From Caecitellus pseudoparvulus (lineage: Eukaryota; Protista; Bigyra: Bicosoecida), in NCBI GenBank assembly GCA_965644315.1, contig CBFFRQ010000079.1, positions 124,001-188,000 on the forward strand: a stretch of 64,000 nt of DNA. The letters run 5' to 3'. Below, piece after piece: positions 1 to 64,000 of the stretch. Within the stretch, counting starts at the first letter, position 1. Every line of letters begins with the position of its first letter. The position numbers and the translations under genes were made by a program. Under the pieces are notes generated by a model that was not told the DNA's origin, ran no database searches, and worked only from the letters and a program-made list of their open reading frames with translations.

Positions 1-65
1 GGCAGCTGGGTGCCCTCGCTACGCACTGGCTCGCGCCCCGCCAACCGCTCCGCAGACTTGCTCAT
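1..65 (-). CDS. possible 5' end of a gene running off the left edge (MSKSAERLAGREPVRSEGTQL...)
   Basis: ATG at 65 on the minus strand, open to the window edge, divergent from the next gene; no recognisable motif. Confidence 0.25.
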   Translation of the reverse strand, partial: MSKSAERLAGREPVRSEGTQL

Positions 66-365
66 GGGATAGGTGGTTGCTTCTCCACCGCAGCAAGCTT
101 TTGAAAGGAGTGCGGCCCGCTGCCCTGTAGCGCACCGTGAGGAGCCCTGCCTCCCTGGTTTGAGAGGAGCCCCCGTTGCAGCCGCTCAGGGGGGAATCCC
201 CCGGCACAAAGGCACTGTAAACCCCAATTCATTGACGCTCACGCCACTTACTCCACTACATGTCCCCGTTTATCTTGGCGAACCGCTGGTGGGCGTGCTG
301 TGAGAGGCTCCTTTCGGCGCGCAGGCTCGGCAGTGGGTGCAGGGCTGAGCTGCGCCACGCTTTTC

Positions 366-1028
366 ATGAGCAACTGGCTCTCAGTGCCTTCCCTCTCATT
401 GCGGCGATCAGCGGGCGACCACGGGTACTCCAGGGTGCGCACAGATAGCTTTGACAGCAAGAGCGGGGACATAATGGCTTCTCGCGACGCAAGCCTTGGC
501 ATCGGCTCGCCCTCCACGGAGGCCAGCAGCGTCATCGACGACACCTTGCTGGACAACGAAGAGCTGCGGAGCCTGTTGGGAGTGAAGCCGTCCAAACCAG
601 AGGAGCTCCCTGGTCCCCACATGTGCGCCATGTGCTGCACTCTGTTCAGCCTCTTCGGGGCTGGCTTCTTGGTAGGTGCAGTGCGGAAGTTGGTGGCTGG
701 CGCATTGCTCTGCACCACGCCCGCTCCGCGGCCTGCGCAGTTCTTGATTTACGGCATGCTTGTGAATGAGTACGAGTACTTGGAAATTTCAGGAGACCGC
801 GAAGAGGCGGCCTCCGGCACGCTAGGAGCGGCCATCTGCTACATCGTCACGGCCGGCATCAGCATCGGGTTCTGGGTCAAGGGGTGCCTGGCTCGCAACG
901 CTGCGCTGGCACGCCAGCGAGGCGTGGACGAGGGAGACGCCGGGTCCATCGCCTTCCTCTCACACAGTGGCCTTGCCCATGCTCGCTACGGCTCCCATGC
1001 TGGGCTGGGCACGTCCGAGGGCTTGTGA
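366..1028 (+). CDS. two-TM membrane protein, RNase kappa / V-ATPase V0 subunit f-like, with N-terminal extension
   Basis: Removing the in-frame intron 672-740 (gtaggt...gcag) gives GPHMCAMCCTLFSLFGAGFLFLIYGMLVNEYEYLEI...AASGTLGAAICYIVTAGISIGFW. This matches the RNASEK pattern (GP-x-C-x-x-CC, TM1, short loop, AA..Y in TM2). Confidence 0.55.
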   Translation: MSNWLSVPSLSLRRSAGDHGYSRVRTDSFDSKSGDIMASRDASLGIGSPSTEASSVIDDTLLDNEELRSLLGVKPSKPEELPGPHMCAMCCTLFSLFGAGFLVGAVRKLVAGALLCTTPAPRPAQFLIYGMLVNEYEYLEISGDREEAASGTLGAAICYIVTAGISIGFWVKGCLARNAALARQRGVDEGDAGSIAFLSHSGLAHARYGSHAGLGTSEGL

Positions 1029-1041
1029 ATGCATTGCAGCG

Positions 1042-3364
1042 TTACATGTGTGCGTCGTCCGCGCTCACGTGCGCCAAGTACCGCTTCAGCAGGCTGCTGG
1101 TGCTGGGGTTGAAAGCAGCGCCCTCCAGGACGGCCGTCTCTGCACCTTGGCGGTGGCGGGCAGCCTGCAGGGTGGTGCGCACCTCCTTGGCCAACACCTT
1201 GCCCAGCTCCACGCCCCACTGGTCAAAGGACGCCACGCCCCACACAAAGCCCTGCACGGCCGTGCGGTGCTCATACAGCGCCAGCAGCTGCCCCACTGTG
1301 TATGCATCCAGGCGGTTGAAGAGCAGGGACGTGCTGGGGCGGTTGCCGTCGAAGGTCTTGTGGGGGATGAGCGCAGGCGGTGTGCCTGCCTCCGCCAGCT
1401 CCTTGGCGCTGCGGCCCACGGCCAGCGCATCTGGCTGGGCGAAGAAGTTGCTCATGAGCTCATCGTGGTTGGACACTGCCTCTCCGTCCCCCTGGATGGG
1501 CGCCTGGCTCTCTGCGAAGCCGATGAAGTCTGCCGGCACCACGCGGCCCTGGTGGATGAGCTGGTAAAAGGAGTGCTGGCCGTTGGTGCCTGGTTCGCCG
1601 AAGTTCACTTCACCTGCCGGGAAAGGCAGCACACTGCGAAGGGGGCAGGCGTGTGGATGGTGCCGGTGCCGGGCGGGTGTGGACTGGGCAGTTTCACCGC
1701 CTCGTGGTCACTCACGTGCCGTCCACAGTCACGCGCTTGCCGTTGCTCTCCATGTCCACTTGCTGAATGTGGGCCGCGAAACGCAGCAGGGCCTGGCTGT
1801 ACGGCAACAGCGCGCGCGAGGCATGGCCCAGCACGGAGCTGTTCCAGATGCCCAAGAGGCCCAGCACCACAGGCAAGTTGCGCTCCAGGGGAGTGTGCAG
1901 GAAGTGCTCGTCCATCTCCCGGGCTCCAGCCAAGAACTTGTTCACAGTCTCCATGCCATACTGCAGCGCGAGAGGCAGCACGCCGACAGCTGAGCAGACG
2001 CTGTACCGCCCTCCAACCCAGTCCCAGAACCCGAAGATGTTGGCCTTGGCGATGCCAAAGGCCTCTGCCTCTGTGGAGGTGCGGCGAGGGAGACAGCGGC
2101 ACGTGCCAGTGTGCGACGTCAAGCACGGCACAGCAGGCAGCACTCACTGTCCACTGCCGCAGACACGGCGACGACGTGCTTGGACACAACCTCAGCTTCG
2201 CTGACGTCAGCGCTGGCAAGGGAAGACACGAGCCAGCTTCGCAGAGTACGGGCGTTGAGCATGGTCTCTGCCGTGGTGAAGGTCTTGGACACCACCACCA
2301 CCAGTGTCGTGGCGGGGTCCAGGCCCTCCAGCGCACGGGCCACATCCACTGGGTCCACATTCGCCAGGAAGCGCAGGGACCGCCCAGCAGCTGCCGCAGC
2401 TGCAGAGGACTCTGCGTGTGCGGAGGCGGTGGAGCGGTGAATGAGGGGTGGCCCAGCGCCACGTCGTCGAGGTGGCGCCACTCACCGCACCGCAGAGCCT
2501 CGTGCACAAACTCAGGCCCCAGGTAGCTGCCGCCAATGCCGATGGAGACGACGTGCGTGAGGGCCTTGCCTGTCGCGCCCTGTGCACCAGAGGTGGCGCG
2601 CTGTGCGTGACGTGGCACGCCACAGCACGAGCGAGCCGCCGTACCTTCCAGCTGCCCTGCCGCACAGTGCGGGAGAAGGCGTCGATGCGGCTCAGGACTT
2701 CATGTACGTCTGGCACGACATTGGAGCCGTCCACGACGAACGCCTGCGGATGGAGGGGGGGACCTGTGCAGCCTGCTGAGCTTGGAGTGAGCGTGCTGGT
2801 GCCAGCGTACCTGCTCGGGCGCCGCTCGCAGAGCCATGTGCATGACTGCACGGTCCTCTGTGACGTTGATGTGCTCTCCGGCGGCCATGGCAGCCTGCGC
2901 ATGCGGCGCCAGGCAAGACACGTGCACGAAGGTGCCTTTTAGGGGCCAGTAGGAGCAGCTTGCCGCACGATTTTCTCCTCTAGCTTGGCAGCGCGGGCAA
3001 CCTTGAACAGGCGTGTCTGCACCAGGGCGGGCGACCTCGTGATGCGGCGTCAGCGAGAGGCAGCAGAGCACGTCACACACCATGGACTCAACCCCCACAC
3101 GCTGGCGGGAGTAGTCCATGAAGAGACCCTTGGTTTCCAGCGCCAACGCCGCACAGCGGTCCTCATCCTGTGCGAGATACGCAACGCCCGTGAAACGCAG
3201 GCTTCCCACAGAAAGCCTTGCTGCTAGCCTCAACCCACCTGCATGAGGTCTCTGAGGTGCGTCTCCTTCATGGCTGACTCGTAATGGGCATGGAGGTCGG
3301 TCCATTCCGGGGTCTCCCAGATCTTGACGCTGAAAATGTCAGCTGATCCGGTGGCAGCTGCCAT
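1042..3364 (-). CDS. GPI: glucose-6-phosphate isomerase (cytosolic type), multi-exon
   Basis: Motifs [101 protein letters not shown]; start [11 protein letters not shown] at 3364. Confidence 0.97.
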
Positions 3365-3568
3365 GGTGATGCTGAGGATGATGCAGCGAGGGTGTCAACG
3401 GCACCTGCAACAAGGCACAGTGAAGGTCAGTGGACGCATAGCACTGGTGGGGGCACTATTTTTTCTCCCCATCACCAGTTGCATCGCCCTTGTGCGCACT
3501 TTCATTGTCGTCCAACTGTGCCTGTCGCAGCAGGAGTTGTCTGCCTCAACCATCCCACCACGCCAAAC

Positions 3569-6167
3569 ATGGCTGCTGCCAGGGGTGAAGGCAAAGAGCA
3601 GGGCGTTTCCCGCGAAGAGGCCCTGGGGATTTTTTCGCTGTTCGATGCAGATGGATCCGGGACGATCGACCACTCCGAGCTGCGCGAGCTGGCCTTTGCG
3701 ATGGGCGTCACGTTGGGCCAGGACAAGGTGCGATGAGCACGCAGCCGATCCCACGTGGCACGGCTCGCCGCGCGTTGGTGGCGCCCTGCACACTGTGGCA
3801 GTACCTCAAGGCACTCAAGACTCACATGGCATTCCACCCATCCTTGTTTTGCAGCTCGAGGAGGCCTTCGCTGTCCTGGACACGGACAGTGCGTGCCTGC
3901 CCGCCGCCCGAGCCAAGTTGTAGTGGTTGAGGCTCACCCACGTTCGCTGCCCTCGCAGAGAGCGGGGCGATTGACTTCGAGGAGTTTTACGCCTGGATCA
4001 CCACAAGTGCTGAAGGGGAAGATGCCTCCACCATGCTGCAGTTGGAGATGCAGGCTCGGTGCGTCGCCTGACTGCCTTGCAGTGCTGTCCCCTGCGCCGA
4101 CACTGGCGCCTGACACGCCGGCCTATCCACAGACTTGCCGGGCGGGCGGCGCTCTCCATTGCGCGGAGCGTCATGGACCAACCATCTGGCGGAAAGGCCA
4201 GCACTATCAAGCTGGCCGTAGCTGCGGACTCTGGACCCGCACCTGCCGGCGCAGCGGAAGGGCTTGGTGCCAAGGTCAGCATCGTGCACGGCTCTGACGG
4301 TCTGGCGGCTCTGGAGGCTCGAGACGACGAGCCAGCTGCAGTGGCACTCATCCTGAACCTGGTGCAGGGCACTGACATGGATGTGGCGCTGGACTGGGTC
4401 ACCAACATGAACGGGCTTCTGGACTCGCTCATGGCAACCCACGCGCCACCGCAGGCCAAGGACGTCTTGTCCCGGGTCGCTGTGTCCGTGCGCCAGAGCA
4501 GCCCCGGCGGGCCGCCTCAGCTCGTGTTCGGAGCATATCTGCGCACAGACCCCGTGGCGATGGCACTGGAACAAGCACAAGCCAGTGGCTCTGCTCCTCC
4601 TGGGGCCCAGGAGCTCGCCGACATCTTTGGCGAGCACGGGCTGGAAATGCTGAGCCGGTTCTGCGTCGAGGCGAACCTGGGCACATCTGCGGCAGCGGGG
4701 CTGGGCATTGAGGAGAGCCCCGTCGAGCACGGCGGCATGCACGCGGGCCTGTCGCTGGAGCTTTCCCGCAGCGCCCTCATGGGCGTGGCCAAGGCGCTGA
4801 CCGCCCTGTCCTCCGCTCTGCCGCCGCCCATGCGCAGGCTGCTGCCCATTCCCATGAGGGACATTGTCTCGGTCTTCAAGGCGGCGCTGGCCCTGCGCAA
4901 GGTGGATGTGGACTTCGACGTGCCACTGGACTTCACACAGCAGTTGTTCAAAATGTTGACGCGGCGTAGCACAGCGCTGCCACCAGGCATCGTCGGCAAG
5001 CTGTACGGCGAGTGGGAGACCAAGACCCGGTCGGCGGAGTACATGCAGAAGCGCTTCTGCAGCATGATGCCTGGCATGGCCTTCCACGCCATGATGGAGG
5101 AGGTGGCACACGAGCTGCCCCGCATGCTGCAAGGCGCACCCCGCGACAAGGTCGCGGCTTGCAGCTCGTTCCTGCAAGCCCTCTTCAGCCCTCAGGTGGG
5201 GCTCTTCCCCTCTGCTTCCTGCCTTGAACAGGACATCGGCGTCGAGCGGCTGGCAGTGCCGCCGCCGGCCATGGACACCAGCGCCCTGCAGTGGACGGCC
5301 TGGCACGCAATGTGGCTGCTGCGCCATGTGGACACTGTGGAGGGCATCCACGCCAGTGTGCAGGGGACCACACTCTCTGTGGCGCTGCCCGGCATCGCCC
5401 TTGGCACCTTGCGCGACGCCTGCACTGCCGGCGCGCGCCGGGCGCTTGTGCGCGGGCGGCGACTGGAGGGCGAGAAGGAGGACATGGTGCAGCGGGAGGT
5501 CATTGTGGCTGGCAGCCATTGGACCCTGCTGTCCCAGCTGGCGCCGGCGTGCATTGCGCTGAACCGGTACCCTTTCGCGCCAGGCCTCGGCCAGACCACC
5601 CGAGTCCAGGCTGTGCCTGGCATGCTGCGCAGCCTCGGGTCCCCCAAGGAACTCACGGGCTTCGCGTCCACTGAGCTGCCCGCTGCTGAACTGCAAGGCG
5701 CAGCGCTCGCTGAGCTGCAGGCGCTGGCACAAGGTGGCCAAGCGTGGAGGCAAGTCTTTGGTGTGGCCTTGATCGTCGACGTGACGAGTACCGAGAGCGT
5801 TGCCGACACAGCGGCCCAGGTGGAAGCGTTGCGTGGCGCCGACCCCACCCATGCGCAGCCTGTGGTCGTCTTGGCAGACATCTCGGGCGCCAAGGCTTGG
5901 GATGCCCACCTGCAGCGTGACTTCGTCACCCTGCAAAATGTCCACGACGCGTCCATGGAGCACATGCCCTCAAAAGAAGAGCTCCTGGCGGACTTGGGCC
6001 TCGCAGCGGGCGGCCCTATTGCCAGCGCGCAGGTCGTGTTCGTGAATGGCCTGCATGGGCTCAACATCACGCACGCCTTCTCGCAGCTGGGCATCGCCGG
6101 CATGGCGCAAGCAGAGGAGACAGATGAAGGGTGGCAGGACATCATGGAGGAGATGTGTCGTGCGTGA
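3569..6167 (+). CDS. EF-hand pair protein with C-terminal degenerate Arf/Ras-like fold
   Basis: EF loops DADGSGTIDHSE and DTDKSGAIDFEE assembled across introns 3728-3854, 3889-3958 and 4059-4132; C-terminal region with Arf-like secondary-structure motifs. Confidence 0.75.
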
Positions 6168-6243
6168 GCAAGCGGTGCTGAAATGCATTGAGTCGTGCAG
6201 GCCTGGCGCCCCGAGCCGGAGCAAGCCTCAGCCCAGCGCGTCA

Positions 6244-9200
6244 TCACTTGCGCCGCCTCCCCGTGGGTGCGACAAGGGTTACATGTGCGCCGTCCGGAGG
6301 CTGCAGCCAGGTCACCCCCCCGTCCATGGACACTTCTGGGCGCACCGGTCCCACAGGCGCCAGTGGTTCGAGGTGCTGGGCCGCGTCACCCCCTGCCTCC
6401 TCTGAAACGATGGGCACAGTGGCGGATACGGTGACAGTGGACAGTAGCTCCGTCTGCTCTGCTGGCACCCCATCTTCGCTCATGACGGGAGGGGGCAGTG
6501 CAACGCTGCCTTTCAGCAGCAACACTGTGGGGGCGGCCCCCTCGCCGGCGTCCGGGTGGGCGGTGGCTCCTTCTTTGGGGACGAGGCGAATGGCCCAGCG
6601 CATGCCCTCCAAAAGGCGGGTGAGGTTGTGCGGCAGTTCTGGAAAGGGCGCCTCTTGCACGGGCAGTTTGTAGTGGGGGTGCACGGGGGTTCCCTCTGGC
6701 AGGTCCTGCCCGGCCTCCACGTCTGGCATAAGGGGCAGCTGGAGCGGCAGCAGGCTGAACCACCCGCCCAACGTGACAGTGACGGCCTCTCCATGCGGCA
6801 CCTTTCCCTTCTTACCCCCCCCCACGCCCGTGACGGAGATGGCATCAGCCAGGTGTGCCACGAGGAAGGCTGCAGAGGCTGGCTGCTCCTCACCCTCCTC
6901 AGCATCATCAGACACGCCGACTGCCTCCCCAGCCTTGCCTTCACCTGCGCCAGGGGTGCCATCAGCACTCTTGCCATCTGAATCCGTGGTGGGTGCCTCT
7001 TCCTGCAACCCTGTCGCATCCTCCACTTCGCCGCTGGCGGCGGGTGGGGCCAGCAGCTCATGAATGATTTCCACGGGCACGCCAGCAACCGCAGCGGACA
7101 GGGGCAGCAGGCGGGGCACACGGGGTGCAGGCGGCGTCTCGGGCACGCTGTCCTTTCGCCCGCTGCGCTTCTTGCTGCTCCCCCGTGGGCTCTCCCCGCC
7201 ACTCGCACTGCCAGCGGTCCCCACCCGTGGCACAACCAGCTCAGGCACTGACGTCAGCGCAGCAAGGGGGGGCAGGGTGATGAGGAGGGAGCCTGGGATG
7301 GCATTCAGCAGGGGCGCGCCAAGGCTGGCTGCCCCTGCGAAAGGCACGACGCGTGTTGATAGCGTGGTGGGGGAGGCATCCCCCCCCACGTCTGTCGCCA
7401 GCACCTGCAGAGACGTGGCATCCCACGCTGCGACGGCGTCCACGATGTGCGACACGTTCGCCCACAGGCCGAGCGGGGGACAGACAGTCGTGAAGGGGCC
7501 CGCCGAGGATGGGGCCAGCGCTGGGAGCAGAGCAGGGGTAGGCGGCCCGAACTTGGGGCAGGCGATGGCAAAGGTGACCACATGCCCATCTGCCTGCGCC
7601 CCTGTGGTAAGCGGAGCGCCTTCTGCGAGGGACAGCGCCACCTCGACATCCAGCGCCATGCGGCCCTCTGCCACGGCTGAAATGGAGAGGGGCTCACTGT
7701 CGCCAGCTCTCCCCGCTTCGCCCTGCTCCGCGTGCTGTGCTGCTTTGCTCAGCAACGCTCCCAGGGTGCTGGGCGACATCGAGAAGGAGACTGTGTTTCC
7801 TGACAGCACTGAAGCTGGGACCATGATGGGGTCAGGGACAGACACGGGCTCCTGGGCAGCTCCATTCCCGCCCGTGGCCCTCCACACAGCTGTGGGACGC
7901 AGGCCCACCTGAGCCGTGGCAGATGAGGCAAAGCCAGCGCCCCTCAGGTACACCACGACAGACTCCGGGAAGGAGGGGGCGAGAGGCACGACACCAGGCT
8001 CGCACCGGTCCAGGCACGGCGCAGCAGCGATGGCAGTGTGCGCTGCGGTGAAGAACGCGAAGCCGCCATTGGGACTGACCTCCGCGGCCAGTTCCAGGCC
8101 ACCCCCTGAGGCAGTCTTGATCTCGGCCTCCCGCCACGCCTCGTGCGCGCCATGGTACGTGTCCCAGGCAGCGCCTGCCTGGAGGGTTGCAGCTGCTTCG
8201 GTCGGGTCCATCTGCGCCTCTTCATCAGCACCAGCTGCTGTGACCTCCAGCGTGCCAGTTGCATCTTCCAGCGCGTCAGAAGGCGGAGGGCTTGCCGTGA
8301 CGGCACGTGCTGCAGCAAGCGCCTCAGGGGAGGGCGCTGGCACGAGGGGCGGCAAGGGGCGTCGCGGGGGTGGGCGAGGCAGCGCCTCCGGTGGAATCTT
8401 CACAGGCGGCACTCTCGCCCAGACCTTGGCTGAAAAGTGCCCTTGCAGTCTGTCCGCCGTCTCGTCATCGGAGCCTTCTTCGTCCAGGTCCACTCCTGTC
8501 TCGGCAGCCAGCTGCTCGGAGTAGTGGCCGGTATACCAAGCCGGCACAGTGGGCGTCGTGGCCACAGTGGACCCTGCATACAGGACTCGGAAGCGGGCCA
8601 CAGGGATGTGGGAAGTGGCAGGGGGTGGGTCCCCTGTGGCCTCACCTGGCGGACCACGTGGGGGGGGGCCTTCGCGAGGGGATGACGCCTCCGCTGCATG
8701 AGATGGGTGGGCTTGTGTGGGGCGGCCTTCGTGGGCAAAGGCCGTCGTATCCAAGACCAGGGGGGAGAATGGCAGCGGTACCGCAGCTCCTGCCTGCTCA
8801 ACGTCAGCCATCTCTGCTGCTTCCCGAGCTTCATTCTGCGCATGCACTTGGCGCAGCAAGGCCTGAGCCTCAGCCCGAGCTAAGGGGTCACTGAGCATGG
8901 CCCCGAACACACCTCTCCCAGACACAGACACAAGTGGGCCTTGCGGGACGTCAAAGAGTCGGGGGGGGGGCACAGGCCCATCACCGACGAGGGACACTTG
9001 CACGACGCTGGGCTGCAGGGAAGCCAGTTGGGGGGTGGCAAAGTACGAGAAGGGAGCTGATCCACGCACAGCGACCCAGGAGGGAGGGGGCACCTCCCCG
9101 GCCTCTTGGCTGTCAGGATCCACCTCCCCGGCGTCAATTGCAGCCTGAAGCTCCGCGGCCCACACGGGAGCAGGGCAGCGCACGACGATGTCGACTCGCA

Positions 9201-12200
9201 TTTCTGTGGCAGCCGGCACGGGGGGCGCCAATGCCAGCACTTCGTCCACATCTGGCGCACTGAGGGCGTACGCGTCATACGCCCTGCCCAGCAGGGCCGC
9301 CCGCATGGACTCTCCAAAATCTGGCGCCGATCTCACGGCAATGTCTCGCACTGACTCGGTGCCTTCCACCGTGGCTGCAGCTGCCGCAGAGGAGGCAGTT
9401 CGGTCTTGAGCAGCGGCAGCAGCAGCTGCAGCCACGGCAGCTGCTGAGGAAAGGGGAGTGTCCTCCAGCACAGACGAGGCGAGCAGGGCTGCCACGCCAG
9501 GCGGGGCGTCCTGCTGCGGGTCAGGCACTGCATCCATGGCAGGCTGCGCGGCAGCCAAACCCTCGTCACTCCCCCAAGAGGCCTCGCTGCCCAGCACAGC
9601 ACCCCTCAAGCCGTCCACGAGCGGCACAGCGAAGAAAGCAGGGGTGTACACGACGCCAGGCGCATCACCACTGCCATCTGCAGGGACTTCGCGCGCAGCT
9701 TGCCCCCTGCCGCCCCCCAGCGCCCCTGAAAAGGCCATGGCATCCGCCTCCGCCTCTGGGGCGCTCCCGGCGCTGCCAATGGGCGTGAAGCGCACCATGA
9801 CGTCTGGGATGGGGATCAGCGTGGACACTGCTCGGGGGCTGGGCGCAGCGCCCGTGGCACCGGCGGCATCTTCGATGTCCCCATCTACTCCCAAGTCATC
9901 CCACGTGGCCACGTGGGCCTCGTCGTCGTCTGGCATCCCCCCTGGGGAAGTGGCACTGGAAGGAGAGCCGCTGTGGTCCTGCAGGGGGGCAGGCGGTTTG
10001 CCCACGGCGTACCTGCCGCCTTCCTCCAGAAAGTACCACTCCTCCCGAGGTACCTTCTCGGCAGCGTTTGCAGGAGAGATTCCGTGCCGAGCAGAAGCGA
10101 TGGCGACAATGGCAGCGAGGCCAGGCCCACGTAGGGTGAGCACAGTGCCGCCAGACGTTGCACCCGACCGAGGCGTGGCCTGCCGCAGAGTGGAGGGCGT
10201 GAAGAGGACCGTGTCTTGGTGCCCACACGCGACAGCAGTCACCAGGCGGTGTGCCAGAGCGGGGTGCTGCAGGCGTGTTGGGCGAACGATGACGGCATCT
10301 GCGTTTGTTTCCAGGGGATTCTTCGCACCACCTGCATCTGCCAGAGCAGCGGCGACAGCTGCAACATCACGGGCGTTGTTCAATGGGCCAGGCCGGAAGT
10401 GGCTAGACTGAGCTTTCGCGCCGGCAGAAGTAGAGGAGGCTGAGCGGCCCTGGCTGACCGTGTCTGGAAGCCCCGGGCCACCCGCCATGGGGCCCGTGCC
10501 CACGCCGATGCTGGAGACGATGGAGTGGTTAAGCGCAGTGGCAGTGTGCACTCTAGCAGAGGCGGCTGATGGGTCCAAGCCAGTGGCCAGCACAGCCGCA
10601 GTGCTGTGGCGCCGAGTCAGAGAGGAGCCAGGTTCCCGGCGAGCGGGGCAGGCAGCACTGCCCTCCTTGCCCTCCACCACGGCTCGGCTCGTCAGCTCTG
10701 CCCGCAGGCGGTTCTCGGCCTTGAAGCGCGAGAGCGCTGACAAAGGAGCAGCGGGCGTCGGCAACAGAGGTGGCGCCGCCAGCCCTACATTCTGCGGCAC
10801 CCTACCGTACGCCTTGCCAGCGCGAGAGCTGATGTGCCTGCCCGGCAGCGTGCGTGGCATGACATCTGCAGCCTTCACACCTGCCGCGGGGTGGTGGTGG
10901 CCAGTCTCCATCGCCGCCAGCATGTCCACCATGACTCCCTGCGCATGAGCACCACGAGGCGCGTGTCTGCCCCCCCCCAGCGCAGTTCCACCTGCGGGCG
11001 GTGCAGTGGTGCTCGACTCTAGTCCATGCCAATCATCACTGCCAGCCATGGCTGCATCGAACGACCCATCGGGTGAAGGGGGCGAAGATGCTGCTGAAGA
11101 TCCAAGCCCCACCCCCTGTGAGGGTGCTGTCCTGCTCGAGCGCGCAGCGACACGGCCCGAGGCAGTGACTGCTTCAGGGCCGCGAGGGAGGGCTGAAGCA
11201 GGCAGCACATCCATGTCTGTTGAGCGGGGTGACACGTCGTCTGCCTCTCCGCCCCTGCCGCCCTCTTCAGAGGCAGGGAAAGCGTACAGGGTTCCCGCCA
11301 GCCCAGGGGACGCCGGGAAGGGGCGCAAGGGGGGCGCAGAGGCACCAGTGACACCCGCCCATGAAGGCGGCTTTAACACCGCCCCACTGGGGTCACAGCC
11401 TGTTTCTGCGACGCGAGCCTTGTCCACCTGAGCCAGGGCCAAGGCAGCCGGCTCATACAAGTGGCCGTGCCCCAGGCGGCCGCCACCCGTAGCACCCCAT
11501 GTGAAGACCTGCCCACTGCTGTTGATGGCCGCGCAGTGATGCGCACCAGCCGCAATGGACACTGCATGCATACCCCCTCCCTCCCCCTCTCCCTCGGGCG
11601 CCAGCACTTGGGTTGGGAAGAAGCGCGAGGCAATGTCCCCGACGCCCAGCTGTCCACGGGCGTTGAGTCCCCACGCCCACAGAGACCCATCCTGAGCGAG
11701 AGCCAAGGAGTGACCCCACCCAGCAGCCACATCTGCCATGGCCGGCAGCCGGCCAGCCTCTCTCCCGGTGCCTAACCGGGACACTCGAGCCGGCCGCCGC
11801 GCTCCCGAGACTCGCCCTACCCCCAGCTGCCCGGTCAAGCCTTCTCCCCACGCAAAGAGCTCTCCATTGCGAGTGACCGCGAGGGAGTGACGGGCGCCGG
11901 CGGCAATGCGAGCCACTGGGCTCGTCTCCAGCGCTGACACGAACTGTGGGCCCAAACTGGCTGCGGTGTTGCGACAGATGGCCTGGCCAGAGGGGGTTGC
12001 TGGCTCGGTGCCCAACTGCCCCTCCACACCTCGCCCCCAGGTGTATACACGCCCGTCTTCTGCGAGGGCCATGCAGTGCGCCTGCCCTGCCGCGACCTGT
12101 CGTACCATCATGGGCAGTAGGCGCTTGACGGGGGACGGCGTCGTGCGAGACTGCAGCGAAAGGCCCCCGAGCTGTCCTTGATCACCATCTCCCCACGTAA

Positions 12201-12637
12201 ACACTGCCCCATCCCGTGAAACGGCAATGCCATGGCTCTTTCCGAAACAAACCTGCACCCGGGCAGTGGGAGTTGCGGTAATTGCACAGGCTCCCACCAG
12301 CATCGCGTGGCGGCAGGCAGTGGTTCGGCACTCACCTGCTGGAAGTCCATCTCCCGAGCCACTTGACTAAGTTCACCCACCCCCTGCTGTGTCGTTGAAG
12401 CGGGAGAAAGCCATGTGGGTCAAGCTGTGGGCAGGCGCTGTGCGTGGCCGATCTGAGGTTGCAGGCTCGCACCTCTTCTTCGACAAGCCATTCCACGCCT
12501 TGCGTGTCCTTCAGTGCCACAGCTCCACGCTCAGAAGCTGCAATGCACGTGATAAATTCGCCAGCCACCTCGTTGTGCCTTGCGACGACGCCATTCGTCA
12601 ATGCACCCACAGACAGCACCTGCCCAACTGCGCTCAT
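6244..12637 (-). CDS. RCC1-repeat protein with IPT/TIG-like domains and long low-complexity inserts (~2000 aa)
   Basis: Repeats such as VFTWGDGDQGQLG, VAAGQAHCMAL, LFAWGEGLTGQLG, WGLNARGQLG; TPRSGATSGGTVLTLRGPGL is IPT-like; two short 5' introns lead to MSAVGQVLSVG at 12637. Confidence 0.85.
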
Positions 12638-12773
12638 GGTGTCTGGCTCGCCTGGCCAAGGAAAAAGCGCCTTCCCAGACAGCCTGCTGCTCACACGGCA
12701 GGGAAGGGCATGAGACTTGCCTGACGTGCACAGCCTCGGATCGATTGTGATTTGCGATGGGTCTCTGCTAAAC

Positions 12774-12779
12774 AAAAAA
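12774..12779 (-). terminator. Pol III oligo-T terminator of the tRNA gene
   Basis: TTTTTT a few nt 3' of the discriminator base. Confidence 0.8.
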
Positions 12780-12782
12780 GGA

Positions 12783-12853
12783 TACGACCACCGGGAATCG
12801 AACCCGGGGTTCCCGCTTGGGAAGCGGAAATTTTACCACTAAACCATGGTCGT
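12783..12853 (-). tRNA. tRNA-Gly(CCC)
   Basis: Cloverleaf: acceptor ACGACCA/TGGTCGT, D loop AGTGGT, anticodon arm TCCGC-TTCCCAA-GCGGG, T arm CCGGG-TTCGATT-CCCGG, discriminator A. Confidence 0.95.
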
Positions 12854-12881
12854 TGACCAGGTTTCTCATCCAAATTTTAAG

Positions 12882-12887
12882 TTTATA
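12882..12887 (-). promoter_or_regulatory. TATA-like element upstream of tRNA-Gly
   Basis: TATAAA about 29-34 nt upstream of the mature tRNA 5' end, in a locally AT-rich patch. Confidence 0.55.
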
Positions 12888-13116
12888 ATTAGCATGTAGT
12901 CGATAGTGGAGCCCCACCAGCTTGCAGTACACGGGGGGGTTTGTGACCTTTTGTTGAAGCTTCTCAAGGCATCTACGGAGGCCTTGGTTGTTTCGAAAGG
13001 TCGCTGTACTAAAAGCGCTGCTTTCGTGCACAGGGACTCCTCCGCAGCAGACTTGCAGTGTGTGGTCGCAGCGAACTCGCGCTGGCAGCCAAAACTGGTG
13101 CCTGCTTCTTGTCGGT

Positions 13117-15197
13117 GCTCCACAGCTCCCCGCTGATGCTGCCGCAGAGTAGCCCGACAAGCGCCCACATTCATACCAACCCACTGCTGCACTGCACGCT
13201 CTCCCTCGTGCTCACCACACTGGTACCTCACAAGCGCGTCTCGCGACAGTTGCGCTGCTGCCACCGCCGCAGCCGCAGCCACCACGCCCCAGGTTCCTGG
13301 CAGGGACGTGGTTGTGCAGTGGCTCGGAGGTGGGGCCAGTCTAGCTGCCCCGTGTCGTGGCAGCGGTGCTGTGAGAGGCCATGGCTCTGTCTCGCGCACT
13401 TCAGCGCCTGCGACCGCTGCAGGAGCGGGTGGGACTGCCGTTGCAGGTATCGAGGCTGCGCTTCCAGTTTCCGCGACGAGTTCGCGGATTCGCAGGGCAA
13501 GGCGCGGCCAAGGCGAGCCTGTGGGCACAGTACAATGCGCTGCTCGCGACACACCCAGTGAAGACCAAGATGGTGACGAGTGGTGTGATTGCCATGCTCG
13601 GTGAGGCAGGGCTGTTGAGCGGGAGTTGCGGGTACGGTGTGTCACGGCCCCTGTCCCACTCCCCCCCCCGGCGCGCAGGTGATGCTGGGTGCCAGTTGCT
13701 GTTTGAAGACGAGGGCTTCTCGGTGAGGCGCCAGCTGGAGCTGGGCGCCATGGGCTTTCTCTTGCGAGGACCTGCCTTGCATGCTTGGTATGGTTTCCTG
13801 TCCAGGGCTGTGACCGGCACGGGGGCGCTGGCGGTGGCGAAGCGCATCCTGCTGGACCAGCTGGTGTTTGCACCCGTCATTGTGTCGTGCATCTTGAGCT
13901 TCTTGGCGGTGGCGCAGGGGCAGGCGGGGGACATCCCACGGCGTATGCAGGAGCAGGTGCCTGGGGCAGTGCTGAACAACTGGAAGGTGTGGCCGGCGGC
14001 GCAGTGTTTGAACTTTGCGCTTGTGCCGGTGCAGCACCAGGTGTTGTTTTCGAACTTGGTGTCCGTGGGGTGGAATGGGTACTTGTCATGGAGTGCGAAC
14101 CAGGAGCGGGCTCGGGGTGCGGCCCTTGCGGCAGCTCGATGTGACTCACCCTCATGCGTGCCGTCTCCCGTCCTACGAGTTGGAGCTCCACAGCTCCCCG
14201 CTGATGCTGCCGCAGAGTAGCCCGACAAGCGCCCACATTCATACCAACCCACTGTTGCACTGCACACTCTCCCTTGTGCTCACCACACTGGTACCTCATA
14301 AGCGCGTCTCGCTACAGTTGCGCTGCTGCCACCGCCGCAGCCGCAGCCGCAGCCACCACGCCCCAGGTTCCTGGCAGGGACGTGGTTGTGCAGTGGCTCG
14401 GAGGTGGGGCCAGTCTAGCTGCCCCGTGTCGTGGCAGCGGTGCTGTGAGAGGCCATGGCTCTGTCTCGCGCACTTCAGCGCCTGCGACCGCTGCAGGAGC
14501 GGGTGGGACTGCCGTTGCAGGTATCGAGGCTGCGCTTCCAGTTTCCGCACCACGGGCGATGGTTCGCAGGGCAAGGCGCGGCCAAGGCGAGCCTGTGGGC
14601 ACAGTACAATGCGCTGCTCGCGACACACCCAGTCCAGACCAAGATGGTGACGAGTGGTGTGATTGCCATGCTCGGTGAGGCAGGGCTGTTGAGCGGGAGT
14701 TGCGGGTACGGTGTGTCACGGCCCCTGTCCCACTCCCCCCCCCGGCGCGCAGGTGATGCTGGGTGCCAGTTGCTGTTTGAAGACGAGGGCTTCTCGGTGA
14801 GGCGCCAGCTGGAGCTGGGCGCCATGGGCTTCTTGCTACTGGGTCCATCGCTGCATGCTTGGTATGGTTTCCTGTCCAGGGCTGTGACCGGCACGGGGGC
14901 GCTGGCGGTGGCGAAGCGCATCCTGCTGGACCAGCTGGTGTTTGCGCCCGTCATTGTGTCGTGCATCTTGAGCTTCTTGGCGGTGGCGCAGGGGCAGGCG
15001 GGGGACATCCCACGGCGTATGCAGGAGCAGGTGCCTGGGGCAGTGCTGAACAACTGGAAGGTGTGGCCGGCGGCACAGTGTTTGAACTTTGCGCTTGTGC
15101 CGGTGCAGCACCAGGTGTTGTTTTCGAACTTGGTGTCCGTGGGGTGGAATGGGTACTTGTCATGGAGTGCGAACCAGGAGCGGGCTCGAGGTGCGGC
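13117..15197 (+). repeat. recent direct tandem duplication (~1.01 kb units 13117-14123 and 14185-15197)
   Basis: Near-identical promoter, exon and intron sequence in both units, separated by ~60 nt of unique sequence. Confidence 0.95.
13381..14220 (+). CDS. MPV17: Mpv17/PMP22 family protein, copy 1
   Basis: YNALLATHPVKTKMVTSG, KRILLDQLVFAP, NWKVWPAAQCLNFALVPVQHQVLFSNLVSVGWNGYLS; intron 13601-13678. Confidence 0.9.
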   Translation: MALSRALQRLRPLQERVGLPLQVSRLRFQFPRRVRGFAGQGAAKASLWAQYNALLATHPVKTKMVTSGVIAMLGEAGLLSGSCGYGVSRPLSHSPPRRAGDAGCQLLFEDEGFSVRRQLELGAMGFLLRGPALHAWYGFLSRAVTGTGALAVAKRILLDQLVFAPVIVSCILSFLAVAQGQAGDIPRRMQEQVPGAVLNNWKVWPAAQCLNFALVPVQHQVLFSNLVSVGWNGYLSWSANQERARGAALAAARCDSPSCVPSPVLRVGAPQLPADAAAE

Positions 15198-15258
15198 GCT
15201 GGAAGCCATGCGGAGCGTAGAAGGGGCCGCATCGCCAGCTGGTAAGCAAGGGGACTAG
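14455..15258 (+). CDS. MPV17: Mpv17/PMP22 family protein, copy 2
   Basis: Same motifs and same 78-nt intron as copy 1; different C-terminus. Confidence 0.9.
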   Translation: MALSRALQRLRPLQERVGLPLQVSRLRFQFPHHGRWFAGQGAAKASLWAQYNALLATHPVQTKMVTSGVIAMLGEAGLLSGSCGYGVSRPLSHSPPRRAGDAGCQLLFEDEGFSVRRQLELGAMGFLLLGPSLHAWYGFLSRAVTGTGALAVAKRILLDQLVFAPVIVSCILSFLAVAQGQAGDIPRRMQEQVPGAVLNNWKVWPAAQCLNFALVPVQHQVLFSNLVSVGWNGYLSWSANQERARGAALEAMRSVEGAASPAGKQGD

Positions 15259-16513
15259 TAAAGTGGGATGTGCATTGATGGACATCTTTACGAGCTTGCT
15301 CAAGGCGATGCTTAGCGGCTGTTGTACAGCCCTTGGCGCAACACGGTGAACAGGGTTTGGTCTGCTCAGCGCATGGAGCAAGAGAGCAACCTCATGGTGG
15401 CCAGGGGTTCACGACGCATCGGTTCCAGGTCTTCAACGCAGATCATGTGCCACTAGGTTTGTTCTGTCAAGGTTTGGCGCCGCAGTTTAGAGATGGTGCG
15501 CGTGGCTCACTTGCACCAGGGGGTGCTGCCGGCCTTCGGACTGAATCTGGCCACCACCATTGCAAAAGCACCGACAATCTACATCTGCACACGTCATTGA
15601 ATGTTTGCCGCGCACTCTTGAACACCATCATGTGAAGGGTCGTGGCATGCACTTGCCATGTCGACGTGCCAACTTGCAGCAGCGGAGGTTGATTTCAACT
15701 GGCGTTTCACCTCAGCAGCTCTTGCGTACGTCATCCATGCCAAATGTGCTGCAGGGCCCCTTGGCCGCCCTCAGCAACAGGAACTCCTCTTGTCAATCCT
15801 CTTATGGGTTTAGGCTGGCTTGAAAGTGCGTCGGTGGATCGTGGCTGTCGCTACGCTGAATCTTGATCTTGTGGCGGAATAGGTGGCGCCCGCATTCTTG
15901 CATGTGGACTTTCCCGCCGTTGCACGCAGCCGTGTGCATAGTGATTGAGTACAGGGGATGCTTTCCAAACAGCCTCCCCCTCAGCTGCCTTCTATCTTTG
16001 CAGTAGCGCCGAGGGCACGTGTGGGGCACGCAGCGCGCTTCCTGGCTCTGTGTGGCGCTGGCACGCTCATCCAGGCGCACATGGAATCTGGACCCCCTGA
16101 GGCCCCTCCGCCACCGGAGCCGCGGCAGCGGGTACACCTTGCCGCGCAACCTCCAGGAAGGCGACGAAGGGCACCCCATGGTGCCCTGGAGCTTCAGAAT
16201 CAGTGCGTGTTTTCCAAGGGGGGGTCGCGTTTTCGGCCTGATAGGGGCTGCTGGTGCACTCGCCGCACCCGTCCAAACTCCAAACACTTGCCCCTTCACG
16301 CATCCAGCCCTCGCTACACACACATGCTAGCACGTGCCTGCCTGTGCTCTTTTTCGTGCAAACAGCACAAGTCTCTCGCTTCCTCCGTTATCGTGCGTCG
16401 CTTCGCTATCTTTAGCCTGGCGCTTGGCGGCTGCCTTGTGCCCAAGCTCACACAACACACATCCTGCACTTGCCCTGAACCCTTGCTCTGCAGCTTGAAG
16501 CCTGCATTTGAAG

Positions 16514-17323
16514 ATGGCCTTCAGCCGCGCTGCACGCCTTGTTCGTCAGCTGCCAGCTTCGCCATTCGTTCGACGCTTGTCGGCTGGCAGAGCCACACTA
16601 CAGTCGGGGGCTCGAGAGGCAAGCAGGGGCACCGCGCGGCCAAGCCTGTGGGCACGCTACACTGCCCTACTGGAGTCTCATCCACTTCCCACCAAGATGG
16701 CAACGAGCGGGATAATTGCGATGATTGGTGAGCTTCCCTTGCGCGAGCGACTGAAGGCCCCTCCTCGCCACACTCGCTCGCCCGCCTCGCTTCGTGCTGC
16801 AGGCGATGCTGGATGCCAATTGCTCATCGAGGGCACCCCGTGGCGGGAATTTTCATGGGCCCGCCAGGCCCAAATTGGCAGCATGGGCTTCCTCATGCTT
16901 GGCCCAGGCCTGCATGCGTGGTACATGCTGCTGGCTAGTGTGTTCCCAGGCACTGGCATGGCCGCGTCCTTGAAGCGGCTGGCAGCAGACCAGCTTATTT
17001 TTGCACCAATTCTTATTTCAAGCACCCTGAGCTTCCTGGCGGCAGTGCAAGGCCATGCCGATGACATCCCGCGTCGCCTGCGGGAGCAGGTGCCTGGCGC
17101 AGTGCTAGACAACTGGAAGGTGCGCCCCTTGACCCAGTTTGTGAACTTCACGTTTGTCCCAGTGCAGCACCAGGTGCTGTACACGAACTGCATGGCGGTC
17201 ATCTGGAACGGATACCTCTCCTGGAGTGCCAACCGAGAGCGTGCCAGCCGAGTTGAGGCCTCGGCAGCTGCCAAGGCTGCTGCAGCTGCTCCTGCTCCTG
17301 CAGTGGCTGCTGCGCCAGCATGA
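16514..17323 (+). CDS. MPV17: Mpv17/PMP22 family protein, copy 3 (older paralogue)
   Basis: YTALLESHPLPTKMATSG, DQLIFAP, NWKVRPLTQFVNFTFVPVQHQVLY; intron 16728-16802 at the same codon position as in copies 1 and 2. Confidence 0.9.
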   Translation: MAFSRAARLVRQLPASPFVRRLSAGRATLQSGAREASRGTARPSLWARYTALLESHPLPTKMATSGIIAMIGELPLRERLKAPPRHTRSPASLRAAGDAGCQLLIEGTPWREFSWARQAQIGSMGFLMLGPGLHAWYMLLASVFPGTGMAASLKRLAADQLIFAPILISSTLSFLAAVQGHADDIPRRLREQVPGAVLDNWKVRPLTQFVNFTFVPVQHQVLYTNCMAVIWNGYLSWSANRERASRVEASAAAKAAAAAPAPAVAAAPA

Positions 17324-17397
17324 GAGGTCGCTGTCTTGTCTGTTCAATGCCACCTTTGAATTGTGGTGTTGGCTTGTTGTTGTAATGCATGTCGCCG

Positions 17398-20300
17398 CTA
17401 CCCCCTCCCTTCGGCACGGCCTCGGCGCTTTCCGGCTGCCGCTTTGCTAAGCAGCAGTCTAATTTGTCGCTCAGCTGTCTCCAACTCACCCTGCAGCACG
17501 ATGGCCCTTGTTTGGTGCGCGAGACCGCTCTTTTCGGACACTTGGAGCTGGCCAAGCAACGTCGACTCGTCTGCTGTTACTGTTAAGCTTTGAGGTAAGC
17601 GGGCCATGCTCTTCACCTGCTCTTGGGCTGTGGCAAGCCTTGCGCGCGCCTCGACAAGTTCATCTTTCAGCGCCTTGATTGTCGCACGTGCGCGCTTCCA
17701 CGTTGCAGCGTCCGCGCCGCCTCTTGCAGCTTCAGCCTGTGCACTGTGTGGTGCTGGAGCCACCCCCGCCGCACGCTCTGCAGCCGACAGCGCCTCTTCC
17801 AGGTCGGCTTGTGTGCGCCTGAGCCGGCTCTGAAGCTCAGATTTGTCTTCATGTAGTGCCGCCACTTCATGCCGCAGTCGGGGCACTTCCAGCCGCAGAC
17901 GCTTCAGCTCCCCGGCACTGTCGCCGTCCAAGGCACCCTCCGGGCCACCCTCACCAGCAGAGGGCATACCAGGGCCACCACCTGGAGGCCCACCACCTCC
18001 AGTGCCATTCCACATCCAGGGAGGCGAGTACCACAGCCAAGGTGGGATATTTGGCGGGTGGCTGGACCCGGGGCCGGGCGGCGCATCTGCGAAGGGCGTA
18101 GCACCAGGCGCCCGGCCTGCACCAGCTCGCAGGGACGCCAGCTCCGCCCGCATGTCTGCGACCACGGAGGCGATCTCTGCCTTGCTGGAACCCCCTGCTG
18201 CGGCAAGGGCGGCTTCAGCGCGCTCCAGGCGCCCTCGCAGCTCTTCGGCTTGCCGAGCGTAGCCCAGCACTGCTTCCTGAAGCGGGTCTGAGCCGCCGCT
18301 ACCACCACCTGCCCTCCATGAACCCTTCAAGGCCGCCTCCAACCCATCACGACCTTGGGCGTTTCGTACACGCTCAGCTGTGAGCTCGCGTTGGGCTCTG
18401 GCTAGCCCCTCCTGCAGAGTCTTCACGGAGCTGCGCAAGCTTGCAAGCTCCGAAGAGCCCGCATCACCATGAGAGGTAGTGCCCGCCGCACCCCAGCGCC
18501 CCGAAACCTGACCATCGTGTGAGTGAAGGGCAAGGACAGCTGCGTCAGAGCCTGGCATGGGCGCTGGGCGAATGCCAGCAGCCGCCAGCTGCGCCGTGAG
18601 GGAGTCCCCCCACACCTGCATCTGCACCAAGCCCTGAGAGAGGGCCACTTTTTCTTCCTCCGCCTCAATCAACGCGTTGAGGGTTTCCTCCTTGTCCCCT
18701 GCCATGGCGGCGCACCGGCCGTAGGCATCCCGGAGACGAGCCAGAAGCTTCTCTCGCTCACCCTTGTACTGCGCCGCATCAAGTTCCGAGGGCAGGCCAG
18801 AGCCATCGGGGCCCTCCAAATCCTCCGCCGACGCCGCGGCATGTGATGCTTTCAGCGCCTCCAGCTCGGCCACAGCAGCTGCAGCCGCTGCAGCTTCGGC
18901 CTTGGCGCGCTCCTCAGCACCTGCCACAGCATCTGAGATGCGTGCCTTTACCTCATCCTCGGGAACGCCGCCACCGATAGAAGCCAACTTGCGCTTCAGG
19001 CGCTTGGCCATGGAATGGGCTGCTTCCTGCGCCAGGCGTGCGTGGCGCAGTTGGAGCCGGTACCGCTTGATCAGCCCACGGGCAGGATCATGGTTCACGA
19101 TGGGGCAGCAGCGCACGCGAGACAGGAGGTCGCACAGGTGCAGCGTGGCACAGGCCGCCTCCGTGTCGTCCCCTCCATCCACAAGGCCAATGCCAACGGT
19201 GACGGCGTTCAGCCCAAGGGCGTCCTGAAGCAGGCGCGTCAGGGGGTGCATGCGGCCTGCATCTGCTGCGGCCCCTGACGCACCCGGTGTGGCCAGCATG
19301 GCGAGTGTGTTGTTCAAGGCAGCGATGCCCTTGCTTGTTGGCAGACGGGTGGAGATCTGAGGGGCGGGCCCCGTGCCCAGCACCGGCAGTGGCGGAGGCG
19401 GAGAAGCCTTCGGCTCCCTGACCGCAGCGCCCGCTCTGGACAGGGGCGGCAGCTTGCCGCCCAAGGCAGCTGATGCAGGGCGAGCTGAGGAAGGACGTGC
19501 CTCAGCCTCCAGGCTCTCTCCTTGCGCGAGGGCCGAACCAAGCCACTTCATCCCTCCCACATCCACCAGCCACAGCGTGGAGCGCAGCTCCTGCGTCTGC
19601 GCAGCAGGGTGAGCCTGGTCGGCGCCACCCCCGCTCGCACTGGACTGCGACGTGCTGCGGGGTGTCGGGGCACTGGCGTGGAGGGTTGTGACTTGCTCCA
19701 CTGTAACCTTCACGACAGATGTGGCCAGGGCGCTGGGCGGCGTGAAGGCGTCCTCATACGCGAGACTGGGGAGCAGGCTGGGTGTCGGCGTTGAGTGGCG
19801 CTTGCGCTGCACCTTACTCAGCACCGAAGGGGCCACCTTCCTCCACTCGCTGTCGGCCTCGTCTCGCAGGCCCCGCCGCGCGACGAGGCCAGCGGCTACG
19901 CTCGCGATGGCTTCGTGGGCAGATGCAACGGGGCCCAGCACACGCGCGTTGGAGACGAACATGCCATCTTCCACATCCAGCACAACAGCGGGAGTACCAC
20001 GACCTTCGCTGCCTCGGGGAGATGCAGCGCGGCTGCCAGCGGAGGGGGCCCTGGCGCTGACATCACTGCCGCGGGAGCCCAGCTCGCCCCGGCCAGCTAG
20101 AGTGGGCAGACTCTGCGTCCCTGGCAGCTCTGCAAGCAAGTCCACGACCCCCATGCCAACAAAGTCAACAGCTTGGATGAATACCATGTACTCTAACCTG
20201 GCGCCGTGCTCTTGCCGTGCCACGCTGGAGGCTTTCGCGGAAAGGCCTGCAAAAAGTCCTTGGAGCGCCGCCGGCACAACGCCTGCGTCCACCACAGGAC

Positions 20301-20839
20301 CAGAGCCGCCCGGGAGCGCAGCGAAGAGAGCCCCCTTGGCACTCAAGGCGCCAGGGCTCTGCGATGCCGTCCCCACAACGAAGGCTGCCGCGGACACGCC
20401 CTGCAGGACAGCCTCCACCACTGGAGCCGCCACGACACTGGCTGCATCGTGCAGGGGCAGGGATGGTGGCATCACACTTTCAGGCCTGAAGACGAAGATG
20501 GCAGGCGGAGAAGAAGTCTTTCCATCGCTGACTGTGACAGCATCTTCCTGGGTAGACACAGTGCCTGCGCAGGGGGCACGGCAGGTGTTGTTTCATGCGC
20601 GTTTCGATCTCCCCACACGAATGGTGCAGCGCCTTGCCCAGGGTGGGCGGGAGGCCGCCTGCAGGAGTCGGATGACGGGAGAAAACGTGCAAGGTGGCAC
20701 GCACCTCCATTCGCCCGCTGGCCGTCCTGGACATGCACAAACACCTGGGGGAGGCGAGGGAGCACGTGACCAGTCGCGATTGACAAGCCACCTTCACGTG
20801 AGAGCTTACCTGGCTGGGAATGCCATCGGAAGCATCCAT
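17398..20839 (-). CDS. degenerate kinesin motor domain plus coiled coil with CCDC78/DUF4472-like segment
   Basis: VVEAVLQGVSAAAFVVG, LWLVDVGG, PLTRLLQDALGLNAVTVGIG (kinesin scaffold); LIEAEEEKVALSQGLVQMQV in the tail; short 5' exons from MDASDGIPSQ. Confidence 0.75.
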
Positions 20840-21395
20840 GCTGGACAGGCGAGGTGATTAGCCCGGTGACGTCCCCCGCAGCGTATTGTGTGCCCTGGCG
20901 TCTCTTGTTGCTCTTGCCCTGGTCTTGAAGGCCTTGACAGGGAAGACTGGTCGCTGCGACAGGGGGCAGTTTCGCAGACTGTCCTCCCAGTCATGAGCTA
21001 GCGGTTCAGCAATCCAGCGCAGGCGGCCGGGGCTAGTGAGAAAACAAGTGCAGTGTATCGAGGACTCTCTTGTCCCGCTTTTTAGTTTTGGTTTGGCGTG
21101 CACGGGCTTCCGCGCGCAATGAGGCAGTTCGAGCTCTGTAGCAGCGCCAGCATCTGCCGGTTGCCAGCGCGACGCGGTCTCGCTGGCACAAGCCCGCGTA
21201 AAATTCACGACACCATTGACACCACCGCGCAGTCTCTGGGATCTTACTTGCAGTGCAGCTTTTCGACTGCAAACAGTGCGAACCTCTCAGCTTGTGGTGA
21301 CGGTGAGGCGTCCCTGCCCACAGACGCCTCGAGTGCAGCCTGAGTCCTGTGCAGGGCCGGGCCACAGATCCATTGTGGTATCACGAAAGGCAAAA

Positions 21396-22253
21396 ATGAA
21401 ATTGCTTGTGTCTCTCTTGGTCCTGTCGTTGGCGCTGCGAAGCGTGTGTGAGTGCGGTCGAGGCTGCGGCGGCGTTTCGAGCACGCGTTACACGCAGCCC
21501 CGACAGCCAAGCATTGCATTTCCTCCCGCCCCGCTGCCAGATGCGCAAGAAGGAGCAACTGACGGCGCGCAGGGAATATTTTCAAACACCACCGTGGTAA
21601 CCGCCGTGGTAATTTCCTCCATTGTCGCTGCTCTCATCGTCGCATGTGAGAGCTGCAGTGTGTGGAGGTCTGTGGTGCAGCGTGCCTCACTCGACGCTGC
21701 GCCCACCCTTGCACAGATGTGGTGTATCGCCAGACCATCCCTGATGACATGGATGTTCAGTGGGCGCGTCACTACTACGGCTCGTGAGTGTGCGAGTGCC
21801 GTGGCTGTCTGGCCGGTTCGAGCGGCAGGAATTGACCGCCTCAGCTGCACCACGCCTCGGCTGCCCTGCAGAAACGCAAAGAAGAAGGCAAAGCGCCAAG
21901 GCAGGGACGACAAAGACGATATGGATGCGGTGCAGGACCAGCATGCTCAGTACTATGCTGCGGGGGGAGAGGCAGCAGCTCAGGAGTCTAAAGGGGCCGA
22001 CTCGCACCATCGAGTGGATGTTCGCCAAGCAGCACCCGCACCTGCACCGGCAGCTTCTGGCGGCATGGACTACTATCGCTCCCAGCAGGGCGGCAACAAC
22101 GGTGTGCGGTCTCGCCAGGGTGGCGGCTCCAGTGCGGCAGTCACGACGGTGACATCCCCCCAGCCTGCACGCCGAATCAGCCACTCCAGAGCTGCCAGCG
22201 GGGGAGGCTCAGGTGGCGGCCAAGCCACCCTTGTCATCGATGATGAGGACTGA
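21396..22253 (+). CDS. small single-pass membrane protein with signal peptide, unknown function
   Basis: Introns 21448-21540, 21646-21716 and 21784-21871 give MKLLVSLLVLSLALRSVYA|QEG...TVVTAVVISSIVAALIVAYVVYRQTIPDDMDVQWARHYYGSNAKKK... Confidence 0.7.
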   Translation: MKLLVSLLVLSLALRSVCECGRGCGGVSSTRYTQPRQPSIAFPPAPLPDAQEGATDGAQGIFSNTTVVTAVVISSIVAALIVACESCSVWRSVVQRASLDAAPTLAQMWCIARPSLMTWMFSGRVTTTARECASAVAVWPVRAAGIDRLSCTTPRLPCRNAKKKAKRQGRDDKDDMDAVQDQHAQYYAAGGEAAAQESKGADSHHRVDVRQAAPAPAPAASGGMDYYRSQQGGNNGVRSRQGGGSSAAVTTVTSPQPARRISHSRAASGGGSGGGQATLVIDDED

Positions 22254-22818
22254 GCTGTGGCCCCAACGCAATGCACCGTGTTTTGATGCAGTTCAGTGGA
22301 CGGGGTACAGGGCAGCGGTGTCGTCTTCCGCTGCCGAGTGTGGGGTGTCTGGTTGGTCAGTGCTCAGGCTTCCGCCATCCTCACTGGTGGGCGCCCTGCC
22401 ACGGGTCAAGCCTGGCGGGTCATGGTCCTCACGTGTCTGCATGCCGCACTGCCCCAGTTTTCGATGCCCGTGGTGAGTAGAGCGGTACAGCTGCATGTTC
22501 GTCAGGGTGGCGCGTTTGGCGCGGGCCCAGGTCTGTGTGGGCGGGGCAAGAGGAGGGGTGTCAAGCAATGCGGCGGTGGTTGCGGCAGGTGCAAGTCAGC
22601 AGCAAACAAGCTTGGATGGGGTGGGGTGGGGGAAGGAAATCATAGGCATTGTGGAGGAAGCAGGGAGGGAGCACGGCGCCCACTCCCCTCCAGCTCCTCA
22701 AGCTGGTCACTCAAAATCGCACATCACAGGTAGCTTCACACGCAAGCATGTAGACAAGGCACAGTGCAGCAAGGCAGGGTGCAGGTGGGCAGGGGAGGGG
22801 GTGGGCGCCCTGCCGAGC

Positions 22819-25800
22819 CTACGCCCGCACCGCGCGGGACCCCACAATGGAGGCCCGCGCGGGCTTGGACATGTAGAAGGTAAGGGGGGACTTGCCACCC
22901 ACTGCCTCCCCTGGCAAGGCAGCCACGTCTTCGTCATCCTCGCCGCCGCCCACTGCACCCATGTCCAAGTCATCGCTGTGGCCGCCAGGCTCCTCTGTGT
23001 CGCCTGAGTCACTCACCATGCTCCCTCGCTTCTCGGTCTCTCCAGTAGGAATGGGGTCAGCAGCGTCCGCTGACAGCCCAGTCGCCCCCTTGCCTGCCTT
23101 TACTCCCATGCCATTCGTGCTGGGCCCCCCTTTCGCATCTGCACCTCTTGCGGGCTGTCGACTGGTGACGTCCAAGGAGCTTCCGCCATAGGAGACATCG
23201 GTGTGGAGGGGGTTTTGGGAGGTTCGGGTGCCGTCTGCGAGGACCTTGACCCCTCCCGAGCCGGCGGGCGCCCCCCCTGTGCGACCGCCGCTCCCGTGTT
23301 TTTGCTGCCCAGCCTTTGATGCCCCCTGCTTCAGGAGTGGCAGCTCCATGCTGACACTGACGTCGCCGTCAGACGTGGCACGTGGCGAACGGGCGCCGGC
23401 GGGGAGGCCGTCCGAGGCGCCATGGGCGGCGGGACCTCTCGCTCCAACTGCTCCCCGGGAGCGGACGGGGCGCAGCACCATGCGTGGACCAGGTTTACCG
23501 CCCAGCGTACCAGGGGGCGCTTCATGGCTTCCATGCTGTGCATCCCACAGCATCAAGTCCTTGTCGATGCTGCTGCCCGACCGCAGCAGCCACGCACGTA
23601 ACGCCTCCACAAAGACGCAAGCAGCACCAGTCATGAGGATGTTGGCGAGCCACATACCTGCCAGCCCCAGCGAGAAATTCAGAGTGAAGTAGTCGATGAA
23701 AGACTGGAAAGAGGGCAAGATGTTGAGCAGGATGCCCCCGCCAAATGCCAGCGCATGCAGGCCGAAGATGGAGACAAAGTTGTAAACAGTCACGCGCCGC
23801 AGCAGGAAGAGCATGGTGAAGTCCTGCACCCACAAGTAGCCGAAGAAGACGATCAGCCCCAGAACCTCATGCCCAGCCTCAGAGCTGCCCAGAGGAGGGA
23901 AACCCAGCCCGATGGCCATGATGATGACAGCCTGCACCAGCGCCCGCAAGAACCAGCCGCCAAATGTCCTGTAGTTCATCAACTCGCTTCGTGCACCCAT
24001 GAGGTAGGCCTTCGGGTACCCCAGCGCCGTGCCCTCGTCTATGTCCTTGTCCAAGAAAAAGTACACAATGGGCACAAACAGCATCGCGTTGTATGCAGCG
24101 ACACAAAGGGAGTTGAAGAGGGAGACGCCAGCGAAGCCTGACATGAACCCGAAGCCAATCTGCAGGAAGCAGAAAAGGAAGGACTTATAGAACGAGTACT
24201 GGGCCACGATTGCCGTGCGGTGGTAAGAGTACCTGCCATGCACAAGCAGCAAGCGCTGCAGCGCCTTGAAAAACGGCACTGCGTAGTCCGACGATCGGGC
24301 GGCCTGCAAGCCCTCCTTGCCCCTGATCCCCACACCGATGTGGGCTTCCTGGATCATGACAACGTCATTACCGCCATCTCCGATGGCCAGTGTGATGTGG
24401 TTGGCATCCCGCACGACCTTGACCAGCTGTGCTTTTTGCTTTGGGGTGACGCGGCAGCAAATGACGGCGTCCGCTGACAGACACACAGACGCAAAGGCGC
24501 GGCGGTGATGCAGCAACGCGTGCTCCAGGGTGCTGCCCCGGATGATGACGGTGTACCCCCTCCCGGCGCCTGTAAGCGAGCTGCGCCTGGAGTGCGTGGG
24601 ACTGCCGCCCCCCTCTCCACTCATGACAGGGTTAGGAACACTGACAGCGGAGTGCGAAGCTGGCTGCGTTGTAGCAGCGCCATCGGGCAAGCAGCACCCA
24701 GTGCGCTTCCTCGGCCCAGCGCACGGACCCGTCACGGGTTCTGGGAGCGTCCTCATGTGGATGCCCCTGCTCTTCAGCGTGCTGATGTGGTCCTCCAGGC
24801 TGCGTGAGACAGAGTCCGGGTCGTTGCCGTCAATGGACAGCAGCTCACTGCCAGGTGGCCACAGTGCACAGGTTTGCGCGATGGTCTGCGCTGTGGAGTA
24901 CTTGTCCCCTGTGCACATCCAGATTTTGATGTTGGCTTCCTTGAGCAGGGAAATGGTTTCGGGGACCTGATCTTGCAGCTTGTCCTCAATGGCAGTGGCC
25001 CCAAGCAGGATGAGGTTCTGCTCCATGCGAGCATAGCACGCCTCCGTTGCTTCCTCGCGCCCCTGCATCTGGGCTTTCGCCGCGCCCAGCTCCCTTTGGA
25101 AGGCGCTCCATTCTTCCTCAGACACGTCCTTGTACGCCATGACGAGCGTTCGAAGGCCAGAGGCAGCATAGGCGTCAATTTGCTGCTGCACGGGGGAGGA
25201 GTCACTGCCGGGGGCAGGGCGCAGCTGGCCAGGAGCCAGCAGCTTCAGCACCATGTCATCCGCGCCCTTCACATACAGCCGGATGCCATTGTGCACACCC
25301 CCGCCTGCCTGGCCAGGGCTGAGCTTCCGGCCACCAACAGATTGCACACGCACAACAACTGACATGCGCTTGCGATCGGAGTTGAACTCAAACTCCTCCA
25401 GCTGCGTGTACGATTCGACCCACAGCCGCGCACTGGGCCCAGTCACGGCTTCAGCCAAAGTGTCGGCTGAATCGAGGCCAGCAACTCCCCCGATAGCACC
25501 CTCAAACATGTTGATGCCCTTTGCACCTGCAGCTGGGCCAGGGACGGCAATCTGGACCGTGTCAGCCTCACGTCCCAGCAAAGCCACGCCATAGTGAGCC
25601 GCAGCATCCACAAGCGCCTCTTCATCAGGGGAGGAGGCCTTGTACACACGGCGCGTGCCAGCAGCAGCAGTGTCTGCGACGTCAGGGATGACAGTGTTGT
25701 TCAGCGCGATGCAGCGCAGGAACTCCAGCGCACACGCAGCGGTGTTGCCCTGGGCACGATCCGAAGCGACCTGCGCTCGCATGGAGGGGTCTTCCATCAT

Positions 25801-27802
25801 CCCTTTAGCATTCAGGCCCAGGCCGTTCTCGTCAACTGTGCCAGGGCGCACGGCTCCGCCACCACCTGTCAGGTTGTCAGCGTCTGCGTCGAAGATGCCG
25901 AATTGGCGACCCAAGATGGTGCACACCTTCAGAACCATGACGTTTTCAGTCAGCGTGCCGGTCTTGTCGCTCAGCACATACTCGATTTGGCCAAGGTCTT
26001 CTGACAGAGCAGTGGAGTTCGAATTGGTGTGGTTCCCCGTCTCAGGGTCGAACAGCGCGAGGTCAGCATTGATGAAACGAGCATAGTACAGCTTGCACAA
26101 GTCCAGGGTCACCTTCAACGAGATGGGGATCATGGTGGAGTTCAGCAGCAAGAACCGGAGGGGGATGATGAGGAACTGGTACACAGGCTCGGTGGCTTCG
26201 TATTGGAGGTACCACGCGGCCCTGCCGTTGTCTTCCTTCCACAGGTTGCCAACGGTACCGAAGACGATCACCAGCAGCAGCTGGAAAAGGAAGATGACGC
26301 CCGAGAACTCGTTGATAAGTGAGTCTGTTTGGGTGAACTTAGTGGGCGGGGGCCGCTTGTTCTTGCCAAACTTTGTCTCATTGCCAGTGTACACCACCAG
26401 CGCGTAGGCGAAGTCTGTGTTGCGCACGTGTGTTGCCTGCAGCAGAAGGTTGCTGGCCGACAGGCCTTGAGGCTGTGTATCACTGGCATCCCTTTTCAGC
26501 TGACTTTCGAACTTGTCCAGGTTCTCGAAGCCGACTTGATCGGGCTGTTGACACACCACCTGCCCCTTGAAGGCACAGATCTGGTCCGGGGTCTTCAGGT
26601 CCAGAGTGTCCTTGACTCCACCTCGAGCTTTGAGGTTGCTCTCTCCATCAAGGTTAGTCGTCTGCCGGGAGGGGGAGGGGGTGTGCGGTGAAGAGCTGGG
26701 CACGAGGGGGCGAGTACAGCAGAGGAGAGCACCACACAGCACAGCGCGCGGAAACGCCCAAGGACGTGAGCACGGTCAACGTGCGTCACCGTGGAGCCAT
26801 TCCGCCTCCAATGACGACAACAGCTCCCACAGGGCACCAGTAAGCACGCATGCCCCCTGCACACCCGGCACTAGTGTGCTGCATCGCTGCACTGGGTTGG
26901 GGGCAAGCTCAAGGCAAGCAGCTTGAAGTGCGTGGCAGCCCTGTCGAGCCAGGCAGTCGCCCTCTCCGCGCCTTCACGGGAGCATAGTACTCTTCACAGC
27001 CTCTCCTGGCACCCTGGAGACTCCCTCACACCAAGGCGTGCAGCCCTGCTCTCAGCAACAAGCTGCCACAGGCCTTGCTGGTAGGCGGCCAGTGTCGCAG
27101 TGCGGTGGTGCACTCACTTGGATGTACACGAGCCCGTTCGGGTCGGAGGACGACAGGACAACACAGTCACACGGAACTTCTTGGTTCTCAACCAGCTTGA
27201 GCACGTCCCCGACGAGGATTTCCTTCGCCTCCACCTGGGAAAGGGCCAGGAGAATGCGGGGTACCGTTCGGCACTGCACCAAGCTGGCGGGAGCTCAAGC
27301 CTGAGCACACAAGGCGCCTGCTCACCTTCACAACGCTGCCGTTGCGCACGACGTCATACTGCCTGCTGTTGGCATCCCTGTCCTCCCTCGCTCGCCCCAG
27401 GTCGTCAAGCAGCTCCTTAACAGCAGTAATGCCAAAAATCACAACGAGGGGTGCCCACGTCGTCAGCGGGTTCACCGGGGTGATTTCAGCCCAGAGTTGC
27501 AAGCAGGCAATGATGAGGAAGTAGCGGTTCATATTCCGGCTGTGTGCGGGGGAGGTGGGAGGTGGTGGGAGGGCGCCGAGCTCGAGTGCCTCTGGCGTTG
27601 CAGCCGGCGCACAGCCCGCATTTCCGCAGGCTGGCAGGCCTCACCTGAACTGCTCCATGAGGTTCTTCGGGATGAAGGTAAGCCAGGTGTACTTCGTGTT
27701 CACCACGATGTTGCTCGGGTACTCAGCGTTGGCCTCTGGCCTGTTGGCAGACACAGTGCGTGTGGGGGTGGCGTACCCGCCACCTCCACACAGCCATGCC
27801 AT
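22819..27802 (-). CDS. P4-type ATPase (phospholipid flippase), ALA2-like
   Basis: NTKYTWLTFIPKNLMEQF, TNLDGESNLK, IPISLKV, DKTGTLTEN, FNSDRKRMS, GATAIEDKLQ, TGDK, IGDGGNDV. Confidence 0.95.
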
Positions 27803-28120
27803 GCTGCTCCTGCCTTGGGCTGCCTGGTTGCGCTTGGGTGGTGGCAAGCAGCTTTTCTGCACAACAGCAGCGTAGGCACCGGTGCCTAGCGGAGAAAGTC
27901 GTGGATCTCTTGACCCTCCAGCGGGCACAGATTTGGAGGATTGTGAAGGATCTGCTGCCCGCGCGCGACTGCAAGAGTGGTACCTCCGCGTTGCGCCGGC
28001 GTTTCACTTTGCTCAAGACCATTTCTCTGCCAGCATGCACGTCCTTGCATTAAAAGGCTGCGGGAAGAAAAGGCAGCACATCTGCACGCACGGTCTACGG
28101 CACTCCGCCACTTTGAGGCG

Positions 28121-30594
28121 TCAGCCGTGGTGGGCCCAGACCCACGCCAGTATGACGACAGCCAGAGCCATGGAAGCTGGCGCCGCGCCTGCTGCAGCGT
28201 CTTCAATGGAGCAAGACAGGCGGGGATCCTTCAGTGCAGGACAAGAGCCCACTGGATCGGTTGCTGTGTTGGTGCTCGCCTCGGCACAGGTGCCGTTCAG
28301 GACTTGGGTGCGGCCCTGCGTTGACAGCCGGTCCACGACATGGCAGCCAAACCTGAACGGGTCACCCTCGAAGGAGTACCGGTCCGTGACCACCATCAAC
28401 AAGGCGTTGGTACCATTGACATAAGTCAGGTGGGCAGTCCCTCCCGAGCACCCTGTTGGGAAGGCAAGGGTCAGGATGCCGTCCGTGGCTTGGCGGTCAA
28501 AGGCCGCGCTGTCGATAGTGTACGTGACAACATCCTGTGTGCACCCAAACGAATTCGATGCAGGTGGGAAAAGCCCCCGGGATGCACGGTCATCTTCTGC
28601 CTCAGCCACTGTGAGGGTGAGGTTCGTCGTCGAAGCTGGGGCGTTCATGAAGGCTGGCGTGATGTCGCACGAGCCTTGAAAATCTGTTGTTGCACCTCGG
28701 ACCAGCACCCCAGATACTTGCAAAGCCGCAGCAATGCTGCCCTCCAGGCGGCCCAGGCCCACGTTCGTAAAGGCGTACTCATCTGTGGGGCTGGCATCGG
28801 CAAATTCCTGGGAGGCCACCACCAAGCCAGCAGTGTCCAGCACGTAGCAAGCCGTGGTGCAGAGGATAGAGCTGCCGCTTGAGTCTGAGCAGGAATACGA
28901 AGCCCCACACCGGCCCTTGGTGCCCCCCCCAAGGGCCCCGGAGATCGTGGCCATGACCCTGCTGTGGAAGTAGGAGTACTTGAAGTCTGTCGCGACAACA
29001 CCCGCCAACAAAGACGACGCACAGGTGCCATTTCTGCACACACCACTCGTGCACTGGGCATGACTGGTGCAATTACAACCTGCACTGCCAGGGGAAGCAG
29101 TGCAGTTTCCATCCCCGCTCTGCACAGCGTCCTTGCCGACGAAGACCGGCTGGGACATGGTCGACACACGGCCTGCCCCACCTGCATCGAGGTAAGGCGT
29201 CGACACGCTTACCAGTGCAGGGTGTGTCTTTGCTCTGTGGAACCAAGTGCGTTTGGTGGGGTCGTACTGCAAGCTGCTGCGCTGCCCGGGGAAGGACCTG
29301 TACACGCCATTGACGGTTCCGAAGTAGGTCCACACAGTGTTCTCCGTGTCTGCTGCAGACCTGTTGCGCCACACAGCCTCCATCTTGTGTGTGAGTTCCA
29401 CTTCTGGGCGGGCCTCCATGACTAGAGCGCTAGAGGAACTGGAGCCACTCTGGAGGCTTGCACAGCCAGAGTTCTCAGCTCGACCAGGGCCCCAGACGTT
29501 CACAAAGTCGTGCAATGCTTTGAAGTTCGTCGCGGCGACATCCTGAAGGTAAGCTGCAGGGAAGCAGAACGCAGAAGGCGCAAACTTGAAAGTCGAGTGG
29601 GCCTTGGTCACCAGCAGGTCTGGATAGAACGATGAAGAGGCTGCAGAGCCGGTGGCCATGGTGGCCTGGAGCTCACCTTCGAGGCCAGGTACACGAGGGT
29701 TCGGGCCAACGTAGCCTTGCAGGTAGTGATAAAAGTCCACGCCAAGGGGCGGCTGCAAGGTGGTGCTGGCGTTGTGCTCCGGCAGGAGGCTCAGTCGGGT
29801 CAAGTCCTGTGGGTCGGCAAACACCAGGGCAAACGTCAAGCGGGACCCTGGGATGGGAGCGTAGTGGTACACCCAGTCTCCTGTAACATTCAAAAAGCCC
29901 TCAAGGGCATCCCCCATCGGAACGAGCTTCTGTTGATTCGCCACTAGCCGGGAGCCCGTTTGACCCGCTATCATGGCATCGCGCACAGCAAGAAAGTCTG
30001 GATCAGAGCCTTCCAGCAGCTCAATTTTCGGGAAGATTGGGTTGGAGTTCAGCTGAGAGGTTGGTTTCAGGAGGGGGTGGACGATAGCCTCGCCGTCCTC
30101 GTTCATGAGGAAGCCGTACACAGACCCCCACCGTGCGTTTGCAACGAGGTTTTCAACTGCAGCCAGAGCAACGTCCACTCCCACAACCCCCACAAGAGAT
30201 TCTCTGACCAGTACAGGCTTGCTGATGGTCATGACAAGCCCAAGGCCAGAAGAGTCAACGTACGGAGCCGACACGACAGGGTCGCTGGATGAGCTGCGGG
30301 CTGCCAAGAACGAGAAGTAGGGCTGCAGCGTCGTGGTGACGTCTCGCACACTTGTCACATGCATGTGCACGGCTTTGCCGTATTCACAGGCCAGAGTACT
30401 GCAATACAGCGGATTGTCTCCAACCGTAATGCCAAGGATACGCAGGGTTGGGTCCCGCGACATCAATGACCGTGCTGCACTCCAGCCATCCTTGCGGGAT
30501 GCCTCACACTTCGGCCCGGGTACAATCACTTTGCGGCAGTTTGACTTGCCCAAGAGGCCTTCACCGCCAAAATCCACGTGGCTGCTCCGGCTGC

Positions 30595-30630
<36 letters not shown>

Positions 30631-33118
30631 AGCGCTGTTCCTCCCGAGCCCGGCCACACCTGACCCCTTCCCCATCATCCAGAGACCCATCACTGATCAT
30701 GATGATGATGCGCTGGCACCCTTGACGGTTGCCAACGGTCATGAGTCGATGTGCTTCATCCAGACCAGCACCGAAGTCTGTTGCCCCATCCATTGGCTCG
30801 TTCGACAACCTGCGGCTGAAGTCATTAATGATGCTGCTGGTTGCTGGCAAAAGCTTGTGCTGAATGCAGCCGATGGACTCCGTGCGCCTGACCCGAGTTG
30901 GGCGAGCTTCTTGGTCTTTCTCTCCCCAATAAGACGAGCGCTCGCAAACCACTTGGACATGATCCTCAACGGTAAGCGTCCCCAAAAGAGCTTTGGCGGC
31001 GGCCTTGGCCTGAGCAGCGTGATTGCGCATGGAGCTGCTGCAGTCCATGACAATCACCACGTCTTTTGGCCCAGAAATCGCGCCGACATACCAGGGGCGG
31101 AAGCGTGGGTCGTAGTCAGACGGAAACCCTTGCCAGTTGGTGCTCCAACGATACCCTGGAAGGTTGCGAAACATGCCAGATGGCGTGCCGATGTACTGCC
31201 ACCGAACATCTGCATCTGCCTGCAGGTTTTCCTTCCATGTAGTGTCCAGCCGGGAGGTCCAGTCAATATCCTTGTTGAGCTGCTCGCTTGTTCGAGGAGT
31301 GGAGTCTGCAATCTTCACCCAAGATGCCGACTCGTCTACTTTGGCAGAGAAAGCATCGGAGTACTGCAAGCGGCTCAGCGCGTCCGTGGTTGGAAGGTCC
31401 ATGTCTTCCCAAGCAACGGGCCCAACGCGCCCAGTGTTGGCACTGGCAGCACTTGTCGCAAGCTCATTCACTGTGGAAACTTTCGCAGAAAAGAAGCTGG
31501 TCAAGCGTGCAGCAACGCCGGCAGTAAACGCCGCAGCATCCACAGCCGTGGAGTTGTACTTGGCCGCGTTGTACATGCCTTGCAGTTCATCAGTTCGCAG
31601 AATGCCTCTTGCGATGTCCTGCAGATCAGCACTGAGTGCAGTCGCCGCAGCTTTGATCTCGGGAGCTCCCACTGCGGAAGCGCTGGGAAGCAGGGTGAGG
31701 CTCACCGCCACAAGCAGGAGTGTCAGGGCCCTACGCTTGCTGCCTGCAAGAGCAGTTGCTGCGCTCACTGCAGCAACTGCCATCACCCCAGGCCCATGAG
31801 AAGCAGCAGCTGCCTCCACTCGATGGTCGCTTGCCTTCATGAAGCACGAACCGAAGTCGTTGGCCTCAGACACTTCAAAGTGAAGTGCCTTGCAGAGCTC
31901 ACGTCCTGTATCGAACCGTGCCCCCAGCGACTGCCCCTTGAACTCTGCTCCAGAGCAAGCAGAGAGGAGGAAGTCACACCATGACTCGCACATGGTGGGC
32001 CGGTACGCGACACGACTGTAGAAGTACTGTTGGTATGGGGCGCACGGCCAGCACATGTGGTACCGCAAGGCGGCTTTGCAGTCGCCGGACGCGCCAACCA
32101 ACTCAATCGCGCCGGCGGCCAACTCCTCCACCTCCTGCGTGGAGCAGCAGGCACCCTCGCGGTACCAATCACATTGCCCCCCTCCAGGGAGGGTCTTGGG
32201 TTGCCTGTTATTGTAGTAGGGGCACGTTTCGGCATTGGGGAAGTCACTCGAGCTGGCTGCAAGCACTTGTGCCTGACTTGCGAGTGCAAGCAGCACCAGC
32301 GCCTGAGGCAGAGGGCTCGGCGCTCCCACAAAGTTGGCAAGCAAAGAGGCAAGGAGAAACATGACAGGTGACGAGGCTGCACTGGCCCCAGCATTCGAAG
32401 GGAAGGTGTCGACACCATCCCGTGGCTGGTAGCATGGTGCGTTGATGTCGCCGGGGTCATCCCCTCCCTCGGCCGCAGGCACGACTGTGAATCCGTTGGC
32501 GACGCACAGCGCCGTGCCATCTTCAAAAGCATCCCCGAGAGTTCGCTTTGAGTCTGTTCCTTCGATCGGAACGGCAATGCCACTGCACTCGGCGTGCACT
32601 TCGTCACAAAACCACTGACATGCAGCTGGCTGACGAGTTGAGGAGTCAAAGAACAGCCCTCCTTCAGGGGAGCAAGCCCAGCACGACAGATAGTTGATCA
32701 TGGCTGCACACCTGGGCTGCAGCCCTTGCCTGTGACAGAACACGAATGCGGCGTGTGCTGTGAACCCTTGCGTTTGACTGCACCGGAAGCTTGCTTACGC
32801 GTTAGGAAAGTCCAAGGCGAAAGACTGCTGAAGCTCACTGTTTCTGCAGCAGGAGTTGCCTGAGAACCAGGTGCAGTTGGGCGTTGACCTGTGAAGGAGG
32901 GGGAGCTTCGTTGCCAGAGCACAGGGACGCCGAGCTGCACCTGCCTAGTGCGATTCTTCGGCGGTTCCAAGGGCAACTCACCACTCTGGCCGGGCAAACC
33001 GCTCCTCCGCCGAAGAGCTGAAGTATGGGCAGCTTTGGGCACTGCAGGCAGACAAAGCGGCAACACAAGCGACGCTCATCACCGCTTGCCGCCGCAGGGA
33101 AGCAGCGGAGAAACTCAT
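28121..33118 (-). CDS. two folate-receptor-like Cys-rich domains plus VWA/dCache (CACHD1 / alpha2delta-like) extracellular protein
   Basis: Signal peptide MSFSAASLRRQAVMSVACVAALSACSA; two CPY(F/Y)..C.W....CC..C..C.P..C..(F/W)C domains; WQYIGTPSG, YDPRFRPWY, PKDVVIVMDCSSSM (MIDAS), SAPYVD, second Cache YDPTKRTWF/TPYLD; two 5' introns. Confidence 0.88.
30596..30630. repeat. (CTG)n microsatellite encoding a poly-Ser insert in the VWA domain
   Basis: About 11 perfect CTG units, read as SSSSSSSSSSS on the minus strand. Confidence 0.9.
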
Positions 33119-33539
33119 GCCTGCTGCGGATTTTGACTAGTGGTGGTTGCGCGATGCAGCTGGTGCTTGGTGAGATCTGGTGTTCCCTGGAACTGCAGTG
33201 AGCAAGGAACAACCCTTGGTGAAAACACCGTCCCCGGCAGGGCACAAACTCTGTCCTGTTGCGATTGGCGACCACTCATTGTTGTGTTGAGGGCACTGGA
33301 CTGGCTTGCGCAGCAGTGCAAGGTGGTTGATGGGTGTGCAAGGGGGGGTGCATGTGGCGCGGGTAGCGCTCAACCTGCACACTTGATCAATCCAGCAAGG
33401 ACAGAACACTATAGAGCTAGGACAGATGCAGATGGATACCGCTGATATATCTTAGGAGCCTTGGCTCGCTCCGAAGCTGTCTGTGGGTTACAGGTGGACA
33501 GTCTAGCAAGAGGCACCGCGCCCAAACTCTGCGCCAATC

Positions 33540-36500
33540 ATGGAAGGAAGAACCATGCTTCAGCATGCCAAAAGACGGATATCTGCTCTGAGGACGCTTG
33601 AAAGACTCCCGGCTCGCTTTTACGCATGCTTGTGCTTTGTGCTCTGTTGTCTGGCAGGGGCGCAGGGGGCGTGTCCTGGCATGTGCAGCGGGCACGGTAC
33701 CTGCGGCATCGGGAGCAAGTGCGCTTGCTTCCCTGGTTTTTCGGGGCCAAACTGTGCATTCCGTAGGTGATGTGTCAGATGCTTGCCTGGGCGCTCCTTG
33801 TTGGCACCTGCTTCAGCGTGCCACTTGCTCAGGCACGTGCCGTTTCGGGCACGCGTGGTTTGACAAACCAGCGCCGGACGGTTCGGCACATCGCAATGGG
33901 ACATGGTCGGAGTGCTCTCGGGCGGGCACATGCAATCGAATGACGGGGCAGTGTGTCTGTTCTCCAGGTTTTTCTGGGGATGCTTGCCAGCGTAGTGAGT
34001 TTGAGGTGCTTTGCAGCGGAAGTTGGAATTGCTGCGTTTCACTACCGTTTCCTTCGCCTCCTCCATGCCCCGTTCTCAGCGGCTTGCCCAAGAGGATGCA
34101 GTGGACGGGGAGTGTGCCAGCCACTGGAGGTAGTTGGGTATGAGCAAGGTGCTGCCGTCTACGACAGTGCTGATCTCAGTGGACTGAGCGTTGGGTACTG
34201 GTACTCAGATTGGGATTCTGGCAGGAGCCATGTTTGCGCTTGTGACAGAGGCATGCATGGGCCCGATTGCTCACTTCATGCGTGTCCGCGGGCAAGAGAC
34301 CCGTTGCAGAGAGGATTTCAAGAAAGGACCCTATCGCTACTCGCTGGCACTGCCGCCTATGACTTGGCAACGGAGCGGCTTGCAACACATGCCACGGTGG
34401 GACTGAAGTTCCATGGGGAAGTCGCCCAGTGGGCTCATGATGCCTCAAGTGCCGATGTGAAGGCTTCACTCGAAAATCTTGTCGCCATCAAGGCTGCACG
34501 AGTGAGGCGTGACACGATCGCGTCCTGTCGATTTTCCCCTGCGGGGTCCGGGACCTGCCTGAGCTGGACGTTCGCGCTTCAGTTTGCACCACTTGCAGAC
34601 AGCTCATTCTTCCGTACTGAAGGGAATCCGCCCAAGGAAGCATTCACTTGTGACCGAAGTGGGCTACACGGGGGGCTGTCCATTACCTCTGTGGCCTCTC
34701 ATGCCCTGCCAACTGGCTTTCTGCGTGTTGCCATGCACGCGTCCACGGCGGACCAGCTGTCCGTGGTGTTTTCAACTGCAGCCGACTTTGCGACGTCAAC
34801 GAGCCTGCAAGTGGAGGAAACAGGAGCAGGGAGCCCTGCTTTCACCTTCACATTGACGGGTGCTGGGCAGCGCATCACTGTGCTGTCCAGCACTTCAGCT
34901 CCCATGCTTGAGTTGACTTTCCAGTACGGGCCTGGAGTCTATTCGACGGGTGAGAGTTGGGTGCTGAATGTGAAAACCGGCATGATTGCGGAACAGGTAC
35001 TCCCAGAGCAAAGCGGGTGCGCTGTTGACGACGCTCAGCGAGAGGTGTCTGTGTACGACGGTGTGGACGCGGTGCCCCATACCGGCGCGGTCACGACCCG
35101 CTACACTGTGGAAGTTGCGGCGCAAGATGATGCCGCTGTCTGGAGTGCTGAGGGGCAACAAGACAAAACTGAGGTCGTCATGTCAACTGATTACACGGCA
35201 CTGGGCTCAAATGAGGCAAGGATTACGTTTTCTGACACAAAGCACCACACAGTCGGAGCTGCGTGGGAGCTCACAGCATACGCTCCTGCGGTACGGCCAG
35301 TTAGCAACTTCAGTGAGGGGCTCCTGCAAGTGTACGGAGACGCACTTTCAAGTGAAGGGCTTTTCTTTGCAAAGATATCGACTGCTGGCATGTTTCAGAC
35401 GAATGAGGTGACCTTCTGGTGCGCGGATGGCATGGTGGTGGACATGCACGCCACTTGCGAGACGACCTACGCTGGTGCCGTTGCGAGCGCTGCCTTCCAC
35501 ACAAAACCAATGCTGGTAGGTGGCCGTCATCGAGTCGAGTTTGACACTAACACAGCGGGGAGCAAAATTACGGTTTTCTGGAGCAACTCGACTGGATTCT
35601 CTTTGGCCCAGGAATGGGCTTTCCACACTGATGTCGCGGGAGGAGCCCAAGCCATTCCTCGACCAACGTCAGCACTTCAAGTGCAAGTCAAAGAATTTTG
35701 GGAAGCCGGAGAGTGGTTTGTGACGATTGACGGGGCCGCTGATAACGCGCCGGCAACCTTCAGCGCCATGCGGTACAACGACGCGTACCCACCCACCGAA
35801 GCCCGGGCCATCCCCATCAGGCCCTACTGGGCAGGGAATCACCCAGACACATCAGGGCCACATCGAGGTCACGGTATTCACGGGCTAGTGCTGCGGTTTC
35901 ACACCAGCGGCTGCGACCCGTACCTGACGCCAGGTACTGATTCCGACCATTGCTCCACACCCAACCCGTTCCGCATCGGGCAGCGATGGGTCGTAAACAT
36001 TACGACTGCAGGCTACGCAGAAGTTCGGCAGCACCCTAATCGCATTCTTCTTGATTCCTACCATGATGATTTGATCAGTGCAGCGTATCACAGCACATCC
36101 TCCGTGTTGCGGGTGGAGTACACCGGCGGCAGCCTGGCGGCTGATGCAACAAAGCAATCTCGTGTTCCTTACTTTCAGCGAAGGTTCCATGTCAAGATTG
36201 TCTCTGCTGGAGACTACGCGACGCTCGCCCCCGCGACGTTTCAAGTCTTCCTGGACGACGGCTCTGGAGGACAAAGTGCAGCCGGGCCAGCCGTTGCCAT
36301 CGACGCGGTCAACGGCAATGTTGTGGGTGGCCAGAGTAACATCAGGCTGTGGTTTGCAGACACCTATATGTATGCGCCAGGCGAGCATTGGCAAGTGGAC
36401 TGGGAGCTTCCAAGAGCCGAGGATGGTAGCACAGCAGGTGTCACTTTCGCGATTACCAAGGCGGCTGACGTACAAACCCACAAAGTGTGTGCTGGGAGAG

Positions 36501-39500
36501 GACTTTGCAGTTCAGGAAGTGGCAGATGCACCTGTTTCTCGGGTTTCAGAGGGCCCAGCTGCGCAGAAGTGACATCGACCACTGAGGCCCAAGGCGACCA
36601 ACCTTCCTTTACTGTGAGGACTTTGGGGCGAAGCTTCACTTCCACTTCCTTGCTCGTCGACACTGACAAGTCACCGGCGCCAGACTTCAAGCTCCTGTCT
36701 GCTGTGGCTGGAGGGACCGAGCAGCTTGCCTTGTCAGGCGACGGCAAGCTCCGCGTTTCCCGACTGCAGGCATCAGAGTTGAATGCTGACAGTGCTAGAA
36801 TTGGAGCGTCAGGACTGACTGTCGTCGATGGGGGAATGCGCGTGGAACGGGGAGGCATGACAGTGGAAGACAGTGGAATATTCGTCCACTCGCGGGCCGG
36901 CTGGTCTGCCGCGCAGCTGCGATCTTCAGTGCCTGACTTCGCGAGCACCCTCCTGAAGCTGGAAACAGCCCAAGCGGCAGTAGATGCAGGCAGCACATCC
37001 AACTTTAACTTCCTGACTGCAACGAACTGGGAGACAACTGCTGTCCCCGATGTCCTTGCCAACGAACAACGGGTACTTGAGGTGCAGGGAGACGGCAGTG
37101 TGCACCTGCTGGGGCAGTCTTCAGGCTTGGAAGTGCACCATGGTGGTGCGACGATTCATGATGGGGGTGCCATTGTTCGAGGGTCCACCTCTTACGCCCT
37201 TCAAGTTCTGGCCGCCTCTCCCTTCTTTTCCGGCAACTTGCTCCTGGTCGATGCCATCCATTCCACTGCAACCATACAAGCTGCTCACCTGCTTCGTGTG
37301 CGAGACGCCACTGGTGATGTGTTCACTGTGCATGGATCTGGCAGCACTGCAGCCTGGAGAGGTCTGCAGGTGCAATCAGGTGGCATCGACGTGGTGGGAG
37401 GCGGCCTGAGGGTGCAAGCTGGAGGTGCCACAGTGGAGGCTGGGGGGTTGTACTCAGACAACATCAGGACTGACTCGCTGCAAGTGGACAGTGGCGGCAT
37501 TGTCTTTGCAGACGGCACCACAAGCAACGATGTTCTTAGCCTTCGCAGCTATGTCACAGGGTCAAGCTATCTTCAGACGCTGTTGCGCATGGAGATTCTG
37601 ACGCCTTCTCCGACCTCCAGCTACATGACTGCGTCCACGGGGTCCAGCATTCGGTTCAGAGTCGGCCCTTACGGGAACACTTACCTTGGCTACTACCATG
37701 CAGTGGACCAACACACACAGGAGTACTCTTCGTTTGAGCTGGATTCCTCAATCCCGGGCTCAGAGGTTGTGCACTGGACTGTGAACAAGGCAGACCTTCG
37801 CATTCGCACCGGCCACGCGACCACGCGAGACGAGTCAACGAACATCGTCGTTGAAACACTTCAGGCGACAGCCGGAGTGGTTAATGGAGGTCATGTGTCA
37901 ATCTTGGCTGCTGATGGCCTTGGGGCGTCAGCCCTTGGAGGGAGCATCGTTCTGAAGCCTGGCAGTGGCACGGCGCCGGGGGAAGACGACGGAGATGTAA
38001 CTCTTCAAGACGACGATGGTGCAGACGTGGCGATCGTGAGGAACTTGGACTTTCTCGTGCGTGAGCGGGTGCGGTCAATCTCCATGGGAGGGTCTATCCA
38101 CATTGAACCAACGGAGCGCGACGGGTCAAGCCCCGGACTTGGCGGAGCTCTCAGCTTGGTGAGTGGCAGGGGGGAAGGCGCAGGCTCAGCCGGAGGGCAC
38201 ATGCTTCTCAGCTCAGGATCTGGGAGTGCTGCAGGAGGAGCAGCCGGCGAAATCAGCATATTGGGAGGAGATGCGGCAGGGTCATCTGCGTTGGGCGCAG
38301 CCGGAGGCAGTGTCCGCATTCAGGCAGGCGCAGGTCAAGGAGACACCGGCCCATTCGACGGCAGCACTGGAACAAGCGGCAATGTTGCCATTGTAGCAGG
38401 CAGTGGATTGGCTCAATCAAGTGGAGGGAACATTTTCCTGTCTGCTGGAGACGGGGCTTCAGCCCCGGGTGGCAGCATTGTCCTTGCACCGGGAACGGGT
38501 GCATCGCATGGCGGCATCGACCTCATGTCATCGACGGCAACCAAAGCGTTGGAAATCCCTCCCTCTTCTGTGGAGGTGCGAATCAACTCTGTGCTGGCAA
38601 CTATCGATCCCGGCCAGAGTCTTTCGGTTGAGCCAATGGCAGCTGGGAGCGGCGTCACGGGCGGGGACCTGAACCTGCACGGCGGCGACTCCGACGATCA
38701 ACCCGCTGGGAACTTGGTGCTATCCGCCGGACACAGTAAAGGTTCTGTTAACCACGGGAGGGTGCTGATTTCTGGCGGGGGGAGCGCAGCAAGCCAGCTT
38801 GAGATGCCGGCAGCATCATCGGACGTTGAAATTCGACAGCGTCTGAGTTCTATCCAGGCAGCGGCAAACATGGTCATTTCACCAAAAGATGCAACGTCAG
38901 GGAATGGTGGAAGTCTTACTCTCCAAGCTGGAACTGATGATGGGAGCAGTGTGGGTGGCCTTCTAAGCCTCCAAGGTGGATCCAGTGCAGGGGGAACCGG
39001 TGGGGGAATAACAATGACAAGCGGGGAGGCTCCAAGCTCCGCCATGCAAATCCTGGGAGGCGATACATCGGTATCTATTCGAGGAACCATTAACACTATT
39101 GCTCCTGGAGATTCCCTGATCATCGCGCCCACAGCAGCCACAGGCTCAGCTGCAGGCGGTGCCGTCTCCATCACAGCCGGTGGCGCAGACTCCGGCGCTG
39201 CAGGCACACTCGCCCTCGCAGGTGGTGACAGCACATCTGGCGCCGATGGCGCCGTCACCATCACTGGCGGCGGTGCGGCCAATGTCGGCCTGCAGATCAA
39301 CGGTGGTGAGAGCACTGTGCGTGTGCATGACACCGTGGACACCATCACAGCAGTGGACCTGACACTGCAGAGTGGCAGTGATGAGGTCATCATCAATGAC
39401 GCCCTGCGAGTGAGCACCATCCAGACGGCGGCAGGTGACATGACCATCAACTCGGCGGGCGGCACACTGCATGTCGTGGACACGCTGGAGGTGCAGGGCA

Positions 39501-42500
39501 CCATCCAGACGACCGCCGGTGTGGACATCACCCTCGCGCCGGGCGCGGGAGGCAAGGTCATCGCGAGCAATGAGCTGGAGGTGGCGGCTGCAATCACGAC
39601 GTCGGCAGGCGACATGACCATCAACTCGGCGGGCGGCACGCTGCATGTCGTGGACACGCTGGAGGTGCAGGGCACCATCCAGACGGCCGCCGGTGTGGAC
39701 ATCACCCTCGCGCCGGGCGTGGGAGGCAAGGTCATCGCGAGCAATGAGCTGGAGGTGGCGGCTGCAATCACGACGTCGGCAGGCGACATGACCATCAACT
39801 CGGCGGGCGGCACACTGCATGTCGTGGACACGCTGGAGGTGCAGGGCACCATCCAGACGGCCGCCGGTGTGGACATGATCATCGCGCCCACAGCAGCCAC
39901 AGACCCAGCTGCAGGCGGCGCCGTCTCCATCACAGCCGGTGGCGCAGACTCCGGCGCTGCAGGCACACTCGCCCTCGCAGGTGGTGACAGCACATCTGGC
40001 GCCGATGGCGCCGTCACCATCACTGGCGGCGGTGCGGCCAATGTCGGCCTGCAGATCTCCGGCGGTGAGAGCATTGTGCGTGTGCATGACACCGTGGACA
40101 CCATCACAGCAGTGGACCTGACACTGCAGAGCGGCAGTGACGAGGTCATCATCAATGACGCCCTGCGAGTGAGCACCATCCAGACGGCGGCAGGCGACAT
40201 GACCATCAACTCGGCGGGCGGCACACTGCATGTCGTGGACACGCTGGAGGTGCAGGGCACCATCCAGACGGCCGCCGGTGTGGACATCACCCTCGCGCCG
40301 GGCGCGGGAGGCAAGGTCATCGCGAGCAATGAGCTGGAGGTGGCGGCTGCAATCACGACGTCGGCAGGCGACATGACCATCAACTCGGCGGGCGGCACGC
40401 TGCATGTCGCGGACACGCTGGAGGTGCAGGGCACCATCCAGACGGCCGCCGGTGTGGACATGGTCATCGCGCCCACAGCAGCCACAGGCTCAGCTGCAGG
40501 CGGCGCCGTGTCCATCACAGCCGGTGGCGCAGACTCCGGCGCTGCAGGCACACTCGCCCTCGCAGGTGGCGACAGCACATCTGGCACCCATGGCGCCGTC
40601 ACCATCACTGGCGGCGGTGCAGCCAATGTCGGCCTGCAGATCAACGGTGGTGAGAGCACTGTGCGTGTGCATGACATCGTGGACACCATCACAGCAGTGG
40701 ACCTGACACTGCAGAGCGGCAGTGATGAGGTCATCATCAATGACGACCTGCGAGTGAGCACCATCCAGACCGCGGCAGGCGACATGACCATCAACTCGGC
40801 GGGCGGCACGCTGCATGTCGCGGACACGCTGGAGGTGCAGGGCACCATCCAGACGGCGGCAGGCGACATGACCATCAACTCGCGCCGGGCGCGCGACGCA
40901 AGGTCATGTCGCGAGCAATGAGCTGGAGGTGCAGGGCACCATCCAGACGGCGGCAGGCGACATGACCATCAACTCGGCGGGCGGCACGCTGCATGTCGCG
41001 GACACGCTGGAGGTGGAGGGCACCATCCAGACGGCCGCCGGTGTGGACATGGTCATCGCGCCCACAGCAGCCACAGACCCAGCTGCAGGCGGCGCCGTCT
41101 CCATCACAGCCGGTGGCGCAGACTCCACCGCTGCAGGCACACTCGCCCTCGCAGGTGGTGACAGCACATCTGGCGCCGATGGCGCCGTCACCATCACTGG
41201 CGGCGGTGCGGCCAATGTCGGCCTGCAGATCTCCGGCGGTGAGAGCATTGTGCGTGTGCATGACATCGTGGACACCATCACAGCAGTGGACCTGACACTG
41301 CAGAGTGGCAGTGACGAGGTCATCATCAATGACGATCTGCGAGTGAGCACCATCCAGACGGCGGCAGGCGACATGACCATCAACTCGGCGGGCGGCACGC
41401 TGCATGTCGTGGACACGCTGGAGGTGCAGGGCACCATCCAGACGGCCGCCGGTGTGGACATCACCCTCGCGCCGGGCGCGGGAGGCAAGGTCATCGCGAG
41501 CAATGAGCTGGAGGTGGCGGCTGCAATCACGACGTCGGCAGGCGACATGACCATCAACTCGGCGGGCGGCACGCTGCATGTCGTGGACACGCTGGAGGTG
41601 CAGGGCACCATCCAGACGGCCGCCGGTGTGGACATCACCCTCGCGCCGGGCGCGGGAGGCAAGGTCATTGCGAGCAATGAGCTGGAGGTGGCGGCTGCAA
41701 TCACGACGTCGGCAGGCGACATGACCATCAACTCGGCGGGCGGCACGCTGCATGTCGTGGACACGCTGGAGGTGCAGGGCACCATCCAGACGGCCGCCGG
41801 TGTGGACATCACCCTCGCGCCGGGCGCGGGAGGCAAGGTCATCGCGAGCAATGAGCTGGAGGTGGCGGCTGCAATCACGACATCGGCAGGCGACATGACC
41901 ATCAACTCGGCGGGCGGCACGCTGCATGTCGTGGACACGCTGGAGGTGCAGGGCACCATCCAGACGGCCGCCGGTGTGGACATGATCATCGCGCCCACAG
42001 CAGCCACAGACCCAGCTGCAGGCGGTGCCGTCTCCATCACAGCCGGTGGCGCAGACTCCGGCGCTGCAGGCACACTCGCCCTCGCAGGTGGTGACAGCAC
42101 ATCTGGCGCCGATGGCGCCGTCACCATCACTGGCGGCGGTGCGGCCAATGTCGGCCTGCAGATCAACGGTGGTGAGAGCACTGTGCGTGTGCATGACACC
42201 GTGGACACCATCACAGCAGTGGACCTGACACTGCAGAGTGGCAGTGATGAGGTCATCATCAATGACGCCCTGCGAGTGAGCACCATCCAGACGGCGGCAG
42301 GCGACATGACCATCAACTCGGCGGGCGGCACGCTGCATGTCGTGGACACGCTGGAGGTGCAGGGCACCATCCAGACGGCCGCCGGTGTGGACATCACCCT
42401 CGCGCCGGGCGCGGGAGGCAAGGTCATCGCGAGCAATGAGCTGGAGGTGGCGGCTGCAATCACGACGTCGGCAGGCGACATAACCATCAACTCGGCGGGC

Positions 42501-43655
42501 GGCACACTGCATGTCGTGGACACGCTGGAGGTGCAGGGCACCATCCAGACGGCCGCCGGTGTGGACATGATCATCGCGTCCACAGCAGCCACAGGCTCAG
42601 CTGCAGGCGGTGCCGTCTCCATCACAGCCGGTGGCGCAGACTCCGGCGCTGCAGGCACACTCGCCCTCGCAGGTGGTGACAGCACATCTGGCGCCGATGG
42701 CGCCGTCACCATCACTGGCGGCGGTGCGGCCAATGTCGGCCTGCAGATCAACGGTGGTGAGAGCACTGTGCGTGTGCATGACACCGTGGACACCATCACA
42801 GCAGTGGACCTGACACTGCAGAGTGGCAGTGATGAGGTCATCATCAATGACGCCCTGCGAGTGAGCACCATCCAGACGGCGGCAGGCGACATGACCATCA
42901 ACTCGGCGGGCGGCACACTGCATGTCGTGGACACGCTGGAGGTGCAGGGCACCATCCAGACGGCCGCCGGTGTGGACATCACCCTCGCGCCGGGCGCGGG
43001 AGGCAAGGTCATCGCGAGCAATGAGCTGGAGGTGGCGGCTGCAATCACGACGTCGGCAGGCGACATGACCATCAACTCGGCGGGCGGCACGCTGCATGTC
43101 GTGGACACGCTGGAGGTGCAGGGCACCATCCAGACGGCCGCCGGTGTGGACATCACCCTCGCGCCGGGCGCGGGAGGCAAGGTCATCGCGAGCAATGAGC
43201 TGGAGGTGGCGGCTGCAATCACGACGTCGGCAGGCGACATGACCATCAACTCGGCGGGCGGCACGCTGCATGTCGATGATGATGTGTTGGTTAGTGGTAC
43301 GGTCGCCGGTAGGTCTCCTACTACCTCCAGTGTGTCTACATCTTCGACGCTAGGAGTTGCCGAGAGCGGAGGCTACTTTGGCTTCTCCCCTTCTGGAGCT
43401 ATAACTGTCACGCTGCCTACGACTCTAGCAGGGACAAAGTTTATCATTTGTTGCGAGGTGTGCACGAGCTCAGACACAGTGCAGCTGTCGCCAGTTCCTG
43501 TCGGGTTTGTGGTGTCTGGCTCTGCGGGTGCTAGTCCGACGATGAGAAGCCTGGCAACTCACCCGAAGTTCGCGGAGTCTGGCACCTGCGCGGAGATTGT
43601 GTATGATGGGACATCTTACCGCATTTTGCATGCAATAGGTCTGTTTGAAACTTGA
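33540..43655 (+). CDS. giant secreted protein: mastigoneme-type (SIG1/Ocm1-like) EGF region plus Gly-rich beta-repeat fibre and C-terminal knob; one frameshift at ~40880-40925
   Basis: Signal peptide; CPGMCSGHGTC, TCRFGHAWFD, ECSRAGTCNRMTGQCVC, WD..C.CD.G..GPDCSLHACPRARDPL, CAGRGLCSSGSGRCTCFSGFRGPSC; introns 33763-33832 and 33995-34079; the same repeats continue in ORF 40929-43655. Confidence 0.8.
39118..43275 (+). repeat. coding tandem repeat array built from three modules (A ~106 aa x6; B and C 29 aa each, BC unit 174 bp)
   Basis: B = DMTINSAGGTLHVVDTLEVQGTIQTAAGV, C = DITLAPGAGGKVIASNELEVAAAITTSAG; B starts at 39437 and 39611 (174 bp apart); near-identical at the nucleotide level. Confidence 0.95.
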
Positions 43656-43659
43656 AAAT

Positions 43660-45440
43660 TCATTGTGGTGCTTGCCCGTGCGACCCATCATCTCCGTGCG
43701 CCTGCTGCGCGTCAAGTGACAGCACGATCCCCGGCTCTGGGCCGCGGGCTTGCAAAGTAGCGGGCCGATGGTGGTCTTCATACCCCCCTTCAATACCTTG
43801 GCGTGGCCTCTTTGCTCCCCCGACTCGGATTCCGGGTGCTGCCAGTGGGATTTGGTGCGCCTCAAACGTGGCACGGTGAACAGAGCCACCCTGTCGAACC
43901 TTGGCAGCCTTTGCTCGCATGAGGGGGAGCCAGATGCGCTTTCTCTCATTACGGAACCAATTTGACACTTGGGTCATCGTCAGGTTTGTTTTGAATGCGA
44001 GTTCCTTCTTCTGTGCTTCCGAGGGATACGGGTCTCCCCAGTGGGGCATGTCTGCCATCCAGAACTTCAAGATGCAAACTTGGTACACTTTCAAGCGGGC
44101 AATGGTCTTCATGATCCGGGCTTTGTCTAAGTATTCTGAGGGCACATCTGGGTGGCAGGTGAATCCAGGAGGCGGGTTGAACCAAGCAGGATCGAAGGCT
44201 TGCCGACGGGAGGCGACACGCTTTGCTCGCCGGGTGCGCTTGTCCTCGGCCTGCTCTGACCCCTGAGTGTAGTCGGAGTGTGCTTCTGTTTGCACGAGCT
44301 GTGTTGGTTGTGTCCATGATTCGGCAGGCTCGACCCTCGTCGCTTGCGAGCTTTGTGAGCCTGCAGTGCCGTATGCTGCAGCAGCGGCAGCAGCAGCAGC
44401 CATGGCGGCAGCTGCGGCCGGACTAGAGTACTCGGCTGAGGGCTGGTAGGCAAGCTGGTAGGCAACCTGGCCGCCTTGCGTTGCAAAAGAAGGGATCATG
44501 GTTGGGAACATCCCGGTGCTGGTGCTAGCAGCAGTGCTTGCGTGGCCCACTTGCTCTGATTTCGACGACGGAAGGCTGCGAGTTGAGTTCGGGATAGTGC
44601 TCGTCTCCTGCGAGGAGGCACGAATTCTGGGAGCTCTTGCACGGCTTCCGGTCCTTTCATTCGTCGTGGAAGGGTATGAGTTCGCATACTGCCAGGCATA
44701 GGCGGCTGACACGGCGCTGCTGTACGCTGCCTGTTGGTAGAGCGCTTGCTGTGCCACACTTGTGTGCTGCTGGAAGTAGGAGTGGCTTGCTTGGGACATT
44801 GGCGGCTGGTACACCGCAGCAGCTTGGGTGTATCCGCTCCCACCACCAGAAGTGTACACCACAGGCTGTGTCCGACCCGTGTGCTCGGTCCAGCTGGTGT
44901 GCATGGGTGCTGACGTGCTTGCAATCGCGCACAGCGCCACGGAAGGCTGCACAGCAGAGAGTGGCATGAGCTGCCCTTCCTCTGGGTGGTTTTGATGCAT
45001 CGCCACATTCGATGCCAAGCTGCTTGCACCCGTGCCCGCCGTGTGCAGCGTTGCTCCAGAGCTCAGTTGTGCGTGGGAAACGCCAACGCTTTGCAGGTGG
45101 TCAACGGCCTCAAGCCCTCCCACCGCTACCACATTGTCGTGACTTGCAGACCGTGGAAAGGCCGTCAGAGAGTACCGTTCAGCGCCTTGTATGTAGGGCT
45201 GCATCTCGTACTCCTCTTCTGTCCGCTCAATTGGCTTCTCTGTGGCGGCATGGTGCGTGTGACTTCCGTGAAGCACTGCACCAGCAGCTTCTTCGAGGCA
45301 GGGCGCTCACCAGCCGCTTCGGCCCCATCAACGTCAGTTATCTCCGGAAGTCCACTCCAAAATTCGTCTTTGTGGCCCTTACTTGCGGCCTTCTCTTGCT
45401 TCCTGGGCGCATCATGGATTGGAGCAGCCTGCGTTGCCAT
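43660..45440 (-). CDS. TALE-class (Homeobox_KN) homeodomain transcription factor
   Basis: ILKFWMADMPHWGDPYPSEAQKKELAFKTNLTMTQVSNWFRNERKRIW; Q/S/A/Y-rich N-terminal region; one intron near 45240-45310. Confidence 0.9.
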
Positions 45441-45745
45441 CCTGCCACTTGCGCAGGTGCGGTGCTGAAAAGGAGTCGTGACTCTGGGAACAGTGACCCT
45501 CGAGTCGATGGTTGCATTGATTCAGCGTTGTGCGGGGTGCGCTTCCAGGTTGGGCACGTCGGTGCGCCAGTTCAGGAGCCTGCAACAAATTGCTCTCTCT
45601 ACGGCACTGCAGCATTCCCGCCGGCCCGTGCAGGAGGCTTGACATAGCCGATACACTGTTAGCCGACATCGGTGCCGAGTCACGGGCCGGCTTCTGGGCT
45701 GAAACCAGCTCCGGGCCTGAGTAGTGTCCAGAACAAGCCTGATTT

Positions 45746-47820
45746 TCAGGCTGTTTGTGCCGCAATGTGAGCCGAGACCCTCTCATAGGTGGAAGGGAAA
45801 GCTGCCTGAAGTTCCGCACGAGTACGCTCAAACTCTGCGTCAAACTCGGCTGCCAGCAGCTCAGGGCATGAAACGATACCAGTGTCCACTTTGAACGCTA
45901 CTCTGACAGAGCCAGCATACGTAAAGAGGCTGAACGTGACTCCCAGGTCTGCTCTGGATGGGGCCCAAAACACTATGTCGTGGGCCTTCGCCCCTGCGAT
46001 TGCCACGTGAGAGGTCGGGCCAGGGACATTCGTCAGCACTCCAGTTGTCTTGGAGGCCAGAAAGTCAGTCAAGAAAGCAGCCAGGCTGCTCGGAAGTGTT
46101 GCGAATGCAACCTTTATCGTCGCCATGACAGCAAAGGCAAGGCCGCTTGCTTTGATCGCTGACATTTCTCGGTGAGCTGTTAGGATTGTATCCACGCCCG
46201 GCAGACCGGTGACGTGGGCACTCGGAGTCAAAGGGACCTGAACCAAGATCAACGAGAAACTATTCTGCATCTTCAAAGGCTCGCCAAGTGGCCTCAGGCT
46301 CACAGGCATGCTTACTCGCATCACGTTGCGCCAGCTGGAACCGCACCCGGGCGTCCGGTCACAAGGACAGGTATCCAAGCCAGTGACCGAATGCTGAGGG
46401 GCGCCTTCGAGCTGCGGAGTAATCCTGGCGGGGAGGGGGGGCGCAGCATCCTGCAGCTCTTCTTCACTGCCTGCAGACTCAACACTCTGCGTTTCCTGTG
46501 TGTCGAGGCCCGATGCCTCGTGCTGGGCAGCCTGCGTGTAGTGTGGATCCTGGGCTACCTTCAGGAGGTACTGGTGAAGCGCTTGGCCCAAAATCCCCAT
46601 GAGCACATCATTGAATGTGACACGTGTTGCAATCGGCCTTTCACTGCTGCCAGGTGGGCCATCTGCTGCTGCGATGACTCCACGCACGGTTCGAAGGTCA
46701 TCCACACTCACTGTATGGGACCAGGCGATTGCCTTGGTCCCGGACATCTCATGGACACCGTGCAATGGTGATCGATCAGGGCAGGCAAAGAGCATTCGAG
46801 CAGCCTCCGCTCCTGCAAGCACTGCGCCGCGGCACACGTAGTCAAGCCAGCACAGCGCCCGGCCACCAGGAAGGACCCGAGGTGCCAATGGCGGCATACT
46901 CGACAGCACAGTTGCCGTTGCCGCTGGGAAAGGAGCATGAGCTGAGTCGCTAGGGGTACTCTGACCGCTTGGTGAAGCAAGGGCCGCCAGGGGCACTTGC
47001 TGGTCTGCCAACGATTCGAGAAGGAGTCTGACCAAGCAAACGCCATCTGCCATTGCGTGGTGGATGCGAAACACCAGTGCCGAATGCATCTGCCGCCCCC
47101 GCGAGCTGAAGAGGGGGATAAAGTGCATCTGCCATGGAGAGCGGTCAAGTGGAAGGGCTTCTGACATGAGCTGGGCCGCATAATCTTGCACTTCGCGGTG
47201 CGTCCAAATCTGCTCGGTAGGCTTCCCATCTGACGCCTCTCCGCAAGTGTGCTCCTCTGAGGCTTCGGCCCCAGGCGCATTTGCAAGGAACACATGTTCG
47301 TCAATGTTAAAATCATCGTAGTCTTCGAAGTACCACTTGGACCCGACTTTGGACATGCGCTGAGAGAACCGTGGGTACTGGGCAACCCACCGCTCACTCA
47401 CAGCTTCCTTCAGCGCTGACAAAGCGAAGGGGTCCAACTCAATCATGCACTCAATGACCATGTGGTTGTTTTTCCCCCAAGCGTCGGGCTCGGAGCCTGC
47501 CCAGATTGCGTCTTGGCCTCCCATGAGCTCTGCCCCTGCCGGGAGCCGCTTGCAGCAACAGAAGCTGCACAGGGTTGCCAGCCATTGGATTGCCCACGCC
47601 AGGAACAGGATGGGAGACAGCGCAAGCTGGACTGGCATCAAAATAAGACCTAAGAGCACAAACTCTACATCGTAGACAGGAGGCCGGCATGAACAGGCTG
47701 CCCTGAGAAAGCGAGGCCGGAGAAGGTCGTATCCAGAGCCGACGTCAAGTGGCACTCGGGATCTTGTCGAGATCGTAAACCTTGTGAGTACCAACGCCAG
47801 GCGAGGCTAAACACATACAT
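45746..47820 (-). CDS. wax ester synthase / acyl-CoA:diacylglycerol acyltransferase (WS/DGAT)
   Basis: YPRFSQR, LPLDRSPWQMH, catalytic RIHHAMADG, TFNDVLM, VLTNVPGP, FTYAGSV; the 5' exon is tentative. Confidence 0.92.
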
Positions 47821-48170
47821 GGTTCTTTACTTCCGGCTTTGAATCCGTCAGAGCGATTCCTTAAGCCTAGAGACGGTGCTGCCAGGTGTCAAGGCGTGTT
47901 GAGCCAGGCCTCAAACTCCGCACACCTTCAAGCTGCCCACGAACGTGCCACACGGCGAGCAAATGGCGACGCAAGGCAAAAGACTGCTTGGTTCCTTGTT
48001 TTTGTACTGTGCGATGCCCATGCCTTGCAAGTTCGGCCAGGGTTGATCGGGGGGTGGACGCACTCTCAGGGACTGGATGAGGGACCGATCGGCATGTCAA
48101 AAACTACCTGCAGCGAATCATACATGTAGAGTGCATGTTGCCTGGGTGCATCAAGATCGGCCTGAATGTC

Positions 48171-49476
48171 ATGGCGGCGGCTGCCCGCCGCATCAGTGCT
48201 CTGGCCAGCGCCTCAGAGCCGGCTGTGGCCTCCGCTGCCAAGAGAAGCTCAGACGACGATGTGGTTGTTGTGTCTGCCTTGCGCACGGCCATTTGCAAGG
48301 CAAAGCGAGGCGCCTTCAAGGATACTAGCCCTGATGTGCTCCTTTCAACTGTCATGAAAGCTGTTCTGGATGGCTCTGGCTTTCCGGCTGAAGAGCTCGG
48401 GGACATCTGCGTTGGTAGGGGAGACAACAAAGGCACTGCACCTAGCTACACCCCACCCGCTTGCGCCCTGCGTACACGCAGGCAATGTTCTTCAGCCCGG
48501 TGGAGGGGCGATCATGGCTCGTATTGCCCAGTTTTCCGCGGGTATCCCCGAGTCCGTTCCTTTGAGCTCGGTGAATCGGCAGTGCAGCTCCGGCTTGCAG
48601 GCTGTGATGAATGTGGTGGGGTCAATTCTGGCAGGAACTTGCCACGCTGGGCTGGGCTGTGGGGTTGAGAGCATGTCCAAACGCAGCATGACAGACCCAG
48701 CCAACATGCCGGATGTGGACTTTGATGAGCTCGGTCGTAACCAGAAGGCTGCCGACTGCCTGCTACCGATGGGGATCACGTCGGAGAATGTAGCTGAAAA
48801 GTTCGGAGTGGACAGGGCCACCCAAGACGCGTTCGCAGCGGGCAGCCAAGCAAGGGCAGCTGAGGCCCAGCAGCAAGGGCTGTTTGCCGCCGAAATCGTC
48901 CCAGTCCACGTAGAGGGAGCCGCTGAGGCTGTCGTGGACGACGACGGAATCCGGCCTGGGACTACGCAGGAGAAGCTGAGCAAACTCCGACCCGCTTTCA
49001 AGCCGGACGGAACAACGACAGCTGGAAACTCCAGCCAGGTGTCAGATGGTGCAGCCGCTGTGCTGGTCATGCGGCGGTGGATGGCTAAGAAGCATGGGCT
49101 GCCCGTCTTGGGCGTCGTTCGGTCCTACTCAGTGGTAGGCGTCGACCCCAGCCTCATGGGCATCGGGCCTGCAGTGGCAATTCCAGAAGCCATCAAGAAG
49201 GCAGGCATCAGCCTGGAGGATGTCGACATCTTTGAAATCAACGAGGCATTTGCGTCCCAGGCGGCCTACTGTGTCAAGCACCTGAACATCCCAGCTGAGA
49301 AAGTCAACCCGCTGGGGGGTGCCATTGCCTTGGGACACCCACTGGGATGCACTGGAGCACGCATGGTAGCGACATTGCTGCACCAGATGAAGCGCCGCAA
49401 AGCTCGGTATGGCGTCGTGTCCATGTGCATCGGCACAGGCATGGGCGCCGCAGCAGTGTTCGAGCACGAAGTTTAA
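48171..49476 (+). CDS. ACAA1: 3-ketoacyl-CoA thiolase (peroxisomal type)
   Basis: NRQCSSGLQA, MGITSENVA, TTAGNSSQVSDGAAA, EINEAFASQ, GGAIALGHPLGCTGAR, SMCIGTGMGAAA; intron 48415-48481. Confidence 0.95.
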
Positions 49477-49515
49477 ACTCGCAATGCATTCGAAACAAGT
49501 CGGACACTACGTCCC

Positions 49516-51757
49516 CTACAACATCACAACCAAAGCAGCCAGTGCTTGTACAAGCTGAGGCTTACCGGCAAGCTTGGCCTTCTGGGCGTCGTCAAGCTCC
49601 TCCCCTGCTGCCTGCCGCTCCTCGATCGCAGCCACCTGGCGGAGCTTCTTCTCAATCTTGCGCTTCTCCTTTGCAGCTTGCTCAGGGGTCATGTCAGCAG
49701 GGTCATCTGGGCGCGGCTCTGCTGGCGCAGGGGCGGGAGAGGGTGCGCTTCCGCCACCACCCCCTCGCTTCTTACGTCTGCCACCAGCAGCGCGACCTCC
49801 CACTGGCCCCCCTCCCGAGCCAGGCGGCCCAGACCTCTGTGAGGCGGGAATGTAGCGCCCCGCACTGATCTTGCCAGCAGCAGACGAAGTAGACCCAAGA
49901 CCGGAGCTAGCTGCCGTCGACCCGGCAGCGCCTCTGGGCCTGTACTTCGCAGTTGCTGTGGTTGTGGACACCTCTGCAGCAGGAATGCCTTCCACCGCAG
50001 GCTCAGGCTCTGGGAAAGTCCCAGGCAGCGCCGGGCGCCACGACGCCGAATGGAGCCTTGGGAACTCCAGAATCGCCACAGGCCCCTCTCCGTAGTGAGT
50101 GTACACGCGCGCCTTGTTGTCGGTCTTCATGCGGTGATACTCGGTGTTTACGAGGAACCACTTGCCATCTGGGGAAAAGGCGCCTGTGAGCGGGAAAGAG
50201 CGGGAAAGGAGAGGTGCAAGAGGGGGGGGGGGGGGGTGTAAACATGTGCCGAGACACAAGACAGGGCGCTGTTGGGTCAGACTCGGGTGGGCACCACTGG
50301 CTTATAGGGGCCACCTCCCAAACGTTTCATAGTCGATCAATTGGGGAAAGAATGTAGCATCACCCCCAACAGGCGCGTGAGAGCTTAGGACACTGGACAC
50401 AAACGCGCTCACTCACAGTCGTTCACCATGTCAATCTTTGTCGAGCCAAGCCTCCGCTCGGTTTTGACATCCCAGAAGTCCACGCCGCCTGCCATTCCAG
50501 CGAAGCCTCCGAGGGCCAAGAAACGACCACATGGAGCCCACTTGACAGTGTTACGGTACAGGTTGCCGAAAGAGAAGATGGGTTTTCCGGTGCGCGAGTG
50601 CATGGTGCACTTCGGCGGCGAGTTGCCAGCTATGACCACGAAGCGCTTGCTGTCCGGACACCATGCAACATCGTGAAGTGCCTGCCCAGGACTGATCTCG
50701 GCTGCCGCCGCGCCGTCAGCAGCAAGAAGCACAAGGCTAGTGTCTCCGTAGTAGGAATCGCCCGAATCAGACATAACATGCGCGAGAAGGGCTGTGCCGT
50801 CTGGAGCCCAATGGTATGTGGCCCCGTCAACCTTCATGACGCTTCGGGCTGCAACTGCTTGGGGAAGCTTCAGGTTGGGGTACCGGTACAACGCAACGCA
50901 GCCAGGCTTGCCTTTGGCAGGCCGACGGGCGATGGCGATGGTGTACGGGGCAGCACCGGGCCCAATTGAGTAGCCAGCGAACGCTGGGATCGTCATGACC
51001 GTATCTGGTGCAGAGGGCACAAAACCAGCCGCTGGGTAGAAGCCCAGCCTTCCATTCGCAGCTCGTGTGACGAAGGCTTCGTCAGGGGTCCACTGCAAGG
51101 AGGGCCAGACCTCAGTTGAGAGGTGTTTCTGCTTGAACGCACCAACCTTGTCACCCCCCTGTGCCGTCCAAACGACGAGGTTTTCTGAGACGGCGGGGGC
51201 TAGCGAAGTGAGGCACGGCGCACTGCAGGGGGGGTGTGCAAGCATGGACGAAAGCTGTGCGCTGTTGGGTCAGACTCGGGTGGGCACCACTGGCTTATAG
51301 GGGCCACCTCCCAAACGTTTCATAGTCGATCAATTGGGGAAAGAATGTAGCATCACCCCCAACAGGCACACGCAAGTGGGTGTCAGGCACAGCACGCACC
51401 TTCGTCATCAGATGGTTTGTGCCACGTCAGCAAGTACGTCCCACGTGGCGAGAAATGCATAGCTTGAACCTTTGCTTGAGGGATGGCTGTCACAGTCTCT
51501 CGCGAAACGGAGTCCACGATGAGCACTTCGGAGGCTGTGGCCAGCGCCAGCCACCTGCCGTCCGGAGAGTACGCCACGCTCTCTGCAGCGGCCAGCGGGC
51601 TCCCTCCGTCTGACAGAGAACACTTCGAAGAGGACGACTCTGTCAACTCATAAACGCTGGTTCCCTGCACGATGGCGTGAACGCAGTCAGGGACAGCCGT
51701 GAGACGGAAGCATCGAGCGGAACAACGCACCTCATGATGGCGGACTGTCAGCTGCAT
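49516..51757 (-). CDS. EIF2A: eukaryotic translation initiation factor 2A
   Basis: FSPRGTYLLTW, WPSLQWTPDE, SYYGDTSL, RNTVKWAPCGRFLALGGFAGMAGGVDFWD, C-terminal KIEKKLRQVAAIEERQAAGEELDDAQKAKL; three introns. Confidence 0.93.
50269..50372 (-). ncRNA. SNORD12: intronic box C/D snoRNA, SNORD12/snR190-like (copy in eIF2A intron 3)
   Basis: Terminal stem CTGTTGGG/CCCAACAG, box C GTGATG, D' TTGA preceded by guide TTCTTTCCCC (antisense to LSU GGGGAAAGAA), box D CTGA; same strand as host gene. Confidence 0.85.
51262..51365 (-). ncRNA. SNORD12: intronic box C/D snoRNA, SNORD12/snR190-like (copy in eIF2A intron 2)
   Basis: 104-nt sequence identical to 50269-50372, while the flanking intron sequence differs. 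Confidence 0.85.
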
Positions 51758-52267
51758 GCCAAGCACTGCGAAGAGGGCAGAAGTGAGCGGTGTCCATGCT
51801 GTTGCTCGATAACGTGAGCAACTTGGGTAGGAGTGGCCTGTCAGCACGCACAGGCAGACTCGGAAGAGGCAGCCGCCATGGCAATATGCCGTACGAGTAA
51901 TTCCGCACCGCAGCATGAAACCGGGCCTGGGCACACAGGATCCTGAGGTGGGGGGGAAAGAAGTGACCAGGATGTTTATTTTGTCTGTGGCCGAACATTA
52001 GACAGAAAGCCTGAACGCCGGCGAAGATGCCAGTGGGGGGGCTGCCTGAAGCCTGACGGGCCTTTCAAGCGTCAGCCTGACCTCAGCGGCACACGCGTAG
52101 GTGGGGGGGGACGGAGTGCAAGTTTCCCCCGGACACTTTCCACAAACTTGCACTGCAGGCTGTGCACCCCCCGCTGCATCCTACACAGCAGCAAGTGGCC
52201 GGGCTGCGCTCCCATTGCCGCCCAACTGCCCCAGCAGGCCTATTCCCGCAGTCCCACCTCACTCAAC

Positions 52268-55036
52268 ATGGACGGCGCCTCCAGCACGCTGCAGTGGCTG
52301 CAGCACCTCCCATCCGCATACACTGAGTGCGTTTATGTCCTGGAGTTCCTTTCCACGTGCTTGTTTGGTGTCAAAGGCTTGGAACTGGCCCCTGCGTCGC
52401 CCCACCCTGTTTCCACAACGCTCACTTCGTCCCGCCCTCTCCCAGGTGGTGGTGGAACGAGCTGCAGACCAACCCGATGCATGTGTACATCGAGACATTC
52501 TTGCTGCTTCTAGCTGCCTATATCTTGCTCTTCAAGCGCCAGTATGACCCTGCCAAGAAGTACGTTGGTCAGAGGCGCCGTGACACCCCAAACTCCGCTC
52601 ACACCCCACCCTCCCTCGCGGACTTCCCCTTGCAGAGGGCATGGGGCGAGGAAGCCTGCTCCTCTCTCCGACCAAGAGATGGCAGAGATCCTCGATGAGT
52701 GGGAGCCCGAGCCGCTGGGTGCGTTCCGACAAACCGGTGGCTGCCGTGCCCTGCTGACCACACCCGCTCCCCTGGCCACCAACGCAGTGCCGGCAGCATT
52801 TTCGAAGCTGCGAGCAAACATGCGCGACGCACCCAACGCGGTTGTGGTTGAAGAGGCGCTTGATGATGGAAAGCAGCTGCTTGTGGAAGGCTCTGTGCAG
52901 CCTGTTCTCAACTGTGGCTCCAAGGATTTCTTGGCCCTCTCTTGCCACCAGAGCGTGAAGGCGGCGGCTGTGGCAACGATGGAGGAGTACACGTACGGCT
53001 CTTGTGGGCCGCGCGGATTCTATGGCTCCACGATGAAGCATTTGGAGCTGGAGGCTGCTCTGGCGGACTTCATGGGCACCCCCGAGAGCATCACGTACTC
53101 TGACGCAACAGCTGCGGTGGCCTCTGCCATCCCGGCCTTTAGCAAGCGCGGAGACTTGCTCGTTGTGGACGACGGCGCCAACCACGCCATGCAGACTGGA
53201 ATTAGACTCTCTCGATCTACTGTAGTGACGTACAAGCACAATGACCTGGCGGACTTGGAGCGCGTGCTAGCTGACCTGGCCAAGCAGGACGCCAAGGCGC
53301 CGGGCCGTGCTGAGCAGCACCGACGCTTCATTGTGTTCGAGGGCCTCTCCGCGACGTGGGGGGACGTGGCTCCCCTCCCTGGCATTGTGGAGCTTGCTGC
53401 CAAGTTCAAGCTGCGCACCATCATGGACGACAGTCTGGGTTGGGGCGTGCTGGGCAGTAGTGGCCGCGGCACCGCAGAGTACCACGGACTGCACACAGAG
53501 GCAGTTGATGTGACCATCGGGTCCCTGTCGTCAACGTTGGCATCCCCAGGTGGCTTCGTAGTGGGATCACGTGACGTGACGGACCACCAGCGCCTGTCTG
53601 GCGCGGGGTACGTCTTCTCCGCCTCCACTCCTCCCTCCCTCTGTGCCACCGCCATCCAGGCCCTCACTGTGCTGCGCACGCAGCCAGAGCTGCTCGAGGC
53701 TCTGAAGGCTTCCAGCAAGGCGCTGAAGGCTGCTGTAGTGAAGGCTGGAGAGCGGGCCGCCCTGCCAGCACAGGCCGTGAAGGCTGTACAGCAGCTTGCT
53801 TCCCAGGAAGGCTTGGACACCACAGCCAAGCTTGCCAGTGGTCTCTGGCGAGTGGTGTCTTGCGGTGAATCCCCTGTGGCCATCGTGACCTTGGTGGGTG
53901 CTCCTGTCCTTGCTGTGCGGGCAGTCGCCTCGGCCGTAGGCATCTACCGCCAAGCCCAAGACAAGGCTGCCGCTCGCCGTGCAGCCCGCAACCTGGCCAC
54001 GCCTCACGCGGCGCGCAGCCTGGTAGAGAGCCTGCCGCGCTCTGATGGGTCTTTCTTCCGCCCCGCTGCCGCGGCCACGACTGAGGAGGCTGCCGCGCTG
54101 ATCAGCAATGCTGCCGCTGCTACTTCTTTGCCAGCCGGCTCCACCGCTGACTATGCGGCTGGGATGTTGAGTCTGGCCGCTGAAAGCGCAGAGCTGGAGG
54201 TCATTCTTGACGCCATCGTCCGTGAGGCTGTTGCTGAGGGTGTGCTGTTCACCAGAGCTCACACAGTTCCGGGGGACAACCTGGGCTCGCTGCCTGCACT
54301 TCGCGTCAGTGTCAAGAGCAACTTCGACAAGGCTGACATCGACAAGGCCACGCTCGCTCTGACCCATGCAGTGCAGGTAGTCACTGAGAAGTACGTCGCC
54401 CTCGCTGTGGAACGCATCGCCGCGATCCGCAAAGCATGCAGCGTGCTGCTGGCTGAAGGTGCAGTTACGGTCGCATCGGCGGGGGAGGAGGACGGCTGGT
54501 GCCCTCCGCCAGTGCTCCTGCACGTGTCTGCCCTGACAGATGTGCCCTCTGTTGCCCGGGCCATAGACTCGGCCACCGCCCGGCAAAGCGACGTCCTGTA
54601 CGCAGACCCGCTCGTAAATGCGCAGCTGTACAGCAAGGGCAGCACGCCAGCCTCTCGAAAGGCCTCCGATGCGGCAGCCAGCGCCGCTTCTATTGCCCGT
54701 GAGGCAGACACCATCCAGAAAGAGTGCTTGCAGTACGAAGCCGACGCAAGCAAGCACACCGGCCGCGTGAACCTGTCTGTCGTGACGCCCCCCACCATCA
54801 ACATGTGGCTGAAGTCACCACCGCCAGCGCCAGTCCTGAGCCCCCTGCCGCCCGTCCCGAAGGCAGCAGAGGGAGGCAGCGATGGTGAGGAGCCTTCAGA
54901 CCCCACGGTGGCTGCCGGGGAGGCTGGGAGTGGGGATTCCGATGGTGAATCCGCGCCTCTCAGCCCCTCTCGCCAGCACAAGGTGACAAGCATCCCCCGC
55001 CGCCGCTCTGCACGGCTCAGCGGGAAACACCGCTGA
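52268..55036 (+). CDS. SPTLC1: serine palmitoyltransferase subunit 1 (LCB1) with long C-terminal extension
   Basis: N-terminal TM HVYIETFLLLLAAYILLF, EILDEWEPEPL, YTYGSCGPRGFYGS, IPAFSKRGD, HQRLSGAGYVFSAS; no PLP-binding Lys (GSLSSTLAS), as expected for LCB1; two 5' introns. Confidence 0.93.
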
Positions 55037-55306
55037 GGCTGCAGCAGCTGCTGAATGCACGCCATGCATGATCCGGGCACTCCCTTTCCGCGCATGCACG
55101 GTACCCGTGTGAGGCAGGCAAAGGGACCTTTCTCCGGATTGCTCACCGCGCCCCCTTGCATGGCACGGGCTAAAGCAGGCCACAAAACGGAAGTACTCAA
55201 ATCAACAACCACATGCCCTTACCGTACCCGTAGAGGACTCGCTGTTCATCGTTTGGGTAGCCTGTGCCAGTAAAGTCTTCCCTAGCCCCACCTCCCGAAC
55301 CCAATC

Positions 55307-56617
55307 ATGGCGGCTACAGCTGCCGCAGCACTGAGAGCGGCGGTCAACCCCCGGGACTGGACACTGTCTCAAACCATGCTGCGAGTGAAAGATCCAAAGA
55401 CAGCCCTTCCGTTCTTTGAGCGCTTGGGCTTCCGTCAGATTCAGTGAGCACCAAGTGCCTCGGGCCAAACTCCGCACTTTGTCCCCCACACCCCGCCCGC
55501 GCTTGCTTGGCAGCTTCTTGCACTTTGAGGAGGCCAAGTTTTCGCTCTACTTCCTTGCAACACTGCCAGCTTCCGTTAAAACTCCAGAGGCAGGCACAGA
55601 AGAGGCCATGGCGTGTGCGTCGGCCACTTGCATGTGCCAGAGAACTCGCATACCCGCACAGGGCTCGGCTGAATCCTGCTGCCCCCCCGCAGGGATGAAA
55701 GATTGGGACGGCTGCGTGCTGGAACTCACGCACAACCACGGCACAGAGCAGGAAGAGAAGTCGCCGTACCATAACGGGAACAGCGACCCGCGAGGCTTCG
55801 GACACATCGGTATGCAACAGCTCGGCGTACCCTGCTGGCCAAGCCTCCTCAGCACAAGCCCCCCCCTTCCGCCCGCGCAGGCTTGACCGTGGCTGATGTG
55901 TATGAGACGAGCGCCGATCTTGAGGCTGCTGGCTTCGAGTTTCAAAAGAAGCCAGATGAAGGTGCGTCCGCCAGTCGGCGAAGTACTCCTCATTCGCCGA
56001 GTTGAACACGGCCCGGCACGCCCATCACAGGGAAGATGAAAGGCTTGGCTTTTGTCAAGAGCCCTGACGATGAGTACTGGGTGGAGATCCTGAAGCGAAC
56101 GCCTGGAACGGCAGCGCCAGACATGGGCCCCAGCTTCCAGCAAACCATGCTGCGCGTCCGCGATCCGACCACCAGCGTGAAGTTCTACGAGGATAACTTC
56201 GGCATGACCCTCGTGTCTGTGCGGCACTTTCCAGAGATGCAGTTCTCCCTGTACTTCATGGCTACCATCCCGGAGGGCACGCAGCTGCCTGAGCCTGAGT
56301 CTGACGAGGCGTGGGAGTGGGTGCTAGGTTTCGACGGGGCGACTCTCGAGTTGACTCACAACCACGGCTCGGAGAAGGAAGCTACTTCGCCGTACCACAA
56401 CGGCAACAGCGATCCGCGGGGGTTCGGTCACATTGCATTCAACACAGACAACCTGGAGCATGCTTGTGCAGAGCTTGAGGCCGCTGGTGTCGCCTTCCAG
56501 AAGAAGCCTCACGAGGGCCGGATGAAGACCATCGCCTTCGCAAAAGACCCCGACGAGTACTGGATTGAGATCATCCAGCGACGAACCAGCAAAGGCTTCC
56601 GCCCCACGGCCAAGTGA
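55307..56617 (+). CDS. GLO1: glyoxalase I (lactoylglutathione lyase), tandem two-domain type
   Basis: [45 protein letters not shown] and AF.K.PD.YW.EI each occur twice; four introns in the first half. Confidence 0.95.
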
Positions 56618-56842
56618 GCTTTCAGCTACAAGCCACGCGAGCGAGCACAGGTGATTGCGGAAGGCCCTCAGCCTGAATCCACAGACGCAACGCTGCTGCC
56701 AGCAATTTGAAACCATTGCACAGTACCGCTCGGTCTGATGGCAATGATCCGCTGAGATGTAGGAAGTGAATGCTGCGCGAGACACTCCTCTCTTCGCCCT
56801 CGGCGACGTCGGGTGTGCTTGTCCTGCCACGAGCCAGACAGC

Positions 56843-59800
56843 ATGGCTGCCGCGAGAGCTGTCATTCTGGAGCGGTCAGGGGTGGATGACTTGATTCTCC
56901 TGGACGAAGTCTCTGAAGATGCAGTCTTGGACGTGCTCAAGTCTCGGTACCTGGAGGAAAACATCTACACCTACATCGGTCGGTGCAGTGAAACTCCGCG
57001 TGCCCAAGTTGCAGGGCCCCCCCCGCTTGTGCCTGCCGCCAGCAACAGACGTGGGATGTCGTGGCATGCTTGTCCATGGGTAATGTTTGGCGCTGCTGGC
57101 GTGGGCGCACTCGGCGTGCCTGCCTGGGTGAGGCAGGCTTTGCCCTGCATGTGGTTGGCGTGTTGCCGTGGTGCAGCTGCGAGAGCAGCGCCATTCCGCA
57201 TGAAGCGCATGAACACGCTGCTCCTGCACGCGCCGCCACAGGCCCGGTGTTGATCGCCCTGAACCCATACAAGCTCATTCACAAGGATGGGCTGCCCATC
57301 TACCACCAAAAGTACATTGAGGCGTACAGCGGCAAGCTGCTGCACGAGACACCTCCCCACACCTTCGCTGTCGCTGAGGACACGTACGCTGCCATGCTTC
57401 GCAACGACCAGAGCCAGTGCGTGCTGATCACTGGCGAAAGTGGGGCAGGGAAGACCGAGTGCTCCAAGCAAATCATGCAGTACTTGGCCGCTGTGTCGAC
57501 GCAAGGGCGAGACGCGGGCACCTGGGCCGAGACTGAGCGAGTCAAAGCAGCCCTGCTGGAGTCCAACCCCTTGCTGGAGGCGTTCGGCAACGCCAAGACG
57601 GTGCGAAACAACAACTCCTCGCGGTTTGGAAAGTACATGTCCCTTCTCTTTGACTACGACGGCGTCGTCCGTGGCGGGCACGTGCGTAACTACCTGTTGG
57701 AGAAGAGCCGCATCACAGCCCAGGCGGAGGAGGAGCGCAATTTCCACATCTTCTACCAGCTGCTCACTTCGGCAGCCGCTGGTGTGAGGGGTGCCCCCTC
57801 CACCGCGTCCCTCAAGCTGCAGGGCGCGGATGCGTACAGGTACCTGACCAACGGCCCTCAGACTGTGCCTGGCCACTGCGACAAGGAAGAGTTTGGCGAG
57901 GTGGTGCAGGCCATGACCACTTTGGGCATCGATGCAGGGCAGCAGGGAGAGATTTGGCGTCTGCTGGCCTCCATCCTGGCGCTGGGAAACATCACGTTCA
58001 CGGAGCGTCCCGGAGCAGGCGGCACTGGTAAGCCACCAGGCAGCGAAGTGGACAAGACGGGTGCTTCTGGGGACGCCCTGGCTGCTGTGGCCTTCCTGCT
58101 CGGCATCGATGCCGGGCGAGTGGAGAAGGCCCTGACTACCCGCAAGTTCGGGGGACAGGCGACTGGTGGGCGAGCAGGCCGCAAGGCCAGCATTTACGAT
58201 GTCTTGTTGGACGTGCCGGCAGCAACCTTCACCAGGGACTCCTTGGCTAAGGCTGCGTACGAGAAGCTGTTCAACTGGGTCGTGGGGGCAGTGAACAGGA
58301 GCATTGCTGTGAGCTCCACGGGCGCAGCTGCAGGCGCAGACAGCTCCAGCCGCTGCATCGGCATCCTGGACATTTACGGCTTCGAAATCTTCACCGTGAA
58401 CTCCTTCGAGCAGCTGTGCATCAACTACGTGAACGAGAAGCTGCAGCAGCTGTTCATCTCGCAGACGCTCAAGGCGGAGCAGGATGAGTACGCACGGGAG
58501 GGCATCGAGTGGACGCCTGTGACATACTTCAACAACGAGGTCGTGTGCAAGCTCATCGATGGCAAGGTGGGCCTGCTGTCCCTCATGGACGACAAGTGTG
58601 CCCAGAAAGATGCCACAGATGAGCAGCTGGTGGGCTCCTTCTCCTCCACGCTCAAGGGCAAGAACGAACACTTCGACGTGCCCAAGCGCGCCACCGCGAC
58701 GGAGTTCCTCATCAAGCATTACGCAGGTGACGTGCAGTACGACGGCCAGGGGTTCCTGGAGAAGAACCGGGACACGCTGTTCACAGACTTGCTGCTGCTA
58801 ATGGGCAGCAGCAAGCTGCCCTTGGTGCAGGAGCTCTTCACGGACACTCGCAGTGAGGAGGAAAAGCGCAAGCGGCCGCCCACGGCGGGCACCCAGTTCA
58901 AGGGGCAAGTGTCCAAGCTCGTCAAGACCCTCAAGGCAGCGTCCCCCCACTACGTCCGCTGCATCAAGCCCAACGCCAGCAAGACCGCTATTAACTTTGA
59001 TGGGGAGCTGGTGCAGCACCAGGCCAAGTACTTGGGGCTGCTGGAAAACATCCGTGTGCGGCGAGCTGGTTTTGTGTTCCGGCAGACCCTCCCCCGCTTC
59101 CTGCACCGGTACAAGTGCCTTTCCAGCGCAACCTTCCCTCAGCACCCAGACGTCGTGCAGGCATGCAAGGGCCTGACCATGGCAGAGACAGTCACGGGGA
59201 TCAAGGGGTACGTGCCTTCTCGTCGAGGCGTGGCGACGGGCGCGGGCGTTGCGGCTGGCGCAGGTGGAGGTGGCGCCGCCACCCCTGCGGCGAAGGGCCC
59301 CCAGGGCGACATCAGTGCAGACAGCCCCCTGCTCCCTGCCTACATTGCCGGCGTAAGGGCGCTGCTGTCAGACCCCAGCGCTGTGTCCATCGACGGCGCA
59401 GCTCTGAAGGAGGGCACTGACTTTGCCATCGGCAAGACCAAGGTCTTCATCCGGGCGCCCTCAACCCTGTTCCAGCTGGAGGCACACCGTTCCAAGCGCA
59501 TCGCCGAACTGGCCACGAAGCTGGAGGCGACAGTGCGCGCCCACCAGGGATACAAGCGCTTCCAGCGCTTCCGTGCCGCGCTCGTCAAGGTGCAGGCTCT
59601 CGGCAGGGGGCACCTGGCTGCTGTCGCATACCAAGCCACTCGGGCCAAAACCATGCGAGTGCAAGCTTTCGCGCGGGGCATGCGCACCCGCAGCAGCACT
59701 GAAGTGCAGCGAGCACGGGCAGACCTGGGCCTGGTGAAGTTCTTTGGCAAGCGCCGCCGCAGGGTAAGCCTGGGCTGGGATGAGACTGTGGCCGACCACT

Positions 59801-60603
59801 GCGGCGTGGCAGACAACGCGTACCTCGCCGGCGCCATCGCCGACGTGCGCAAGAAGGCGGGCCTGCCGGCCGAAGGTGGCACGGTGCGCTTCTCTGACAT
59901 GTGCATCAAGCTGAACAAGGCGTTCAAGGCCCAGCGGCGCATGCTGGTCGTCACAGACACGCACGTCTTGAACTGTATGGACGACCCGAAGAAGCCCAAG
60001 GTGCAGCGTGCCGTGCCACTGAGCGAGGTGGGGCAGGTGGTCATGAGCCCCCACGTGGACAGCTACATCTTGCTCATGTGCCCTGCCTCGCATGACTACC
60101 TGTACATCCTACAGCGCAAGACACAGTTCGTGAAGGTGCTGCGGGAGGTGTGGAAGGCTGACGCCGCGGCCCGGCATGGCGCCGCTCCAGCGGGCGCAGC
60201 AGCCGCTGCAGCAGGGGCCGGCGGCGCAGCCCCGCAGGCCCAGAATCTCCCTGTGCTGGCGGTGCATGACATGAGCTTCATGAACACCAAGGGTGGCTCC
60301 CGGGTGGGCAAGGACAGCCGCCGCATCATGTGGCTGAGCATCTCCCCCACAGATGGCCGCTTTGCGGCGCGGGCTGCAGGCAAGCCCAATGACGCCGAGA
60401 AGCTCATTGCTGCTGGCCTGGCCAAGCCTGAGAAGGCCTGTGGTGGTGGTGAGGGTGGCTGGAGCGAGCAGCCCATTGCCTACCACGAACAGGGCGCTGG
60501 CTTGACGCTGAGCGTCGTGGCTCCGCAAAAGAAACGCAAGCCCTTGACGGAGTCCCTGCGGCCGGAGGAGTTCGCCCGCATCAAGGCTGCCGGATTGCTG
60601 TAA
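56843..60603 (+). CDS. MYO1: class I myosin (motor, IQ motifs, TH1 tail)
   Basis: [54 protein letters not shown], IQ-like repeats, TH1 motif KLNKAFKAQRRMLVVTD; intron 56979-57241. Confidence 0.95.
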
Positions 60604-60675
60604 CCGTTTGGCTGTGTGAATTGCAATGCAATGTGTCCGTGAGGGTCGACTCTGCTCCCACGCCCCTCCCGCGCT

Positions 60676-63570
60676 TCACCCGCGTTGCGATGGCGAGTGA
60701 ATGGACTGCTCCTCTGCCGCAAGCACCTGCTCCAGCATGCGAACAAAGGCAGCATGCTCAGGCGTCCCCACGGGGGGCACCGGACTCCACGTACTGCCCG
60801 GCGCCCCGTCACCCTCCGACAGCGAGTAGCTCCCGCCATCGTCCCACCCATACCGAGACGAATCTGCCAGGCTGGGCAAGTCCCAGTCGGAGCAATCCCC
60901 ACCACCAGGTAGCGGCCCCTCCTCTTCCTCTGCTCCGCGCCCTGCCTGGCTGGTCCGGCGGGCAGCCTCCTCCGCCAGGTGCCTGGACATGCCCAGGGCC
61001 AGTGGTCCGCTGGTGTCCTGCGGCTGAGCCTGTTGGCGCCGGCGAGCAGCCTGCTGAGCAGCCTGGGCATCAGCAGCAGCTGCAAGCACCCGCCGCCTGG
61101 CATACGCTGAGTAGTACGAGCGACGGAAGACGTTCACGCCAGCACCCACCCCCGTTCCTGCGGCGGACGAGGGGGCGTCGCCTGCGGGTGTGGGAATGTC
61201 CAGCAAGGCGGCCGTGGCGGTGGCATCGCCACCTCCCTCGCAAGCACTGCGCGCAGGGTACCCCCACATGTCTACCGCGTGGTCAGAGGACAGGGACACA
61301 TCCCGCCCATCGGGATCCCCTCCCTGCGTGGCGGGCACCATGACTGGGCGCCGAGTCTGCGCACCAGACTTGTCAAGCGTGCCTTGCACTCCCCGCCTGG
61401 CAGCCGCGTGGCGGTGCCAGGTGGTCTGGGACATGTGTGCGGGGTGCACTGGCGCCCCTGTGCGCCGAGCAACTGCAGGGCTGAAAGAGCTCACCGGTGT
61501 GGGCAGGTGGGGTGGCACGGGCGTCCGGGCTGCGGGAGCCTTCCTGTGCAGCCCCGCGCCACTGGCAGCAGCTGCCCGTGCAGCAGCCACAGCTGTCACG
61601 TACCCGTGTCTGGAAGACGGCGAGAAGGCGCCTGGCTGCAGGGTGGGGGACTCAACGGTCGATAGCAGTGACGGGGGGGAGGAGGCCTTGTGTGGGCGGT
61701 TGGACAAGCGGCTTCGGAGAAGCGAGCCTTGCCCAACAGTTGCAGGAGGTGGTAGCAGGTCACCCTGCGGCACATGGCGCCCCTCAGTAGTGGCTACCAT
61801 TGAAACGATGTGCCGCAGCACCGCACTGGGGCTGGAACCCTGCGCCGCACCCCTGCGCGGACTGCCGCCCCTCGGTGATGCAACAGCCCCAGGCCGCTTG
61901 GCTTGACACTCAAAACGCAAGGCTCGATCGCTGCGATGAGGGGAGACGCGGGTGCGAGCCAAGCGTGCAGCGTGAGCTGCAGCTGCCTGTGCTTCTCGTG
62001 GGTGCAAGGGCAGCGTCACGTCACCCGGCGCCGGGGAGGGCTTCTCGTGGGAGGCAGGTGGCGAGTTGGTTGGGCAGGACCCGGTGTCTGAGGTGTGCTC
62101 TGACGCAATGAACATGTCCCTATCGCCGCCCGGGGAGCGTCGGGGAAGGCTGCCCGGCACTTTCTGAGGGGGTGGGGGGGTGTGTGGCGCTGCTGCTGCT
62201 GCCAAGGCTGCTGCCACCTGTGCGGCCATGGCAGCGGGGGACAGGCCACCCAGAGCAGGCGACGGCGTGTGCGGGTCCAGAGCACTGCCTGCCATGCCCG
62301 CCAGACGAGTTCCAGACACCTCGATCACGACGCTTGCGTCATCTGAGACAGGCGTGCTGCAGCGGGGGGGGGTGAGGGGTCGCTCCACCTCAGCTCCACA
62401 ATCTGCTTGCTGGGAAGGCTCCTGTGTCCCTTGTGATGCGCTTTCATCGTGCGTAGCAGCAGGCAGCGGCGGCGGCGGACCTGTCTGCTGCTGGGTGTCA
62501 AACCCAGCGACGCCGACAGCCTCAGTCCCCGCGCTTGCTGTGGCGGGGAGGGTGCTAGGAGCAGTGGCTTGCAGACCGTCAGATGAATCAGACGCTTGGG
62601 ATGTGGGGCTGGCCACGACCGACGGGACTGCTGCGCGCAAGGAGGCGGCCAGGTCCGCCCCCACACGGCTCTGCAGTGCAACGCTGGAAGCGTCCAAGGA
62701 GCTGCTGTGTGACGAGTGGGGAGATGGCGGGCGGCGCTCTTCGGAGGGCAGCTGAGCATCAGCGCTAGTGGCTGAAATTTGCACAATGCGAGCTCGTGTC
62801 GGCTGAGCTTGCTTGAAGTGTGTCGCCGCTAGGCGAGCGAGGAAGGCATCAGCAGCTTGGCTGACTTCTGCAGGAGACTCAGCTGCTTGAGCCGCAGAAG
62901 GGGGCTGCCAGGCCTGGCTGCTGTACGAATCGTGGTGGAGATCGGGCTGGGGCGCGTTTGTCCATGCCTCTGGCGCTGGCTGTGGAGAAACAGTCGCTTG
63001 CAGCTGGCCAACCTGCTCGGCATCTCGACTGGAGGAAGCATCCACCACCGAGTAGTGGGGGCACGAAGTGGGTGAGACAGCGTAGTGCACCTTTGCTGTG
63101 GATGCTGGGACGTGGAAGGAAGCAGGGGAGTGCGGCGCAGCTACACTGCCGTCAGGGCGGGTGGGCGTGCGCCGTCCGGAAGTGGAGGGTGTGCTCGGCG
63201 CCGCTACCTTGGGCAACAGCGACTCCGGGCGGGCAGGCACCTTGAGTCGGCCGCTGGAAGCGAAAACTGGGACTTCTTGGGCCTTTTCAGCTTCAGCCTC
63301 CTCCATTCCGCTGCAATCCTCGCTGTGGCATTCTTCTGCTGGCAAGGGCGCCTCCCCTGTTTCATGCGCTGCGTGGGTCGCAGCGACGCCAGCGCCGGCA
63401 GTCTGAGGCGCATCTGGGGCTGAGGGGTGCTCGCCCGAGCCCGTAGATGGGACCTCCTTGGACACTTCGACATCATCCTTGATTGGAGATCGCCTGCTGA
63501 GCGCCTTGCCCTTCGACTGGAGGTAGGCGCGCGCACGCTGCAGCGCAGTGAGTGTCCCAGGCGACGCCAT
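60676..63570 (-). CDS. large Ser/Pro/Ala-rich, likely disordered protein of unknown function
   Basis: Uninterrupted ~965-codon ORF from MASPGTLTALQRARAYLQ, convergent with myosin; no recognisable domain. Confidence 0.6.
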   Translation of the reverse strand: MASPGTLTALQRARAYLQSKGKALSRRSPIKDDVEVSKEVPSTGSGEHPSAPDAPQTAGAGVAATHAAHETGEAPLPAEECHSEDCSGMEEAEAEKAQEVPVFASSGRLKVPARPESLLPKVAAPSTPSTSGRRTPTRPDGSVAAPHSPASFHVPASTAKVHYAVSPTSCPHYSVVDASSSRDAEQVGQLQATVSPQPAPEAWTNAPQPDLHHDSYSSQAWQPPSAAQAAESPAEVSQAADAFLARLAATHFKQAQPTRARIVQISATSADAQLPSEERRPPSPHSSHSSSLDASSVALQSRVGADLAASLRAAVPSVVASPTSQASDSSDGLQATAPSTLPATASAGTEAVGVAGFDTQQQTGPPPPLPAATHDESASQGTQEPSQQADCGAEVERPLTPPRCSTPVSDDASVVIEVSGTRLAGMAGSALDPHTPSPALGGLSPAAMAAQVAAALAAAAAPHTPPPPQKVPGSLPRRSPGGDRDMFIASEHTSDTGSCPTNSPPASHEKPSPAPGDVTLPLHPREAQAAAAHAARLARTRVSPHRSDRALRFECQAKRPGAVASPRGGSPRRGAAQGSSPSAVLRHIVSMVATTEGRHVPQGDLLPPPATVGQGSLLRSRLSNRPHKASSPPSLLSTVESPTLQPGAFSPSSRHGYVTAVAAARAAAASGAGLHRKAPAARTPVPPHLPTPVSSFSPAVARRTGAPVHPAHMSQTTWHRHAAARRGVQGTLDKSGAQTRRPVMVPATQGGDPDGRDVSLSSDHAVDMWGYPARSACEGGGDATATAALLDIPTPAGDAPSSAAGTGVGAGVNVFRRSYYSAYARRRVLAAAADAQAAQQAARRRQQAQPQDTSGPLALGMSRHLAEEAARRTSQAGRGAEEEEGPLPGGGDCSDWDLPSLADSSRYGWDDGGSYSLSEGDGAPGSTWSPVPPVGTPEHAAFVRMLEQVLAAEEQSIHSPSQRG

Positions 63571-64000
63571 GTCCCTGCCCACTGCCAACAAGTCCGGTCT
63601 CCAGCTCACCCCAGGCGAGGCACACCAAGCCTCACCGCAGCAGCAATGTCACAGCACTCTTTGCCAGTTGGAAACTGAGCATGCCTCAGACATGCACCAG
63701 CTTCCTCCCACGGCCTTGTCCGCGGAGTTGCACGCGCCAGCTTCCTGGGCAGGACAGTGCATCGCAATGCCCAAAACGCGTGAACAAAGAACACAAACAC
63801 GGTTGGGAGCATGTCCATCATATTCCCTGACATACATCCAAGCGCCACTTGAGAAGCTGCGCTCTGGCGTCGGATTCGGACCCTTCGCTGCTGTTGTCCT
63901 GACTTGCTTGCAACAGACGTGGCCTGCTGAACGACGAACGAGCGCTGCAACGGCAGGTGTCCGCATGATGGCAACACGAATCAGCGATGAAGACATGCAG

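Follow-up and report, generated by a model that had tools for sequence, protein, structure and literature searches.

A candidate giant secreted fibre protein with a mastigoneme-type head in the nuclear genome of a marine stramenopile flagellate

Tubular hairs on the flagellum are a defining character of the stramenopiles and turn its thrust around. The known proteins of these hairs are the short ones of the shaft, as distinct from those of the thin terminal and lateral filaments. Chlamydomonas MST1, a giant secreted glycoprotein, forms a flagellar hair filament in the non-tubular hairs of a green alga, but its architecture is unrelated: it is a polymer of hydroxyproline-rich polyproline helices and carries Ig-like domains. 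Closer comparisons are Ocm1 of Ochromonas, the SIG1 homologues and PnMas1-3 of Phytophthora, in which a signal peptide likewise stands directly before a C-P-G-M-C...EGF stretch. The layout that these proteins have in common with our head comprises three N-terminal EGF-like units, the block WD...CxCDxGxxGxDCS...CP..DDPL, an EVQ-type domain and a last EGF. According to the introduction of a preprint, mastigoneme proteins are unique to flagellate stramenopiles, and the EGF-like units that follow their N-terminal signal peptide number three.

Within a window of 64,000 nt (the whole stretch of DNA analysed) we find a gene that begins with such a head and continues far beyond it (Table 1). Our main reading, to which we assign a probability of roughly one half, is that this gene belongs to the nuclear genome of a marine stramenopile flagellate and codes for a giant Gly-rich fibre protein that is secreted and derives from the SIG1/Ocm1/Mas-type family; its beta-helical shaft would serve as a filament of the flagellar hair. 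Its N-terminal ~950 residues hold the signal peptide, three EGF units, the EVQ-type domain, an insert of ~600 aa and the last EGF. Canonical mastigoneme-type proteins stop after the last EGF, whereas the giant protein, if a frame break described below is an artefact, adds ~2,400 Cys-free repeat residues and a knob.

Table 1. Features of the giant fibre gene, in window positions
Feature	Position	Strand	Content and evidence
Whole gene	33540-43655	+	Three exons, two short GT-AG introns
Exon 1	33540..33762	+	Start codon, signal-peptide-like hydrophobic stretch, EGF 1; translation, Pfam EGF_Teneurin E 4e-8
Intron 1	33763..33832	+	70 nt, GT..AG, phase 1; frame 0 -> 1
Exon 2	33833..33994	+	C-x-F-G-x-A-W-x-D linker and EGF 2; Pfam EGF_2 E 2e-7
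Intron 2	33995..34079	+	85 nt, GTGAGT..AG, phase 1; frame 1 -> 2
Exon 3	begins at 34080	+	Continues at P0002 residue 109
Start of exon 3	34080..34669	+	Split EGF 3, EVQ-type domain, vestigial start of canonical last EGF (E-x-x-x-C-x-x-x-G)
Insert, ~600 aa	34670..36481	+	Beta-rich modules, several ending G..W.h; translation
EGF 4	36482..36577	+	Residues 801-828 of exon-3 piece; Pfam EGF_Teneurin E 1.8e-6
Shaft region B	36578..37843	+	F.V.G.G / GG-h-x-V units, glycine spacing 7-8 residues, no Cys; translation
Shaft region C	37844..39106	+	Diverged Gly-rich supermodules, GG-x-V-S-I-x-A-G type, 15-16 residue period; jackhmmer domains, alignment
Shaft region D	39107..43322	+	Six higher-order units; Tandem Repeats Finder period 174, 96-99% matches
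Aberrant unit b*	40868..40958	+	91 nt against 87, frame 2 -> 1 -> 0, stop 40919-40921; three-frame translation
Knob, ~110 aa and stop codon	43323..43655	+	4 Cys, no hydrophobic tail; translation

The gene is spliced, with two introns where an earlier description of it, drawn from the letters alone (hereafter the sequence-only reading), had mentioned none. Its three exons match consecutive parts of P0002, an intron-free mastigoneme-like protein: exon 1 is collinear with residues 25-54, exon 2 is 45% identical to residues 57-106, and exon 3 is collinear with residues 109-239 (BLASTP E 5e-15). Pfam EGF matches fall in three different frames across the gene, and the queries for all searches, alignments and folds were single exon or frame pieces. 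Base composition is similar to that of the flanks. A bacterial contaminant was considered and ruled out by the splicing, the host-like composition and the existence of a paralogue. No AATGCA poly(A) signal was found near the 3′ end, and the gene was absent from every RNA run searched.

By its module order and motifs the head matches the SIG1/Ocm1/Mas layout, a likeness drawn from paralogues in the same genome and from the general layout of the family, as distinct from the sequences of the localised proteins Ocm1, SIG1 and PnMas1-3. The sequence-only reading had named a signal peptide, three EGF-like units with a final EGF, and a WD..C.CD.G..GPDCS..CP...DPL motif, and each is present. On inspection of the translation, a signal-peptide-like hydrophobic stretch precedes A-C-P-G-M-C at the N-terminus; Pfam recognizes the other EGFs (EGF_Teneurin, EGF_2), and the third, split EGF was placed by alignment and carries the motif as WD...CxCDxGxxGPDCS...CP..DPL (alignment with two canonical C18 paralogues, P0002, P0014). 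Ten columns of this alignment are invariant (W44, D45, C52, C54, G60, C63, C68, P69, D73 and P74); the block itself was defined from the relatives found in this analysis and from the family papers. The order of the modules was also read correctly, as was the point at which the family normally ends. Two canonical paralogues of ~450 aa on contig C18 align with the head, and the canonical paralogues of this genome end 5-10 residues past the last EGF or after a short low-complexity tail. The ~600 aa insert is absent from canonical SIG1/Ocm1/PnMas-type members, which are a few hundred residues long. It has no match to a Pfam family; an iterative profile connects residues 340-403 and 691-790 of the exon-3 piece weakly, and one insert-type module also occurs in a giant paralogue on C18. 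Word-indexed homology searches returned no named mastigoneme protein, only unnamed relatives with uninformative cluster names.

The genome has the same module at no fewer than 13 other sites, in many different proteins, one of them a 1,611-codon frame packed with EVQ modules. Because of this spread, the head alone is no proof of a location in the flagellar hair. The protein could instead be a general cell-surface or matrix fibre (an adhesin, a coat, or a fibril that binds prey or substrate) in which the EGF/EVQ module serves as an extracellular building block, with no connection to flagellar hairs. The very different contexts of the module speak for such a fibre, as does a resemblance of one shaft model to one-chain beta-helix adhesins, set out below. 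On balance we hold it somewhat unlikely, since the preprint introduction confines mastigoneme proteins to flagellate stramenopiles, three short canonical members are clustered on C18 about 15 kb from the giant paralogue, and the head keeps the full module order, not isolated EGFs.

Head and fibre lie in one frame. Here a frame of 2,322 codons covers the head plus 1,450 shaft residues, and at C18:641785-653814 the giant paralogue carries head and fibre together in a frame of 4,010 aa, in the order EVQ domain, module, EGF, B region, ~20 supermodules and end domain. Across 34938-37509, a contig from a second strain shows 98.2% identity, with no indel and no stop. The fusion proposed by the sequence-only reading thus holds at all three places, and the possibility that head and fibre are two genes is ruled out by the shared frame, the order in the paralogue and the second-strain contig. 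Against the second strain there are 31 synonymous and 15 non-synonymous changes (pN/pS 0.16), and as judged from these counts shaft region B is under purifying selection. The B region of the paralogue is 29% identical to the same region here, which, together with its ~20 diverged supermodules, points to a long evolution within this genome.

The repeats that follow the head had been listed as F.V.G.G / GGL.V..GG, then Gly-rich GG.h.h..G, then DMTINSAGGTLHV / DITLAPGAGGKV, and the translation contains them all. Glycine autocorrelation in region B is 0.29 at lag 7, and the shaft combines periodicities of 7-8 and 15-16 residues with alternating hydrophobic residues. Each higher-order unit of region D consists of one X module (~110 aa) and an odd number of alternating 29-aa units of two types (DMTINSAGGTLHV and DITLAPGAGGKV), in the order X ababa, X aba, X a[b*]a, X abababa, X aba, X ababa.

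We infer that these repeats would fold as a beta-helical shaft, and that the Gly-rich supermodules probably form a triple-stranded beta-helix of three chains. An AF2 model of the supermodules (20-row alignment of internal repeats from the two paralogues, spanning 38849-39439 into the first X module) is an extended chain devoid of intrachain secondary structure, at pLDDT 67. Only 6 of 48,161 PDB chains match it at Z >= 2 (Z 2.2-4.0). Five of these are chains of known triple-stranded beta-helix proteins (T4 gp5, VgrG, HylP1, sarcoglycan); the sixth is Hyal_Sk 4ufq_B (Z 2.2). The gp5 fragment 6p20_C ranks first, at Z 4.0, with 107 of 109 residues superposed at rmsd 3.1 A. Shape matches in the ESM Atlas (TM 0.67-0.76) are Peptidase_S74 phage clusters and one diatom cluster, and leads from a language model were HylP, DUF2345, sarcoglycan (Sarcoglycan_1) and also bactofilin. 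Foldseek returned no PDB match for the supermodule model. At the level of sequence, the shaft had no Peptidase_S74, DUF2345, Hyaluronidase_1 or PHROG tail-fibre match (Pfam/PHROG, E <= 1 or 0.1), and PDB searches with a single query and a profile gave nothing significant, VgrG appearing at E 0.48 in the profile search. The suggestion that the repeats resemble trimeric phage-fibre shafts finds modest support in the predicted chain fold, which matches chains of the trimeric fibre proteins gp5, VgrG and HylP1 and Peptidase_S74 models.

The shaft might alternatively be a one-chain beta-solenoid and the whole protein a monomeric rod. A single-sequence model of the 29-aa a/b units has intrachain strands, forms a one-chain beta-solenoid and resembles tapirin, Awp, FHA and HMW1 adhesins at Z 8-11; bactofilin among the language-model leads points the same way. 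However, this model reaches a pLDDT of only 51, while the better-supported supermodule model is free of intrachain sheet and is led by three-chain matches, and we regard a monomeric rod as somewhat unlikely. The FHA/HMW1/HxuA TpsA proteins, the tapirins and Candida Awp are likewise giant extracellular rods built from Gly/Ser/Thr-rich repeats, but the giant protein has no TPS domain or other family signature.

In the preferred three-chain form, the predicted supermodule chain is shaped like those of the T4 gp5 needle, the T6SS VgrG spike, HylP1 of a streptococcal phage and phage tail fibres that have a Peptidase_S74 chaperone. Phage-type triple beta-helix fibres also have in common with it the glycine-marked periodicity of 7-8 residues and a long fibre with a small end domain. 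The giant protein differs in being eukaryotic, spliced, ER-secreted and far longer, and in having an EGF head at the N-terminus in place of a baseplate or tail adaptor. Among eukaryotes, an extracellular triple-stranded beta-helix is found in the sarcoglycans of the animal dystrophin-glycoprotein complex (9c3c chain g, Z 2.6), which are, in contrast, short type II membrane proteins that form a heterotrimer and have no sequence similarity.

The C-terminal domain of ~110 aa that the sequence-only reading had described, with no TM or GPI signal, is present in the translation; it contains cysteines and lacks a hydrophobic tail. This knob is unique within its own genome and has no detectable similarity to the end domain of the C18 paralogue. 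A phmmer search against 1.84 billion representatives gave no true match and one spurious repeat protein. Three comparisons give weak hints that the knob may be akin to the end domains of phage tailspikes and tail fibres: phrog_36859, of unknown function (E 1.5e-4, falling to E 0.016 if scored genome-wide), tail-fibre models in BFVD (at most 26% identity, E 2.7e-4 to 4e-2), and the C-terminal domain of tailspike 24qj, matched by a low-confidence knob model at Z 8.2. The proposed likeness to phage-fibre terminal domains is supported by these three weak signals. As a small C-terminal beta domain, the knob could act as a trimer nucleus, a binding tip or both.

Such likenesses raise the possibility that a mastigoneme gene of the host was fused to a shaft and knob of viral or bacterial source, as the sequence-only reading had suggested for a virus. 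The shape matches to Peptidase_S74 tail-fibre models, gp5, VgrG and HylP1 would fit an acquisition, as would the hints from the knob. Yet searches for the knob, the B region and the supermodule found no relative in IMG/VR, JGI metagenome contigs, prokaryote genome contigs or, by tblastn, GenBank phages, and word-indexed searches found no relative of the shaft. All pieces searched against Pfam gave EGF domains only, which leaves the shaft without Peptidase_S74 or any other family; PHROGs offered no tail-fibre family, only the borderline family on the knob, whose genome-wide E value counts against the acquisition, as does the low confidence of the knob model. The diverged paralogue indicates a long history in this genome, a diatom cluster shares the shape, and the base composition is like that of the flanks. 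Since neither these collections nor the 1.84 billion representatives yielded a significant sequence match to viruses or bacteria, a viral origin is unsupported, and we consider the acquisition very improbable.

If the main reading is right, three chains would twist together to form a single rigid filament with a length of about a tenth of a micrometre. Its base would consist of three cysteine-rich heads co-assembled with short canonical mastigoneme proteins, and the filament would stand out from the flagellar hair as one of the terminal or lateral filaments. A fuller version, which we put forward as quite doubtful, is that this protein and the C18 paralogue are the terminal or lateral mastigoneme filaments, as homotrimeric triple beta-helices with three heads plugged into the hair and a knob for binding at the far end; the fold would have arisen independently or been captured from a virus long ago. 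With its mastigoneme-type head in frame with a long, predicted beta-helical fibre, the protein is a concrete candidate for the fine hair filaments. It would also, if true, be a rare eukaryotic case of the triple-stranded beta-helix, which is otherwise known chiefly from the fibres of phages and the spikes of bacteria.

The sequence-only reading had described one frame of ~3,300 aa and missed a break: as assembled, the frame is interrupted within unit b* by two frame changes and a stop. The product as assembled has 2,408 codons, and the last 908, knob included, are in another frame; past the head, the frame runs for ~1,450 codons as assembled and ~2,400 across the break. Unit b* occupies the exact position at which the repeat grammar requires a b unit and, in a DNA alignment, combines a-type and b-type sequence in a fine mosaic, with 4 nt added. 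If the break is real, the gene either became a pseudogene recently or yields a truncated product of 2,408 residues, and the last 908 codons and knob go unmade. The frame changes and stop favour that reading, and since the opposite strand of the repeats also has long open frames, the open frame downstream is weak evidence. (Those long reverse-strand frames were considered as genes and dismissed as by-products of the repeats.) We nevertheless think a broken gene fairly unlikely. The mosaic is what a mixed consensus would give, the 908 downstream codons are clean with the repeat grammar and the unique knob intact, and contigs of four public runs contain the canonical in-frame units (one run holds 84% of the region's words) and not the exact words of b*, though contigs show presence, not absence. 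The break thus looks more like a repeat-assembly or polishing error among near-identical repeats than decay. The array of six higher-order units in which it lies points to a way for a fibre of this kind to grow longer or shorter rapidly.

The gene at 33540-43655 encodes, with a probability that we put at about 0.8, a secreted protein composed of a head derived from the mastigoneme family, a beta-helical fiber and a C-terminal knob. Three long plus-strand frames span the locus (33598-34143, 33953-40921 and 40929-43655), and base-by-base reading of its 5′ end yields the three-exon model in the table. This splice model is well supported at the level of genomic sequence, because exons 1, 2 and 3 match consecutive parts of P0002, an intron-free mastigoneme-like relative (residues 25-54, 57-106 and 109-239, respectively). 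With a single exon or piece as the query in each search, Pfam recognizes EGF domains in exons 1 and 2 and, within the exon-3 piece, at residues 801-828. The gene is present in no RNA run, and the hexamer AATGCA, a candidate poly(A) signal, is absent from the plus strand of the gene and of the 850 nt that follow it (window 33000-44500). The convergent neighbor is a homeobox (W-F-x-N-x-R) gene; the two stop codons are 4 nt apart (43653-43662), and the 3′ ends of the two genes must therefore overlap. Minus-strand open frames of 224-786 codons over the repeat array (38698-43271) were rejected as genes, being by-products of the GC-rich repeat.

Features of the gene and of related loci (window positions unless a contig, C18 or C13 of the same genome, is named)
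Feature	Position	Strand	Basis or detail
Start codon ATG	33540	+	5′ end read base by base
Exon 1	33540-33762	+	Base-by-base reading; Pfam EGF
Intron 1	33763-33832	+	70 nt, GT..AG; base-by-base reading
Exon 2	33833-33994	+	Base-by-base reading; Pfam EGF
Intron 2	33995-34079	+	85 nt, GTGAGT..AG; base-by-base reading
Last exon (exon 3), start	34080	+	Base-by-base reading
Last EGF	36482-36577	+	Complete; Pfam
Unit b*	40868-40958	+	91 nt vs 87; a- and b-type sequence in a fine mosaic
Homeobox gene	43660-45276	-	Convergent neighbor
Short mastigoneme-type frame	3370-4311 in C18:618001-628000	-	
Short mastigoneme-type frame	5077-6264 in C18:618001-628000	-	
Short mastigoneme-type frame	7389-8560 in C18:618001-628000	+	
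Giant paralog	C18:641785-653814		4,010-codon open frame
EVQ-rich frame	C13:421134-425966		1,611 codons

The head, comprising the first ~950 residues, opens with a signal-peptide-like stretch and, immediately after it, C-P-G-M-C, followed by EGF 1, a C-x-F-G-x-A-W-x-D linker, EGF 2, a split EGF 3 terminating in a WD...CxCDxGxxGPDCS...CP..DPL block, and an EVQ-type domain. Compared by layout only, it fits what we take to be the arrangement of Ocm1 and SIG1, known stramenopile tubular mastigoneme proteins. Its modules can be aligned with relatives in public data and with two short paralogs clustered on C18, which stop 5-10 residues past the last EGF or, in one of them, after a short low-complexity tail. 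The sequence-only reading had described a mastigoneme-type head ending at the last EGF. The module order agrees with that of the short paralogs, but where these begin their last EGF our protein retains only E-x-x-x-C-x-x-x-G, and ~600 residues of beta-rich modules are inserted before the complete last EGF. The layout is also consistent with the account in a preprint's introduction of Phytophthora mastigoneme proteins, which have EGF-like domains and are described there as unique to flagellate stramenopiles. The mastigoneme-type module is common in this genome, with at least 13 further places, and is reused in several architectures; the C13 frame combines numerous EVQ-type modules with two EGF blocks of the mastigoneme type, and the short canonical genes on C18, which end directly after the last EGF, form a cluster ~15 kb from the giant paralog.

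The EGF part and the fiber part do belong to one gene, as had been proposed. Their fusion is real and under purifying selection, as judged from a stop-free frame, a paralog of the same order and a contig from another assembly. Frame 33953-40921 stays open from EGF 3 onwards, taking in the last EGF and 1,450 shaft residues. The giant paralog follows a parallel order: CP..DNP block, EVQ-type domain, one beta module, EGF, a B-like region 29% identical to shaft region B, about twenty diverged Gly-rich supermodules and a small end domain (~110 aa) unrelated to the knob. Contig CAJNDU010031129.1 (2,572 nt; GCA_905221625.1, labeled Symbiodinium sp. KB8), which most likely derives from a contaminating or associated stramenopile protist, matches 34938-37509 at 98.2% identity, free of indels and stops; differences are 31 synonymous versus 15 non-synonymous (pN/pS 0.16), the shaft's share being 20 synonymous versus 6 changed codons. 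Annotation CAE7871659.1 on this contig wrongly removes the last EGF as an intron. Runs of 11 studies contain the stretch 33400-41400; they include several marine metagenomes and runs labeled with the names of four other organisms. The protist seems to be widely distributed and often present in cultures as a companion. A head-fiber fusion of this kind is not described in the literature searched.

The ~3,300 aa protein first claimed needs a single frame from 34080 to 43655, which is absent from the assembly. Two successive shifts of the sense frame around 40880-40925 (2 to 1 to 0) bring in a stop at 40919-40921; the product as assembled has 2,408 codons, and 908 more, the knob among them, follow in a different frame. 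Shaft region D is an array of an X module (~110 aa) and two 29-aa (87-nt) units, a and b, in copies 96-99% alike (Tandem Repeats Finder), and its grammar reads X ababa, X aba, X a[b*]a, X abababa, X aba, X ababa, then knob, with the aberrant b* in the exact slot where a b unit is called for. Contigs of four Logan runs (four studies), which show presence and not absence, contain no b*; one of the four runs contains 84% of the region's words. Over the b* position the Logan contigs have only canonical in-frame units, with two letters omitted at 40907. An assembly or polishing artifact is favored over a real and recent break within b*, at odds of only about two to one because contigs cannot prove absence.

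The shaft has no Cys, no N-glycosylation sequon and 11-20% Gly. Region B has GG-h-x-V units in which glycines recur every 7-8 residues, and region C shares with the C18 paralog a supermodule of 140-197 aa with a 15-16 residue period. Sequence searches, Pfam, PHROGs and PDB by sequence among them, gave no family for the shaft. From a self-derived alignment of 20 rows, made up of copies within the protein and in the paralog, AlphaFold2 modeled one supermodule (pLDDT 67) as an extended chain that lacks intrachain secondary structure. Foldseek found no PDB match to this model; an exhaustive structural aligner gave Z of at least 2 for only 6 of 48,161 PDB chains, namely two fragments of the T4 gp5 beta-helix (Z 4.0, with an rmsd of 3.1 Å over 107/109 residues, and Z 3.5), a VgrG spike (Z 3.4), one sarcoglycan chain from the dystrophin complex (Z 2.6), HylP1, a hyaluronidase of phage tail fibers (Z 2.5), and the Streptomyces hyaluronidase Hyal_Sk (Z 2.2). 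The top five are from triple-stranded beta-helix proteins. ESM Atlas matches (TM 0.67-0.76) comprise two Peptidase_S74 (phage tail-fiber) clusters, one diatom and one myxobacterial, and an independent language-model look-up pointed weakly to HylP, DUF2345 (VgrG), sarcoglycan and bactofilin. The proposed trimeric, phage-fiber-like shaft finds a counterpart in predicted chain shape (gp5, VgrG, HylP1, Peptidase_S74 models) but not in any sequence family, and a three-chain beta-helix is graded only probable for the supermodules because Z is low and the alignment self-derived. A monomeric one-chain solenoid is a possible alternative, since the 29-aa units, modeled with low confidence from a single sequence (pLDDT 51), take that adhesin-like form.

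The knob has no second copy in its own genome, and searches of 1.84 billion representatives, IMG/VR, metagenome contigs and GenBank phages recovered no true relative. Three weak signals agree in direction, towards phage tail structures: phrog_36859, of unknown function (E 1.5e-4; 0.016 if scored genome-wide); tailspike 24qj, matched in its C-terminal domain (Foldseek E 0.025; Z 8.2 with an rmsd of 2.8 Å over 84 residues); and many BFVD phage tail-fiber or unnamed models (113-138 columns, at most 26% identity, E 2.7e-4 to 4e-2). This predicted likeness is a lead only, because the knob is poorly modeled (pLDDT 28-65).

The suggestion of a viral origin fared less well, and nothing favors a recent viral or bacterial source of the fiber. 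PHROGs, IMG/VR, prokaryote genome contigs and GenBank phages yielded no significant viral or bacterial sequence relatives of shaft or knob, while host-like base composition, introns, a deeply diverged paralog in the same genome and a diatom cluster of the same predicted shape all argue against recent capture. An ancient capture from a virus or bacterium may have occurred.

Co-assembly of the head with short mastigoneme-family members would anchor the protein as a filament on flagellar hairs, a placement that we put forward tentatively, with a general surface fiber as its main rival. The gp5 triple helix rises by roughly 0.6 Å per residue; a triple helix of 2,400 residues would have a length on the order of 0.1 micrometer.
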